A stretch of DNA of 64,000 nucleotides, taken from contig JBBQFH010000009.1 in assembly GCA_038321865.1 (NCBI GenBank), positions 1 to 64,000 of the forward strand, read 5' to 3'. The notes below the pieces were generated by a model. The model had not been told where the DNA came from and ran no database searches. It was given only the letters and a program-made list of their open reading frames with translations. Positions 1-64,000 of the stretch are shown piece by piece (within the stretch, counting starts at the first letter, position 1; each line of letters begins with the position of its first letter). This DNA comes from Gemmatimonadales bacterium. Lineage in GTDB: Bacteria > Gemmatimonadota > Gemmatimonadetes > Gemmatimonadales > GWC2-71-9. A program made the position numbers and the translations under genes.

Positions 1-1435
1 CATCGACGGCGGTGAGGATGAACAGCGCTTCGAACATGATCGCGAAGTGGTACCAGAGCGCGGTAAGGCTCTGGCCGAAGGCACCGGCGAAGATCGTCGC
101 CATGCCGACGGCCAGGGACGGTGCGCCGCCGGTACGGGATACCAGCGACGTTTCGCCCATCTGGCTCGCGAGCGCCTGCAGCTGTGCCGGCGTCACCGCG
201 AATCCCCACCCGCGGACCGCGTCGGCGGCGCTCGCGAGGGACGGGCCCAGCGCCGCCGCCGGCGCGTTGATCGCGAAGTAGACGCCGGGCTCCAGGACCG
301 ACGCCGCGCAGAGCGCCATCACGGCGACGAACGACTCCATCAGCATGCCGCCGTAACCGATGAGGCGGGCATCGGTCTCGCGCCTGAGCATCTTGGGCGT
401 CGTGCCCGATGCCACGAGCGCGTGGAACCCGCTGATCGCGCCGCAGGCGATGGTGATGAACGCGAACGGAAACATCTTGCCGGCGAACACCGGCCCCGTG
501 CCGTCCACGAACCGGGTGAGCGCCGGCATGCGGAGCGGCGGCAGCACCACCATGATGCCGACCGCCAGCAACAGGATGGTCCCGATCTTCATGAAGGTGG
601 ACAGGTAGTCGCGGGGGCAGAGCAGCATCCAGACGGGGAGGATGCTGGCCACGAACCCGTAGCCCATCACGGCGTACGCGATGGTGGTCGCCGACCAGGT
701 GAACCAGGGCGCGAGCGCAGCCGACTGCGCCACCCACCGCCCGGCGACCAGCGCCACGAGCAGCAGCGCCACGCCCGCGAGCGAGGCCTCGAGGGTCCGG
801 CCCGGCCGCCACACCTTCATCCAGAACCCCATCATCACCGCAATCGGGATGGTGCAGATGATGGTGAACACACCCCACGGGCTGTCCTTCAGCGCGTTCA
901 CGACCACCAGCGCCAGGACCGCAAGCAGGATGATCATGATCGCCAGGACGGCGGCCATGGCGAGGTAGCCGGTGAAGGGCCCGATCTCCTCCTTCGCCAT
1001 CTGGCCGAGGGACTTCCCGTCCCGCCGCATCGAGCCGAAGAGGATGACGAAGTCCTGCACGGCCCCACCCAGCACCACGCCGAAAACGATCCAGAGGGTG
1101 CCCGGCAGGTAGCCGAACTGCGCCGCGAGCACCGGCCCGACCAGCGGGCCCGCGCCGGCGATGGCGGCGAAGTGGTGGCCGAAGAGCACCCAGCGGGTCG
1201 TCGGCACGAAGTCGCGGCCGTTGGCCAGCCGCTCGGCCGGCGTGGCGCGACTGTCGTCGAGGCCGAAGACCCGATCGGCCAGGAAGCGGCTGTAGAAGCG
1301 ATAGGCGACGAGATAGGTGCCGAGGGCAGCAAGCACCAGCCAGGCGGCGCTCACCGTCTCGCCGCGGTGAAGCGCGAGGACGCCCCAGCCGGCGGCCCCC
1401 GCGAGCGTCACCAGGGCCCAGAACAGGAAGTTCAT
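1..1435 (-). CDS. cstA: Carbon starvation protein A family peptide/pyruvate transporter (3' end runs off window)
   Basis: Manual translation from ATG at 1435: MNFLFWALVTLAGAAGWGVLALHRGETVSAAWLV...TPAERLANGRDFVPT...LFGHHFAAIAGAGPLVGPVLAAQFGYLPG, the CstA signature. Missing from the ORF track because there is no stop in the window. Confidence 0.93.
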   Translation of the reverse strand, partial: MNFLFWALVTLAGAAGWGVLALHRGETVSAAWLVLAALGTYLVAYRFYSRFLADRVFGLDDSRATPAERLANGRDFVPTTRWVLFGHHFAAIAGAGPLVGPVLAAQFGYLPGTLWIVFGVVLGGAVQDFVILFGSMRRDGKSLGQMAKEEIGPFTGYLAMAAVLAIMIILLAVLALVVVNALKDSPWGVFTIICTIPIAVMMGFWMKVWRPGRTLEASLAGVALLLVALVAGRWVAQSAALAPWFTWSATTIAYAVMGYGFVASILPVWMLLCPRDYLSTFMKIGTILLLAVGIMVVLPPLRMPALTRFVDGTGPVFAGKMFPFAFITIACGAISGFHALVASGTTPKMLRRETDARLIGYGGMLMESFVAVMALCAASVLEPGVYFAINAPAAALGPSLASAADAVRGWGFAVTPAQLQALASQMGETSLVSRTGGAPSLAVGMATIFAGAFGQSLTALWYHFAIMFEALFILTAVD

Positions 1436-1441
1436 GGCCCT

Positions 1442-1447
1442 AATCTA
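1442..1447 (-). promoter_or_regulatory. -10 element TAGATT 6 nt upstream of cstA ATG (leaderless-type)
   Basis: Minus strand reads TAGATT-agggcc-ATG with no SD sequence. Confidence 0.5.
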
Positions 1448-1494
1448 CGGCCGTTCTTGCTCTTGCCCAGAGTCGTCCGTACGTTCAAGCCTCC

Positions 1495-2355
1495 ATGCCA
1501 TTCTCGAGTTTCGGGCAGAAGCCCTCCTGGGGGGACGACGCGCCGCGCAAGTCGGGCGCGCACGTCGTCGAACCCAAGCCGCAGGCGATCCCCAGGGGAT
1601 TCCGCGACAAGGCCGTCATCGTCACCGGCGGCGCCACCGGGCTCGGCCGAAGCATCGCGCTGGAGTTCGGCCGGCTGGGGTGCAGCGTCGCGTTCTGCTA
1701 TGTGAGCATGGAAGGCCGCGACGTCGTCGAGCAGGCCCTCCTCACCGAAACGGCGATTTCGGCGATGGGCGTGGCGGTGTTCGCCGCGCCCTGCGATGTG
1801 CGGGACCGCGTGGCGGTGGAGCGCTTCGTGGCGGAGACGAAGGCGCGGCTCGGCGCGGTGCACTTCCTGATCAACAATGCCGGCGTCGCCAGCGACGGGG
1901 CCCTCTGGCGCCTCAGCGAAGAGGCCTGGAACAAGGTCATCGACACCAACGTCACCGGCACCTACAACTGCATCCGCGCGGTGGCCCCAGAGTTCCGGGC
2001 CCAGCATTACGGCAAGATCGTCAACGTGGGCGCGCACCAGGCGGAGCGCCCCGGCTTCGGGGTGTGCAATTACGCCACGAGCAAGGCGGCGCTCATGGGG
2101 CTGACCCGCTCGGCCGCGGTGGAGCTCGGGCCCTCGAACGTCAACGTGAACGCGGTGGCGCCCGGGTTCATCCGCACCGAACGGATGGGCATGCTGCCGC
2201 CCGAGGTGATCGAGCGGGCGGAGAAGAGCGCCGTGCTCGGCCGGGTGGCCGAGCCGGAAGACGTGGCGCACGTGATCTCATTCCTCTGTTCCGATGCCGC
2301 GCGCCACATTACGGGCCAGACGCTCGTGGTGGACGGCGGCCTTTCACTCGAGTAG
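1495..2355 (+). CDS. SDR family NAD(P)-dependent oxidoreductase (FabG-like)
   Basis: TGGATGLG, NNAG, YATSK, NAVAPGFI and ITGQTLVVDGG motifs. Confidence 0.9.
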   Translation: MPFSSFGQKPSWGDDAPRKSGAHVVEPKPQAIPRGFRDKAVIVTGGATGLGRSIALEFGRLGCSVAFCYVSMEGRDVVEQALLTETAISAMGVAVFAAPCDVRDRVAVERFVAETKARLGAVHFLINNAGVASDGALWRLSEEAWNKVIDTNVTGTYNCIRAVAPEFRAQHYGKIVNVGAHQAERPGFGVCNYATSKAALMGLTRSAAVELGPSNVNVNAVAPGFIRTERMGMLPPEVIERAEKSAVLGRVAEPEDVAHVISFLCSDAARHITGQTLVVDGGLSLE

Positions 2356-2358
2356 CGG

Positions 2359-2613
2359 ATGGCAACGCACAGGGAAACCAACGCGCCCGAGCGCGAGGCG
2401 CGCCTCCGGCCGGAATTCGCCGGCCAGTATCCCGGCCTCGAACCGGGGGTCTGGCTGCCGGCCGGCGGCATCGTGGAGTTCGTGCTGGCGCGCGCCCGGA
2501 CGTCGCGCCGGCCGAGCGACCCCCAGCAGCGCGAGCTCGACGCCGCGCATTTCGATTTCCGGGGCGGAGCGGGCCGGCCGGGCCCGGCGCGGACGCGGGC
2601 CACCGACCGGTGA
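2359..2613 (+). CDS. Small hypothetical protein, 84 aa (paralog 1)
   Basis: Starts 3 nt after the SDR stop; shares REARLxPEFA-YPGL-VWxPA-HFxFRGG motifs with the next ORF. Confidence 0.75.
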   Translation: MATHRETNAPEREARLRPEFAGQYPGLEPGVWLPAGGIVEFVLARARTSRRPSDPQQRELDAAHFDFRGGAGRPGPARTRATDR

Positions 2614-2855
2614 CCAACCCGATGGTGCGTGAGGCCCGCCTCAAGCCCGAGTTCGCCGCACTGTACCCGGGGCTCCAGGCGGACGTCTGGGTCCCGGCGG
2701 CGGACGCCGCGGCCCAGGTGCTGGTGATGATGCGGCGAGCGGACGCGACGTTCGAGGACCGGGTGATGAACGAGCGTCACTTCGAGTTTCGCGGCGGGCT
2801 TCCGGGGCCGCGCGGCGGAGTCCGCTCGCGCCTCGCCGACCGCGGCGGTGGGTGA
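2610..2855 (+). CDS. Small hypothetical protein, 81 aa (paralog 2)
   Basis: GTGA overlap with the previous stop (alternative ATG at 2622); MTNPMVREARLKPEFAALYPGLQADVWVPA...HFEFRGG. Buried in the tail of ORF 1434..2855. Confidence 0.75.
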   Translation: MTNPMVREARLKPEFAALYPGLQADVWVPAADAAAQVLVMMRRADATFEDRVMNERHFEFRGGLPGPRGGVRSRLADRGGG

Positions 2856-2891
2856 TTACCTTTCCGGTCTCCTATCCCAAGCAGACCTCTG

Positions 2892-3563
2892 TTGCCGAAC
2901 CACATCCCGCTCGCGATTCGCATCCTGAGGGTCACCGCGCTCTCGCTAGCCCTGGCCTGCAGCCGTGGCGCCGGGCCCGCCGGCGCGCCGACGCCCGCCG
3001 TGGCCCAGCGCCCCGATGCCGCGCACGGGCTCGCGGTGGCGCCCCTGGCGGGCCAGCCGGTATCGGTGCTTCCCATCACGATGGTCGTGGCCGACTCGTC
3101 GGTCGAAGCCGATTCGGGCTGGCGTCTGTACCGTGACCGCCGCACGGCGCTGCAGCGCACCGATTCACTGATCGCCGAGACGCTGCTGGGGAAGGGCCCC
3201 GAGGTGAAGTGGGTGCTGCCGGCCGAGCTTCGGCGCATGGCCCGGCGCGCACCGGGGATGCTGACCGATCCGGACATGATGGGCCAGGCGATGATGCGGG
3301 CGCCCAAGCTGACCCTGATTCCCGATCCACTCCGAAGCTCGCTTCGGAACCTCGTCGCCATCGCCGGCGGCCGCATGATCTTCATCCCTGCCGCGCTGGG
3401 CTTCAGCCGCGATCCGGCGGGCAGTATCCACGCCACGCTTTCACTCGTGATGGGTGACGCCCGGACCGGCAAGCTCCTCTGGCGGAGCCTGGCGGAAGGC
3501 ACCGGCGCCACGCCCGACGCGGCACTCAACGCGGCGCTGACCACCATCTTCCCGCCCGAGTGA
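2892..3563 (+). CDS. Hypothetical lipoprotein
   Basis: Hydrophobic N-terminus ending LALAC (lipobox); stops 4 nt before the next gene. Start codon uncertain (TTG). Confidence 0.65.
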   Translation: MPNHIPLAIRILRVTALSLALACSRGAGPAGAPTPAVAQRPDAAHGLAVAPLAGQPVSVLPITMVVADSSVEADSGWRLYRDRRTALQRTDSLIAETLLGKGPEVKWVLPAELRRMARRAPGMLTDPDMMGQAMMRAPKLTLIPDPLRSSLRNLVAIAGGRMIFIPAALGFSRDPAGSIHATLSLVMGDARTGKLLWRSLAEGTGATPDAALNAALTTIFPPE

Positions 3564-3567
3564 CGCC

Positions 3568-4584
3568 ATGCCGTTCGACGTGACGCTGATTCCCGGGGAC
3601 GGCATCGGCCCCGAGATCACGGCGGAGACCGTAAAGGTCCTGGAGGCGACGGGCCTCCGGTTCAACTGGGACGAGGAGCTGGCGGGAATGGCGGCCGTGG
3701 ACGCGACCGGCACGCCACTGCCCGACGCGACGGTGGAGAGCATCCGCCGCAACACGCTCGCGCTCAAGGGCCCGCTCACCACCCCGGTCGGGACCGGCTA
3801 CCGCTCGGTGAACGTGGGACTGCGAAAGGCCTTCGAGCTGTACGCGAACCTGCGGCCGGCCCGGAGCATCGTGCCCGGCGGCCGCTACGAGAACATCGAC
3901 ATCGTGCTGGTGCGGGAGAACCTCGAAGGACTCTATGTCGGGGTGGAGCATTTCGTGGCGGTGGGCAACGATCCCAAGGCGGTGGCGGAATCGCTGGCGA
4001 TCGTGACCCGGATCGGCTGCGAGCGCATCATTCGCTACGCGTTCGAGTACGCCGTGAGGCACGGCCGGAAGAAAGTCACGATCGTCCACAAGGCGAACAT
4101 CCTCAAGATGGTCAGCGGGCTCTTCCTTGAGGTGGGGAAGCAGATCGCGGCGGAGTACGAGGGCCGGATCGTCGCCAACGACATGATCGTGGACAACACG
4201 GCGATGCAGCTGGTCATGCGCCCCGAGCAGTTCGACGTGATGGTCACGACCAACATGTTCGGTGACATCCTGAGCGACGAAGTGTCCGGGCTGGTCGGCG
4301 GCCTCGGCCTCGCGCCGGGCGCCAATATCGGCACGTCGGCGGCGATCTTCGAGGCGGTACACGGGAGCGCGCCCGACATCGCGGGGAAAGGCGTGGCGAA
4401 TCCCTCGGCCCAGATCCTGGCCGCTGCGATGATGCTCGACCACCTCGGCGAGGTCGAGCGCGGCAATCGGGTGCGCGCCGCCGTGGAACAGGTGATCGTG
4501 ACCGACAACATCCGCACGCGGGACCTGGGCGGGACGGCGGGGACGCGGGAGTTCGGCGATGCCGTTGCCCGTCGGGTGGGCTGA
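3568..4584 (+). CDS. NAD-dependent isocitrate/isopropylmalate dehydrogenase family protein
   Basis: [35 protein letters not shown] and [19 protein letters not shown] motifs. Confidence 0.93.
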
Positions 4585-4873
4585 GGTCCCCTGTGCGGCC
4601 TGCGGCGAGCACATTCCCGGCCTCGCCTGGGGCGAGCTGTGCGCCGACTGCCTCAGGGCGCGCAAGCGGCGTGCAAATCGGGTCTCCAGCCTCATCTCCC
4701 TCGCGGGAACGGCGCTGACGGCGGCGTACGTCTCCTTCCGGCTTCCGGCGGTTCCGAACGCCCGCATCTACAGTGTGGTGCTGGTCGTCGCCGTCTACGT
4801 CATCCTTCGGCGGATCGCGACCCGCGTGGCCATGGAGTTTCTGCCGCGCCAGCCCCGCCCCACTCGGGAGTAA
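4559..4873 (+). CDS. Small membrane protein with N-terminal CxxC...CxxC zinc ribbon
   Basis: CAAC...CADC followed by two hydrophobic helices; fills the gap between neighbouring genes. Confidence 0.6.
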
Positions 4874-4878
4874 GACAG

Positions 4879-6276
4879 ATGGAGAGAGTCCGACACGCGG
4901 CCCTGCCCCTCGCGGCCATGCTGCTCACCAGTGCGGGCGGCCTCGCCGCCCAGACCAGTCTCACGATCTACAACGATGGCCGGGTGCTGATTCGGCGGAC
5001 GGTGCCGGTGCACGTGCCGCGCGGCGCGTCCACCCAGACCGTCACGCTCGGCGCCCTCGATCCATCGTCGCTCTTCTCGCTGGATTCGTCGGTCGTCATC
5101 CAGCGGTCTGCCTATGACGGAGCGGTCGACGAGGCCAGCGTCCTGCGCCGCTCCGTGGGCCGGCGGCTGGTATTCCGAGTCGCCCGGACCGGGCCCGGCG
5201 GCGTGGAGGCGCGCGACACGGTGAGCGCGCTGGTCCTCAGCGTCGACCCGCTGCAGCTGCAGATGCCCGACGGCCGCATCACCTTCTCGGCGCCCGGCGT
5301 GCCACTGTATCCGGCCGACCTGGTCGTCTCGGCGCCGACCGCGACGCTGGCGCTGCAGAGCGCCGGCGCGCGTGACAACCTTCGCGTCGGCTACTTCACT
5401 GAGGGCGCCCGCTGGCAGGCGAGCTATCAGGTGATCCTGGCCGGGACCGACGCCCGCGTGACCGGCGCGGCGGTGATCGGCTCGCAGTCGCTTCGGGCCG
5501 ACAGCGCGGAGATCCAGCTGCTGGCCGGGTCGGTGAGCGCGGCGGCGCCGCCGCCCGGCATCTACAACCAGGGCGCGGTCGCGCGGATGTCGATGGCCAA
5601 GGACGCCGTGCAGGAGTCGGCGTCGGAGCAGCGGGTCGGCGAGTTCCACCTGTATTCACTCCCGGAGCGACTCACGCTGCTGCCCGGCATGACTACGTCG
5701 GCGTCGATGTTCAGCCCGGCGACGGTGAAATACGAGCGGAACTACGTCGTCCGCGGCCAGCTGCCCTACTGGGGGTATCTGCCGCAGCAGCCGAACGAGG
5801 AGGATGTCCCGGTCGAAGTGAGCTACACCCTCCGCCGGCCGCGGAAGACCGACTTCGGCGACCGGCCGCTCCCCGGCGGCGTGGCGCGCCTGTTCCAGGC
5901 GGACAGCAGCGGGCGGCTCCAGCTCGTCGGCGAGGCGGCGATGGACCACACGCCGGCCGGCGAGGATCTGCGGCTGTCGGCGGGCAACGCCTTTGATTTG
6001 ACAGCCAAGCGGGTGCAGGCGACCTACACCACCCGCCGCGACAGCATCGGCGGGACGCTCCGCACCTCCGCCCTCGCGGATTACCGCGTGACGGTGACCA
6101 ATGCGACTGACAGCGCGGCGACGGTGGATGTGCTGGAGCAGCGTCGCGGTGACTGGAGCGTCATCGCCAGCTCGATCAAGCCGGAGAAGCTGTCGTCCAG
6201 CGTGACGCGATTCCGGGTGGCGGTGCCTGCCCGGGGCACGGCGCTGGTCACCTACCGCGTCCGGGTCATCTGGTGA
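4879..6276 (+). CDS. DUF4139/DUF4140-family secreted protein
   Basis: Signal peptide then SLTIYNDG; WQASY, GEFHLY, PLPGGVARLF, VGEAAMDHTP and GNAFD motifs. ATG at 4879. Confidence 0.8.
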   Translation: MERVRHAALPLAAMLLTSAGGLAAQTSLTIYNDGRVLIRRTVPVHVPRGASTQTVTLGALDPSSLFSLDSSVVIQRSAYDGAVDEASVLRRSVGRRLVFRVARTGPGGVEARDTVSALVLSVDPLQLQMPDGRITFSAPGVPLYPADLVVSAPTATLALQSAGARDNLRVGYFTEGARWQASYQVILAGTDARVTGAAVIGSQSLRADSAEIQLLAGSVSAAAPPPGIYNQGAVARMSMAKDAVQESASEQRVGEFHLYSLPERLTLLPGMTTSASMFSPATVKYERNYVVRGQLPYWGYLPQQPNEEDVPVEVSYTLRRPRKTDFGDRPLPGGVARLFQADSSGRLQLVGEAAMDHTPAGEDLRLSAGNAFDLTAKRVQATYTTRRDSIGGTLRTSALADYRVTVTNATDSAATVDVLEQRRGDWSVIASSIKPEKLSSSVTRFRVAVPARGTALVTYRVRVIW

Positions 6277-7145
6277 AGCAGGAGATCTCGATCGTCCACC
6301 TGTCGGACGTCCACTTCGGTGTGGACGCCGATCTGTGGCAGCTGGAGCAGATCGAGGAGTACGTGCCGACGCTCCGTCCCGACGCGATCGCGCTGTCGGG
6401 TGATCTCACCCAGCGGGCGCGGCACGGTGAGTTCATGGCGGCGCACGCCTTCGTGCGCCGCCTGCGCAAGGTGGCCCCCGTCCTGGTCGTGCCTGGCAAC
6501 CACGACGTGCAATGGTGGGCCAGTCCCTTCGGGATGCGGGGGACCGCGCCGCTCTACGCCAAGTACCGCCGCTACTTCGGCGAGGATCTGGCACCGGTGC
6601 TCGAGATTCCCGGCGCCGTGATCGTCGGGTTGCTGTCGGCGTACGGGATGGCGCCGGGCTCGCTCACGTGGAACCTGCGGGACATCGCCGTGAAAGGTCA
6701 TTTGCCCAGCTCGGAGACGGATCGCGCGCGGGAGATCTTCGCCCGGGCGCCGGCCGATGTCGCCCGCGTCATCGTCACGCACCACAATGTGCTGCCCGGC
6801 AAGATCTCCCAGCGCCATGGGCTGTCGAACTGGCGCAGCGCGCAGCGGCAGCTGCAGGAGTGCGGGGCCGACGTGGTGCTCTGCGGCCACGACCATCAGG
6901 AGGGTGCGTCGCAGGTGGCCGGCCGGCTGGCGGTGAGCGCCGCCGGGACCCACACCTCCCGCACCCGGGGCCGCCGGCCCTCGGTCTTCAACGTCGTCCG
7001 GGTGGACACAGAATCGGTGCACGTGCAGCATTTCCGCTGGGAGCATGCCGGACGAAAGTTTCTCCGGTCCGACCAGTACACCTTCGCGCGGCAGCCCTAC
7101 CGCCATCCTCTCGTCTCGACCACCGTTGGCGATCAGCCTCTCTGA
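6273..7145 (+). CDS. Calcineurin-like metallophosphoesterase
   Basis: HLSDVHFG, SGDLTQR, PGNHD, THH and GHDH motifs; GTGA overlap with upstream gene. Confidence 0.9.
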   Translation: MKQEISIVHLSDVHFGVDADLWQLEQIEEYVPTLRPDAIALSGDLTQRARHGEFMAAHAFVRRLRKVAPVLVVPGNHDVQWWASPFGMRGTAPLYAKYRRYFGEDLAPVLEIPGAVIVGLLSAYGMAPGSLTWNLRDIAVKGHLPSSETDRAREIFARAPADVARVIVTHHNVLPGKISQRHGLSNWRSAQRQLQECGADVVLCGHDHQEGASQVAGRLAVSAAGTHTSRTRGRRPSVFNVVRVDTESVHVQHFRWEHAGRKFLRSDQYTFARQPYRHPLVSTTVGDQPL

Positions 7146-7794
7146 CGTCCTGGAATCCCGGTTGCGCCTGCTGGGACTCCGCGATGTGGACGAACTACGG
7201 ACGCATGCCAACCGCACGGTGATGCTGAGCCTCCGTGGCGGGGTGCTGCGGCTTCACGCCGGGTACGCCCACGCACCGGACCGGGTGCTCGCGGCAATCG
7301 TCACCTATCTTCGGCGCGGCATCCGCCGTTCGACCCGGACCGCCGCGCAGCGTGAGTTCCTCTCCTTTCCCGTTCACGCGCACGTGCCGCCGCGCCCGGT
7401 CCGGGAGCCCGCCGCCGCGCGCCCGGGCGATGCCGCGGCGCTGGCGCGTCTCGTCGAGGCGCACCGCGGGCTGAGTGCCCGGCATTTCGGTGGCAGCCTC
7501 GGTCCGCTTCCCATCCGGCTCTCCGGCCGCATGCGCCGGCGCCTGGGCGAGCTCGCCGTGTCGCTGGTGGACGGGCGTCCGGCCGCGATCACGATCAGCC
7601 GGCGGCATCTTCGGGCCGACCCGTGGCCGGAGGTGGAACACACGCTGCTGCATGAGATGGTGCACCAGTGGCAGGCGGAAACCGGTGCCCCGCTGGATCA
7701 CGGCGAGGGGTTCCGGCGCAAGGCACGTGAGGTGGGTGCGCTCCCCCGGGCCACGCGGCGGCTGGACCGGGCCCGGGGGGGCGCGATCGAGTAG
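7126..7794 (+). CDS. SprT-like zinc metalloprotease
   Basis: SGRMRRRLG, HTLLHEMVHQW (HExxH) and DHGEGF. Start uncertain (TTG 7126 or ATG 7045). Confidence 0.8.
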   Translation: MAISLSDVLESRLRLLGLRDVDELRTHANRTVMLSLRGGVLRLHAGYAHAPDRVLAAIVTYLRRGIRRSTRTAAQREFLSFPVHAHVPPRPVREPAAARPGDAAALARLVEAHRGLSARHFGGSLGPLPIRLSGRMRRRLGELAVSLVDGRPAAITISRRHLRADPWPEVEHTLLHEMVHQWQAETGAPLDHGEGFRRKAREVGALPRATRRLDRARGGAIE

Positions 7795-7869
7795 ATCGCG
7801 CGCCCGCCGCTCCGGCGGTATGTTGGCATATCGTCGTCCGGTCCCGGTTCCACGCTCCCCGGAACGTCC

Positions 7870-8781
7870 ATGAACCAGATCCCCGTCAGCGGCCACGAGA
7901 CCACCACGAAGGTTATCCTCGGCGATCGCGCCGACGCGCCCAAGCCGCGCGACGACGAGATCGATGTCTACGGACTGACCCACACGGGGCTGGTCCGGAA
8001 GAACAACCAGGATCACTTCCTCATCTGCCAGCTCAAGCGGGACATCGTGGTTCATGCCACCAGCCTGCCCGACGCGCCGGTGTTCGGCGCCAGCGACCGG
8101 CTGGCGTTTCTCGCGATGGTCGCCGACGGGGTCGGCGGCGGGCCGATGGGCGAGGAAGCGAGCCGGCTCGCCGTCGAAACGATCACCGAGTACGTCGCCC
8201 ACTGCACGCGGTGCTACTACAGCGCCGACCCCGCCCAGGACGCGACCTTCACCGAGGCCCTGTCCGACGCCGCGCTGCAGTCCCACGCGACGATCGCGGA
8301 ACGCGCGCAGGCCGATCCCGAGCGGCGGGGGATGGCGACGACGCTCACGCTCTGGATCGGCGTCTGGCCGCACGCCTATCTGCTGCAGGTGGGGGACAGC
8401 CGGCTCTACATGCTCCGCGGCGACAAACTGACGCAGATCTCCCGAGACCAGACGATGGCGCAGGAGCTGATCGACCAGGGGGTGCTGACGCCCGCCGCCG
8501 CCGCGTCCACCCGCTGGTCCAACATGCTCTCGAGCTCGATCGGCGGCCGGCAGACCGCGCCGGTGGTGACGCGGCTGCAGAACGACTGGGGGACGGTGTG
8601 GCTGCTCTGCAGTGACGGCCTGACCCGGCACGTGACCGACGAGCGGATCGGCGAGCGCCTTCGCGACATGACGTCCGCCAAGCAGGTGTGCGAGACGCTG
8701 CTGCAGGACGCGCTCGACGGCGGCGGCAGCGACAACATCACGATCATCGTCGGGCGCAGCGTCCCGAACGGCCAGCTCTGA
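7870..8781 (+). CDS. PP2C-family Ser/Thr protein phosphatase
   Basis: RKNNQD, VADGVGG, MATT, VGDSRLY, CSDGL and GGSDNIT motifs. Confidence 0.93.
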   Translation: MNQIPVSGHETTTKVILGDRADAPKPRDDEIDVYGLTHTGLVRKNNQDHFLICQLKRDIVVHATSLPDAPVFGASDRLAFLAMVADGVGGGPMGEEASRLAVETITEYVAHCTRCYYSADPAQDATFTEALSDAALQSHATIAERAQADPERRGMATTLTLWIGVWPHAYLLQVGDSRLYMLRGDKLTQISRDQTMAQELIDQGVLTPAAAASTRWSNMLSSSIGGRQTAPVVTRLQNDWGTVWLLCSDGLTRHVTDERIGERLRDMTSAKQVCETLLQDALDGGGSDNITIIVGRSVPNGQL

Positions 8782-10637
8782 CGCGCGCGCTGTTCGCCGC
8801 CATCCTCCTCGGGGCCTCCGGCGCGGGGCCGCGCCCCCTCGGCCGCGCGTCGACCGCAGTGCTGCCCGTGGTCGTCGCGAACGACAACCGCCGGCCTGCC
8901 GGCCGGCTGCATGGCGACACGCTGGAGCTCCGGCTCGAAGTCCGGATGGCCACCTGGCACCCCGAATCGGACAGTGGCCCGGCCATCGATGTGGCGGCCT
9001 TCGCCGAGGTGGGACACCCACCGGAAATCCCGGCTCCGCTGATCCGCGTACCCGAGGGCACCATCATCGTGGCCTCGGTGCGGAACGCGCTGGGCGACTC
9101 GGCGATCACCATTCACGGGCTGCTGGCCCGCCCCGCCGCCGCCGGCGACAGCGTGGTGCTCCGCCCGGGCGAATCACGCACCGTGCGCTTTGCAGTGGGG
9201 CGCGCCGGCACCTATCTCTACCACGCCGTCCTCGGCCGGCATACCTCGTTCCGCCCCAACGGGGTTCGCCAGGACGACGAGCGCGAACAGCTGGGCGGGG
9301 CGCTGGTCGTGGACCCGCCGGGCGGCTCGCCGCCCGATCGCATCCTCGTGATGAACGTCTGGGGCCAGACGCTCGACCCGGAGGATTACCGAAACGCGCT
9401 CACCATCAACGGACGGTCCTGGCCCTACACCGAGCGGATGAATGCCCTGGTCGGCGACAGCGTGCGCTGGCGCATCGTCAATGCGTCGGACCGGAACCAT
9501 CCGATGCATCTCCACGGCTTCTACTTTCGCGTGGATGCCCGCGGTGATCTCCTGGCCGATACCCTGTACCGACCCGACGACCGCCGGCTCGCGGTGACCG
9601 AAGGCATGGCTCCGCTGTCGACACTGACGATGGTGTTCAGCCCCAACCGGCCGGGCAACTGGCTGTTCCACTGCCACATCGGATTTCATGTCGTGCCGGA
9701 TACGCGTCTCGACCCGCCGGTCGACGGCAGCCATGATCGAATGGCGCACGACCCGCTGGTCCATATGGCCGGCCTGGTCACCGGGATTACGGTACGGCCG
9801 GGGACAGCCTTCCGCGCGCCGCTGCGCCGAAACCCAAAGGTGCTGCGGCTCTATATCCAGGAAGGCACGCGCCGCGCGCATGCGCCGCGCGCGCTCGGAT
9901 TCGTGCTGCAGCGCGACACCCGCGAGCCGGCGGCCGACTCCGTCGAGACGCCGGGCTCGGTGCTGACGCTGGTGCGCGGTGAGCCCACGGACGTGATGGT
10001 GATCAACCGGCTCCGCGAGCCGGCCGCCGTGCACTGGCACGGCATCGAGCTGGAGAGCTATTCGGACGGCGTGGCGGGCTGGAGCGGTGTTGGTACCGTG
10101 ATGGCGCCCTCGATCGAGCCGGGCGACTCGTTCCTGGCCCACCTGACGACGCCGCGGGCCGGCACGTTCATGTATCACACGCACATGAACGACATCGAGC
10201 AGCTTTCCTCGGGCCTCTACGGCGGCATCGTGGTGCTGGAGCCAGGGCAGCGCCTCGACCCTTCCCGGGATCACCTCTACGTGGCCGGCTGGGACGGCAT
10301 GGAGCTGCCGCGGCGCGTGATCGTGAACGGGGACTCGCTGCCCGGGCCGCTGAACCTGGCAGCGGGCGTGGCTCACCGGTTCCGGTTCGTCAACATCGGC
10401 GTCGCGTTGCGGTTCCCGTTCGCGATCTACGCTGGATCCGAGCTCGCCCGCTGGCGCCCGCTGGCGAAGGACGGCGCTGAATTTCCGAGCGGGCCGGCCG
10501 TCCCGGGCCGAGCGGTTCGCGTGCTCCAGGTGGGGGAGACCTTCGACGCCGCCTTCGAGCCGCCGCCCGGCGAATATCGACTCGTGATCGGCCCGCCGGC
10601 GAAGCCGTACTACGTGCAGCGGCTCATCGTGCGCTGA
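8778..10637 (+). CDS. Secreted multicopper oxidase-domain protein
   Basis: HPMHLHG, WLFHCHIGFH, VHWHG and FMYHTH copper motifs. Start uncertain (CTG 8778, GTG 8688 or GTG 8859). Confidence 0.85.
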   Translation: MTRALFAAILLGASGAGPRPLGRASTAVLPVVVANDNRRPAGRLHGDTLELRLEVRMATWHPESDSGPAIDVAAFAEVGHPPEIPAPLIRVPEGTIIVASVRNALGDSAITIHGLLARPAAAGDSVVLRPGESRTVRFAVGRAGTYLYHAVLGRHTSFRPNGVRQDDEREQLGGALVVDPPGGSPPDRILVMNVWGQTLDPEDYRNALTINGRSWPYTERMNALVGDSVRWRIVNASDRNHPMHLHGFYFRVDARGDLLADTLYRPDDRRLAVTEGMAPLSTLTMVFSPNRPGNWLFHCHIGFHVVPDTRLDPPVDGSHDRMAHDPLVHMAGLVTGITVRPGTAFRAPLRRNPKVLRLYIQEGTRRAHAPRALGFVLQRDTREPAADSVETPGSVLTLVRGEPTDVMVINRLREPAAVHWHGIELESYSDGVAGWSGVGTVMAPSIEPGDSFLAHLTTPRAGTFMYHTHMNDIEQLSSGLYGGIVVLEPGQRLDPSRDHLYVAGWDGMELPRRVIVNGDSLPGPLNLAAGVAHRFRFVNIGVALRFPFAIYAGSELARWRPLAKDGAEFPSGPAVPGRAVRVLQVGETFDAAFEPPPGEYRLVIGPPAKPYYVQRLIVR

Positions 10638-10751
10638 TCCCGCCGGCCGTCGCCGGATCGGCGCCCGTACGCCTTGCGCGGCAAGCCTGCCGACGGCTTA
10701 TTCCTGCACTCCATTTTTCACAACGCGCAGTAACCCCCGCAGTGGAAATTC

Positions 10752-13721
<2,970 letters not shown>

Positions 13722-13734
13722 CCGGCGCGGCCCC

Positions 13735-16401
13735 ATGACCACACCGGTTCCCGATCGCCTGAGCGCGGCGCTGGCCAGCCATTACCGGCTGGAGCGGGAG
13801 CTGGGCGCCGGCGGGATGGCCACGGTCTATCTCGCCGAAGATCTGAAGCATCACCGCAAGGTCGCGATCAAGGTGCTGCGCGAAGACCTGGCCGCCTCGC
13901 TCGGCGCCGCGCGTTTCCTCAGGGAAATCGAGATCGCCGCCCAGCTCCAGCATCCGCACATCCTGTCGCTGCTCGACTCGGGGGACGCGGACGGCTTCCT
14001 CTATTACGTCATGCCCTACATCAGCGGCCAGTCGCTCCGCGATCGCATCACGCGGGAAGGCGAGCTGCCGGTTCACGAAGCCGTCCGGCTCACAGCCGAA
14101 GTGGTGGACGCGCTGGCCCATGCGCACGCCCACGGCGTGGTCCACCGGGACATCAAGCCCGACAACGTCATGCTCTCCGGCCGGCACGCGCTCGTCGCCG
14201 ACTTCGGCGTGGCCAAGGCGGTCAGCGAGGCCACCGGCCGCAACACCATCACCACACTCGGCGTCGCGGTGGGCACGCCCACGTACATGTCCCCCGAGCA
14301 GGCGGCGGCCGACCCGCACATCGACCATCGCTCGGATATCTATGCCGTCGGGGTGATGGCCTACGAGCTGCTGGCCGGCCGTCCGCCGTTCACCGGCGCC
14401 ACGCCCCAGCAGGTGCTCGCCGCGCACGTCACCGAAGCCCCCGATCCGGTGAGCAAGCGGCGGCCCGGGATCCCGCCGCTGCTCGAGCAGGCGGTGATGC
14501 GCTGCCTCGCCAAGCGCCCGGCCGACCGCTGGCAGACCGCCGACGAGCTGCTCGCCCAGCTGGAACAGGCCGCGACGCCGACCGGCGGGATCACGCCGAC
14601 GCGTGGCGTGACCCCGACCGACACCCAGCCGATCGTGGTCGGACGGGGATACCGGTGGCGGGTGCCGCTGATCGTCGCCGGCGTCGCGGTACTGCTCGGT
14701 GCCGGCAGCATCCTGGGACACGTGTTCTCGCGCCCGGCGCCGGCCCTCACGTTGGGGCAGTCCACCCAGATCACGTCGGACGCGGGGCTCGAAATTCTGC
14801 CGGCGATCTCACCGGACGGGAAGTTCGTCGCGTACGCCGCGGGCTCGTCCTCGCGCATGCGGATCTTCGTCCGCCCGATCGCGGGCGGCCGCACCATCGC
14901 GCTGACCGATGACACCACGGAGATCCAGACGGGTCCGCGCTGGTCGCCCGATGGTGCCACGCTCCTGTTCCTCACGGGGGGCGGCGTGGCGACGGCGCCG
15001 GCCCTGGGCGGCGCGGCACGACCGCTCATCGCGCCGCTTCCGTCCGTGCGGATCCGTAGTGCCGATTGGTCGCCGGACGGCCGCCACGTGGCGTTCGTTC
15101 GCGGTGACACCCTTTACGACTTCGCGGTGGCGAGCGCGGTCAGCCGCCCGGTCGCCGCGGGCCGGCTGCTGCACTCCTGCGCCTGGTCGCCGGCCGGCGG
15201 CCTGATCGCGTGCGTCACGGAGAACGCAGAGTTCGTGCAATTGGGCACGAATTTCGGGAACGTAGCAGCCAGTACGATCGTGGTGATTCCTGCCGGCGGT
15301 GGGCCCAGCGTTTCGGTCACCGACAGCACCCGCATCAATCAGAGCCCGGCGTGGTCGCGGGACGGCCGCTCGCTGTTCTTCGTGTCGGATCGTCAGGGGC
15401 CGCGGGACATTTATGTGCTGCCGGTGTCTCGCTCCGGGGCTGTGGACGGCCCGGCGGTCCGGCTGACGACGGGACTCAACGCGATGTCGCTGACGTTGTC
15501 GGGCGATGGCCACCAGCTCGCCTACGCGGTGTATACCGCAAAGGCGAATATCTGGTCGGTGCCGATTCCGGCGTCGCCGCCGGTGTCAATCGCAACGGCG
15601 ACGCCGGTCACGTCCGGCACCCAGGTCATCGAAGGATTCCGCGTCTCTCCCGACCGCCGCTGGCTGGCGTTCGATTCCAACCTGCACGGCAATGCGGATC
15701 TCTACCGGGTCGCCCTGGCCGGCGGCGAACCCGAGCGACTGACCAGCGCAGCGGCCGACGAATTTCAGCCCGCGATATCGCCCGACGGGGCGGAGGTGGC
15801 CTACCACAGCGTTGTTGGCTCGGTGCGGCAGGTCTTCGTCCTTCCGCTCAACGGGGGCAGCCCGCAGCGAGTCGCGCCCACCGCCACCGAGCAACGTGTG
15901 CCCGACTGGTCGCCGGACGGCAAGGCACTCGCGTGGTACGACCGTCAGCGCGTCGAGACGTGGGTATCGCGCCGGGCCGCGGATGGCAAGTGGCAGGCGC
16001 CGCTGCTCCGCGGCACCCGCATGCGCTGGCCACGGTGGTCTCCCGACGGCACGCAGTTGATCGTTACGACGCCCGAGGGCGACATCGTGACTGTCGTGGC
16101 CTCCTCTGGCGCGGCGGACACGATCTACCTGCCTCGCGTCGGCACCCTCGATCCGCTCGCGGAGACGGCGGCGTGGGGACCGGACGGCCGGAGTATCTGG
16201 TTGAAGAGCCACGACGACGAGGGCAACGCGGCACTGTGGTCGTTGACGGGGCGGGGCGCCGAGCCGAAGCTGCTGGTCCGCTTCGACGATCCGACCCGTC
16301 CGTCGTACCGGGTGGAATGGGCCACGGACGGCACCCGCATCTTCTTCGCCCTCAACGATCGTCAGAGCGATGTCTGGGTGGCCGACGTGGGCCACCCGTG
16401 A
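13735..16401 (+). CDS. Membrane Ser/Thr protein kinase with TolB-like (PD40/WD40) beta-propeller
   Basis: Intact Hanks kinase motifs (HRDIKPDN, DFG), one TM segment, repeated (W/I)SPDG motifs. Confidence 0.93.
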   Translation: MTTPVPDRLSAALASHYRLERELGAGGMATVYLAEDLKHHRKVAIKVLREDLAASLGAARFLREIEIAAQLQHPHILSLLDSGDADGFLYYVMPYISGQSLRDRITREGELPVHEAVRLTAEVVDALAHAHAHGVVHRDIKPDNVMLSGRHALVADFGVAKAVSEATGRNTITTLGVAVGTPTYMSPEQAAADPHIDHRSDIYAVGVMAYELLAGRPPFTGATPQQVLAAHVTEAPDPVSKRRPGIPPLLEQAVMRCLAKRPADRWQTADELLAQLEQAATPTGGITPTRGVTPTDTQPIVVGRGYRWRVPLIVAGVAVLLGAGSILGHVFSRPAPALTLGQSTQITSDAGLEILPAISPDGKFVAYAAGSSSRMRIFVRPIAGGRTIALTDDTTEIQTGPRWSPDGATLLFLTGGGVATAPALGGAARPLIAPLPSVRIRSADWSPDGRHVAFVRGDTLYDFAVASAVSRPVAAGRLLHSCAWSPAGGLIACVTENAEFVQLGTNFGNVAASTIVVIPAGGGPSVSVTDSTRINQSPAWSRDGRSLFFVSDRQGPRDIYVLPVSRSGAVDGPAVRLTTGLNAMSLTLSGDGHQLAYAVYTAKANIWSVPIPASPPVSIATATPVTSGTQVIEGFRVSPDRRWLAFDSNLHGNADLYRVALAGGEPERLTSAAADEFQPAISPDGAEVAYHSVVGSVRQVFVLPLNGGSPQRVAPTATEQRVPDWSPDGKALAWYDRQRVETWVSRRAADGKWQAPLLRGTRMRWPRWSPDGTQLIVTTPEGDIVTVVASSGAADTIYLPRVGTLDPLAETAAWGPDGRSIWLKSHDDEGNAALWSLTGRGAEPKLLVRFDDPTRPSYRVEWATDGTRIFFALNDRQSDVWVADVGHP

Positions 16402-19049
16402 TCGGCATTTCCGAACGCCTTACGGCCGCCCTCGAGGGGCGCTACACGCTGGAGCGCGAGCTGGGCCAGGGCGGCATGGCGACGGTCTACCTGGCGGACG
16501 ATGCGCGCCACCGGCGCAAGGTGGCGGTGAAGGTGCTCCGGCCCGAGCTCGCCGCGACGATCGGCCCGGAGCGCTTTCTCCGCGAGATCGAGATCGCCGC
16601 GCAGCTGCAGCACCCGCACATCCTGCCGCTGCTCGACTCCGGCGAAGCCGACGGGTTCCTCTACTACGTCATGCCGTTCGTGGATGGCCAGTCGCTCCGC
16701 GAGCGGCTGGGCCGCCAGGGCGAGCTGCCGGTGAACGAAGCGCTCAAGCTGCTGGTCGAGATCGTGGACGCGCTGAGCTACGCCCACGCGCGCGGCGTGG
16801 TGCACCGGGACGTGAAGCCTGACAACGTCATGCTGTCCGGGCGGCACGCGCTGGTGCTCGACTTCGGCGTAGCCAAGGCGGTGAGTGAGGCGAGCGGCCG
16901 GAACCAGCTGACGACCGCCGGCGTGGCGCTCGGAACGCCCGCCTACATGGCGCCGGAGCAGGCCGTCGCCGATCCGCATCTCGATCATCGGGTGGACATC
17001 TACGCCGTGGGGGTGATGGCCTACGAGCTGCTGGCGGGTCGAGCGCCGTTCATCGGCGGGACGCCGCAGCAGGTACTTGCCGCGCATGTGACGCAGGCAC
17101 CCGATCCGCTGTCACGGCACCGTCCGGGCATCTCGCCGGTCCTCGAGGCGATCGTCATGCGCTGCCTGGCCAAGCGGCCGGCCGACCGGTGGCAGAGCGC
17201 CGATGAGCTGCTGAGCCAGCTGGAGCCGCTGGTCACGTCGAGCGGGGGACTGACGCCGACGTCCACCCGACCGGTCGCGGGGTGGCGACCGGAGCGGCAT
17301 GCGGGGCGGTGGATCGCGGCGGCGGCCGCGGGCGTCGCCATCGCGGCCGTGCTGTGGAAGGTGTGGCCGACGGCGCGCCCGCGGGCGCCGGTCAACCTCG
17401 ACCGGGTACAGGTGACCTTCACCGGCAACACGTGGGCGCCATCGATCTCTCCCGATGGCAAGCGCATCGCCTTTGCCGAGCGTCAGTGCGACAGCGCCGG
17501 AATTTGCGCCTTCGATCTGGTGGTGCAGGACGCCGGAGGCGCCGGATCGACCAGGATCCTCCGCGGCGCGACGAACATGTGGTCCACCGAGTGGACGGCG
17601 GATGGCAGGTTCCTGCTGGTCGGCGGCGCGATCAATGACAGCTGGGGCTCCTACAGCGTCCCGATGCTCGGTGGAGAGCCGCGCCTGCTGGGCCAGGGGC
17701 TGGCGACGCTGATCGGCAACGGCGACACGACCCTCATCGTGTTTCGCTCCGCCCGGGACACCGTGGCCTGGTTTCGGCGGGTCGGGACCGGCGATGGCGT
17801 CGTCTATGACAGTGTCCCGTTCCGGGCCCCGCCGGGAGATTATCCGCTGGCGCGCGTGACCGCGGATGGCCGCTGGCTCGTGGTGCTCACAGCCCGCGAA
17901 CAGTCTCGAATTCTCACGATCGCCGATCGCGGCGGCCGGATCCGCGACTCGCTGGTGTTCCCCCACAACAGGGTCTGGCAGGCGTTCCCCATCGCGGGAA
18001 CGAACGCGATTGGGGTCGCGTCGGGGATGGAGGGGGTGGGCGATGCGAATGACCTCATCGTCTACCGGATCGACGAAACCGGGCGACTCACCGGCGCGGC
18101 GGACACGGTGGCGCATCAGCTCGACGTCGACTGGCTCGACATGGGACGTGGGGGCGAGCTGCTCATCGGGGCCGGTCCCGCCGAGTATTCGGTGTCCAGC
18201 TTCCGCTGGGAGCCCTTCCTCAAGCCGGCCTTCCCGCTCCGCCATCTGGCCGTGTCGACGACTATTTCCGTGACCGGCGGGCTCAGTCCCGACGGCCGGC
18301 AGGTGATGCTGGCCCGGTCCGTCATTCGGAACGGACGCGTGCTTCGCCAGCTCTCGCTCATGTCGTCGGACAGCGGCGCTGAGCGCGCGCTGGGCAGCCC
18401 CCGCGACATCGTGGACTGGGACTTGGGCGAGCGCGAGATTTTCATCGGCTACCGACGACACGACAGCGTCGTCGTAGCCACCCTCGATCCCGCCACAGGC
18501 GGGTCGCGTGATCTTCGTGCCTATCCGGCCGACGAATACGGCGGCGTGGAGGCATCGGCACCGGGCGGCTTCGTGATGTATACGCCGCTGGGTGATCGCA
18601 TTCGGCGCGTTCTCGCGCCGGGGCTGCCCGATACCACCTTTGCGACGCCTCCGACGTTCGGACACATCATGGACGCAGAGCCGTCACCGGACGGGCGCGC
18701 GGTCGCGATTGTCGGGTGGGATGCGAGGGAGGACTCCATATTGGTGTTCCGGATGTCGCTCGTGGATGGATCCACGACCCGGCTGGCGACATTGACCGGC
18801 GAGGGCGCAGATGCGCTTCGCTGGCTTCCCGACGGCAGTCTGATCGTTCCGGTCCGTGAGACTGCCCAGACGATCGCGCTGTATCGCCTGTCGACGACCA
18901 CCGGCCCACCCCAGCGGCTGGGACTCCTGCCCCGCTTCTCGGCAACCTACCGCTTCTCGGCTGACGGCCGCCGCGGAATCGTGCGTGCCCGCGAGAGCAA
19001 AACCGACCTGCACATCATCCGGAACTTCCGGGAACTGGTGGGGCACTAG
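16398..19049 (+). CDS. Membrane Ser/Thr protein kinase with TolB-like beta-propeller
   Basis: GTG start overlapping the previous TGA; HRDVKPDN, DFG, one TM segment, SPDG repeats. The ORF-track start at 15210 is a spurious extension. Confidence 0.92.
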   Translation: MIGISERLTAALEGRYTLERELGQGGMATVYLADDARHRRKVAVKVLRPELAATIGPERFLREIEIAAQLQHPHILPLLDSGEADGFLYYVMPFVDGQSLRERLGRQGELPVNEALKLLVEIVDALSYAHARGVVHRDVKPDNVMLSGRHALVLDFGVAKAVSEASGRNQLTTAGVALGTPAYMAPEQAVADPHLDHRVDIYAVGVMAYELLAGRAPFIGGTPQQVLAAHVTQAPDPLSRHRPGISPVLEAIVMRCLAKRPADRWQSADELLSQLEPLVTSSGGLTPTSTRPVAGWRPERHAGRWIAAAAAGVAIAAVLWKVWPTARPRAPVNLDRVQVTFTGNTWAPSISPDGKRIAFAERQCDSAGICAFDLVVQDAGGAGSTRILRGATNMWSTEWTADGRFLLVGGAINDSWGSYSVPMLGGEPRLLGQGLATLIGNGDTTLIVFRSARDTVAWFRRVGTGDGVVYDSVPFRAPPGDYPLARVTADGRWLVVLTAREQSRILTIADRGGRIRDSLVFPHNRVWQAFPIAGTNAIGVASGMEGVGDANDLIVYRIDETGRLTGAADTVAHQLDVDWLDMGRGGELLIGAGPAEYSVSSFRWEPFLKPAFPLRHLAVSTTISVTGGLSPDGRQVMLARSVIRNGRVLRQLSLMSSDSGAERALGSPRDIVDWDLGEREIFIGYRRHDSVVVATLDPATGGSRDLRAYPADEYGGVEASAPGGFVMYTPLGDRIRRVLAPGLPDTTFATPPTFGHIMDAEPSPDGRAVAIVGWDAREDSILVFRMSLVDGSTTRLATLTGEGADALRWLPDGSLIVPVRETAQTIALYRLSTTTGPPQRLGLLPRFSATYRFSADGRRGIVRARESKTDLHIIRNFRELVGH

Positions 19050-19150
19050 GGGGTACGGGCACCAGCCACCAGCACGCCGCCTCCTCGCACGGGCTCCCAG
19101 TTCCAGCTATTTTGCCTCCCGGCACACCCGTACCCCAACAGGACCCAGGC

Positions 19151-20350
19151 ATGGCCACCGGCATCGTCACATCCCAGTTTCTCGGCGTCGATTTCCTGAA
19201 CCTCGATTCGCTCCTCAGCGAGGAGGAGCGCGCCGTTCGTGACACGGTCCGGAGCTGGGTGGATGAGAACCTGATGCCGGTGATCGGCCAGGCGTACATC
19301 GACGGCAAGTTCCCGAAGCAGCTGATACCGGGGATGGCCGAGCTGGGCCTCTTCGGGGCCAACCTCCCGGAGGAGTACGGCTGCGCGGGGCTCAACAACG
19401 TCGCCTACGGCCTGATCATGCAGGAGCTCGAGCGCGGCGACAGCGGGATCCGGTCGTTCGCCTCGGTGCAGGGCGCGCTGGTGATGTATCCGATCTATGC
19501 CTTCGGCAGCGAAGAGCAGAAGAAAAAGTGGCTGCCGCTGCTGGCTTCAGGCCAGGAGATCGGCTGCTTCGGCCTCACCGAGCCCGACTTCGGGTCCAAT
19601 CCCGGCGGGATGATCACCACCGCGAAGGAAACCGCCGACGGCTGGGTGCTCAACGGCACCAAGATGTGGATCACCAACGGCTCGCAGGCCACGGTGTCCA
19701 TCATCTGGGCCAAGACGGGTGACATCGCGGACTCGAAGTCGATTCGCGGATTCATCGTCCCGACCGACACGAAGGGCTACAGCGGCAAGGACCAGAAGGG
19801 GAAGCTTTCGCTTCGAGCCAGCGACACGAGCGAGATCCATCTTCAGGACGTGCATCTGCCGAAGGACGCAATCCTGCCGAAGAGCGGCGGGCTCAAGAGC
19901 CCGCTGATGTGTCTCACACAGGCGCGCTACGGGATCGCCTGGGGCGCGATGGGCGCGGCGATGGCCTGTTACGACGAAGCGCTGCGCTACGCCAAGTCGC
20001 GGGTGATGTTCGACCGCCCGATCGCCGGCACCCAGATCCAGCAGGTCCGCCTGGTGGAGATGCTGACCGAGATCACCAAGGCGCAGTTCATGACCCTGCA
20101 GCTCGGCCGGCTCAAGGATGCGGGCACCATGATTCCGGACCAGGTCTCGCTCTGCAAGCGGAACAACGTGGACATGGCGACCGAGTGCGCCCGGGAGGCA
20201 CGGCGCCTGCTCGGCGCCAACGGTATCCTGGTGGAGTATCACTCGATGCGCCACATGGCCAATCTCGAATCGGTCTACACCTACGAAGGCACCCACGACA
20301 TGCATTCGCTGATCCTGGGCCAGGCCATCACCGGGCTGGCCGCCTTCTAG
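19151..20350 (+). CDS. Acyl-CoA dehydrogenase, glutaryl-CoA dehydrogenase-like
   Basis: GCFGLTEPDFGSNP, KMWITNG, ARYGIAWG and YEGTHDMH motifs. Confidence 0.9.
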   Translation: MATGIVTSQFLGVDFLNLDSLLSEEERAVRDTVRSWVDENLMPVIGQAYIDGKFPKQLIPGMAELGLFGANLPEEYGCAGLNNVAYGLIMQELERGDSGIRSFASVQGALVMYPIYAFGSEEQKKKWLPLLASGQEIGCFGLTEPDFGSNPGGMITTAKETADGWVLNGTKMWITNGSQATVSIIWAKTGDIADSKSIRGFIVPTDTKGYSGKDQKGKLSLRASDTSEIHLQDVHLPKDAILPKSGGLKSPLMCLTQARYGIAWGAMGAAMACYDEALRYAKSRVMFDRPIAGTQIQQVRLVEMLTEITKAQFMTLQLGRLKDAGTMIPDQVSLCKRNNVDMATECAREARRLLGANGILVEYHSMRHMANLESVYTYEGTHDMHSLILGQAITGLAAF

Positions 20351-20387
20351 GTGCGCGGCCGGTGACTCATTCTCGTCGGAGCACAGC

Positions 20388-21139
<752 letters not shown>

Positions 21140-21140
<1 letters not shown>

Positions 21141-22129
21141 TGGGCAACACGTTCGCATTCGCGGAATCGCGCGGCGGTGCGCTGCGCACGGTGGCGTTCG
21201 AGGCGGTGACGGCGGCGCGCCGCGCGGCCGAAGTGTCAGGCGGCGGGGAAGTGCACGCGCTGGTCGTCGGGGCGCCGGGGATCGCGGGCCAGGCGGAGCA
21301 GCTCGCCCGCCACGGCGCGGATCTCATCACGGTGGTCGAGCATGCCGGGCTGGAGCGCTACAATCCCGAGTCCGTCGCGGCAACCGTCGCGGCCCGGATC
21401 GGTGCCGGCGCCTATCGCGCGGCGTTCTTCGCCGCTTCGGCGCAGGGGCGCGATCTCGCGCCGCGCGTCGCGGCCGCGCTCGGCAAGAGTCTCGCGTCGG
21501 ACGTCGTCGCCTTCGAACTGCAGGGGGAGACGTTCATCGTGCGCCACCCGGTATACGCCGGCAAGGCGATGGTGACGCTGCGGCTGACGGGTTCGCCGGC
21601 GCTCATCTCGCTCCGCCCTGGCGCGGTGGCGGCGGCGGAGGCGCGGGGCGGCGGCCGGGTAGAGCAGGCTCAACCGGCGCTCGATCCTTCGGCGGCGAAG
21701 GTGGTGGTGACGGAGCTGCTCGACCGCGGAGGGGCCAAGCTCGATCTGGGCGAGGCGCCGGTGATCGTGAGTGGCGGGCGGGGGCTTCGGGCGGCGGAGC
21801 ACTTCGCGCTGGTCGAGGCGCTTGCCGCCGCGTTCGGCAACGCCGCGGTCGGTGCGACGCGGGCCGTGACCGATGACGGCTGGCGCCCGGCGACCGATCA
21901 GATCGGACAGACGGGCCGCGTGGTGAGTCCCGACCTTTACGTCGCCGTCGGGATATCCGGCGCGGTGCAGCATCTCGCGGGCATGCGGACCGCCAAGACG
22001 ATCGTGGCCATCAACAAGGACAAGGACGCGCCGATCTTCAAGATCGCCGACTACGGCATCGTCGGGGATCTGTTCGAGATCGTGCCGCGGCTGACGGAAG
22101 AGATCCGGAAGGCAAAGGCGGGCGCCTAG
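21140..22129 (+). CDS. etfA: Electron transfer flavoprotein alpha subunit
   Basis: VSGGRGL, QIGQTG, GISGAVQHLAGM and AINKDKDAPIF motifs. Confidence 0.95.
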
Positions 22130-22138
22130 CGCCCGCCT
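22116..22138. terminator. GC-rich hairpin between convergent genes
   Basis: Perfect 10-bp inverted repeat aggcgggcgc-cta-gcgcccgcct over the etfA stop; no U tract. Confidence 0.4.
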
Positions 22139-22144
22139 GAGGAA

Positions 22145-24523
22145 CTATTCCCGCACGTTCACCGTCCGCTCCCGGCGGACTATTGTTCCGCCCGCCACGT
22201 CCTCCACCGTCAGCACCATCCGGTACTGCCCCCCCTTGAGTGTCTTCAGCTCCAGGCTCCGCCGCACGTGCTCGGTCGGCGCAGCCGCCTTGTCCTCGAA
22301 GGCTACGCGGACACCGTCGCCCACGGCCGTGGCGAGGGGATTGGCCAGCTCGATGGTCGTCCGGTAGGTCCGGCCCGGCACCAGGCCGTTCACGTCATAG
22401 TACAGCTCCATCGAGCCGGTGCGGGGATACATGTCGAGCGGATTGAGCGGCACCGGATCGCCGCCATGGGCCCAGACCAGTCCGCCCCCCTCCCGGCCGG
22501 CGACGAGGTCACTGATCGACAGGCCCGACGGGTCGCCGAGGGTCATGGCGTCGCGGCCGGCGGCTGCGGCGGCCTTGCTGCCGGGCTGGGTGAAGAGCAC
22601 GCGGACGTCCGGGTGGCCCGGCGGCATCGGCAGCTCGAGCATGCCGTTCAGAAAGGCGCCCGCCTTGAGCGGCTCCGCCACGCGGAAGTAGCGGGTGGTG
22701 TCGCGGCGGAAGACATCGAGCCCGCTCGGCCCGACCGCAATGGTCCGGATCGACAGCGGATAGATGACGCCCGCGATGCCGGCCCGCGTTTCCGGGGTGA
22801 GCCGGTCGCCCGGAATCGCGAAGACCACGAGCAGCCGTGCACTCGTGCCGTCCGGCTCGCCCACGGCGCAGAGCTGCACTACGGGCTTGAGCGAGCTCTC
22901 GTAGCGCTGGACATAGGTGTCGGTGTGGAGGGCGGTGGCCATCTGCGCCCGTCCGGTCTCGGTCATTCGCTGGACCAGCTGCGGGCTGATGTAGGAGCCC
23001 ATGTCCGTCATGCCGGGGACGGCATCGCCGTTCGGTGCGGCTGCCTGCGCCATCCGGGCGTTGGAGGCACTGAGCTTCTGGCGGTCTGCCAGTGCCTGCA
23101 GCGAGTTGGCCAGCTGCTGGTACCGCGGGTCGAGTGAGCCGCGGGTCTCGATCAGATCGTGATACAGCGGCAGCATCGCGACCAGCGTCGTCGCGGCCGT
23201 GCTGCCGAGGCGGCGGCTGGAGCAGAAGTGGAGCAGGAGCGCTCCGGTGGGCAGCGCGTATTGCCAGGACTCGTTGGCCACCACGCATCCGTGCACTTTC
23301 AGGTCGAGCGAGCCCTCATTCCATGCCGCGCGGCGGTCCGGCTCGCCGTGGCGCATGTAGACCACCCCGCGGTCGTCCACGACGCGGTGGCCCCCTTCCA
23401 TAAGCGAAAATGCGTCGGGGGCGAGCATGCCCATCGGCCCCAGGTCGTTGGCGACATCAGACCCTCCGGTCAGGTCCGGGTCCCCGCTCGGGCCGGTCGC
23501 GCCGGGGCCGTCAGTGAAGGTCGCCCCATCGGTGCGCCCGACGATACGAAAATGCTGGTGCACGTAGTTCCAGCGCCGCAAATGCTCGGCCAGCCGTTCG
23601 CCTTCGGGCCGCAGCGCGGTGACGTCACGCCGGCGCCAGAAGTCGTGGATCCACGCGCCAAGATCGGCACCGACGCTGTCGAAGGCGGCGAGCTCGGCCG
23701 GGGTTGCAACCCAGCCGATGTCGGCCCGGTAGGCGAGGCGCCCGGCCTTGCCCGCGTGGGCGGCCCCGCTCTCGTAGCGGGCGAGGGCGCTGTCGGCGCG
23801 GCCGAGGGCCGAGAGTGCCCGCGCGACTTCGAGGCCGGCGACGCCCGCATCGCCGCCGGCTCGGCTGTAGTCGCTGAGCGCCGCCAGCACCGAGTCGGGG
23901 TGATCCAGACCGCGCTGCATCCTGGCCGCGGCCAGGTACGGATCGGGCCCGGCGTGGGCGCTGGTCGCCGCACGCACGGCGCGCTGGACGGCTGCATCGA
24001 GCTCGGTCTGGTCGGCCGCCACGATGAGATCCGCCAGCGTGCCGGCCGCGGGCGTGAACGACGAGTCGGCGGTGAGCGCGCGCGCGAGCGCGGAGAGCGC
24101 ACCGTGGCGCCACGTCTCGCCGTCGCCCTGATGCATGGAGGACTTCACGGTCGTGCCGCGGCGGTCCAGCTCGAGCTTCACCAGCGCCAGTCCGTACCAT
24201 GGGAGCGGCGATCGCGGCGAGCGAAAAATCCCCTCATCCAGCGTGGCCAGCGCCTCGTCGAGGCGATCGCGTCCCGGCTGCAGCTGCCCCTGGCGGAGCA
24301 GCGCAAGCCCGAGACGAAGGCGGCTTGCCGCGCCATCGGGACGGGTGCGTTCCGCCGCCGCGATCGCTGCCGCAGCAGCGGCCGACTGGACGGCGGCAAG
24401 CGAATCCTGGTAGGCCCGCAGCGTGCCCGCTGCCGTTCCCTGCGCACCGAGGGCGCCCGGAGCCATGGCGAGCCCCAGGATCAGCGGAAGGGCACGGCGG
24501 CAGCGGCCGGGACGTGGAGGCAT
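22145..24523 (-). CDS. Secreted TPR plus GWxTD-like domain protein
   Basis: Signal peptide, helical repeats, FWRRRD...EHLRRWNY...DDRGVVYMRHGEPD...NESWQY, and a beta-rich C-terminus. Confidence 0.7.
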   Translation of the reverse strand: MPPRPGRCRRALPLILGLAMAPGALGAQGTAAGTLRAYQDSLAAVQSAAAAAAIAAAERTRPDGAASRLRLGLALLRQGQLQPGRDRLDEALATLDEGIFRSPRSPLPWYGLALVKLELDRRGTTVKSSMHQGDGETWRHGALSALARALTADSSFTPAAGTLADLIVAADQTELDAAVQRAVRAATSAHAGPDPYLAAARMQRGLDHPDSVLAALSDYSRAGGDAGVAGLEVARALSALGRADSALARYESGAAHAGKAGRLAYRADIGWVATPAELAAFDSVGADLGAWIHDFWRRRDVTALRPEGERLAEHLRRWNYVHQHFRIVGRTDGATFTDGPGATGPSGDPDLTGGSDVANDLGPMGMLAPDAFSLMEGGHRVVDDRGVVYMRHGEPDRRAAWNEGSLDLKVHGCVVANESWQYALPTGALLLHFCSSRRLGSTAATTLVAMLPLYHDLIETRGSLDPRYQQLANSLQALADRQKLSASNARMAQAAAPNGDAVPGMTDMGSYISPQLVQRMTETGRAQMATALHTDTYVQRYESSLKPVVQLCAVGEPDGTSARLLVVFAIPGDRLTPETRAGIAGVIYPLSIRTIAVGPSGLDVFRRDTTRYFRVAEPLKAGAFLNGMLELPMPPGHPDVRVLFTQPGSKAAAAAGRDAMTLGDPSGLSISDLVAGREGGGLVWAHGGDPVPLNPLDMYPRTGSMELYYDVNGLVPGRTYRTTIELANPLATAVGDGVRVAFEDKAAAPTEHVRRSLELKTLKGGQYRMVLTVEDVAGGTIVRRERTVNVRE

Positions 24524-24642
24524 CAGAGTGCTCCGAAACGAGGGGACGCCGGATGAGACGCCGGAGCGGCCAGCCCGCACACGCGCGGGTTATATTTTCG
24601 GCCGAAGCCCGCTCGCGACGATCGCATCCGGAAGGAGCTGCC

Positions 24643-26298
24643 GTGCCAGGAATTCTGCCGATTCGCCATCAGGTCCCGCTGCCGCTGGAGCGTCTCATCG
24701 TTCAGGATGAGCCGGGCGCCGAGGCGATCGAGATGGACGTGACGATCGTGGGTGCGGGGCCGGCAGGCCTGGCCTGCGCGATCGAGCTGGCACGGCTCGC
24801 CAAACGGGATCAGGAGGCCGGCGGCGGCCTTCCCGACCTGAATATCGCGATTCTCGAGAAAGCCGAAAGCCTCGGCGAGCACAACCTGTCGGGCGCGGTG
24901 GTGAATCCGCGGGCGTTCCGGGAGCTCTTTCCCGAGCTGGAGGATGCCAACTTCCCGTTCCGGAACCACGTGGACGTCGAGTCGGTGTACTTCCTCACCG
25001 GGAATCGCTCGCTCCGGATTCCGACGCCGCCGAGCATGCATAACCGGGGCTATTACACGGCCTCGGTCTGCGAGCTGGTCCGCTGGCTGGGTGAACGCGC
25101 CGAGGAGCTGGGCGTCAATCTGTTCACCGGATTTCCGGCGGACGCGCTGCTGGTGGACGGCCGCCGTGTCCGCGGCGTCCGGACGACGCCCTCGGGACTC
25201 AATCGCGACGGAAGCGCCGGCGCCGGCACCACGCCGCCCACCGATCTGACCGCGCGCGTCACCGTCATCGCCGACGGCACCCGGAGCCTCCTGAGCCAGG
25301 CCTATCGAGAATGGCAGGGCATCACCTCGCCCAATCCGCAGATCTTCGCGCTCGGCGTGAAGGAGGTGTGGGACGTCAGGCACCCGCTCGACCGCGTGAT
25401 TCACACCCTCGGCTGGCCGCTCCCGACCGACGCATTCGGCGGCAGCTTCATGTATCCGCTGGGCCAGACGCAGGTGGCGATCGGCCTGGTGGTCGGTCTT
25501 GACTATCACCGGGCATCGCTCGACGTGCATGAGATGCTCCAGCGGATGAAGCTGCACCCGTTGTTTCGCCCGCACCTCGAAGGCGGCACGCTGATCGAGT
25601 GGGGCGCCAAGACGATTCCGGAGGGCGGGTTCCATGCGCTCCCCGAGCGTCGGCATGGCGACGGGCTGGTGATGATCGGTGACGCCGTCGGCTTCGTGGA
25701 CGTTCCCTCGCTCAAGGGCATTCATTACGCCATGCAGTCGGGGATGTATGCCGCCCGCGCGATCTTCCAGGCGCTCAAGGCGGGCGACGTGTCCGGCGCC
25801 GGCCTCGCGCCCTACGATCAGCTGGTGAATCAGAGCTACATCGTGGAGGACATGCGGCGTACCCGGAACATGCGACTGGCGTTCAAGGACGGGCTCTTCG
25901 CCGGCGGCCTCAAGGCCGGACTGATGGCCATCACGGGCGGGCGGTTCCCCGGCGGGATGATCCCGATGCCGCAGGACGCGGACGTCGAGCGCGACGTGAC
26001 ACCGGCCCAGCCGTTCACGCCGGACAACGTGCTCACCTTCAGCAAGCTCGACGCCGTGTTCAAGTCGGGCAATGCGACCCGTGACACGATCCCGAGCCAC
26101 CTGCTCGTGGGGAAGGATGTGCAGGGAGACGTCGCCGATTTCTATACGCACGTCTGTCCCGCGGGCGTGTACGAACGGGTGGGGGACGAGCTCCGGATCA
26201 ACCCGCCGAACTGCATTGATTGCAAGGCGACGGACGTCCTCGGCCCGCGCTGGACTCCGCGCGAGGGCGGGAGCGGGCCCAAGTACCGTGTGATGTAG
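24643..26298 (+). CDS. Electron transfer flavoprotein-quinone oxidoreductase
   Basis: AAGGAG RBS before GTG; VGAGPAG, GAKTIPEGG, KGIHYAMQSG, C-terminal CPAGVYE ferredoxin-like segment. Confidence 0.92.
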   Translation: MPGILPIRHQVPLPLERLIVQDEPGAEAIEMDVTIVGAGPAGLACAIELARLAKRDQEAGGGLPDLNIAILEKAESLGEHNLSGAVVNPRAFRELFPELEDANFPFRNHVDVESVYFLTGNRSLRIPTPPSMHNRGYYTASVCELVRWLGERAEELGVNLFTGFPADALLVDGRRVRGVRTTPSGLNRDGSAGAGTTPPTDLTARVTVIADGTRSLLSQAYREWQGITSPNPQIFALGVKEVWDVRHPLDRVIHTLGWPLPTDAFGGSFMYPLGQTQVAIGLVVGLDYHRASLDVHEMLQRMKLHPLFRPHLEGGTLIEWGAKTIPEGGFHALPERRHGDGLVMIGDAVGFVDVPSLKGIHYAMQSGMYAARAIFQALKAGDVSGAGLAPYDQLVNQSYIVEDMRRTRNMRLAFKDGLFAGGLKAGLMAITGGRFPGGMIPMPQDADVERDVTPAQPFTPDNVLTFSKLDAVFKSGNATRDTIPSHLLVGKDVQGDVADFYTHVCPAGVYERVGDELRINPPNCIDCKATDVLGPRWTPREGGSGPKYRVM

Positions 26299-26329
26299 CA
26301 TTCCTGGTCGGGCGTTCGATTTTCGGGAG

Positions 26330-26358
26330 TTGCGGCGCGCCGGAGGGTTCGGTAAGCT
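26330..26358 (+). promoter_or_regulatory. Possible sigma70 promoter for the GGDEF gene
   Basis: TTGCGG-N17-TAAGCT, 35 nt upstream of the start codon. Confidence 0.35.
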
Positions 26359-26393
26359 GAGGGATTCCCAATTCCCGATCGATCGAAGGACTC

Positions 26394-27590
26394 GTGCGCG
26401 TTCCATCCTTGCGGGCCATTCTGCGGCCTGGCGACACCCTGCTGTTGCAGGCGAGCGCCGCCGGCGAGCTGCTGGTTGCCAAACTGCGCCTCGCCCTCAC
26501 GGGCGCGCTGCTGCTGGTGCCGGTGTTCGGCCTCATTTTCGATCCCCGCTCGCGCGATCATCGGGTCGGCTTCATCATCACCGCGACTGCGACCGTCGTC
26601 GCGGGGCTGATCTACCTGATCGTCCGGCGCGATCGGTATCGCTCGTGGATCGGCTTCGTCAGCACGATCTTCGACGTGACCTTCATCAGCTCGGCTCTGG
26701 TGGTCTTCCTGTTCCTCGGCGAGCCGCACACGGCCGTCAACAGCAAGGTCACCTTCGAGACCTACTTCCTCGCGATCACCGCCACCGCACTCCGCTACGA
26801 CGTACGATTCTGCCTGCTGGCCGGCCTGCTCGCGGTCCTGGAGTACCTCGGCATCGTCGGCTACGCGAGCACCCATTGGCAGCTGAACTCGCCCGCGTTC
26901 GCGCCCTACCCGCTCGGCATGTTCGACTGGTCGGTTCAGGTGTCGCGGATCATCCTGCTGATGGTCGCGGCGGCGCTGAGCGCGAGCATCACGTTCCGGG
27001 CACAGTCGCTCCGCCGGCTCTCTGCCATGGACCGCATGACCAACGTCTACAACCGTGGCTATTTCGACGAGCGGTTGACCGCCGAGCTCAGCCGCGCGCG
27101 GCGGAACGGCCAGCCGCTGGCGCTCGTCATGCTGGATGTGGACCACTTCAAGCGCTTCAACGACAGCCACGGCCACGCCGCCGGCGACGCCGCACTCCGG
27201 GCGGTGAGCACCCTGGTGCGTCACGCCGTTCGGCGGAGCGACATGGTCGCCCGCTATGGGGGCGAGGAGTTCGTGCTGGTGATGCCGGTGACGACGGCCG
27301 AACAGGCGGTGGACAAGCTCGAGTCAATCCGTGCCGCGGTGGCCGAGCTGGCGATCAAGCTGCCGTTGCAGCAGACCACGGCATCGGTGACGTTCAGCGC
27401 GGGCGTCGCGGTGTTCCCGGGAGACGGCGTCACCGCGGACGAGCTGCTGGATCAGGCCGACGGACGGCTGTTTCAGGCCAAGGAGGGCGGCCGGAACCGG
27501 GTCATCGGGCCGCCGGCCGCCGCCGCCGATGCCGCCACCGTCGCCGCGACGCGTTCGATTCCGGCCGAGCATCTCCGCACCGGCTCCTGA
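26394..27590 (+). CDS. Membrane-bound diguanylate cyclase
   Basis: Multiple TM helices; DVDHFKRFND, GHAAGD and RYGGEEF motifs. Confidence 0.93.
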   Translation: MRVPSLRAILRPGDTLLLQASAAGELLVAKLRLALTGALLLVPVFGLIFDPRSRDHRVGFIITATATVVAGLIYLIVRRDRYRSWIGFVSTIFDVTFISSALVVFLFLGEPHTAVNSKVTFETYFLAITATALRYDVRFCLLAGLLAVLEYLGIVGYASTHWQLNSPAFAPYPLGMFDWSVQVSRIILLMVAAALSASITFRAQSLRRLSAMDRMTNVYNRGYFDERLTAELSRARRNGQPLALVMLDVDHFKRFNDSHGHAAGDAALRAVSTLVRHAVRRSDMVARYGGEEFVLVMPVTTAEQAVDKLESIRAAVAELAIKLPLQQTTASVTFSAGVAVFPGDGVTADELLDQADGRLFQAKEGGRNRVIGPPAAAADAATVAATRSIPAEHLRTGS

Positions 27591-27593
27591 CCG

Positions 27594-28019
27594 TCACGGC
27601 TCACCCATTACCTTGATCACCACGCGCTTCCGGCGCTGGCCGTCCCACTCGCCGTAGAACACCCGCTGCCACGGTCCGAAGTCGAGCATGCCATCGGTGA
27701 TGGGGACGATCACCTCGTGGCCCATGGTGAGGCTCCAGAGATGCGCGGCGGCGTTGTCCTCACCGGTCTGATTGTGCCGGTAGCGCCCGGGCTCCCACGG
27801 CGCAATCCTGGTTTCCAGCCACTCCAGAATGTCCTTCCAGAGTCCCGACTCGTGGTCGTTCACGAATACCGACGCGCTGATGTGCATCGCCGACACCAGC
27901 ACCATGCCGTCGCGGATGCCGCTGGCGCGCACCTGCTCGAAGACGGCGTCGGTGATGTCGATGATCTCCTGCCGGTTCCTGGTCTCGAACCAGAGGTAGT
28001 GGGTATGGGAGCGCGTCAT
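27594..28019 (-). CDS. yjbQ: YjbQ family (UPF0047) protein
   Basis: HISASVFVND, GEDNAAAH and GPWQRVFYGEWDG motifs. Confidence 0.9.
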   Translation of the reverse strand: MTRSHTHYLWFETRNRQEIIDITDAVFEQVRASGIRDGMVLVSAMHISASVFVNDHESGLWKDILEWLETRIAPWEPGRYRHNQTGEDNAAAHLWSLTMGHEVIVPITDGMLDFGPWQRVFYGEWDGQRRKRVVIKVMGEP

Positions 28020-29014
28020 GGCCGGCGCAACAGGTCACGCGCGAGCGCGACGTACCGGTCCACCCCCTCGAACAGCTCGAGCTTGCCGATCCGCTCGCCG
28101 TCGGTATGCGCGACGCGAATCGATCCCGGGCCCATCTGAAAGCGCTCGCCCCACGGCGCCAGGAACGGAAGGTCGCTCGCGAAGCTGACCACCTCCGCCT
28201 CCCAGCCCTCCGGCGCCGAACCCTTGTATGGCGGAATCTCGACGGCGAACTCGATCGTGACCCCCGGCACGGCACAGGCAGCGATGCGCCGCCGCAGCTC
28301 CGCCGTGGGCTCCACCGTGCGGATGAGAAGCTGCGCCTCCGCGTCCGGCGGAATCACGTTGGGAGCGACGCCCCCACGGAGTGTGCCGATGTTGAGTGTC
28401 GATGGCCCCAGCAGCGCATCGGCCGGGAGCGGAAGCGCGCGGATCTTCTCCAGCACCGCGAGGAGCGGCTCGATGGCCGACGCGCCCTCGTCGGGATAGG
28501 CCGAGTGGGCGGCGCGGCCGGTGGCCCGCAGGTCGACGCGAAGGGCGCCCTTCTGGCCGATGGTGAGGATGTTGTCGGTCGGCTCGCCATTGATCAGGAA
28601 GCGGCCTTTCGATTCCAGCGCGGCAGCCGCAATGGCGCCGTCCGATCCGTTCTCCTCGCCGACCACGAACAGCAGGCCGATCCGGCGCTCGCCGTCGGCG
28701 GCGAGCCGCTCGGCGGCGGCCACCATCGCCGCGGCGAGCCCCTTGGCGTCGCAGGAGCCGCGCCCGTAGAGACACTCGGCGTCCTCGCGCAGCGGTACGT
28801 AGGGTGGAACGCAATCGAGATGGGTCGAGAACACCGCGACAGGTGCCTCGCGCCGGGCATACAGATTGTGGCGGCCCGGCGTGACCTGCTGGCGCTCGAC
28901 GTCGTAGCCGAGCGAGGCGAGGACGCCCGCGAGGTGCGCGACCGCCGGGCCCTCCGCGCCGGTGGGCGAGGGCAGGGCGACGAGCTGCCGGGTGAGCTCG
29001 ATGGGGTCGATCAT
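28016..29014 (-). CDS. M20/ArgE-family metallo-hydrolase
   Basis: THLDCVP, GRGSCDAKG, VGEE, GEPT and AHT motifs. Confidence 0.9.
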   Translation of the reverse strand: MIDPIELTRQLVALPSPTGAEGPAVAHLAGVLASLGYDVERQQVTPGRHNLYARREAPVAVFSTHLDCVPPYVPLREDAECLYGRGSCDAKGLAAAMVAAAERLAADGERRIGLLFVVGEENGSDGAIAAAALESKGRFLINGEPTDNILTIGQKGALRVDLRATGRAAHSAYPDEGASAIEPLLAVLEKIRALPLPADALLGPSTLNIGTLRGGVAPNVIPPDAEAQLLIRTVEPTAELRRRIAACAVPGVTIEFAVEIPPYKGSAPEGWEAEVVSFASDLPFLAPWGERFQMGPGSIRVAHTDGERIGKLELFEGVDRYVALARDLLRRP

Positions 29015-30405
29015 GCGGCGCGCGCGGCCAGTCGTTCGGCGTGACGGTCCGGGACGCCGACCAGCAGCCAGGCCGCCAGCGCCATGAAGACCGCGAGCAC
29101 GCCCATCGCGACGCGGAAGGAAAGATCCTGATGCCCGCCGCCGAACACCACGTCCACGATCAGCGCCCAGATCAGCGGGCCGACGATCGACGCGGCGCGG
29201 GCCGACAGTACCAGAAGGCCGAAGTACCGGCCGGCGTCGGCGTCCGGCACCAGCGTGAGCAGCATCGGTCGCTCGACCGTCCAGATGCCGCCGAACAGGA
29301 GGCCCAGTGCCCCGCCGAGAACCCAGAAGGCGGTGTGTCCCCGGATCACCACCATGGCGAGCAGCAGCACCGACCAGCCCAGCAGCACGCCCATGAGGGT
29401 GCGCTTGGGGCCGTAGCGGTCGCTCAGGCGGCCGATGATCGCGGCACCGATGATGGACGGCACGGTGAGGACGATGAAGAGCGTGGTCTCCGTCCCGTCC
29501 GGAAACTTCATCACGGTGACGGCGTAGATGGCCATGAAACTGATGACGGTCCCGATGGCATCCTGGTAGAAATAGGACGTCAGGATGAACCGGAGCAGTC
29601 CCGGGTGCCGCCGTGAGTCGGACACGGAACGCACCAGCTCACGGAACGGTGCGACCAGCGCCAGCTTCGTGCGCTCCGCCTTCGGCACCGGGATGTGGTC
29701 GCGGCACCAGAGGAAGAGCGGCAGGGAGAAGATGAGGAATGCCAGCGCCGTGGGGACGAAGGTCGCCGCCCGGCCGCCGCCCGCCGTGAACGGAATTCGG
29801 TGCAGCAGGCCCATCACCCTCGGGCCGACGGGGCCCAGCGGGGTCGCGCCGGCGACGAAGGGCACGATCAGCAGCATCCCCACGATGGAGCCGACATACC
29901 CGATGGCCGTGCCATAGCCGGAGAGCCGGCCCTGTTCGCCGGCCGGCACCAGCTCGGTCATCATCGCGTTGTAGAAGGGGAGTGCGCCCTGGTAGGCGTA
30001 GTTGGCGGCCACGAAGATGGCGAGGATCAGGAGCAGGGAGCCGTCGTGCGCCGTGGCGTGACCGCCCACCACGCCGAGCATCGCCGTCGCCGCGACGCAG
30101 ACCAGCGTCAGCCCGACGACCCACGGCTTGCGGCGCCGGCGCTGGTCGGAGATGAGCCCGAAGACCGGGATGCTGACGGCGACCAGCACCGACGAGATGC
30201 TGGACGCGATCGCGTAGGGGCCGGTGCCGGCCGCGAGGTCTCGCGCGATCCAGACCGAGAAATACAGCGTCACGATGTTCATGGAGAAGATCGTGTTCGC
30301 GAAGTCGTACAGCGACCAGCTCCAGCGTTCGCGCGCGGGGGCCCGGCGCACGACGTCGATCTCGCCGGTCGGGCGGAGCACGATTTCCGGGGCGGAGGTG
30401 GTCAT
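29011..30405 (-). CDS. MFS transporter (UMF1/Atg22-like)
   Basis: WSLYDFANT, FYNAMM, GRLSGYG; many TM segments. ATG at 30405. Confidence 0.88.
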   Translation of the reverse strand: MTTSAPEIVLRPTGEIDVVRRAPARERWSWSLYDFANTIFSMNIVTLYFSVWIARDLAAGTGPYAIASSISSVLVAVSIPVFGLISDQRRRRKPWVVGLTLVCVAATAMLGVVGGHATAHDGSLLLILAIFVAANYAYQGALPFYNAMMTELVPAGEQGRLSGYGTAIGYVGSIVGMLLIVPFVAGATPLGPVGPRVMGLLHRIPFTAGGGRAATFVPTALAFLIFSLPLFLWCRDHIPVPKAERTKLALVAPFRELVRSVSDSRRHPGLLRFILTSYFYQDAIGTVISFMAIYAVTVMKFPDGTETTLFIVLTVPSIIGAAIIGRLSDRYGPKRTLMGVLLGWSVLLLAMVVIRGHTAFWVLGGALGLLFGGIWTVERPMLLTLVPDADAGRYFGLLVLSARAASIVGPLIWALIVDVVFGGGHQDLSFRVAMGVLAVFMALAAWLLVGVPDRHAERLAARAA

Positions 30406-30431
30406 GGCCCCCAATGTCGTCCCGCCCGGGG

Positions 30432-31364
30432 TCAGGCGCCAGCGCCCGCCCGGGCCGACTTCCGGAGCGAGAGCCCGACGGCGGCACCAAGCGAAATCAG
30501 GATGACGGCGAGCGACAGCATGATGGGGATGTGCACCCAGGCCTCGAGGACCATCTTCAGCCCCACAAATACGAGAATACAGGCGACGCCGAACTTGAGG
30601 TAGACGAAACGGTCCATCATGCCGGCGAGCACGAAGAACAGCGCCCGAAGCCCGAGAATGGCGAAGATGTTCGAGCTGTAGACCAGAAAGGGGTCGCGGG
30701 TGACGGCGAAGATCGCGGGGATGCTGTCGACCGCGAACACGAGATCGGTCCATTCGACGACTAGGAGCACCAGCAGGAGTGGGGTGGCCAGAAGCCGGCC
30801 GCCGACCCGGCTGAAGAACTTCTGGCCGTCATACCGCTCGCTGAACGGAAGCACGCGCCGCGCCAGGCGCGCCACCACGTTGCGTTCGGGATCGATCGTC
30901 TCGCCGTTGCCTGTGCGGGCCATCCGGATCCCGGTGACGATCAGGATCGCCCCGAACACGTACATGATCCACTCGAACCGGGCCAGCAGCGCGGCGCCCA
31001 TCATGATCATGGCCAGGCGCATGACGATCGCGCCGAGGATGCCCCACTTGAGGACGCGCGGCTGAAGCTCGGCGGGAACGGCGAAGAACTGGAAGACCAG
31101 GATGAAGACGAACAGGTTGTCGACGCTGAGGCTCAACTCGATCAGATACCCGGTGTAGAACTCCAGCGCATGGCGGGGTCCCTCCTGCCAGAGCATGAAG
31201 AGCCCGAACAGCATCGCCAGCACGACGAGCACACCGCTCCAGCTCAGCGCCTCCCTGAGCGAGAGCACGTGCGAGCGGCGATTGAGCACGGCCAGATCGA
31301 GCACCAGCAGCACGACCACGAGGCCGCTGAACGCGATCCAGACTCCGAGCGGGTGTATCCCCAT
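30432..31364 (-). CDS. TerC/Alx family metal-homeostasis membrane protein
   Basis: SLSVDNLFVF, DLVFAVDSIPAIFAVT and SSNIFAILGLRALFF motifs; riboswitch upstream. Confidence 0.95.
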   Translation of the reverse strand: MGIHPLGVWIAFSGLVVVLLVLDLAVLNRRSHVLSLREALSWSGVLVVLAMLFGLFMLWQEGPRHALEFYTGYLIELSLSVDNLFVFILVFQFFAVPAELQPRVLKWGILGAIVMRLAMIMMGAALLARFEWIMYVFGAILIVTGIRMARTGNGETIDPERNVVARLARRVLPFSERYDGQKFFSRVGGRLLATPLLLVLLVVEWTDLVFAVDSIPAIFAVTRDPFLVYSSNIFAILGLRALFFVLAGMMDRFVYLKFGVACILVFVGLKMVLEAWVHIPIMLSLAVILISLGAAVGLSLRKSARAGAGA

Positions 31365-31378
31365 CAGTGAAGCCTCAC

Positions 31379-31435
31379 AAAAAAGAGCGAGACCTTCGTC
31401 CCCGCTGGTGCAGCGGTGGACGAAGGTCTCGCTCT
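31379..31435 (-). terminator. Intrinsic terminator forming the riboswitch expression platform
   Basis: Perfect 18-bp stem (31384-31401 / 31418-31435) followed by a U run on the minus strand; its 5' arm overlaps the aptamer 3' strand. Confidence 0.9.
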
Positions 31436-31550
31436 GATGCAGGGGCCGAGATCGCCGGCCTCCCCTCCCGATTGGACCGTGCCCGCCCGCAGGCGAACAG
31501 TGTTGACGATCCAGCCGTCCGCCTTCAGGCGGATGAGCTACTCCCCTTCA
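31421..31550 (-). ncRNA. yybP-ykoY manganese riboswitch
   Basis: Minus strand: UGAAGGGGAGUAGC...AUCGUCAACA...CGG...GCGAGACCUUCG, directly upstream of a TerC gene. Confidence 0.92.
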
Positions 31551-31556
31551 GGCACC

Positions 31557-31585
31557 AATCTATCGGGCGCCGGGCGCCGGGTCAA
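31557..31585 (-). promoter_or_regulatory. Sigma70-type promoter for the riboswitch leader
   Basis: TTGACC (31585-31580)-N17-TAGATT (31562-31557); the aptamer begins 7 nt downstream. Confidence 0.75.
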
Positions 31586-32211
31586 TTTGCCAGGGCCGCA
31601 ATGGATCGCGAGAGATTGGCCCGGGCTGGTGCCTCCCAGCGTTTCCTGAACGACGCGCTGGCGTAAATCGCCGGGCGGCCGAGGAGGGCGACGAGGACGG
31701 CTTGGCGAGCGGCCCGGAACTCGGCCTCGGGCACGAAGGCGTATTCCCGGCGAACCGCGCGTTCGTAGTCATCGAACGTCCGTGCGTCGGCCCCCAGGAC
31801 CGCCAGGTCGATATCCAGCACCAGCGCGGCGTCTCCGTCGAACGGCCTGTCCTGGTGGGCCGTGGCGAGGATCATGCGCTCGATGCGCGCGACGCGCTCG
31901 GTGGCTACACCGGCGGCATGCAGGCGACTGACGGCGAGTGCCGCACTGCGGCTCTCGTTGTCGTCCGCGCGGGGATCGTAGACGGCGTCGTGATACCACA
32001 GTGCCGCCTCGACGGCGGCGGCATCGGTGCACTGCGCCCGCACACCGTCCAGCTCCGCCAGGCACTGCCGGAGGTGGGCGAGACCGTGGTAGGCGCGTGC
32101 CGGGTCGGCCCAGGCCGCGATGAGCTCGGCGTACGCGCTGTCGCTCCCGCGGCTGGCCCCAAGGGCGCGCCAGACCGCGCGCCACCGGGTGCGGCCCGCT
32201 CCGGCGCTCAG
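31582..32211 (-). CDS. Predicted HD-superfamily metal-dependent phosphohydrolase (COG4339-like)
   Basis: RAYHGLAHL, ALWYHDAVYDP, DNESRSA, DIDLAVLG and RREY motifs. Start uncertain (CTG overlapping the upstream TGA). Confidence 0.85.
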   Translation of the reverse strand: MSAGAGRTRWRAVWRALGASRGSDSAYAELIAAWADPARAYHGLAHLRQCLAELDGVRAQCTDAAAVEAALWYHDAVYDPRADDNESRSAALAVSRLHAAGVATERVARIERMILATAHQDRPFDGDAALVLDIDLAVLGADARTFDDYERAVRREYAFVPEAEFRAARQAVLVALLGRPAIYASASFRKRWEAPARANLSRSIAALAN

Positions 32212-34802
32212 AAGCCGAAACCGGCCAGAAAGTACACCCCGGTGCGCTCCTCGCCGTCGGCGATCGTCACGCTCAGCGTGCTCACCGGCCCCTCGACATT
32301 GAACCACGCGCCCCCTCCGAAGGCCCGGTGCAGCTTGCTCGACGACTCGCCCGTCGCCCATACCCGCCCGAAGTCCGCGATCCCGTGAATGCCGAAGTTG
32401 CCCGGAACCAGCAGCCGGAGCTGGCCGAGGGTGAGTCGGAGCTCGGCGCCGCCCCAGGCGGCCGCGCTGCCGGCGAACCGTTGCTGATCGAAGCCGCGGA
32501 GGTTCGCAAACCCGCCGAGAAACGCCGATTCGAAATAGGGCGCATCGCCCCAGACCTTCTTGCCTCCCACGCGGAGTGCGAGCACCGGTTTCATCGGCGC
32601 ATTCACCCCGAAGTACGTGGCCACCTCGGCGTGCGCTTCGCCGAAGGTCGTGGCCACGTCCCAGAACGCGGGGAAGAGCGAGCCTCCGGCAGATGCCCTG
32701 ACCCCGCTCCGGGGGGCGCCGGTGTTGTCGCGCGTGTCGTAGGTGGCGTAGGCGCGAACACCCAGCTGGCCGTAATCGCCGGTGCCGCTCAGTCGGCCAC
32801 TGGACGAAATGCTGCCGGGACTCGAGGTGGTGCTGGTGAACTGGAGCGCGGGCCCGAGACGGATCTCGCCGCGGCCGATGGGAAAGGCCAGCGTCGGCTC
32901 CAGGCGGTACTGGGTGTTCTCCACCCGAAAGTAGTCGCCGTTTCCGACGCGAGCCGTTTCGTTGCCCTGCCCGTAGTAGCGGATCACGTCGAGGCCGGAG
33001 ATCTGCGCCAGGGCCACCAGGTGCGAAGCCCGGTTCTCGCGGTGAAGGTCCAGCGTCGCGGCGACCCGGGTATCGTTGGGACCGGTGCCGCGCTCGACCC
33101 ACAACGTGGTCTGATACCAGTACGGCCGCATGCGGAAGCCGTACTGGTTGACGCCGACGCTGACTCCGTAGACCAGCCCCAGGTCACTCAGGTAGCGGAA
33201 CCGCAGATCGGGCACCATCTTCGCGCCGAAATCGGGTGGGGGAATCACCGTATCCCCCCGCACAATCAGCTGCGGGCGCCGGCTGAACAGGGTGTCGGGT
33301 CCGTAGGTCAGCTCGTGCGGTCCCGCGCCCTTGTCGTAGAACCTCGTCGCGCCGCGATCGTACTCCACGGCGGAGGAATCGATCAGGGTGTTGTCGCCCT
33401 TGCCGCCGATCACCCGGACCTTCATCCCGCGCACCGCCCGCCCGCGCACCAGCGCGCTGTCATCGCCGCCGTGCAGATAGACGCGCACTTCCTGGGTTTC
33501 CCCGTTGAGGAAACGGCGGTCGAAATACGGCTGCCGGCTCCCGATCGGGCCGCCGTGATCAGGGCGGCCGTCGAGGAGGCGGACCCGCACACCGGCGCTG
33601 TCACGCTCGATCACGGCGATGTCGCGGCTGTCGGTGGCGTGGATGTCCGGCACCTTGGACAGCAGCGAATAGAGCCGGCGGGCTTCGGCGGGCAGGCCGT
33701 CGCGGCGCTGCTTCAGCACGGCCGCGATCCGCTCGCCGGTGAGCTTCCGGTACTCGGGCGGCATGCTGCGCACGCCGGAATCGATCACGGCGTCGGTGAT
33801 GCGCGTGCGGACGAAGTTGGCGATGGAGTCCCATGTCGGGCCATCGAGGCCGTTGAGCAGACCGCGATCGAGCTCACGGCCGTTGAGCGTCAGTCCCTGC
33901 AGGTTCGGATAGGTCGCGTTGAACCCGATCAGCTTCGGCGCGCCGAGCCGTGCGAGACTGGGAAAGAGCCCATCGAACCAGATATACGCCTGGTCGCGAT
34001 CGCGTGGGATCGGCACCCAGATGTGGCCGTCCCCGCGATCGAACCGTGCCCATTTCCACTGGTCCTTGTGCCGGTCCCAGTCGTTGATGAGCAAATCGAA
34101 GAGGCGAGCCGTCAGGAATGCCCGCGTGTCCACGCGATCGTCCGGACTGTCCGAGAGCTTCTTCAGCAGGTCGAGGCTGTTCCCGATCTTCATCGACCCG
34201 GCAAAGCCGGGCTTCCCATCCGGGCCGTCATTGGGAAACTCCTCGATCAGCCCGAGCGCTCCGCCGAAATCCTTCCGGAACTCGCCGAGCGCGGGATCGT
34301 CGGGCATCACGGCGTATTGGGGCGTGGCGTGCAGCACACCGAGCGCGTCGAGCATCGGGGGCACCGTGAGGGCACCGCCGGGATTCGAATGGCTCAACTG
34401 GTCGTTGACCAGGTCGGCGACGAAACCTTTCCGCAGCGTCTCGGGCAGAATGACGCGCGCATCCTTCTTGAGGGTGCGGAATACCCACTCCCGGCCGTTG
34501 GCGCTCTCGAAGCGGAGCGACTTGGTCTGCTCGCCGCCGCCCCGCTTGGTCGGCTTCAGGCCGCCGTCGAACGCCTGCAGCTCGAGGACCGCGGCGCGGA
34601 TCGGCATCTGCCAGACGCGCCGGTATTCCCGGCCGAAGAGAAGCTGATGGAAGGTGCCGGCCGCCAGCGAACTGTCGGCAACCGCCGTGACGCTGTCATG
34701 TCCCACCCGCGGAGCGGCCGGACGTGCCTGACCGCAGAGCCCGGCGGCGGTTCCGAGCATCAGGGCGGCGAAATGGGCGGAGACGGCGGACCACAGGCGC
34801 AT
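32208..34802 (-). CDS. Omp85/BamA-TamA family outer-membrane protein with a large N-terminal soluble domain
   Basis: Signal peptide; C-terminal barrel with DTRD, LRGFDQQRFAG, DFGRVW and terminal Phe; N-domain has GGGEQTKSLR, DWDRHKDQW and PRDRDQAY. Confidence 0.85.
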   Translation of the reverse strand: MRLWSAVSAHFAALMLGTAAGLCGQARPAAPRVGHDSVTAVADSSLAAGTFHQLLFGREYRRVWQMPIRAAVLELQAFDGGLKPTKRGGGEQTKSLRFESANGREWVFRTLKKDARVILPETLRKGFVADLVNDQLSHSNPGGALTVPPMLDALGVLHATPQYAVMPDDPALGEFRKDFGGALGLIEEFPNDGPDGKPGFAGSMKIGNSLDLLKKLSDSPDDRVDTRAFLTARLFDLLINDWDRHKDQWKWARFDRGDGHIWVPIPRDRDQAYIWFDGLFPSLARLGAPKLIGFNATYPNLQGLTLNGRELDRGLLNGLDGPTWDSIANFVRTRITDAVIDSGVRSMPPEYRKLTGERIAAVLKQRRDGLPAEARRLYSLLSKVPDIHATDSRDIAVIERDSAGVRVRLLDGRPDHGGPIGSRQPYFDRRFLNGETQEVRVYLHGGDDSALVRGRAVRGMKVRVIGGKGDNTLIDSSAVEYDRGATRFYDKGAGPHELTYGPDTLFSRRPQLIVRGDTVIPPPDFGAKMVPDLRFRYLSDLGLVYGVSVGVNQYGFRMRPYWYQTTLWVERGTGPNDTRVAATLDLHRENRASHLVALAQISGLDVIRYYGQGNETARVGNGDYFRVENTQYRLEPTLAFPIGRGEIRLGPALQFTSTTSSPGSISSSGRLSGTGDYGQLGVRAYATYDTRDNTGAPRSGVRASAGGSLFPAFWDVATTFGEAHAEVATYFGVNAPMKPVLALRVGGKKVWGDAPYFESAFLGGFANLRGFDQQRFAGSAAAWGGAELRLTLGQLRLLVPGNFGIHGIADFGRVWATGESSSKLHRAFGGGAWFNVEGPVSTLSVTIADGEERTGVYFLAGFGF

Positions 34803-34810
34803 GCGTCCCT

Positions 34811-35971
34811 CTATTTCAGGTAGGCGGCGTAGGTTTCGGTGATGACGCCCTTGGCGTCCACCGTTTCCACGCCGAGTCGAACCTGCTTGTCCTTCAGCAC
34901 GTCCAGCCGCATGAAGCCGGGGAGCGCCGCCGCATATTGGGTCCGCGGGGTGTAGTGCACGCCATCCTCGTGGTTGATCGTGCCGGCGCCGCTGACCAGC
35001 AGGTGCCTCGCCGTCTTGCCCTCGAGGACCTGCAGGCCGTGGTCATGTCCCGAGACGTAGACCAGCGGCTTTCGCACCGCGAAGACCAGCTCCATGGCCC
35101 GCCGCATCCGCTCGTTTTTCGGACCGGCGATATCCTGGTCGGAGGCACCCTGTTGGCGATTGAGGGCGTAGTAGGACCCGATGATCGGGAGCGGGATCCA
35201 CAGCCACGGCCTGAGCGCCCGTAACGGGAACAGATGCGCCTGCCACGGCATGTACCCGCCATGGGGTCCGCCGGACGCGAGCGGGTGGTGGCCCGCGACG
35301 ACGACGGTCCGGTCGTCGGCGGTGAGCAGTTGGCGGTTGAGCGAGTTGACCACCGACGCCGGCGTATAGTTCGGACACGTCGACGTGGAGTCACGCGGCC
35401 GGGTGTAATCGTGCAGCCACCACTGCGTGTCGAGCATGACGAGCCGGAGGTGCGGACTCGGATCCACATATTCGGGGCCTGGACAGCCGCCATGGGGTAC
35501 CATTCGGGCGTAGGGCGCGCCCTTGGCCGCGATGTAGTCGGCCTGGCGCTTGATCGCGTCCCAGCCGCTCTGCCCCATGTATGACCAGTCGTGATTTCCC
35601 GGGATGAAGTAGGTCTCCGTGCGCGTCTGAACGGCGACCGCGATCTGGGCGTCGATCCGCCGCTCGGCGTCGCCGCGGCCGACGCCGCCGGTGTCGGGCA
35701 TGCCGCGGAGGTAGATGTTGTCGCCCAGGAACACGATGATCCGCTTCCCGGGTGTGGCCTCGACCTGCTTGACCAGCGCAACGAAGACCGGCTCATCCTT
35801 GGTCGGCGCACCGGCATCGCCGATGAGAAAGAGGGTGCTCTCGACCAGACCGGGCGCCGCCGAGACGATGGGTGGGGTGATGTCGCCGGTGGCCGTGACC
35901 GGTGGTCCGTACCGGGCACAGGCGACGGCGACAGGGATGGCGGCCGCGACGAGAAGGATACGACGTCTCAT
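34811..35971 (-). CDS. Metallophosphoesterase lipoprotein
   Basis: MRRRILLV...AVAC lipobox; IGDAG, LGDNIY, PGNHDW, GHHP and SGHDH motifs; ATGA overlap with upstream gene. Confidence 0.9.
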   Translation of the reverse strand: MRRRILLVAAAIPVAVACARYGPPVTATGDITPPIVSAAPGLVESTLFLIGDAGAPTKDEPVFVALVKQVEATPGKRIIVFLGDNIYLRGMPDTGGVGRGDAERRIDAQIAVAVQTRTETYFIPGNHDWSYMGQSGWDAIKRQADYIAAKGAPYARMVPHGGCPGPEYVDPSPHLRLVMLDTQWWLHDYTRPRDSTSTCPNYTPASVVNSLNRQLLTADDRTVVVAGHHPLASGGPHGGYMPWQAHLFPLRALRPWLWIPLPIIGSYYALNRQQGASDQDIAGPKNERMRRAMELVFAVRKPLVYVSGHDHGLQVLEGKTARHLLVSGAGTINHEDGVHYTPRTQYAAALPGFMRLDVLKDKQVRLGVETVDAKGVITETYAAYLK

Positions 35972-36873
35972 GGGAATGGGCGGGAATAGACGGTGATGAG
36001 GGGACGGTCCCCCCCGGCCTCGTCCGCCACGATCAGGCGGCCGTCGGGGGTGATCGCTGCACCTTCTGGCTGACGGTGGCTGCCGGGGATGTTGCCGACC
36101 CGAAGCAGCGCGCCCTCCGGCGAGAGCTCGACCAGCCCCGACTGGAGCGACGACATCACCAGAAAATGGCCGGTCCGCTGGTCGCGGGTGATCTCGGACG
36201 CCTCGAACCGCTTCCAGTGCCCGCCGGCGGCGCGGAGCTGCTCGATCGGGATGACCAGCGGTGTCGGCGAGGGCGGCGGGGAGCCCGGCAGGCCCCATCG
36301 GTAAATCACCAGCGCGTCCTGCGGCGCCCCCGCATACACGTGCTTGCAGGCCAGCAGCATCGCGTGCGTGGCCGGATCGAATACCATGCCCTCGAACTCG
36401 CACGCCTTGCGCAGCTTCGTGTCGTACTCGTTGTAGGGCACCGCCTTGCCCGCGCCCCCTTCGCTGCCCTCGTAAATCCGCCCCTTGCTGTCGAGCAGGT
36501 AGACCTGGGCGCCCACCACGGCGATCGCCTCGAAGTCGGCGGTGAGGGCCTCTTCGCCGAGCATGAAGGTCTTCATGATCACGCCGCGCCGGTAGTCGAT
36601 TTCCCAGATCTCGCTCGTCTCGTCGCCGTGCGCGAGCAGCCGGCCGTCCACGGTCAGCGCGAGCCCGGAGATTTCCTTGAACCTGGGCGGCAGGATCCAG
36701 CGGGCGATCGGCTCCGCGGCGGGCTTCCCCTGCGCCACGGCCGCGTCCGCGGCGGCCGCGCGGGCGTTCACCGCGCGAAGCCGTTGCTCCAGCTGCGCGC
36801 GCTGTTCCTGCGGACCGGGCACCGGTGAACAACCGAGCAGGAGCAGGGTGGCCGCGGCTCTCCACCCGATCAT
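35968..36873 (-). CDS. SdiA-regulated (YjiK-like) beta-propeller lipoprotein
   Basis: LLGC lipobox; blade repeats EISGL, DFEAIA, EFEGM and QPEGAA. Confidence 0.75.
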   Translation of the reverse strand: MIGWRAAATLLLLGCSPVPGPQEQRAQLEQRLRAVNARAAAADAAVAQGKPAAEPIARWILPPRFKEISGLALTVDGRLLAHGDETSEIWEIDYRRGVIMKTFMLGEEALTADFEAIAVVGAQVYLLDSKGRIYEGSEGGAGKAVPYNEYDTKLRKACEFEGMVFDPATHAMLLACKHVYAGAPQDALVIYRWGLPGSPPPSPTPLVIPIEQLRAAGGHWKRFEASEITRDQRTGHFLVMSSLQSGLVELSPEGALLRVGNIPGSHRQPEGAAITPDGRLIVADEAGGDRPLITVYSRPFP

Positions 36874-37976
36874 GCGGGCGGCTTTTCCTTGTCCAGCTCC
36901 TGGCTCACCTCGAACTCGGCGCCCAGGATGGAATCTTTCCCGCTGGACATCACCGCATGGAGCACATCATCCTGTGACGGGTTTTTCCGGAGGCGGACAA
37001 GGTAGTACAGCATGGCCGGCTTGCCTTCGGCCTCGACCACGTCGTCCAGCCGGAAGCGCTTGGTCGCCTGTTGCAGGATTGGCGTGACGCATTTCTTGGC
37101 CGCTTCGACGTCCTCCGTGCTGAGCGAAAGCACCGCGTTGTAGCGTGGCTTCTTGTTCTTCTTGCCGGGCTCGCCGGCGAGCATGTTGCGGACCCGGGCG
37201 AAGCGGTCCGCCAGCTGATCGGCCTTTTCGGGCGTGAGCGTCAGCAACAGCTCCCGGTCGGGGACCGGCGGTGTTCCATCCTTATTGTCGACCAGCGCAC
37301 CGAGCGGCTCGGACCACTGTACCTTCTGGGCGAGATCCAGCGGGCTCCGGCCGAAGTCGGTGCGCCAGACCAGGAGGATGGTGACGTTGAACACGAACGA
37401 CAGGATCGCCGCCACGGTCAGCGCCTGCACGCCCGCGGCGAGGCCGACGCCGATCGCGAGAAAGACGAATACGGTGTCCCGGTTATCCTTCAGGTTGGCC
37501 CGGAACCGGACGCCCGCCACGATGCCTGCGAGACTGAAGGCGAGGGCCAGGCTGTTGCGGACGATCAGCACCACGCCGGTAACGACGATCGGAAGGATCA
37601 GCATCGTGTGCACGATCGACTGCGCGTAGCCGGTGGTGCGCCGCGTCGCCATGTAGACCCACGAGACCGGCAACATCAGCACCAGGGATCCCAGCATGAC
37701 GGCAAAGGCGGTCAGCACCATGTAGAGCCGCGGGTTCAGCCCGCTCGAGTCCACCAGGCCAACGGCGGCAGCCCCCTTCTGCATGCCGTCGGTCAGTACC
37801 TGCGAGCCTACCGTGTCACCGATTCGCTCGCCCGAAAAGAGCAAATTGGCGGCGGGGAATACGTACAGAAGCGCAATGGTGATGCCGACGATGAAGACGT
37901 AGTAGACCAGGAGGCGCACCACCGGAGACTCCGAGCCGCCGGTGGCCACGTTCATCAGCTTGGAAAAAAACGCCAT
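36870..37976 (-). CDS. DUF4956 domain membrane protein
   Basis: SLALAFSLAGIVAGVRFR...FVFLAIGVGLAAG signature; multiple TM segments plus a soluble C-terminus. Confidence 0.8.
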   Translation of the reverse strand: MAFFSKLMNVATGGSESPVVRLLVYYVFIVGITIALLYVFPAANLLFSGERIGDTVGSQVLTDGMQKGAAAVGLVDSSGLNPRLYMVLTAFAVMLGSLVLMLPVSWVYMATRRTTGYAQSIVHTMLILPIVVTGVVLIVRNSLALAFSLAGIVAGVRFRANLKDNRDTVFVFLAIGVGLAAGVQALTVAAILSFVFNVTILLVWRTDFGRSPLDLAQKVQWSEPLGALVDNKDGTPPVPDRELLLTLTPEKADQLADRFARVRNMLAGEPGKKNKKPRYNAVLSLSTEDVEAAKKCVTPILQQATKRFRLDDVVEAEGKPAMLYYLVRLRKNPSQDDVLHAVMSSGKDSILGAEFEVSQELDKEKPPA

Positions 37977-38118
37977 CGCGGGGCCTCACTTGGTGCCGGG
38001 TATCGCACGGGGTGGCAAGGAGTTGCCGACCGCGGTCGGCGACGTCGGCTGGCAATATGCGGTGGGGCGCCCGCGAAGTCTGTGACCCGCGCACGTGATG
38101 CGCATCACTCGTCGCGGG

Positions 38119-39372
38119 TCAGAAGGGCGGCAATGCCTGGTGCACCGGATCGTCCAGCAGGATCGCCGGGACCATCTCCCCGACGCCGGCGTCGAACTGG
38201 CCCTCAGCCAGGATCAGCAAGGCGTTGGCCCGCACCATGGAGGTGAGGATGCCGGAGCCCTGAGGTCCGGTGAGCCGCGCCGTGAGCTCGTCGCCGTCCG
38301 CGACGACGACCGCACGGAGGAAGTGCTGCAGCCTTGGCTTCACCGCGACCGCTTCGGCGATGCGAACCATCACCGCACGGCGAAACGGGAGCGGCTGCCC
38401 GCACATCGCGCGGATGGCGGGCCGCACGAACAGCTCGAACGTCACCATGGTGCTGACCGGATTGCCGGGCAGTCCGAGCCAGGGGACATCACCCAGGAGC
38501 CCGAAGCCGACCGGCGCACCCGGCCGCATGCGGAGCTTCCAGAAGCGATGGACGACGCCGAGCTCGTCGAGCGCGGAGCGGACATAGTCGTGCTCGCCCA
38601 CGCTGATCCCCGCCGTGGACACGATCAGGTCGGCATCCCGGGCCCGCTGGAAATGCGCGCGCATGCTCTCCGGCGTGTCCCGGGCGATGCCGAGATTCCT
38701 CGGCTCCCCGCCCGCCTGCCGCACGAGGGCCAGGAGCGTGTGGGTGTTGCTGCTGGCGATCCTGCGGCCCGAGAGGATTTCGTCGGGCTGATCGATGTCC
38801 ACGATCTCGTCGCCGCTGCCCAGGATCGCGACGCGCGGCCGGCGATACACCAGCGGATGGGCTTCCGCGAGCGACGCGAGGACGCCGAGATGGGCCGCCC
38901 CCAGCGGGGTCCCGGCCGTCAGCACGGTGGTGCCGCGCCGCACATCCTCGCCGGCGTGGCGCAGGTTGGCGCCGGCGTCGCGGCCGTTGCGGATCTCGAC
39001 GAGATCCGCTCCGCCATCGGTATCCTCCTGGCGTACGACGCTGTCCGTTCCGGCCGGCAGTGGCGCGCCGGTGAAGATGCGCGCGCACTCTCCGGGTCCG
39101 ATTTCGCGGACTGGTACGTGGCCGGCGGGAATGTGCTCCACCACCCTCAGCCGGACCGGCGAGCTCCCGGAGGCAGAGCGGACATCCAGGGCGCGGGTCG
39201 CGTACCCGTCCATGGCGGAGTTGGTGCGTCCGGGGATGTCGAGGGAGCTCACCACGTCCTGCGCCAGCACGCTGTCGAGCGCATCGTCGAGCGGAACGCG
39301 GAGGGCAGGCTGGCGCCGGACGTCGCTGAGAATGCTGAGCGCCGCGTCCCGGGCGCTCAGCGGCATGGTCAC
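38119..39372 (-). CDS. moeA: Molybdopterin molybdotransferase
   Basis: NSAMDGYA, IFTGAPLP, SGDE, GLPGNPVS and QGSGILTSM motifs; GTGA overlap with mobB. Confidence 0.95.
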   Translation of the reverse strand: MTMPLSARDAALSILSDVRRQPALRVPLDDALDSVLAQDVVSSLDIPGRTNSAMDGYATRALDVRSASGSSPVRLRVVEHIPAGHVPVREIGPGECARIFTGAPLPAGTDSVVRQEDTDGGADLVEIRNGRDAGANLRHAGEDVRRGTTVLTAGTPLGAAHLGVLASLAEAHPLVYRRPRVAILGSGDEIVDIDQPDEILSGRRIASSNTHTLLALVRQAGGEPRNLGIARDTPESMRAHFQRARDADLIVSTAGISVGEHDYVRSALDELGVVHRFWKLRMRPGAPVGFGLLGDVPWLGLPGNPVSTMVTFELFVRPAIRAMCGQPLPFRRAVMVRIAEAVAVKPRLQHFLRAVVVADGDELTARLTGPQGSGILTSMVRANALLILAEGQFDAGVGEMVPAILLDDPVHQALPPF

Positions 39373-39902
39373 GACGGCAGCACCAGCGCTCCATCCCACG
39401 CGATGTTTGCGAGCAGCTGCAGCCACATGGTGTCGGTAAAGTGAAGGACCCGGCAGGACGCGCGGAAGCCGGGGTCGTCGGTGACGATGGCCAGCCAGTG
39501 CGCCGAATCGGGAGACGATTCGTCGTAGATCGGGGTCTGGGCGACACCCCGCCGGAAGACCTCGACCTTGGGGAGCGGAGCCCGGCTGAACCCCTCGGCG
39601 AGCACGATATCGGCGCCGTCGAGATAGCGCCTGGCCAGCCCGACCGGATCGTAGTCATCGGGTGTGCGCTCGAACAGCACCCGCATGTCGGGTCCCGCGA
39701 TCAGCGTCCGCTCGGCGCGGCCCTCGTGGAAGTGCCGCCAGGTGTCGCTCCCCACGCGGTCCACGTCCGCCGGGTGGTGTCCGTGCTTCAGGGTCATGAC
39801 CCGCCGGCGCCGGCGAGTGAACTCGGCGGCCAGCGCCGCGGTCAGCGTGGTCTTTCCGGTGTTCTTGCGTCCGACGATCGAGACGATTCGCGACTCCGCC
39901 AC
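39369..39902 (-). CDS. mobB: Molybdopterin-guanine dinucleotide biosynthesis protein B
   Basis: GRKNTGKTT, LKHGHH, GSDTWRH and LAEGF motifs. Confidence 0.9.
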   Translation of the reverse strand: MAESRIVSIVGRKNTGKTTLTAALAAEFTRRRRRVMTLKHGHHPADVDRVGSDTWRHFHEGRAERTLIAGPDMRVLFERTPDDYDPVGLARRYLDGADIVLAEGFSRAPLPKVEVFRRGVAQTPIYDESSPDSAHWLAIVTDDPGFRASCRVLHFTDTMWLQLLANIAWDGALVLPS

Positions 39903-40471
39903 ATCCCCTCCGCCGCGGCGAGCTCCTCCGCCGTGTTCACGTTGAAGAACAGCTCGGCCGGATCGCCGAGCAGCCGGATCGTACCGAGAGGGAGTATGTG
40001 CACGCGGACCTGCTGGTGGAAGCCGATGGCCCGAAGATCACCGGCATCGAGGCTCCGCTCCATGGCCTCGCGGCAGGCCGGCCCGTAGGCGGCACAGAGG
40101 GGCTCGACCCCCCGGCGCCCGTCGCTTTCGGGGATGCAGACGTCGGCGTCGCCGAGGCCGTCCGCCAGCGCCAGGACCAGCGGGGCGGTGACGAAGGGCA
40201 TGTCCCACGCGACGCAGACGACCGGCGCCGGAGACAGCGCGACGGCGGTGTAGAGGCCGCCGAGCGAGCCCAGGTCGGGACGCAGATCGGAGACGGTGCG
40301 GAGGCCGGGATACCAGGCGGCCGCCGCGGGGTGGTTCGCCACCAGCAGGGGAGGCGTGCCGAGGGCGTCGGTCAGGGTCCGGACCAGCCGATCGAGGATG
40401 CGCTCGCCGCCGATCGACTCGAGACCCTTGGGACGGCCGCCGAACCGGGTGGCGCCGCCACCGGCCAGCAC
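39842..40471 (-). CDS. mobA: Molybdenum cofactor guanylyltransferase
   Basis: LAGGGATRFGGRPK, GSLGGL, DMPF, EPLCAAY and FFNVNT motifs. The true start may lie a few codons upstream. Confidence 0.9.
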   Translation of the reverse strand: MLAGGGATRFGGRPKGLESIGGERILDRLVRTLTDALGTPPLLVANHPAAAAWYPGLRTVSDLRPDLGSLGGLYTAVALSPAPVVCVAWDMPFVTAPLVLALADGLGDADVCIPESDGRRGVEPLCAAYGPACREAMERSLDAGDLRAIGFHQQVRVHILPLGTIRLLGDPAELFFNVNTAEELAAAEGMWRSRESSRSSDARTPERPR

Positions 40472-40490
40472 GGCGCCGCGTACCGCGTGC

Positions 40491-41291
40491 CTAATAGCGA
40501 CGGCCCCGGCGCCGCTCGAGCACCACGTCGAAGCCGACGTTGAAGCTGAAGAGGTGCTTCATTCTGGTCGCGGTGGGCGGCGGCACGCCATCGGTTGCCG
40601 TCCCCGCCGTGACGGTCCGGACCGCCGCGACGTTGTCCCGCAGCTCCCAGCGCACCTGATATCCCCGCCCGATCGCGGACGTGAAGCCGACGGCGAGCAC
40701 CGCAGTGGGGGTGACACGGGAGTCGTGATCATCGGGATACACAATCGCGTCCGCCAGCTGTCCGGGCTCGTCCTGGCTGGGAAATTGGCCGATCATCCGG
40801 ATCGAGCTCTGGGTGCTGAACAGGAGGCCGGCGCCGACCCGGCCATACGGCGAGACGGCGCCGCGGCTGTTGACGCGGTAGATGAGACCGCCATTGAGGG
40901 CCACTGCGGTGGACGCCTTTTCCGAATTGTCGATCGAGGCGCAGGTGGCGCTGTTGCGGGCCGAGCCCGAGCCGTAGACCAGGCTGCAGCTGTCCTCGAA
41001 GCCGAGGCCGAGCAGATACGCCTCGCCGATGTAGCCGAGATGATCGCCCGGATAGTAGAGTCCCGAAAAGCCGAAGGTGACGTTGGACTTGATCCGCCGG
41101 CCGAGGGCGAAGGTGTCGGCCGGATTCGGCAGATCGAACACCGGCTGCTTGCTGACGTTCCAGAGGTTCTTGGGCTGCGCGTAGCCCAGCATCACGGTAA
41201 AGGCGATGCGTGCCTGATCGTGCGTCGCCTGGGCGGCGAGGGGAGCGGTCGCCACCGCCAACGCGATCACGACCGTGCCGATTCTCCGCAT
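40491..41291 (-). CDS. Hypothetical outer-membrane beta-barrel-like protein
   Basis: Signal peptide ending AAQA; alternating aromatic beta strands (SPYGRVGAG, RWELRDN). Confidence 0.65.
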   Translation of the reverse strand: MRRIGTVVIALAVATAPLAAQATHDQARIAFTVMLGYAQPKNLWNVSKQPVFDLPNPADTFALGRRIKSNVTFGFSGLYYPGDHLGYIGEAYLLGLGFEDSCSLVYGSGSARNSATCASIDNSEKASTAVALNGGLIYRVNSRGAVSPYGRVGAGLLFSTQSSIRMIGQFPSQDEPGQLADAIVYPDDHDSRVTPTAVLAVGFTSAIGRGYQVRWELRDNVAAVRTVTAGTATDGVPPPTATRMKHLFSFNVGFDVVLERRRGRRY

Positions 41292-41704
41292 CAAACCCCC
41301 ATGCTGTGATGAACCACCGCGAGGCACCGATCCTGGACGACCGGGATGCCGGCGGCCTCCAGGCGGTTGGCCGAGACATCATCCCGAATCCCTTCCTGAA
41401 GCCAGACGAGTCTGGGTCGAAGGGCCACACACTCGTCCACGATGCCGGCGATCGCGTCCGCACGGCGGAATACGTCGACGATGTCGATCGGTCCCGCGGC
41501 GCCGGCGGCGGTCAGGCTCGTCCGCACCGGCTCCCCCAGCACGCTGACCGCCGTCGGGTGCACGGGGACGATCACATATCCGGCGCGCTGCAGGTAGGCC
41601 GCGACGCCGAACGCGGGGCGATGCGGCTTGTTGCCAAGCCCGACCACGGCGATGCGGCGGGCGTCCCGGAGGATCTGCCTGACCTGCTCGTCAGTCGGCG
41701 GCAC
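41291..41704 (-). CDS. CoA-binding protein (YccU-like)
   Basis: IAVVGLG, IDIVDVFRR, WLQEGI and VVQDRC motifs. Confidence 0.88.
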   Translation of the reverse strand: MPPTDEQVRQILRDARRIAVVGLGNKPHRPAFGVAAYLQRAGYVIVPVHPTAVSVLGEPVRTSLTAAGAAGPIDIVDVFRRADAIAGIVDECVALRPRLVWLQEGIRDDVSANRLEAAGIPVVQDRCLAVVHHSMGV

Positions 41705-42482
41705 TGGCGGCGCCTGGCGGGTGCAGGTGCGGTTGTCCGCTCACCGCCCGACCCACGAGCAGCATGCCGCTCCGCCGGGCGATCTCCACCGCGAGGGTCG
41801 ACGGCACTGACGGCGTCGCCACCCAGATGACTCCCGCCCGCGCCGCCTTGAAGGCCAGCTCTGCCGAGATGCGGCCGGTGACGAGAAGGCCCAGCCCTGC
41901 CGGCTGCACCGCGGAAAGCAGCGCCAACCCGATCGCCTTGTCCACCGCGTTGTGCCGCCCGATATCCTCGGCGTGGGACACGAGCTGATCGCCATCGGCG
42001 AGCGCCGCGGCATGGATGCCTCCGGTGTCCCGGTATCGTGCGCCGCGAGCGAAGAGCGCCTTGAAGAGAGGACGAAGGGTATCCAGCCGCGGCGCGGCGC
42101 CACGCGCGCTGCCCGCGGTGAGCGAGGATGGGTCGGCAAGGAAGGTGGACACGGCGCCGCAGCCCGAGGCGAGCACCGGCCGCCGGCGCTCTGCCTGCAC
42201 CGCCGCGACTCGTTCAGGAGGTACGTCGGCCCAGAAGCCGAGGTCGGTCGCACAGGGACGGAGCTTCACCTGGTCGGCCCGATCGATGTATCCCTCGCCG
42301 TGCAGCCACCCCACGGCGAGCTCCTCCAGCAGGTCCGGCGTGCACATCCAGGTGACGACCGGCTGCCCGTTGACCTCCAGCCAGACCGGAACCTCCTCGA
42401 CGGCCGCGCCGTCGACCATCGCCCCGCCGCGCTTGGCCGGGTGAGCGAGGATGGGCTCGTCGGGTGCTCCGGGCAACGTCAC
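41691..42482 (-). CDS. fdhD: Formate dehydrogenase accessory sulfurtransferase
   Basis: MCTP, SGCG, TGGIHAAA, EDIGRHNAVDK and TGRISAE motifs. Start GTG 42482 or ATG 42419. Confidence 0.92.
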   Translation of the reverse strand: MTLPGAPDEPILAHPAKRGGAMVDGAAVEEVPVWLEVNGQPVVTWMCTPDLLEELAVGWLHGEGYIDRADQVKLRPCATDLGFWADVPPERVAAVQAERRRPVLASGCGAVSTFLADPSSLTAGSARGAAPRLDTLRPLFKALFARGARYRDTGGIHAAALADGDQLVSHAEDIGRHNAVDKAIGLALLSAVQPAGLGLLVTGRISAELAFKAARAGVIWVATPSVPSTLAVEIARRSGMLLVGRAVSGQPHLHPPGAASAAD

Positions 42483-42496
42483 GAGGTCAGAGGAGG

Positions 42497-43213
42497 TCAG
42501 AGGGAGAAGGTGTAGCCGAGTCCCACCTGCACCCAGGGCGTCAGGGTCCACTGGTTGAGGCGCCCGTCGAGGATCACCGCATGCGGATCCGCCGTGGTGC
42601 CCGGGTCCAGCACCGGCTCCTGGGTGAACGACACCGGATAGCTGAGCTTCCAGAACGCGCCGCGAATGTCGGCGCGCAGATGCAGCCGCTCGGTGAGGAA
42701 GTAGCGCGTGCCGATCTGCGGGGCGAAGTAGAACTTGTTGCCGAAGTGGTACCCGCTGGTATCGGCCGGAGTCTGCTGGCCGAAGGCCACGCCGAGCGAG
42801 ACGCCGGTGTATGGCGCGAGCCGGTGCCAGCTCTTGCCGCCGGTCAGGTTGAGCTGCAGCGAGACGTCCACGAAGCGCACGCGCTGCGGCACGGGCCCGC
42901 TCTTCCGGCGCACGACTTCGACGAAGGGATCCACGATGTAGCGCTTGAGGTCGCCCTGGGCGAGCGTAAGCCCGAAGCTCACGCTTCCGGCGGTGCGCAC
43001 ATCGTAGCGGACGCCGTACACATTGCCGTCCTGGGGCCCGATGCCGTAGGTACCCCCGCCGCCGCCGATCCGGCCGAAGAGCGGGGTGATGCTGTGCCCC
43101 TTCCGGATGTCGCGGTACGGACTCTCGCGGGGTGCGTAGCCGACCTGCGCCCCGGCGACGGGCGCGAATACGAGCGAGAGGAGGAGCAGGGCAGCGGTAG
43201 AGCGCATTGGCAT
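42497..43213 (-). CDS. Hypothetical outer-membrane beta-barrel-like protein
   Basis: Signal peptide ending AGAQ; amphipathic strands; C-terminal VGLGYTFSL; TGATG overlap with gpmI. Confidence 0.65.
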   Translation of the reverse strand: MPMRSTAALLLLSLVFAPVAGAQVGYAPRESPYRDIRKGHSITPLFGRIGGGGGTYGIGPQDGNVYGVRYDVRTAGSVSFGLTLAQGDLKRYIVDPFVEVVRRKSGPVPQRVRFVDVSLQLNLTGGKSWHRLAPYTGVSLGVAFGQQTPADTSGYHFGNKFYFAPQIGTRYFLTERLHLRADIRGAFWKLSYPVSFTQEPVLDPGTTADPHAVILDGRLNQWTLTPWVQVGLGYTFSL

Positions 43214-44766
43214 CAGCTTTCGCGAAGGTCGCGGCCGGTCATTTCGGATGGCGGATCGATGCCCAGCAGACGGAGTACCGTTGGGCCGACGTCCCGCAGC
43301 GAGCCGCCCGTGCGAAGCGAAGCGGCGTCGGTACGCACGGCGACGAGCGGCACGGGGTTGGTGGTGTGGGCGGTGTGCACGCCGCCCGTGACGGGATCGA
43401 TCATCAGCTCGCAGTTCCCATGGTCGGCCGTCACCAGCAGGCGGGCCCCGGTCGCGTCCGCCCGCTCGAGGATCCGCCCGAGGCATTGATCCACCGTTTC
43501 GACCGCCAGAATCACCGCCGACAGCACACCGGTATGCCCGACCATATCCGCGTTGGCGAAGTTGCACAGCATGAAGTCGTGCTCCCGCGCATCGAGCGCG
43601 GCACAGAGCGTGTCGGTGATGCCGGCCGCGCTCATTTCCGGCGCCAGATCGTAGGTCGCCACCTTCTGCGACGCGACCAGCCGGCGGTCCTCGCCCCGAT
43701 ACGGCGGCTCATGGCCTCCGTTGAAGAAATAGGTGACGTGCGGATACTTCTCCGTCTCCGCGGTCCGCAGCTGCGTCCGCCCCGCGTCAGCCAGCACCTC
43801 GGCGACGATCCGGGCCATGCTGAAGGGCGGAAACGCCTGCGGCAGCGTGAACGTCTGATCGTACTGGGTCATGGTCACGCCCGCGAGGGCCGGGCGGTCC
43901 GACACGTCGAAGCCGCTGAAGCCGGGCACGAACAGCGCGCGCACGATCTGGCGCATCCGGTCGCTGCGGTAATTGAAGCAGAGCACCGCGTCGCCGCCGC
44001 GCAGAGGGGCGAACGGCGCGCCGTCCCGCGTGATCACCAGGGGATGGATGAATTCGTCGGTCTCTCCCCGGGCGTAGCAGTCGCGCACCGCCTGAACCGG
44101 GTCTGCCACCGCCTGCCCTGCGCCCCGCACCAGGGCGTCGTAGGCGAGCCGGGTGCGTTCCCACCGCTGGTCACGGTCCATCCCGTAGTAGCGCCCGGTG
44201 AGGGACGCGATCCCCGCGCGCGCGCCCGCGATCGTCCGGAGATCCGCTTCGAGCTGGCGGACCACCTCGGCGCCCAGCGTCGGCGCGGCATCACGCCCGT
44301 CGAGGAAACCCTGAACCGCGATGCGGCGTACCCCGAGCCGGACCCCCAGATCGATACAGGCACGGAGGTGGCTGTCGATCGCGTGCACTCCGCCGGGACC
44401 GAGCAGGCCCAGCAGGTGGAGCGTGCCGCCGGTGGTACGCAGGTGGCGGCCAATGGCGTGAAACGGTTCCAGGTCGTAGAAGCTTCCGGTGCGGATGCTC
44501 TCGGAGATGCGGACGAGATCCTGGGGCACGACCCGGCCGGCGCCGAGGTTCAGATGGCCGACCTCGCTGTTGCCCATTTGCCCTTCGGGCAGGCCGACGG
44601 CAAGGCCGCTCGCGTCGAGGAGGGTGTGCGGGTAGGTGGACCACAGCCGATGCCATGCCGGTGTCCGCGCCAGCTCGATCGCATTCCCCTCGCGCTCGGC
44701 ACGGTATCCCCACCCATCGAGCACGATGAGCACGACCGGCGCGCCGCGCGCGCTTCCGTTTGACAT
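43213..44766 (-). CDS. gpmI: 2,3-bisphosphoglycerate-independent phosphoglycerate mutase
   Basis: LDGWG, GQMGNSEVGH, AETEKYPHVTYFFNGG, DMVGHTG and TADHGN motifs. Confidence 0.97.
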   Translation of the reverse strand: MSNGSARGAPVVLIVLDGWGYRAEREGNAIELARTPAWHRLWSTYPHTLLDASGLAVGLPEGQMGNSEVGHLNLGAGRVVPQDLVRISESIRTGSFYDLEPFHAIGRHLRTTGGTLHLLGLLGPGGVHAIDSHLRACIDLGVRLGVRRIAVQGFLDGRDAAPTLGAEVVRQLEADLRTIAGARAGIASLTGRYYGMDRDQRWERTRLAYDALVRGAGQAVADPVQAVRDCYARGETDEFIHPLVITRDGAPFAPLRGGDAVLCFNYRSDRMRQIVRALFVPGFSGFDVSDRPALAGVTMTQYDQTFTLPQAFPPFSMARIVAEVLADAGRTQLRTAETEKYPHVTYFFNGGHEPPYRGEDRRLVASQKVATYDLAPEMSAAGITDTLCAALDAREHDFMLCNFANADMVGHTGVLSAVILAVETVDQCLGRILERADATGARLLVTADHGNCELMIDPVTGGVHTAHTTNPVPLVAVRTDAASLRTGGSLRDVGPTVLRLLGIDPPSEMTGRDLRES

Positions 44767-44788
44767 GACTCTCCGCGTGTTCTACAAT
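44760..44788 (+). promoter_or_regulatory. Near-consensus sigma70 promoter
   Basis: TTGACA (44760-44765)-N17-TACAAT (44783-44788). Confidence 0.7.
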
Positions 44789-44796
44789 CCGCTATC

Positions 44797-45876
44797 GTGA
44801 TTTCAGCGCCGGAATCTAGTCCCGCCTTCCGCCGGCTACCAGCCTGCGCAGTCGTTCTCTGCCTCGTATTTGCCCCGTCCGCACACGGGCAGGTGCGACA
44901 GGTGTCCGCGACATCCGTACACAAGATTCCGGGCGGCGTCGTGCTCGCGCGGACGACGTCCCCGGCAGCGCTCGCCGTTGCGCGCGTCGACGGCGGCTGG
45001 GCACAGGTCACGCTGCAGGGGTGGATGAGCGCGCGCTCGCTGCGGGCCGATCACCGCGACGGCCTGGACCTCGCCGTCATCGCGCCCGACGGCGAGAATC
45101 TGCGGGCGGAACCGGACGGGCCGATCATCGCGCGCGTGCGCTACGGCGCGTTGCTGGAACGCCTCGACACGCGCGGGGTCTGGGTCCAGGTGCGCCGCGT
45201 CGGGTGGGTCCCGCGCTCGGCGCTGGCGCCCGCAGCCGTGGCGGCGCTGCGCCCGCCTCGCGCCAGTACATCGGCGGCACCCATGGCCTACCAGGCGATG
45301 TCCACGTCGAAGCGCGACACCTCCGCCGCGCAGGCGGCGGCACAGAGTCCCTCCGGTCTGGACCGCGTCGAGCTGTCCCAGGCGGCAGCGCTCTTTCTGG
45401 TGCCCGAGGGCGGGCAGCTCGGCTCGCTGCAGCCCGGCACGTCCGCGCGCGTCCTCAGCCGCTCGGGCGATTGGGTGCGGATCCAGACGGAAGGCTGGGT
45501 CCGCGATGCCGAGCTCCGGCCCGCGACGGGATCGTCCCTCGCCGGCGTGAGCGCAGCCGAAGTGCGAGCCAGCCCCGATCGCTACGTCGGCCAGACGCTC
45601 GACTGGCGTCTCCAGATCGTGTCGATCCAGACAGCCGACGAGCTGCGACCGGAAATCCCGCTCGGCCAGCCCTATCTGCTCACGCGCGGACCGATGCCGG
45701 AGCCGGGATTCGTCTACGTGATCATTCCGCGCGACCAGGTCGAGCGGTTTCGCGCACTCGGTCCGCTCACCGAGCTGATGCTCCGGGTGCGCATTCGCGC
45801 GGCCCGGACGCGGTACCTCGCGACGCCGGTCGCGGAGCTCGTGGGCGTCACCGACTCGGTGGCCGCCCGGCGCTGA
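44797..45876 (+). CDS. Secreted hypothetical protein with three SH3b-like repeats
   Basis: Signal peptide; GGWAQVTLQGWM, GVWVQVRRVGWV and GDWVRIQTEGWV repeats. Confidence 0.7.
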   Translation: MISAPESSPAFRRLPACAVVLCLVFAPSAHGQVRQVSATSVHKIPGGVVLARTTSPAALAVARVDGGWAQVTLQGWMSARSLRADHRDGLDLAVIAPDGENLRAEPDGPIIARVRYGALLERLDTRGVWVQVRRVGWVPRSALAPAAVAALRPPRASTSAAPMAYQAMSTSKRDTSAAQAAAQSPSGLDRVELSQAAALFLVPEGGQLGSLQPGTSARVLSRSGDWVRIQTEGWVRDAELRPATGSSLAGVSAAEVRASPDRYVGQTLDWRLQIVSIQTADELRPEIPLGQPYLLTRGPMPEPGFVYVIIPRDQVERFRALGPLTELMLRVRIRAARTRYLATPVAELVGVTDSVAARR

Positions 45877-45901
45877 ACCGGCGGACGACCCTGGCGCCTC
45901 C

Positions 45902-47128
45902 ATGATGCCCCTCATCCCCGCGGTTCCGGCAGACGCCGTCCCCGCCATCCTCCTCTCGCTCGCGGTCATCCTCGTCGGCGCCAAGCTGCTGGGGGAGCTG
46001 GCCGAGCGACTCGGCCAGCCCGCGGTGCTCGGTGAGCTCCTGGCCGGTGTACTGCTGGGTCCTTCGCTGCTTGGCCTGCTGGAGCCCGGGGCACCGTGGC
46101 TGCACCTGTTCGGCGAGATCGGCGTCGTGATCCTGCTGTTTCAGATTGGGCTGGAAACCGATCTCAAGCGGCTGCTGGGCGTCGGTGGGAGCGCGCTGAC
46201 CGTCGCGATCGTCGGGGTGGTCCTCCCGTTCGGACTGGGATATGGGGTGTGCCGCCTCATGGGGCTTCCCGAGCTCGAGTCGGTGGTCGCCGGTGCGGCG
46301 CTCACGGCGACGTCCGTCGGCATCACGGCGAGGGTGCTCTCCGATCTGGGGCGGCTGCAGGACGTCGAGAGCCAGGTCGTGCTCGGGGCCGCGGTGATCG
46401 ATGATGTGATTGGACTGGTGATCCTCGCTGTCGTGGGCCGAGCCGTGGGCGGGGCGCCGATCACGGCCGGCAGCGTCGCGCTGACGACCGGCGCCGCGTT
46501 CGGTTTCGTCGTCGGCGCGGTGCTGCTGGGGCGCCTGGTCGTTCCGCCGGTGTTCGCGCTCCTCGCGCGGATCGGGCGGCCGGAGTCACTGGCGACCATG
46601 GGATTGGCCGTGGGATTCCTCGTCGCGGTGCTGGCAGACGTGGCCGGTTCCGCGCTGATCGTCGGCGCCTTTGCCGCCGGTCTCGCCTTCCAGCCGAGCG
46701 CGCTCCGGCCGGAGATCGAGCGGGGCGTCACCCGGCTGGGGCATTTCTTCGTGCCGATCTTCTTCGTCGCCGTCGGGGCGGCGGTGGATGTGCGCCGGCT
46801 GGGTGATGGGCGAGTGCTGCTGATCGCCGGGCTGCTGATCGTCGTCGCGGTTGCCGGCAAGGTCGTCGCCGGGTTCGCCCCGGTCTGGTTCCGCGGCCGA
46901 AAGCTGGTCGTAGGCGTGGGCATGATTCCCCGGGGCGAGGTGGGGCTGATCTTCGCCCAGACGGGTCTGACCGCCGGCGTGCTCGATGCGGGGCTGTATG
47001 CGTCCGTTACGGCCATGGTGACCGTGACGACCTTTCTGGCCCCGCCGCTCCTCAGGCTGCTGCTCGGTCGGGCGCGGCCCGGGTCCCGGGATGCCGGCGG
47101 GATGGCCGAGCTGGTGACCGAGGCGTAG
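45902..47128 (+). CDS. CPA2 cation:proton antiporter
   Basis: GQPAVLGELLAG, ATSVGIT, AAVIDDV and GMIPRGEV motifs. Confidence 0.92.
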   Translation: MMPLIPAVPADAVPAILLSLAVILVGAKLLGELAERLGQPAVLGELLAGVLLGPSLLGLLEPGAPWLHLFGEIGVVILLFQIGLETDLKRLLGVGGSALTVAIVGVVLPFGLGYGVCRLMGLPELESVVAGAALTATSVGITARVLSDLGRLQDVESQVVLGAAVIDDVIGLVILAVVGRAVGGAPITAGSVALTTGAAFGFVVGAVLLGRLVVPPVFALLARIGRPESLATMGLAVGFLVAVLADVAGSALIVGAFAAGLAFQPSALRPEIERGVTRLGHFFVPIFFVAVGAAVDVRRLGDGRVLLIAGLLIVVAVAGKVVAGFAPVWFRGRKLVVGVGMIPRGEVGLIFAQTGLTAGVLDAGLYASVTAMVTVTTFLAPPLLRLLLGRARPGSRDAGGMAELVTEA

Positions 47129-47199
47129 GCAGTAGCGCCGCCAGCGACACGGCGCCAAGATTAGGCAGGCGCCACGCCGATGGCCTTCTGGGAGCGACC

Positions 47200-47553
47200 A
47201 TGAACGACCTGCTGAAGCAGCGAATCCTCCGGAGTCTCGACGCGCTGCCCGACGAGCGCGCCTACCAGATTCTCGATTACGTCGAGTTCCTGGAGAGCAA
47301 GTACGCTGAGCGGGCGCGTCCGACCGGTATCCTCGCCAAGCTGACCGAGACGGTGGAGGACACGATGCGGGCGGGCAAGCTCCCGATCAAGGCGATCAGC
47401 GGGACCATGGGGCTGCTCGACAGCGCCACGAAGGTGATGAAGGGTGTCGCCGCGGCGGGGCAGGCGGTCGTGGATGAGGCGGTCAAGGCGGCCGACGGCG
47501 GTGGGCAGCGCGCGCTGCCGCCGGACAAGCCGCAGTCGAGCACGGGGAGCTGA
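47200..47553 (+). CDS. Hypothetical protein (DUF2281-like N-terminus)
   Basis: GGAG RBS; LDALPDERAYQILDYVEFLESKY. Confidence 0.7.
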   Translation: MNDLLKQRILRSLDALPDERAYQILDYVEFLESKYAERARPTGILAKLTETVEDTMRAGKLPIKAISGTMGLLDSATKVMKGVAAAGQAVVDEAVKAADGGGQRALPPDKPQSSTGS

Positions 47554-47595
47554 CGCTCCCCGTTTCCGCAGGTCCTCACTCCAACCGGACACTTC

Positions 47596-49089
47596 ATGGC
47601 AACCACCGTCGAGGCTCCGCCGCCGGCACCGGCGACTGAGCAGCAGTTCATCCGCGGGATCGGCCCCCTGCAGGCGATCTCGCTGGTGGTCGGCACCATG
47701 ATCGGCTCCGGCATCTTCATCGTCTCGTCGGGCATCAGCCGCGAGGTGGCGGCCTGGGGGCCGGGGGGGTTGATGCTGGTCTGGCTGCTCACCGGGGCGA
47801 TGACGCTCGCCGGCGCGCTGGCCTACGCCGAGCTCGCGGCGATGATGCCGAAGGCGGGCGGGCAGTACGTATTCCTGCGCGAGGGGCTGTCACCGGCGGT
47901 CGGATTTCTCTTCGGGTGGACGCTCTTCACCGTGATCCAGACCGGGACCATTGCGGCGGTCGCCGTCGCAATGGCCAAGTACCTCGCCGTGTTCTTCCCC
48001 ACCGTGTCGGACACGATCTTCCTTTCCCTCGGGAGCATCCGGCTTCCGGGGTCCGCCGCCGCCATCCCCCTGGGGGTCTCGGCCCAGCGGCTCATCGCCA
48101 TCACGAGCATCGTCTTCCTCACGTGGATCAACGCACGCGGCGTGTCGCTCGGCGCGCGCCTGCAGACCTTCCTGACCGTGATCAAGGCGCTGGCCCTCGC
48201 GCTGCTGGTGCTGCTGGGGATCGCCATCTTCCGCCGGCCCGCCGTGGTGGCGGCCAACTTCAACGCGCAGGTGTTCTGGGGAACCGGGAGCTGGGGCCTG
48301 GCCATGCTCCCCATCATCGGGGCCGCGATGGTCGGCTCGCTCTTCTCCTCCGACGCGTGGAACAACGTGACTTTTGCGGCCGCGGAGGTGCGCGAGCCGG
48401 CGAAGAACCTGCCACGCGCCCTTGCGCTCGGGACCGGGCTGGTGACGCTGCTGTACATCCTGGCCAACGTGTCCTACCTGAGCGTGCTGCCCTTCGGCGG
48501 AGACCCGAACGGCGCGACGGCGCTGGCCCGCGGCATCCAGCACGCCACCCAGGACCGGGTGGCCTCGGCCGCCGTGGACGTCATGCTCGGCAACGCCGGC
48601 GCGGCGGTGATGGCGGCGCTGATCGTCATCTCGACCTTCGGCTGCAACGCCGGGCTGGTGCTGGCAGGCCCCCGGGTCTACTTCGCCATGGCAGAGGACC
48701 GCCTGTTCTTTCGCCGGGCGGGCGAGCTGCATCCGCGCCACCGGACGCCGATCTTCGGGCTCGCCGTGCAGGCGTTCTGGGCCTCGGTCCTCTGCCTGAG
48801 CGGCACCTACAACCAGCTGCTCGATTACGTGATCTTCGCGTCGGTCCTGTTCTATTTTCTCACGACGCTGGCCCTGTTCCGCCTTCGCCGCGTTCGCCCC
48901 GATCTCCCGCGCCCGGTCAAGGCGTTCGGGTATCCGGTGGTGCCGGCGCTCTACCTGGTCGCCGCTGCGGCGCTCATGGTGGTGCTGCTGATCGAGAAAC
49001 CGCTCTTCACCTGGCCGGGGCTGATCATCGTGGCGCTGGGGATTCCGGTGTATCTGGTCTGGCGGCGTTCCGCCTTGATTTCCCGGTAA
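47596..49089 (+). CDS. APC family amino-acid permease
   Basis: [27 protein letters not shown] and FSSDAWNN motifs. Confidence 0.92.
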
Positions 49090-49108
49090 ATCGGCCCTAC
49101 TCTACGAG

Positions 49109-50665
49109 ATGGAACCCTCGACACTCAACGGCCCTTCCGCACCCCACCCGGGGCCCGCGGAGGGCCGTCGCGCATCGGTCCCCGAACTGCGAGCCGACCC
49201 GCCTGCCGTCAGCCGGATCCGCGCGCAGGTCGGCCTGACCTTCGATGACGTGTTGCTTGTTCCCCGACACTCGAGTGTGCACCCGCGCGATGTGTCCACC
49301 CGAACCCGCCTCACCCGCACAATCTCGCTCAACATCCCCCTCATCTCCGCCGCGATGGACACCGTGACCGAGGCCGAGATGGCCATCGCGATGGCGCGCG
49401 CCGGCGGGATTGGCGTGATCCACAAGAACATGTCGATCGACCGGCAGGCGGCCGAGGTGGACCGGGTGAAGCGGAGCGAGAGCGGCATGATCCTCAACCC
49501 GATCACGCTCGGGCCCGAGCGGCCGCTGCGCGAGGTGGTCGGGTTGATGCGCCGCTTCAAGATTTCCGGCGTGCCGATCGTGGATGGGCAGGGCCGGCTC
49601 GTGGGGATCGTGACCAACCGCGACCTGCAGTTCGAGCGGAATCTCGACCAGCCGATCGCCGAGGCGATGACACGGGACAACCTGGTGACCGCGCCGGTCG
49701 GTACCGACCTCGACGAAGCCGAGCGGATGCTCGCGCGACACCGGATCGAGAAGCTTCCCGTGGTGGATGATCAGGGCGTGCTGAAGGGGCTGATCACCGT
49801 CAAGGACATCTTCAAGCGCCGCGAACATCCCAACGCCAACAAGGACCTCCACGGCCGCCTGCGGGTCGCGGCGGCCGTCGGCGGCACGCCGAACGACCGC
49901 ACGCGTGCGCGCGCGCTGGTGAATGCCGGCGCCGATGTCATCGTCATCGACTCCGCCCACGGGCACAGCGAGGGTGTGCTGGCGACCCTGGACGCGCTCC
50001 GCCAAGAGTTTCCGGACGCCCAGATCATCGCGGGAAACATCGCCACCGAGAGTGGCGCGCGCGAGCTGGTCCGGCGAGGCGTCGATGCCGTGAAGGTCGG
50101 CATCGGGCCAGGGAGCATCTGCACCACCCGGGTCGTGACCGGGGTCGGGGTTCCCCAGGTCACCGCGATCATGGACGCGGTCAGGGGAGCCGGCGACATT
50201 CCGATCATCGCGGACGGCGGCATCAAGTATTCCGGCGACATGGTCAAGGCGCTGGCCTCGGGGGCGTCATCCGCCATGATGGGGTCGATGCTGGCCGGCA
50301 CCGAGGAGAGCCCCGGCGAGAGCGTGCTGGCCGAGGGGCGGCGCTTCAAGATGATCCGTGGCATGGGCAGCCTGTCCGCGATGCAGGACGGATCGGCCGA
50401 CCGCTACTTTCAGGAAGGTGAAATGGCGCCGTCCAAGTGGGTGCCCGAGGGCATCGAAGGCCGGGTGCCCTACAAGGGCGCGGTCGCCGACGTGATCTAC
50501 CAGATGGTCGGCGGGCTCCGCAGCGGCATGGGCTACTGCGGGGTTGCCGACATCGCCGCGCTCCAGCGCGATGTCGAGATGATTCAGGTGACGTCGGCCG
50601 GCCTGCGCGAGTCGCATCCCCACGACGTGACCATCACGCGCGAGGCGCCGAATTACAGTGCGTGA
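49109..50665 (+). CDS. guaB: IMP dehydrogenase with CBS domains
   Basis: [28 protein letters not shown] and [12 protein letters not shown] motifs. Confidence 0.97.
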
Positions 50666-50729
50666 CGAGACCGCCGTTTCGTCACTCTGACAGCTGCAGG
50701 CTGATCCAATTCCCCAACCGAGGCATCTG

Positions 50730-52298
50730 ATGAGCGCACCCCACGTGAAGGGCGGCACACCGCCGCGTCCCCTGACCTCCGGGGGAGGCACGGGCCTGTG
50801 GGCCACGAAGTCGATCACGGCGCTCCGCGCCGAGGCCGAGGCGACCGGCGAGCGATCGCTGAAGCGCACGCTCGGCGCCCTGAACCTGACCATGCTCGGC
50901 ATCGGTGCGATCATCGGGGCGGGCATCTTCGTGCTCACGGGGCTGGCGGCGGCGCTGCACGCCGGGCCTGCGGTGCCGATCTCCTTCGTGCTCGCGGCGG
51001 TCGCCTGCGGCCTGGCCGGCCTTTGCTACGCGGAGATGGCCAGCGCAGTGCCGGTGGCGGGGAGCGCCTACACCTACTCGTACGCGACGATGGGCGAGTT
51101 CATTGCGTGGATCATCGGCTGGGACCTGGTCCTCGAGTACGCGATGGGAGCGGCCACGGTCGGCGTGGGCTGGTCGGGGTATTTCGTCAGCATGCTCGAC
51201 TTCTTCGGCGTGCACCTGCCCGTCGCGCTCACCTCGGCACCGCTCCGGCTCTGCAGCGCCGAGGATGTGACCAAGGCGGTCTCCTTCTGCGCGCACGCCG
51301 GATGGAACTCCACCGGGGCGCTGTTCAACCTGCCCGCCGTCGCCATCGTGCTCATCGCGACCACGATTCTGGTCATCGGCATCGAGGAGTCGGCCAAGGT
51401 CAACAACGTCATCGTCGTGCTGAAGATCGCCGTGGTGCTGATGTTCATCGCGTTCGGCGCGAAATACGTCAACACCGGCAACTGGCATCCGTTCATCCCG
51501 GCCAATACCGGTGTCTTCGGAGAATTCGGCTGGAGCGGCGTCTTTCGCGGCGCCGGCCTGATCTTCTTCGCCTACATCGGCTTCGACGCCGTCAGCACCG
51601 CGGCGCAGGAGGCGAAGAACCCGCAGAAGGACATGCCGGTCGGCATTCTCGGCTCGCTCGGGATCTGCACGGTCCTCTACATCCTCGTCGCCCTGGTGCT
51701 CACGGGACTGGTCAAGTATGACCAGCTCAACGTCGCGCATCCGGTGGCCTACGCCGTGGAGCAGATCGCCGGACTGAACTGGCTCCGGCCGTTCATCACG
51801 ATCGGCGCGGTGCTCGGGCTGGGTTCCGTGGTGCTCGTCATGCTCCTGGGCCAGTCACGGGTGTTCTACTCGATGTCCCGGGACGGCCTGATGGGGCCCT
51901 GGGCCGGCAAGGTGCACCCGCGCTTCCGGACGCCGTACCTGTCCACCATCTACGTGGGCATCATCGTCTCGGTCATCGCCGGCACCTTCCCGATTCAGAT
52001 CCTTGGTGAGCTGGTGAACATCGGGACGCTGCTGGCGTTCGTGCTGGTGTGCGCCGGCGTGTGGATTCTCCGGAGCAAGCGGCCCGATCTCGAGCGGCCG
52101 TTCCGCACGCCGCTGGTTCCGCTGGTGCCGATCCTTGGCATCCTCTCCTGCATGGGCCTGATGGCCACCCTGCCCGGAGATACCTGGCTCCGGCTGCTGG
52201 TCTGGCTGCTGATCGGGTTCGTGATCTACTTCGGCTACGGCAGGAAACACAGCCACCTGCAGCAGGAGATCGCGGCGCGCCAGTCCCCCAACCCCTAG
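50730..52298 (+). CDS. APC/CAT-like amino-acid permease
   Basis: GIGAIIGAGIF, AGSAYTY and FFAYIGFDAVSTAAQE motifs. Confidence 0.93.
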   Translation: MSAPHVKGGTPPRPLTSGGGTGLWATKSITALRAEAEATGERSLKRTLGALNLTMLGIGAIIGAGIFVLTGLAAALHAGPAVPISFVLAAVACGLAGLCYAEMASAVPVAGSAYTYSYATMGEFIAWIIGWDLVLEYAMGAATVGVGWSGYFVSMLDFFGVHLPVALTSAPLRLCSAEDVTKAVSFCAHAGWNSTGALFNLPAVAIVLIATTILVIGIEESAKVNNVIVVLKIAVVLMFIAFGAKYVNTGNWHPFIPANTGVFGEFGWSGVFRGAGLIFFAYIGFDAVSTAAQEAKNPQKDMPVGILGSLGICTVLYILVALVLTGLVKYDQLNVAHPVAYAVEQIAGLNWLRPFITIGAVLGLGSVVLVMLLGQSRVFYSMSRDGLMGPWAGKVHPRFRTPYLSTIYVGIIVSVIAGTFPIQILGELVNIGTLLAFVLVCAGVWILRSKRPDLERPFRTPLVPLVPILGILSCMGLMATLPGDTWLRLLVWLLIGFVIYFGYGRKHSHLQQEIAARQSPNP

Positions 52299-52321
52299 GC
52301 GAACCGCTCGAGACGCACGAG

Positions 52322-52352
52322 GGAGCGCCGCCGCAAGGCGGCGCTCCTGTTT
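52322..52352 (+). terminator. Intrinsic terminator
   Basis: 11-bp stem ggagcgccgcc, GCAA loop, ggcggcgctcc, followed by tgttt. Confidence 0.7.
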
Positions 52353-52468
52353 CATCCCGCACCGTGAGCGCCGGGCGTCGCAATTGACACCCCATGCCGA
52401 ATCTCCTACCCTGTCCCGCTGTTCCGCTCGATACATTCGCCGGCCTCCATCCAGCGCACGAGGATTGC

Positions 52469-53908
52469 ATGGATCTGTTCCGACGCAAGAGCGTCACCGC
52501 GCTCCAGTCCGAAGCCGAGAGCGACCACAGCCTGAAGCGGTCGCTGGGACCGCTGGCGCTGACGATGCTTGGCATCGGCGCCATCATCGGGACGGGCATC
52601 TTCGTGCTCACCGGCACCGTCGCCGCGCAGAACGCCGGGCCCGCGGTCGTCCTGTCCTTCGTGCTCGCGGGATTCGCCTCGATCTTCGCGGCGCTCTGCT
52701 ATTCCGAGTTCGCGGCGCTGGTGCCGATGGCCGGCAGCGCGTACACCTACGGCTACGCGACACTGGGCGAGTTCGTGGCCTGGATCATCGGCTGGGATCT
52801 GGTGCTGGAATATGCCCTGAGCGCCACGACCGTGGCCATCGGCTGGTCGGGGTACGTCGTATCGTTTCTCAAGGACATCGGCATCGTCATCCCGGCGCAC
52901 TTTGCCGCGGCGCGCGGCACCATGGTGACGCTCGCCGATGGATCACAGACCATGGCGCTGTTCAACGTCCCTGCGGTGCTCATCGTCGCGCTGGTGACCG
53001 GGCTGCTCGTCGTTGGAATCAAGGAGTCGGCCAACGTGAACAGCGTCATCGTGATCATCAAGGTGGCGGTGGTGATCCTGTTCATCGCGCTCGCGGCGCA
53101 GGCCATCAATCCGGCCAACTGGCACCCGTTCATTCCGCCCAACACCGGTGCTCGCGAGCATTTCGGCTACACCGGCATCGTCGCCGGGGCGGGCGTCGTC
53201 TTCTTCGCCTACATCGGGTTCGACGCGGTGAGCACCGCCGCGCAGGAGGCCAAGAACCCCCAGCGCGACATGCCGATCGGGATCATCACGTCGCTGGTCG
53301 TCTGCACGGTGCTCTACATCATCGTCGCGGGCATTGCGACGGGCGTCCTGCCGTACGCCCAGCTCGACGTGCCGGATCCGATCGCCAAGGTCGCGGACGC
53401 GGCGGGGCTCAAGTGGATCTCGTCGGTGATCAAGCTCGGCGCCATCGCCGGCCTGTCGTCCGTCATCCTGGTCCAGCTGATGGGCCAGTCCCGGGTGTTC
53501 TACAGCATGAGCAAGGACGGCCTGCTGCCGCCGTTCGTGAACCGGGTGCACCCGCGGTTCCGGACGCCGTACATCACGTCCATCGTGACCGGCATCGCCG
53601 TCTCGATTCCGGCCGGCTTCCTGACCGTCCGCGAGGCCGGCAGCCTGGTCTCCATCGGCACACTGCTCGCGTTCGCCATCGTGTCGATCGGCGTGCTCGT
53701 GCTGCGGGTCCGTGAGCCGGATCTGCACCGTCCCTTCCGCGCACCTGCCATCTGGCTGGTCGCCCCGCTCGGCGCCGGGTCGGCCTTCTACCTGATGTAC
53801 TATCTCCCGCTCCGAACCTGGGAGCGGCTCATCATCTGGCTGCTCATCGGCTTCGTCGTCTACTTCGCCTACGGTTACCGGCACTCCCGGCTCAATCGCG
53901 CGGCGTAG
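52469..53908 (+). CDS. APC/CAT-like amino-acid permease (paralog of the upstream gene)
   Basis: Same motifs as the upstream permease; GAGG RBS before ATG 52469. Confidence 0.93.
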   Translation: MDLFRRKSVTALQSEAESDHSLKRSLGPLALTMLGIGAIIGTGIFVLTGTVAAQNAGPAVVLSFVLAGFASIFAALCYSEFAALVPMAGSAYTYGYATLGEFVAWIIGWDLVLEYALSATTVAIGWSGYVVSFLKDIGIVIPAHFAAARGTMVTLADGSQTMALFNVPAVLIVALVTGLLVVGIKESANVNSVIVIIKVAVVILFIALAAQAINPANWHPFIPPNTGAREHFGYTGIVAGAGVVFFAYIGFDAVSTAAQEAKNPQRDMPIGIITSLVVCTVLYIIVAGIATGVLPYAQLDVPDPIAKVADAAGLKWISSVIKLGAIAGLSSVILVQLMGQSRVFYSMSKDGLLPPFVNRVHPRFRTPYITSIVTGIAVSIPAGFLTVREAGSLVSIGTLLAFAIVSIGVLVLRVREPDLHRPFRAPAIWLVAPLGAGSAFYLMYYLPLRTWERLIIWLLIGFVVYFAYGYRHSRLNRAA

Positions 53909-53934
53909 CAGCGGGGTTCCATTATCTTTCGCGC

Positions 53935-54960
53935 ATGTCACTGGACCTCTCCGCCGCCAAGATCGCCGCAGCCACCTCGCTGGCCGCGATCTTCCAGTCG
54001 GGACAGCGGGTCTGCCTCACGACCCACGTCAACCCCGACGGCGACGGCCTGGGCAGCGAGATCGGCCTGCTCCAGCTGCTGCGCGCCCGCGGGGTGGACG
54101 CGGTCATTACCAATCCGACCGCGACGCCGAGCCGCTTCGAGTTCCTCTTCGAGGGGATCCCGGGCTGTGACCGCAGCGGGCATGCGATCAAGGAGCTGCG
54201 GCGGGCGGATGTCATCGTGGTGCTGGACATCTCCGATATCGGCCGGCTCGGCATGCTGAGCGACACCGTCCGCGACACCCGTGTTCCGCTCGCCTGCATC
54301 GATCATCACGTGAGCGACAGCGTGCTTCCGCCCGGCCCCCGCTACATGGACCAGTCGGCTGCCGCCACGGGCGAGCTGGTCTACGAGATCGCCGTGGCGA
54401 ATGCCTGGCCGGTCACGCGCGACGTGGCGCAGGCACTGTACGTCGCCGTCCTCACGGATACCGGCGGGTTCCGGTTCAGCAACACCCGCCCCCGCACCCT
54501 CCGCGTCGCTGCCGACCTGCTCGAGACCGGGGTGGATCCCGAGCAGATCTACCTGGACGTCTACGCCCGGGCGCCTGAAGGGCGTCCGCGGCTTTTTGCC
54601 GAGGCGCTGCAGACTCTCGTGGTCGAGCCACAGCATGGGCTGGCGTGGGTCACCGTCCCGCCGGGCGCCATCGAGCGGCTCGGCGTGTCGTCCGATGACC
54701 TCGACGGCGTCGTCGAGTTCCCGCGGTCGATCGAAGGGGTGCGGATGGCGCTGCTGTTTCGCGAGGCATCGCAGGGGCGGATCAAGGTGTCGCTGCGCTC
54801 GGTCGGCAATGTGGACGTCGCCGGCTTTGCCAAGCGGTTCGGGGGCGGCGGCCACCGGAAGGCGGCGGGCCTGTCGGTGGTGGGCAGCATGGTGGACGTG
54901 CAGGGCAGGGTGCTCGAGGCCGCCCGGGAATACCTGAGCGACACCAACGGGCACCCGTGA
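53935..54960 (+). CDS. nrnA: DHH/DHHA1 oligoribonuclease / pAp phosphatase
   Basis: HVNPDGDGLGS, IDHH, TDTGGFRF and GGGGHRKAAG motifs. Confidence 0.88.
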   Translation: MSLDLSAAKIAAATSLAAIFQSGQRVCLTTHVNPDGDGLGSEIGLLQLLRARGVDAVITNPTATPSRFEFLFEGIPGCDRSGHAIKELRRADVIVVLDISDIGRLGMLSDTVRDTRVPLACIDHHVSDSVLPPGPRYMDQSAAATGELVYEIAVANAWPVTRDVAQALYVAVLTDTGGFRFSNTRPRTLRVAADLLETGVDPEQIYLDVYARAPEGRPRLFAEALQTLVVEPQHGLAWVTVPPGAIERLGVSSDDLDGVVEFPRSIEGVRMALLFREASQGRIKVSLRSVGNVDVAGFAKRFGGGGHRKAAGLSVVGSMVDVQGRVLEAAREYLSDTNGHP

Positions 54961-54987
54961 GTGGACTCCCCGCCTTATATTCGCGGC

Positions 54988-55218
54988 ATGGACATCTTCG
55001 CACGCATCGAGCGCTCGCTGGACACCCTTCGTCCGTATATCGCCTCCCACAAGGGACACGTCGAGGTCGTTGACTTCGACGAGAGCGACGGCATGCTGCT
55101 GCTTCGCCTCGGCGGGACCTGCCACGGCTGCGCCGCGTCGACCATCACGCTGAAACAGGGAATCGAGACGCGGCTGCGGGAGATGGTGCCCGAGGTCAAG
55201 CACGTCGAGGCCGTGTGA
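54988..55218 (+). CDS. NifU C-terminal (Nfu) Fe-S carrier
   Basis: LRPYIASHKG, GTCHGC and TLKQGIE motifs. Confidence 0.9.
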   Translation: MDIFARIERSLDTLRPYIASHKGHVEVVDFDESDGMLLLRLGGTCHGCAASTITLKQGIETRLREMVPEVKHVEAV

Positions 55219-56315
55219 TGGCTGAGACCCTCGAAGCCCGCGTCATCAGCGCGCTCGCCGGCATCCGCAATCCCCGGCTGGAAAACGACCTGATCTCATC
55301 CGGCATGGTCCGTGAGCTCGAGGTCCGCCCCGACGGTCGGGTCAGCTTCACCTTCCTGCTCGCCTCCGATGACCCCGCGACGCTGGTTCGCGCCGCCCGG
55401 AGCGCCGTCCGCGCGGTGGACGGCGTCGGCGAGGTGAAGATCAACGTCTCCAATCCCGGCGGCCCCGCGACACCGACGCATGGTCCGCCCACGTCCGAGG
55501 GAATGACGCCCGCGCCCTCGCCGATGGAGCAGCCCCACCTCGGCCGTATTCTGGCCGTGTCATCGGGGAAGGGCGGCGTTGGCAAGTCCACCGTTGCGGC
55601 CAATCTGGCGGTGGCGCTGGCGGAGGCGGGCTATCGGGTCGGCGTGATGGACGCGGATGTCTACGGCCCCAACATGCCGCGCATGTTCGGCATTTTCGAG
55701 AAGCCGCCGGTGGCCGGCGGGAAGATGCAGCCGCTCGAAGCCTTCGGCGTGAAGCTGATGTCCCTCGGCTTCCTCATCGATCGTGACGCGCCTGCCATCT
55801 GGCGCGGCCCGATCATCATGAAGATCATCCAGCAGTTCCTGCGGGACGTGAACTGGGGCGAGCTCGACTACTTCATCGTGGACATGCCCCCCGGCACCGG
55901 CGATGCCCAGCTCTCGCTGGTGCAGTCAGTCCACGTGGCGGCGGCACTCATCGTCACGACGCCGCAGGAAGTGGCGGTGGGTGACGCGCTCCGTGGCGCG
56001 CGCATGTTCGAGCGTGTCGGCGTGCCCGTCATCGGCATTGTCGAGAACATGAGCGGATTCACCGATCCGGAGAGCGGGCGCCACTGGGAGCTCTTCTCGT
56101 CCGGTGGCGGGCTCCGCCTGGCCGAAGAGCTCGGCGTGCCGCTGCTGGGGAAGGTGCCGCTCCAGCCCGGTCTCGCCGAGCTCGCCGACGGTGGAAAGCC
56201 CGTCGTGCTGGGCGCACCGTCGAGCCCGGCGGCCGCGGTGCTGCGCGAGATCGCCGACCGGGTTCGCGAACATATGGGCGGCCGGTCAATCGCCCTGCCG
56301 ATACTCCGGAGCTGA
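55218..56315 (+). CDS. mrp: Mrp/NBP35 (ApbC) family ATPase
   Basis: SGKGGVGKST, DADVYGP, WRGP, DMPPGTGD, TTPQ and VENMS motifs. Confidence 0.93.
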   Translation: MAETLEARVISALAGIRNPRLENDLISSGMVRELEVRPDGRVSFTFLLASDDPATLVRAARSAVRAVDGVGEVKINVSNPGGPATPTHGPPTSEGMTPAPSPMEQPHLGRILAVSSGKGGVGKSTVAANLAVALAEAGYRVGVMDADVYGPNMPRMFGIFEKPPVAGGKMQPLEAFGVKLMSLGFLIDRDAPAIWRGPIIMKIIQQFLRDVNWGELDYFIVDMPPGTGDAQLSLVQSVHVAAALIVTTPQEVAVGDALRGARMFERVGVPVIGIVENMSGFTDPESGRHWELFSSGGGLRLAEELGVPLLGKVPLQPGLAELADGGKPVVLGAPSSPAAAVLREIADRVREHMGGRSIALPILRS

Positions 56316-56340
56316 CCGTCCGCCCGCGCACGGCGCGCTC

Positions 56341-57099
56341 ATGAGCGCGCTGATCACGCTGCTCACCGATTTTTCCAACGCCGATTCCTACGTCGCGGAG
56401 ATGAAGGGCGTGCTGCTGAGTGCGCTCCCCGCGGCGACACTGGTGGATGTGACGCATCTGATTCCGCCGGGCGATGTGCGGAGCGCCGCTCACGTACTTG
56501 CCCGGGTCTGGCGCCGTTTCCCGGCGGGCACCGTGCATCTCGCCATCGTGGACCCGGGCGTCGGCACCGCACGGGCGGCGCTGGCGGTGTCCACCCGCGG
56601 CCACTACTTCGTCGGCCCCGACAACGGCGTGCTCACGCCCATCCTAAAGGACGAGGTCGACATCGTGGCGCTGCCGACGCCGGCCGACGCCGCGCCGACG
56701 TTCCACGGCCGGGACCTGTTCGCGCCCGCCGCGGCCGCGATCGCGTCGGGTCGGCCCATGCGCTCGCTGGGTCCCCGCTTCACCGGCTTGCCCGTTCGCC
56801 TCACGTACACGGAGCCACATTACGAGGGTAAGAGCGTCGTCGGTGAGGTCGTATACGTCGACCGGTTCGGGACGCTGGTGACCAACCTGACGCCGGAGCT
56901 GGTGCCGCCGTATGCGCGGCTCGAGATCGAGGGCGTCGACGCCGGACCGCTCCGCCGCACGTTCGGGGACGTGCCGACGGGCGGCCTGGTGGCCTATCTC
57001 GGTTCCAACGGCGACGTGGAGGTGGCGGTGCGCGACGGCTCCGCGGCGCGGCGGCTGGGAATCGGCGTCGGCGGAAGGGTGCGCGCCCGGCTGGGCTGA
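56341..57099 (+). CDS. SAM hydrolase/halogenase family protein (DUF62)
   Basis: ITLLTDF, VDPGVGT, GPDNG, TFHGRDLFAP and YVDRFG motifs. Confidence 0.92.
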   Translation: MSALITLLTDFSNADSYVAEMKGVLLSALPAATLVDVTHLIPPGDVRSAAHVLARVWRRFPAGTVHLAIVDPGVGTARAALAVSTRGHYFVGPDNGVLTPILKDEVDIVALPTPADAAPTFHGRDLFAPAAAAIASGRPMRSLGPRFTGLPVRLTYTEPHYEGKSVVGEVVYVDRFGTLVTNLTPELVPPYARLEIEGVDAGPLRRTFGDVPTGGLVAYLGSNGDVEVAVRDGSAARRLGIGVGGRVRARLG

Positions 57100-57124
57100 G
57101 GGTTCACTCGACTCGGAGGCGGCG

Positions 57125-57967
57125 ATGCGTCCCCTGCTCGTGGCGCACCTGGTCGGCGCGGGGTGGGGCAGGCTGGCGCCGCTGGTGCCGACGGACGGCG
57201 CGGTCTACGCGATCCTGTTCATCGCGATCACGCTGCTCTTCCTCAAGCGGTGCGGCGATGTCGGACTGCAGGCGGAGGAGTCCCTCGGTGGGGCGGTCAG
57301 CGGCGCAGGCGGCGCAATCGCCGGCAGCCGGCTGTTCTTCCTGATCACCACCGGCGCGCTGGTCCGCACCTCTCCGGCGCAGTGGGTCAATCTCGGCGGC
57401 GGCACGGCGTCGTGGGGCGCATACCTCGGTGGCATTGCGGGTCTCGCGACGTTCTGCCGGTTCTCGTCGGCGTCGTTCTGGGTCATGGCCGACGTCGGAG
57501 CCTCCTGCGCCGGGCTGAGCGAGGTCATCGGACGCTGGGCATGCCTCCTTGCCGGCGATGATTTCGGCCGGGTCAGCACGCTGCCGTGGGCCATCCACTT
57601 CCCGCCCGGCAGCTTCGCGTACCGCGCGCATGCGGCGCGAGGGCTGCTGGAGGCCGGCGCCACGCAGTCGCTCGCCGTGCATCCGCTGCAGATCTATCTC
57701 ATGCTGAATGCCGCCGTCGTGTTCGCGCTGACGACGCTCGCGTGGCGCCGCTGGCGGAACGCACCCGGCCGCACGCTCGCCACCTTTCTGCTGCTGCACG
57801 GCGCGACGCGATTCTGCTGGGAATTTCTCCGTGATCCTGATGCCGGCGGCGCGCGCGGCCTGCTGTCAGTGTCGCAGTGGACCTGTCTGGGAATGGTGGC
57901 GGCGGGAGTCCTGCTGGCGATACGCCTGCGCGGAATGCGGAGCGAAGTGCCGGCCGCCGCATCGTGA
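57125..57967 (+). CDS. Divergent prolipoprotein diacylglyceryl transferase (Lgt-like)
   Basis: GSRL, IGRWACLLAGDDFG, LPWAIHFP, HPLQIY, RFCWEFLR and SQW motifs. Confidence 0.8.
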   Translation: MRPLLVAHLVGAGWGRLAPLVPTDGAVYAILFIAITLLFLKRCGDVGLQAEESLGGAVSGAGGAIAGSRLFFLITTGALVRTSPAQWVNLGGGTASWGAYLGGIAGLATFCRFSSASFWVMADVGASCAGLSEVIGRWACLLAGDDFGRVSTLPWAIHFPPGSFAYRAHAARGLLEAGATQSLAVHPLQIYLMLNAAVVFALTTLAWRRWRNAPGRTLATFLLLHGATRFCWEFLRDPDAGGARGLLSVSQWTCLGMVAAGVLLAIRLRGMRSEVPAAAS

Positions 57968-57987
57968 TGCGGCGGCCTCCCCGCCAA

Positions 57988-58101
57988 TCAGTTCGGTGCC
58001 GAGTACGATTTGCAGGCGGCGAGGGTCACCAGGCCACTGAAGACCATCAGCACCAGCACCAGCAGGCGCGCGCGCAGGCTCTGCGGAACGAAGGAACGCA
58101 T
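57988..58101 (-). CDS. 37-aa micro-lipoprotein MRSFVPQSLRARLLVLVLMVFSGLVTLAAC-KSYSAPN
   Basis: AGGAGG RBS 5 nt before ATG; basic N-region, hydrophobic H-region, LAAC lipobox; sits cleanly in an intergenic gap; below the ORF-track length cutoff. Confidence 0.75.
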   Translation of the reverse strand: MRSFVPQSLRARLLVLVLMVFSGLVTLAACKSYSAPN

Positions 58102-58224
58102 CCTGTCCTCCTGAGTGAATCGGCGTCGCCCGGTACCGGGATGGCACCGGATCGGCCGGAAAACCTACGGGTGAGACCTGCCGCCAACATGCAGCCCGGC
58201 CTGCGGCGGGGCAAGGCCGCCCGG

Positions 58225-58836
58225 TCAGGGAGGCGCGGCGGCGAAACCGCCGCGGAGCCGCAGCAGCGCTCGGCGGAAGAACCCGAACAGCTTCCAGATG
58301 ATGAACGTCGCCAGCACGACCAGCACGATCACGATCGCGCCGGTTAGCACCGGATGCGTCGAAGCCAGCCAGCTCAGGCCGATAACGATCGCATCCTCGC
58401 CGAGGCTCAACGCCCAGTTGCTGAACGGCTCGGGACTGGTGTTCGCCGCCGCACGCATGGACGCCTTCGCGCCGTGGGACGAGAGTGCCACGCCCCCCGC
58501 CAGCAACGCCGCCGCCAGCTTCCATGTCTCGGGCACCGCACCGAACGCGCTGTAGCCGATGAGTGCGGCCGCGGGCGGCCGGATGAAGGTGTGCACGGCG
58601 TCCCAGGCGCTGTCCACGACCGGAATCTTGTCGGCGACGAATTCAATCACGAACATCACCGCCGCGATGCCGATGATGAGCGGATTGGCCAGAATCTGGA
58701 GTGACGCGGGCAGCTGGACGACCCCGAAGCGCTGGAACAGCCCGGCGGCGGCCACCGTGGCGTAGAGATTCAAACCCGAGGCGAACGACGTACCGAGGGT
58801 GAAGCCGAGCGTCTGGAGCGGGCTCAGTTCACCCAC
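58225..58836 (-). CDS. DUF4126 membrane protein
   Basis: ASGLNLY, EFVADKIPVVDSAWDAVHTFIRP and PEPFSNWALSLGED motifs. Confidence 0.88.
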   Translation of the reverse strand: MGELSPLQTLGFTLGTSFASGLNLYATVAAAGLFQRFGVVQLPASLQILANPLIIGIAAVMFVIEFVADKIPVVDSAWDAVHTFIRPPAAALIGYSAFGAVPETWKLAAALLAGGVALSSHGAKASMRAAANTSPEPFSNWALSLGEDAIVIGLSWLASTHPVLTGAIVIVLVVLATFIIWKLFGFFRRALLRLRGGFAAAPP

Positions 58837-59660
58837 TCGACGTCGACGCCGCCGAAGGCGGTCGCGAGGGCGAGATCGATGTGACGGGATGCGCGGGCAT
58901 AACCCGGAGAAAGATACACCTTCCCCTGCCGTGTCCAGCCTCCGCTGGAAAAACTGGACAGGAATCGGTCTACCGTCAGGCGGACGCCGAGGCCGCGCGG
59001 AATACGGAGGGTGAGCGCGCCGATCGCCAGGTGAACATCCAGCCTCGCGTCTGCCGGCCACGCTCCGGTCAGGTCGAGCAGCGTCGTACCCACGCCGCCG
59101 TCGAACCGCACCAGCTGACATCGGGCATTGCCGAGCGCGAGCAGCGAAATGTCCGCCGCCCCCGCGCTCAGGTCGGCGCGCTCGCAGCGGGACGAGTTGG
59201 GTCGGGAAAAACGGACGGTCGTCCGGCTCGCGCCGGTGGAAAGGCGCAGCCGGGTGAGCTGGAGCCCGCCGAGCTCGATATCGCCGTCGCCCGCTCCCAG
59301 CTCCAGCGCGAGGCTGAGCGCCACCCGGGACGAGAGCGCGAGAAATCCGCTCTGCTCGACTCGGCGGCGCGAGGACACGCGGAACCCGGTCCCGACGCTC
59401 TCAAGTCCGAGCCGCGCGACACCTGCCGCGGCGTCGAACGCGCTCACTGGAGCGAAGCGGTCGGAATCGTAGGTCACATGCATCCGATACAGGTCGCCGG
59501 CGGCCGACGGCACGATACGGAGACTGCCCGCCTCGTAGGCCACCCGCGCCTCCAGCCGGCTTTCACCGTGGAGTTGCCGTGACGTGGTAAAGTCCCGTGT
59601 CGTCTGCGCCGCCGCGGTCACCGGCGCGAAAAGCGCGAACGCGAGCGCCAGACGGCTCAC
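58824..59660 (-). CDS. Secreted LiaF/toast-rack-like beta-solenoid protein
   Basis: Signal peptide; repeated GAG/GVG plus LDL strands; GTGA overlap with upstream gene. Confidence 0.65.
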   Translation of the reverse strand: MSRLALAFALFAPVTAAAQTTRDFTTSRQLHGESRLEARVAYEAGSLRIVPSAAGDLYRMHVTYDSDRFAPVSAFDAAAGVARLGLESVGTGFRVSSRRRVEQSGFLALSSRVALSLALELGAGDGDIELGGLQLTRLRLSTGASRTTVRFSRPNSSRCERADLSAGAADISLLALGNARCQLVRFDGGVGTTLLDLTGAWPADARLDVHLAIGALTLRIPRGLGVRLTVDRFLSSFSSGGWTRQGKVYLSPGYARASRHIDLALATAFGGVDVEWVN

Positions 59661-60940
59661 GGCCCGCCGATCGGGCTGCGGGCCCCGCCCGGGCGTCGCA
59701 CCGCCGGCACACCGAATTGCGGCGTGGCCCACAGGTATTCGTCGGTGAGGGCCTCCGGCGGGATGATCCGTCCAGCGAAGTTTTCCCGGAGGCCCGCCCG
59801 GCTCAGCAGTGCCGCGCCGAATCCCGCGGTGCCGAGGAGCCAGGTGACGAGGATGGCGGCGCCGCGGATCAGGTCCCCGGCGACGGGCACCCACCCGAAC
59901 AGCGCCCACGCCGCCCAGAGCGCGAGCGTGGCGACCAGACCGGTCGTCAGGAAGCGATAGCTGCTGGGCGCGCCCATCGTCACGCCCCGCGCCATGCGAC
60001 GGCGGACGTAGGTCTCACCCATCGCGTGCGCCACCGCGAGATAGCCGCCCACGATGGCGATCACGGCAAGCAGGACGTAGGCGACGACGGCAAAAGGCAG
60101 CAGCAGAATCCCCGCCACGCTCAGGACCAGCCCGACCACCACCATGCCGAACGTCGGCAGCAGCAGCACCTGCCCGAGCAGTCCCGTCACGAAGGCGCGC
60201 CCGAAGGAGTGCGAGACCGTGTCCGACACGATCTCGAGATTGTGATGCCCGAACGTCGCGAGCCCCAGCCCGAGGAACGCCAGCGTCATGGCCACGCCGG
60301 CGAGACCGGCCAGCCGCCGAACGGTCAGCGCCAAAGCCGACACCGGCGCGCCGGCCGCTGCCGCGGGCACCGCCGCGCTCAGCGTCCGGATCTCACCGTC
60401 CACCACGCCCCCGTCAACCACCCGGGCGACACCGTGCACGACCAGCACGTCGCCGGCGATGACCGCGCCGGGGTGCACGGTCACATTGCCGTCGAGCGCC
60501 ACCAGATTGCCCTGCACGCGCCCGTAGATGTCGGCATCGCCGCGCACCACGAGCAGATGCCCCCGGACCGTCTGGTCGGAGCCCACGCTGTAGTTGCCAA
60601 GGCGCGCCTGTCCGTTGGGGACCGTGACGCGGATCTGGGATTCGGCCAGACGATTCAGCGGGGCGAAACGGGACTCGATCGCGGCGGGCCGGCTGAGATC
60701 GCTCAAATCGATGGTGAGGTCGGAGGGACCGGCCGGCGGCATCGGCTGTGGATGCGCCGCGGGGGCCTGGCCCGGGCGCGGTCCGTCCTGCGCCTCGTGA
60801 TCACCTCGCAGCTGCTGGATGATTCCCCAGATGTCCCGCGCCGCGGTCAGCGCCGCCGTGCCGCGGTCGGCGGCGGCAGCGGGGCGGGAGATCGCGAGCA
60901 GCAGCGCGAGTGTCGCGAACGCCCGGTTACGCGCGCGCAT
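59657..60940 (-). CDS. Membrane protein with bactofilin-like beta-helix repeats
   Basis: VRGHLLVVRGDADIYGRVQGNLVALDGNV repeats followed by several TM helices. Confidence 0.7.
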   Translation of the reverse strand: MRARNRAFATLALLLAISRPAAAADRGTAALTAARDIWGIIQQLRGDHEAQDGPRPGQAPAAHPQPMPPAGPSDLTIDLSDLSRPAAIESRFAPLNRLAESQIRVTVPNGQARLGNYSVGSDQTVRGHLLVVRGDADIYGRVQGNLVALDGNVTVHPGAVIAGDVLVVHGVARVVDGGVVDGEIRTLSAAVPAAAAGAPVSALALTVRRLAGLAGVAMTLAFLGLGLATFGHHNLEIVSDTVSHSFGRAFVTGLLGQVLLLPTFGMVVVGLVLSVAGILLLPFAVVAYVLLAVIAIVGGYLAVAHAMGETYVRRRMARGVTMGAPSSYRFLTTGLVATLALWAAWALFGWVPVAGDLIRGAAILVTWLLGTAGFGAALLSRAGLRENFAGRIIPPEALTDEYLWATPQFGVPAVRRPGGARSPIGGP

Positions 60941-61535
60941 GGGAGACCGGCCCGCTCGGCACCGCCATCAGCTTCCGCAGGGCGAAGAGCCCGCTCACGT
61001 AGGCCAGCGACAACAGCGCCGAGATCGCCGCGAGCCGAGCTGGTGAGCCGAGGGCTTCCCGCAGGCCGGCATACCACGGCTGCTGAATGATGCCGGAGAC
61101 CAGCGCCCGCATGCCGCCCCAGGCCCACGCGGCCGCCGTGCCCGAGATCCAGGTCCCGGCGGCCGCGATCGCCTGTGGATGCGACAGGCTCCACCCGACG
61201 CTCGCTGCCATCGAGCCCAGCACGACCACCGCGATCATGGCGGCGGCGGCGATCGCCTTCCGCGTGCCGAAGAGCCGCCGGCGCGCGCTCTGCATGGACC
61301 GGAGGGCGAACGGATCCGGGACGGCGACCGACGCCATGACGCGGTCGGCAAATCCGGCGGACGGGCTGAACGCGGTGAGCGCGGCAAGATGGCGGGCGAG
61401 GATTCGTTCGGTCCGGGCGGTATCACGACACTCGTCGCAGGCATCGAGGTGCGCCTGCTCCGATTGGCCGAGGTGTCCGGCCAGCCAGGCATCGAGGTCG
61501 TCGAGCGACAGATGCGCGTCGGGGCGTCGGTTCAT
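60927..61535 (-). CDS. Zinc-binding (ZAS / zf-HC2) membrane anti-sigma factor
   Basis: HL...HLDACDEC motif plus TM segments; directly downstream of an ECF sigma factor. Confidence 0.85.
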   Translation of the reverse strand: MNRRPDAHLSLDDLDAWLAGHLGQSEQAHLDACDECRDTARTERILARHLAALTAFSPSAGFADRVMASVAVPDPFALRSMQSARRRLFGTRKAIAAAAMIAVVVLGSMAASVGWSLSHPQAIAAAGTWISGTAAAWAWGGMRALVSGIIQQPWYAGLREALGSPARLAAISALLSLAYVSGLFALRKLMAVPSGPVSHARA

Positions 61536-61548
61536 GAGTGAGCCCTCC

Positions 61549-61575
61549 TACGGGGCCGTTCCAGCGAAGGTTTCA
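61549..61575 (-). promoter_or_regulatory. SigW-like ECF promoter upstream of the anti-sigma gene
   Basis: TGAAAC-N17-CGTA beginning at the sigma factor stop codon. Confidence 0.55.
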
Positions 61576-62178
61576 CTGCTTCAGGTGCGCCAGACTGAGT
61601 CGCAATTCGTTCCGTGCGCGGTGGATGTAGGTCTTCACGGTGCCGAGGGGAAGTCCGAGGATCTCGGCGATTTCCTCATACGCCCGGCCTTCGACATGAC
61701 GCAGGAGAATGCAGGACCGGTATTCCGGGCGCAGCCGCGCGATCGCGACCTCGATCTCCCCGCCCAGCTCGCGCGCCTCGACCTCCTCGAGCGCCGTCTC
61801 CTGGCGGTCGCCGATCTGCAGCGCGGTCGCCTCGATCGCTTCGGGAGTCTCGGCGTGAGGGGATCCGTCGAGCGAGAGCGTGTCCAGCTCGCGCCGCCGG
61901 AGATGATCGATCGCCGCGTTGTTGGCGATCTTGAAGATCCAGGAAGAAAACTTGAACTCGGGGCGGTACGACTCGATCGCGTTGAGCGCCTTGACGAACG
62001 TCTCCTGCGCCAGGTCTTCGGCCAGCTCACGGTCGCGCACCATCCGGTAGACCAGTGAGAAGATCGGACGCTCGTAGCGGCGCACCAGTTCGCGGTAGGC
62101 CGTCTCCTGCCCGTGGCGTGCCAGCGCCACGACCTCCTGGTCGGTGGCGCCCGCCAGATCGACGCGGCCGCTAGGCAT
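61573..62178 (-). CDS. ECF RNA polymerase sigma factor (SigW/RpoE-like)
   Basis: AEDLAQETF, FSSWIFKIANN and YEEIAEILGLPLGTVKTYIHRAR motifs. Confidence 0.95.
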   Translation of the reverse strand: MPSGRVDLAGATDQEVVALARHGQETAYRELVRRYERPIFSLVYRMVRDRELAEDLAQETFVKALNAIESYRPEFKFSSWIFKIANNAAIDHLRRRELDTLSLDGSPHAETPEAIEATALQIGDRQETALEEVEARELGGEIEVAIARLRPEYRSCILLRHVEGRAYEEIAEILGLPLGTVKTYIHRARNELRLSLAHLKQ

Positions 62179-62231
62179 GGGGCCCCGGCACGCTTGCGGG
62201 GCCGGTTCGGGCAGGACTACATTCCGCGCCT

Positions 62232-62960
62232 ATGTTCGCCTCAAATCGTGAGTTACCGGTTTCCGGCGGGCCGGAGAAGCGGGCGTATGTGCGGGGGATG
62301 TTTACCGCCATCGCTCCGACCTACGACCGCCTGAACCGTATCATGAGCCTGCGCCTCGACCTGCGGTGGCGGCGTGTGGCGGTGGAGCGCCTCGGCTGGG
62401 AGCGAGTTCCCGACGGAACCTTCCTCGATCTCTGCGCCGGGACGCTCGACTTCGCGGCAACGCTGGCGAGCCGGCCGGGCTTTCGCGGGCGCATCGTCGG
62501 CGCCGATTTCGTGCAGCGCATGCTGCAGTTCGGACGGCACAAGTCCACCCGCGTGACGCCGGTGACGGCCGATGCGCTTGACCTGCCGTTTCCGGACGCC
62601 ACCTTCGATGGCGTCATGATGGGCTGGGGTGCCCGCAATCTTGCCGACCTCGATGCGGGCCTCTCGGAGGCCGCCCGCGTGCTCGCGCCCGGCGCGCGGC
62701 TCGTGATGCTCGAGATGAGCACCCCGCCGTCGCAGCCGATGCGGGGTCTCTATCTCGCGTACTTCGAGCGCCTGCTTCCACTGGTCGGCCGGATGATCTC
62801 GAAACATAGGAGCGCCTACAACTGGTTGCCAGAGTCGGCACGGGTCTTCCCCGAGCCGGCGGCGCTGGCCGTCCGGCTCGAGCGGGCCGGGTTTCGCGAC
62901 GTCTCCTTCACCAGTTTCATGGGCGGGGTCACCGCCCTGCACGTCGCTACCCGGACCTGA
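62232..62960 (+). CDS. menG: UbiE/MenG family methyltransferase
   Basis: MFTAIAPTYDRLN, LDLCAGT and AYNWLPES motifs. Confidence 0.88.
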   Translation: MFASNRELPVSGGPEKRAYVRGMFTAIAPTYDRLNRIMSLRLDLRWRRVAVERLGWERVPDGTFLDLCAGTLDFAATLASRPGFRGRIVGADFVQRMLQFGRHKSTRVTPVTADALDLPFPDATFDGVMMGWGARNLADLDAGLSEAARVLAPGARLVMLEMSTPPSQPMRGLYLAYFERLLPLVGRMISKHRSAYNWLPESARVFPEPAALAVRLERAGFRDVSFTSFMGGVTALHVATRT

Positions 62961-62982
62961 CGCGCCCACCTGAGGAGTCGGC

Positions 62983-64000
62983 ATGGCGATCGACAATCTG
63001 CGCGAGTTCATCAGGGCCATCGACGGCATCGGGGAGCTCGCGCGCGTCACACACCCGGTGCGCGCGCGGCTCGAGGTCGCCGAGATCGCCGATCGCGCCA
63101 TGAAGAGCAAGGCGGGCGGACCTGCGCTGCTGTTCGAGCACGTGCTCCTCGACGACGGCTCGCGGAGCCCGCACCCCGTTGCCATCAACCTCTTCGGCTC
63201 GATGCGCCGCATGTGCCTGGCGCTCGGCGTCGAGAACCTCGACGAGATCGGCGGCCGCATCTCCGAGCTGCTGGAGATGAAGGTGCCGGAAGGGCTGTTC
63301 GGCAAGCTGGCCATGCTGCCCAGGCTCGCGGAAGTCGCGAAGTTCCCGCCCCGCATCAGGAGCGGGCGGCCACCCTGTCAGGAAGTCGTGCTGCGGGGGA
63401 CCGAAATCGATCTGGGCCGAATTCCGTTTCTGACCACCTGGCCCGGCGATGGCGGCCCCTACATCACACTGCCGATGGTGATCACGACCGATCCCGCGCG
63501 CGGCACCCGAAACGTCGGCATGTATCGCGTCCAGGTGCTCGGCCGCGACACGCTGGCCATGCACTGGCAACGGCACAAGGTCGGCGCAGCCCACTGGCGC
63601 GAGATGGCGACGCGCGGCGAGCGCATGCCCGTGGTGATCGCCCTCGGAGGCGATCCGGCCAGCGTCTACTCCGGCTCGGCCCCGCTCCCGCCGACCATCG
63701 ACGAGTTCATTTTCGCCGGCTTCATCCGGCGCTCGCCGGTGGACCTGGCACGCGCCGTCACCTGCGACCTCGACGTGCCGGCCGAGTCCGAGATCGTGAT
63801 CGAAGGATACATCGACCCCGCCGAAGCGCTGGTGCTGGAGGGACCATTTGGTGACCACACGGGGTTCTATTCGCTGGCCGATCTGTATCCCCGCGTCCAC
63901 GTCACCGCGGTCACGATGCGGCGCGACCCGGTCTACGCCGCGACTCTCGTGGGCCGGCCGCCGATGGAGGATTACTACCTCGGCCACGCCACCGAACGAA
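62983..64000 (+). CDS. UbiD-family (menaquinone pathway) decarboxylase, partial
   Basis: GAGGAG RBS; MAIDNLREFI, GGPALLFE, WPGDGGPYITLP, NVGMYR and EGPFGDHTGFYS; runs off the window. Confidence 0.92.
   Translation, partial: MAIDNLREFIRAIDGIGELARVTHPVRARLEVAEIADRAMKSKAGGPALLFEHVLLDDGSRSPHPVAINLFGSMRRMCLALGVENLDEIGGRISELLEMKVPEGLFGKLAMLPRLAEVAKFPPRIRSGRPPCQEVVLRGTEIDLGRIPFLTTWPGDGGPYITLPMVITTDPARGTRNVGMYRVQVLGRDTLAMHWQRHKVGAAHWREMATRGERMPVVIALGGDPASVYSGSAPLPPTIDEFIFAGFIRRSPVDLARAVTCDLDVPAESEIVIEGYIDPAEALVLEGPFGDHTGFYSLADLYPRVHVTAVTMRRDPVYAATLVGRPPMEDYYLGHATER

Follow-up and report, generated by a model that had tools for sequence, protein, structure and literature searches.

An outer-membrane barrel protein with a predicted kinase-like N-terminal domain, encoded beside a metallophosphatase in a Gemmatimonadales bacterium

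A predicted kinase-like domain precedes an Omp85 barrel

The last gene of a four-gene operon in a Gemmatimonadales bacterium (assembly GCA_038321865.1) codes for an 864-aa protein in which a domain with a predicted kinase-like fold is followed by an Omp85 outer membrane barrel. This protein may well be a periplasm-facing phosphotransferase tethered to the outer membrane, working with the products of the three upstream genes, a phosphatase, a propeller protein and a DUF4956 protein. The gene (P0001; 32208..34802, minus strand) was identified by its open reading frame and translation in a window of 64,000 nt, the whole stretch analysed (contig JBBQFH010000009.1, positions 1 to 64,000).

Four parts can be told apart in the protein, all encoded on the minus strand. 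A predicted signal peptide (about aa 1-24; 34731..34802) corresponds to a hydrophobic N-terminal helix at aa 3-24, of low pLDDT in the full-length model. It is followed by the kinase-like domain (about aa 35-382, roughly 350 residues; 33657..34700), delimited by the AF2 model, the Foldseek and VIA matches and the invariant residues described below; by a beta-rich linker domain (about aa 386-507; 33282..33647) composed of strands only in the model; and by the barrel (about aa 527-864; 32211..33224), recognised by PF01103, NF047779, the model and Foldseek. The full-length AF2 model (pLDDT 90.0, pTM 0.86) showed the same secondary structure as a model of the N-terminal domain by itself.

The hallmarks of Omp85 proteins are a 16-strand barrel, a (V/I/L)RG(F/Y) motif in a long internal loop and an aromatic C-terminus. 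All three were found: aa 527-863 formed 16 strands in the full-length model, LRGF lies in the long loop of the barrel at aa 768-771, and the C-terminal residue is F864. PF01103 matched aa 621-826 with 43.3 bits (Pfam cut-off 24), NF047779 matched the barrel with an E value of 4.2e-18, its score lying under the subfamily cut-off, and Foldseek aligned the barrel with those of BamA and TamA at E values of about 1e-11. BamA, TamA and TpsB have one or more POTRA domains before the barrel, whereas here no POTRA Pfam family was detected at E <= 0.1; the linker, which in the model leads from the kinase-like domain to the barrel through beta strands without helices (aa 386-507), occupies the place that POTRA domains have in BamA and TamA. 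The linker region (aa 383-525) gave no Pfam or PDB sequence match at E <= 10.

Searches with the whole protein found 1322 relatives at E <= 1e-3, and the family comprises 2801 representatives of 50%-identity clusters. Database names for the relatives were 'BamA/TamA family outer membrane protein' or 'hypothetical' only; an Atlas search with the kinase-like domain retrieved only unnamed 'hypothetical protein' clusters, and our literature search found no paper describing a kinase-like/Omp85 module.

Structural searches point to kinases, sequence searches to a new family

A preliminary description had proposed, from the DNA letters, a protein-kinase-like fold for the N-terminal domain, and the structural searches bear this out. 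The AF2 model of the domain (pLDDT 90.1, pTM 0.91) had 47 Foldseek matches in the PDB at E <= 1e-3. The best were all kinase folds, namely the spore-coat kinase CotH (5jd9, E 3.4e-6), CtkA, HipA, PI4KII-alpha and Fam20C, and among the matches listed at that threshold almost all were kinases or phosphotransferases of kinase fold, among them the pseudokinase domain of JAK2. VIA, a search independent of Foldseek that covered 48,161 chains, also placed CotH first (5jda; Z 14.4, 249 aligned residues, rmsd 4.2), with Z values of 14.1 for PI4KII-alpha, 12.9 for CtkA and 11.1 for HipA; 36 chains scored Z >= 8, nearly all of them kinases. The superpositions were loose in both searches (rmsd of about 4 Å, query-normalised TM 0.31-0.39). 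The elements of the model follow the kinase order: a strand, a Gly-rich loop, a second strand, the strand bearing R109 and the helix bearing D134, then a further helix, the D241..Q248 loop, a beta hairpin and D268. A bilobal kinase fold, similar to those of CotH and PI4KII, is therefore predicted for the domain with high confidence.

At the sequence level the relationship fades. A phmmer search of the protein against the PDB gave no matches, and profile A3 found three unrelated PDB entries. Profile A1 found only CtkA, aligning DWDRHkdqW opposite NFDRHNGNW, an alignment that at an E value of 1.5 is not significant alone. Among Pfam families at E <= 10, none matched the kinase-like domain of the 864-aa protein, CotH matched one of 28 family members (E 0.0063), and HipA and PI3_PI4 gave no match. 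Profile comparison by hhalign with a 24-sequence CotH alignment reached a probability of 0.14 (E 0.41, 19 columns). Since neither the sequence-only searches nor the profile comparison significantly reached any kinase family, the domain is, judged by its sequence, a new kinase-like family and not a member of CotH (PF08757).

Catalytic-type residues are conserved, with Gln replacing Asn

The four motifs that had drawn attention to the domain all lie in the reading frame, on the minus strand: GGGEQTKSLR (aa 88-97; 34512-34541), WVFRTLKKD (aa 106-114; 34461-34487), FDLLINDWDRHKDQW (aa 235-249; 34056-34100) and IPRDRDQAY (aa 265-273; 33984-34010). The interval first given for them, 33990..34560, needs a small correction: as IPRDRDQAY begins at 33984, the lower bound clips its last two codons. 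Mapped on the domain, the motifs supply the Gly-rich loop (G88-T93), R109/K113, D241-W-D243-R-H245..Q248 and R267-D268-R-D270, to which D134 is added. The third strand (aa 105-110) bears R109, K113 follows four residues on, and the long helix that comes next bears D134.

Alignment A2 contains 58 full-length relatives and has a mean column identity of 45%. In it, R109, K113, D134, D236, D241, D243, R244, H245, D268 and D270 were invariant, and G88-G90, Q92, T93 and Q248 were at least 90% conserved. Alignment A3 covers 28 kinase-like domains from at least six lineages, including a barrel-less paralogue from the same genome that keeps the motifs; there, D241, D243, R244, H245, Q248, D268, R269 and D270 were invariant. 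The key residues are kept in Gemmatimonadota, Bacteroidota, Ignavibacteria, Chlorobi, Calditrichaceae and Rhodothermales. Given this invariance, the motifs are not chance resemblances. With a kinase-like predicted fold and DRH and Asp motifs conserved among homologues, the earlier reading of the gene as a kinase fold joined to an Omp85 barrel stands.

The catalytic-loop Asp (D243) and the downstream Asp (D268) occupy positions that fit the order of elements in the model and agree with both the CtkA alignment and the CotH motif. From the motif order and these two comparisons, D243 would act as catalytic base and D268 would bind a metal. Five residues past the catalytic Asp, where a metal-binding Asn is usual, the family has Q248, which pairs with the Asn of CtkA; the substitution noted in the preliminary description thus extends to every A3 sequence, and Q248 would take the place of the metal-binding Asn. 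The earlier statement that CotH itself has a literal DRH loop was inexact, since the B. cereus CotH chain reads D-G-F-V-H-N where this family has DWDRH..Q. Both, however, have I-P-x-D-x-(D/N) after the beta hairpin. The Gln for Asn also sets the family apart from PI4KII-alpha, CtkA and HipA, which share the kinase fold but are cytoplasmic or secreted, without a barrel tether.

These residues bear on whether the domain is an enzyme at all. It might instead be a pseudokinase, a kinase-shaped binding module without catalysis, whose role would be to bind a ligand (for instance polyphosphate, a nucleotide or some phosphorylated molecule of the envelope) or else to keep the phosphatase and propeller proteins at the outer membrane. 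The Gln found in all A3 sequences would suit such a module, as would the Arg that stands in for the expected beta-3 Lys and is followed by an invariant Lys four positions on; changes of this kind occur in pseudokinases. The periplasm is generally held to contain no ATP, and the sequence searches gave no significant kinase signal. On the other hand, the catalytic-loop Asp, the Arg-His that follows it and both Asp residues of RDRD are invariant across phyla, which is more typical of active enzymes, and Gln is still able to coordinate a metal through its side chain. We consider a pseudokinase unlikely and regard an active kinase-fold enzyme as the likelier reading.

The gene belongs to a conserved phosphatase neighbourhood

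The operon is tight, and its genes, all on the minus strand, code in order for a DUF4956 protein, an NHL-propeller lipoprotein, a purple-acid-type metallophosphatase and the kinase-Omp85 protein. The DUF4956 inner-membrane protein (368 aa; 36870..37976; PF16316, 36.2 bits) has an additional C-terminal domain of about 160 aa with no Pfam match at E <= 10; an Atlas search with this protein retrieved DUF4956 clusters only, and it is the single DUF4956 match in this genome. The second gene (35968..36873) codes for a 301-aa NHL/SdiA-regulated (YjiK-like) beta-propeller with the lipobox LLGC (PF06977, 27.6 bits, plus an NHL repeat), which matched TRIM71 NHL chains with an E value of 7.6e-7. The third (34811..35971) codes for a metallophosphatase of 386 aa, a predicted lipoprotein (PF00149, 27.6 bits); it is calcineurin-like and distantly resembles purple acid phosphatases (PAP/TRAP chains at E 8.6e-5 and weaker). 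Each of the first two genes overlaps with its stop the start of the gene that follows it, and a gap of 8 nt lies between the stop of the phosphatase gene and the ATG of the kinase-Omp85 gene. A downstream ORF with H..HD-like motifs had no Pfam match at E <= 10.

A tblastn survey of upstream regions (E <= 1e-5) covered 71 related loci, each with 1.5 kb or more of sequence before the gene; the locus and genome counts given here include related genomes and do not represent independent samples. A phosphatase, propeller or DUF4956 gene was found upstream on the same strand in 41 of the 71 loci, while 30 had none of the three. The phosphatase lay directly upstream in 19 loci and the propeller in 18; DUF4956 occurred within 4.5 kb upstream in 16/71 loci, and in 23/79 when open reading frames were clustered. 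In four loci (L064, L072, L073 and L079) one ORF spans a metallophosphatase, the kinase-like domain and the barrel; these in-frame fusions occur in Larkinella (two loci), Daejeonella and one Rhodothermales MAG. The pairing with the adjacent phosphatase, first suggested from this operon, is thus upheld by conserved adjacency and by gene fusion. A fifth apparent fusion, in L011, was rejected, the phosphatase frame differing from that of the long ORF. When the kinase-like domain and the phosphatase of this operon were submitted to complex prediction, the score was 0.00 (mark 0.32), which is neutral on binding.

The fusions have the Pfam architecture (PF00149 + PF01103) of the 'Metallo' Omp85 subfamily of Heinz and Lithgow (2014), and the correspondence is one of Pfam architecture only; that paper calls PF00149 a metalloprotease, and the word 'kinase' occurs nowhere in its main text. 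The 864-aa protein differs from this subfamily in that its phosphatase is encoded by a separate gene beside it.

A polyphosphate kinase of the CYTH-PPK1 type adjoins 18 of 79 related loci, which belong to Gemmatimonadota and Ignavibacteria, and was also a neighbour in the genome G042. In the present genome DUF4956 lies inside the operon, the polyphosphate enzyme is not beside it, and PPK1 is on a separate contig (C45); neither VTC nor CotH was found in this assembly, which is 90% complete. Two further candidates were set aside: a TLC ATP/ADP-transporter-like neighbour at five loci scored 19.9 in Pfam, under the cut-off of 21, and the long frames in G040 and G042 that suggested a DUF4956-polyphosphate enzyme fusion gave only DUF4956 and look over-extended.

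Among 61 sampled genomes of the phylum the family was found in 16 and is therefore accessory. DUF4956 was present in 12 of these 16, against 16 of the 45 without the family, and in nine of the 12 a DUF4956 match lay within 6 kb. CotH was found in two of the 61 genomes; in one (G011), DUF4956 directly precedes the CotH protein.

Proposed function and remaining alternatives

Both ends of an Omp85 barrel lie on the periplasmic side. A precedent for an enzyme held there is PlpD of Pseudomonas aeruginosa, a patatin-Omp85 protein whose enzyme domain was shown to lie in the periplasm (PMC11116518). As in PlpD, where the Omp85 scaffold tethers the enzyme, the enzyme-like domain here is N-terminal to the barrel; PlpD, however, has a patatin lipase and POTRA, whereas this protein has a kinase-like fold and a beta-rich linker, so that of the patatin, POTRA and barrel that define PlpD-like type Vd autotransporters only the barrel is present. 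From the barrel topology, the lipoprotein-like partners and the location of the PlpD enzyme domain, the kinase-like domain would stay in the periplasm. Of the two possibilities raised in the preliminary description, a domain tethered to the barrel or one translocated by it, tethering is favoured by the topology and by the analogy with PlpD. Together the domain and the purple-acid-type phosphatase would then write and erase a mark, or catalyse consecutive steps, on some substrate in the envelope, whether protein, lipid or polymer.

The donor of the phosphoryl group is probably connected with polyphosphate, as CYTH-PPK1 and DUF4956 recur as neighbours and mirror the Gram-positive CotH set. Accessory genes for CotH, a polyphosphate polymerase and DUF4956 have been described in Gram-positive bacteria (bioRxiv 10.1101/768473 and PMC12345266). 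DUF4956 and a polyphosphate-making enzyme are gene neighbours of CotH and, at part of the related loci, of the present family, and both systems would be extracytoplasmic, given the periplasmic position proposed here; the present family differs in its Omp85 fusion and in having CYTH-PPK1 as partner, whereas CotH has the VTC polymerase. A fuller scheme, which we put forward tentatively and regard as doubtful, is that of polyphosphate-fuelled phosphorylation in the Gram-negative envelope. PPK1 would make polyphosphate, DUF4956 would convey polyphosphate, or else phosphoryl groups, through the inner membrane, the barrel-tethered kinase-fold enzyme would use polyphosphate instead of ATP on an outer-membrane or periplasmic substrate, and the purple-acid-type phosphatase would remove the mark. 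If this were true, the operon would be the diderm counterpart of the unexplained Gram-positive CotH/VTC/DUF4956 trio.

Another possibility is that the domain acts on lipids and not on proteins. Held at the inner face of the outer membrane, such a lipid kinase would phosphorylate a head group (that of an inositol lipid, for example, or of a lipid A-type molecule), and the phosphatase would reverse the reaction. In VIA, PI4KII-alpha scores practically as high as CotH, the best structural match, the barrel places the domain beside the membrane, and PAP2 lipid-phosphatase-type genes lie near 7 of 79 loci. Such neighbours are few, however, and the class of substrate cannot be told from similarity of fold; we hold this specific version to be rather improbable, and the phosphotransferase proposed above leaves the substrate class broad.

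A type V-like passenger, exported or released through the barrel to act on external or neighbouring-cell targets with extracellular ATP, would fit the order of enzyme and barrel, a layout that recalls the original reading of PlpD (PMC4104836), and the closest folds, CotH and CtkA, act outside the cytoplasm according to their PDB entry titles. Yet the PlpD enzyme domain was later placed in the periplasm (PMC11116518), and neither the Pfam search nor the model showed a POTRA domain. In addition, the partners bear lipoprotein-type signal sequences, one paralogue has no barrel, and in the Bacteroidota and Rhodothermales fusions the N-terminal cargo comprises the phosphatase and the kinase-like domain, some 800 aa, a load that a 16-strand barrel could hardly let through. 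Export of this kind appears quite improbable, and a periplasmic, tethered domain is the better reading. Least credible of all, and very improbable, is an ordinary BamA/TamA-type assembly or translocation factor whose N-terminal domain docks substrates as a POTRA substitute: the names given to relatives and the BamA and TamA barrel matches would fit it, but it leaves the invariant enzyme-like residues, the barrel-less paralogue, the phosphatase fusions and the polyphosphate-linked neighbours unexplained, and the patchy distribution of the family is unlike that of the essential BamA.

Significance

Omp85 barrels are known mainly for protein assembly and secretion, and kinase-fold enzymes are, to our knowledge, not expected in the periplasm; the present family, which is large, unites a predicted kinase-like fold with such a barrel. 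Cultured carriers exist (Larkinella humicola, L. punicea and Huijunlia imazamoxiresistens), so that genetics and biochemistry are feasible. The conserved partners of the family (phosphatase, DUF4956 and polyphosphate kinase) offer a testable handle on the function of the widespread CotH/polyphosphate polymerase/DUF4956 gene set, and on whether reversible phosphorylation occurs in the bacterial cell envelope, and with which phosphoryl donor.

A single open reading frame combines a kinase-like domain with an Omp85 barrel

All four motif strings quoted in the preliminary description were found in a single ORF (32208–34802, minus strand) that contains the noted site and encodes 864 aa; they lie at residues 88–97, 106–114, 235–249 and 265–273. 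The C-terminal third of the product is an Omp85 barrel, matched by PF01103 in a Pfam search (43.3 bits, cut-off 24) and by NF047779 in an NCBIfam search (E 4.2e-18). Residues 527–864 form 16 strands in the full-length model (58-row alignment; pLDDT 90.0, pTM 0.86) and match the BamA and TamA barrels with E values of ∼1e-11. The LRGF motif (residues 768–771) sits in a long barrel loop, and the C-terminal residue is Phe. Residues 30–520 gave no Pfam, NCBIfam or PDB sequence match. The linker (residues 386–507) is all-beta in the full-length model, and no POTRA signature was found in it by Pfam and PDB sequence searches or in the model; the earlier statement that another domain stands in place of POTRA is thus correct. 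At residues 443–477 (33372–33476, minus strand), the linker has two conserved turns rich in Gly and Asp, LHGGDD and IGGKGDNTLID, which by eye look like RTX-type GGxGxD calcium-binding turns.

The predicted fold is kinase-like

The AlphaFold2 model of residues 30–450 (37-row alignment; pLDDT 90.1, pTM 0.91) agrees in secondary structure with the full-length model. Foldseek returned 47 PDB matches at E ≤ 1e-3, headed by CotH (3.4e-6) and followed by CtkA, HipA, PI4KII-alpha and Fam20C. A VIA search, independent of Foldseek, covered 48,161 chains and also placed CotH first (Z 14.4, 249 residues, rmsd 4.2), ahead of PI4KII-alpha (Z 14.1) and CtkA (Z 12.9); 36 chains, kinases nearly throughout, reached Z ≥ 8, the typical best Z of unmatched models being 7–8. 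The superpositions are loose (rmsd ∼4 Å, query-normalised TM 0.31–0.39).

The elements of a kinase follow one another in the model: a strand, the Gly-rich loop (G88–T93), a strand, the strand bearing R109 and the helix bearing D134, followed by a helix, the D241-W-D243-R-H..Q248 loop, a beta hairpin and R-D268-R-D270. The NFDRHNGNW segment of CtkA pairs with DWDRHkdqW in a profile search (E 1.5), and the sole stretch aligned by hhalign with the CotH profile was IPRDRDQAF with IPWDxNxxF (probability 0.14, E 0.41). In the B. cereus CotH chain the counterparts are F-D-G-F-V-H-N and I-P-W-D-Y-D, spaced by 23 residues; D243 and D268 are 25 residues apart. The activity of B. subtilis CotH is lost with the D228Q and D251A changes (PMC7821199). 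Judging from motif order and spacing, D243 and D268 would be the counterparts of these CotH Asp residues. Since no significant sequence-level link to kinases emerged from PDB sequence and profile searches, Pfam or hhalign against CotH, the domain represents a new kinase-like family, separate from the CotH, HipA and PI3/4-kinase families.

The family is large and its motifs are invariant

The N-terminal 421 residues were matched by 1322 proteins at E ≤ 1e-3 (7991 candidates scored). The best 120 of these are nearly all ∼850 aa long and are named only ‘hypothetical protein’ or ‘BamA/TamA family outer membrane protein’. When 50%-identity clusters, each represented by one sequence, were searched exhaustively with HMMER, 2801 representatives matched at E ≤ 1e-3, 1373 of them at E ≤ 1e-30. 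A genome scan (one genome per species) confirmed at least 604 loci; the 79 that were retained represent Gemmatimonadota, Bacteroidota (Larkinella, Huijunlia, Daejeonella and Chitinophagaceae), Ignavibacteria, Chlorobi, Calditrichaceae and Rhodothermales. Within the phylum of the window, the family is patchy (16 of 61 sampled genomes).

Residues R109, K113, D134, D236, D241, D243, R244, H245, D268 and D270 are invariant in 58 full-length relatives, and Q248 and R269 are additionally so in 28 domains picked to span the lineages listed above. This conservation marks the motifs as genuine and maintained by selection, and the DRH and Asp motifs claimed earlier hold across both sets.

The genome of the window carries a second, barrel-less copy (L002 1336–2541, plus strand, equivalent to G000:C5, about 20548–21753). 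This 401-aa paralogue is 44% identical, has an N-terminal hydrophobic anchor and retains the GGGxQT, FRSxxK, DWDRH..Q and DRD motifs. At six related loci (L018, L024, L025, L049, L061 and L071) a second barrel match lies a few kb from the first, which points to tandem duplication of the kinase-Omp85 gene in several lineages.

The gene is associated with a phosphatase, a propeller, DUF4956 and polyphosphate kinase

Four genes lie head to tail on the minus strand: those for DUF4956 (36870–37976), an NHL/SdiA-regulated-type propeller with an LLGC lipobox (35968–36873), a calcineurin-like phosphatase with distant similarity to purple acid phosphatases (34811–35971), and the kinase-Omp85 protein. 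The genes overlap at the first two junctions, and 8 nt separate the phosphatase and kinase-Omp85 genes at the third. Directly 3′ of the barrel gene, an ORF (31582 to about 32150, minus strand) shows the H..HD-like motifs HGLAHL and WYHDAVYD, and had no Pfam match even at E ≤ 10. Upstream of the operon (38119–40471, minus strand), some ORFs appear, by eye, to be MoeA-, MobB- and MobA-like molybdenum-cofactor genes.

When the window neighbours were used as tblastn queries (E ≤ 1e-5) against 80 loci, the 79 related ones and that of the paralogue, matches to the phosphatase occurred in 22 loci, to the propeller in 30 and to DUF4956 in 23; no locus gave a match to the downstream H..HD-like ORF, MoeA or TerC. 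Sequence reached at least 1.5 kb upstream in 71 loci. In 41 of these, one or more of the three partners lay upstream in the same orientation, and in 30 none did; the phosphatase was directly upstream in 19, the propeller directly upstream in 18, and DUF4956 within 4.5 kb upstream in 16. In four loci, L064 (Rhodothermales), L072 and L073 (Larkinella) and L079 (Daejeonella), phosphatase, kinase-like domain and barrel form one in-frame ORF of ∼1250 aa. The pairing with the adjacent phosphatase that had been proposed is supported by these arrangements; the preliminary interpretation is thus supported as regards the predicted fold, the motifs and this pairing.

Unbiased ORF clustering placed a CYTH-PPK1 polyphosphate kinase near 18 of the 79 loci, mostly right after the barrel, in Gemmatimonadota and Ignavibacteria alike; it is placed likewise in a genome of the same taxonomic family as the window (G042). 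DUF4956 was present in 12 of the 16 phylum genomes with the family, nine of them having a match within 6 kb, compared with 16 of the 45 without it. In one genome of the phylum that lacks the family (G011), DUF4956 immediately precedes a CotH protein (G011:C98, equivalent to L085: DUF4956 at 446–1129, plus strand; multidomain CotH of more than 851 aa at 1129–3681, plus strand). Since the genomes are related to one another, the neighbourhood and phylum counts are descriptive, not statistical.

Other recurrent neighbours were HD-domain proteins carrying a Pycsar-type TM module (PF18967; 12 of 79 loci, e.g. L073 3713–4960) and PAP2 phosphatases (seven of 79, e.g. L076 12287–13201). In a Gemmatimonadales MAG (L051 3863–5758, plus strand) a propeller of the type found in the operon is fused, across an intervening region with a hydrophobic stretch, to a cytoplasmic Ser/Thr kinase of the Hanks type (matches to Pkinase at E 7e-52 and to SdiA-regulated/NHL). 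This fusion suggests that the propeller is a ligand-sensing domain.

A possible envelope phosphotransferase

Our best reading, to which we give about even chances, is that the protein is a kinase-fold phosphotransferase that faces the periplasm and is anchored in the outer membrane by its barrel. It and the purple-acid-type phosphatase would act together on an envelope substrate, and the phosphoryl donor would probably be tied to polyphosphate. We infer the periplasmic location because both ends of a 16-strand barrel share one side, the partner proteins look like lipoproteins, the barrel-less, N-terminally anchored paralogue retains the motifs, and the cargo in the fused forms is very large. 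Less probably, the protein may be a pseudokinase or scaffold, a surface-exposed passenger, a lipid kinase or a plain assembly factor.

In Gram-positive pel loci, cotH, a polyphosphate polymerase gene and DUF4956 are contiguous accessory genes (bioRxiv 10.1101/768473). The Streptococcus intermedius set encodes a polyphosphate polymerase, a CotH that is secreted and an ACT-domain protein with four TM segments, and mutating two of these genes lowers Pel-dependent aggregation (PMC12345266). The kinase-Omp85 module appears to follow the same logic with other parts: an Omp85 barrel bears the CotH-like fold, and PPK1 replaces VTC. The genome of the window has PPK1 on another contig, and neither VTC nor CotH was found in its assembly (90% complete).

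Heinz and Lithgow described a PF00149-Omp85 ‘Metallo’ subfamily, taking PF00149 as a metalloprotease, and the word ‘kinase’ is absent from the main text of their paper (PMC4104836). A full-text literature search found no paper joining Omp85 with a kinase-like domain at the outer membrane, and, by title, none of the DUF4956 papers among the matches listed concerned a kinase-Omp85 architecture. PlpD illustrates that a periplasmic enzyme can be tethered by an Omp85 barrel (PMC11116518). The module varies known themes, those of Omp85-tethered enzymes and of CotH-like extracytoplasmic kinases.
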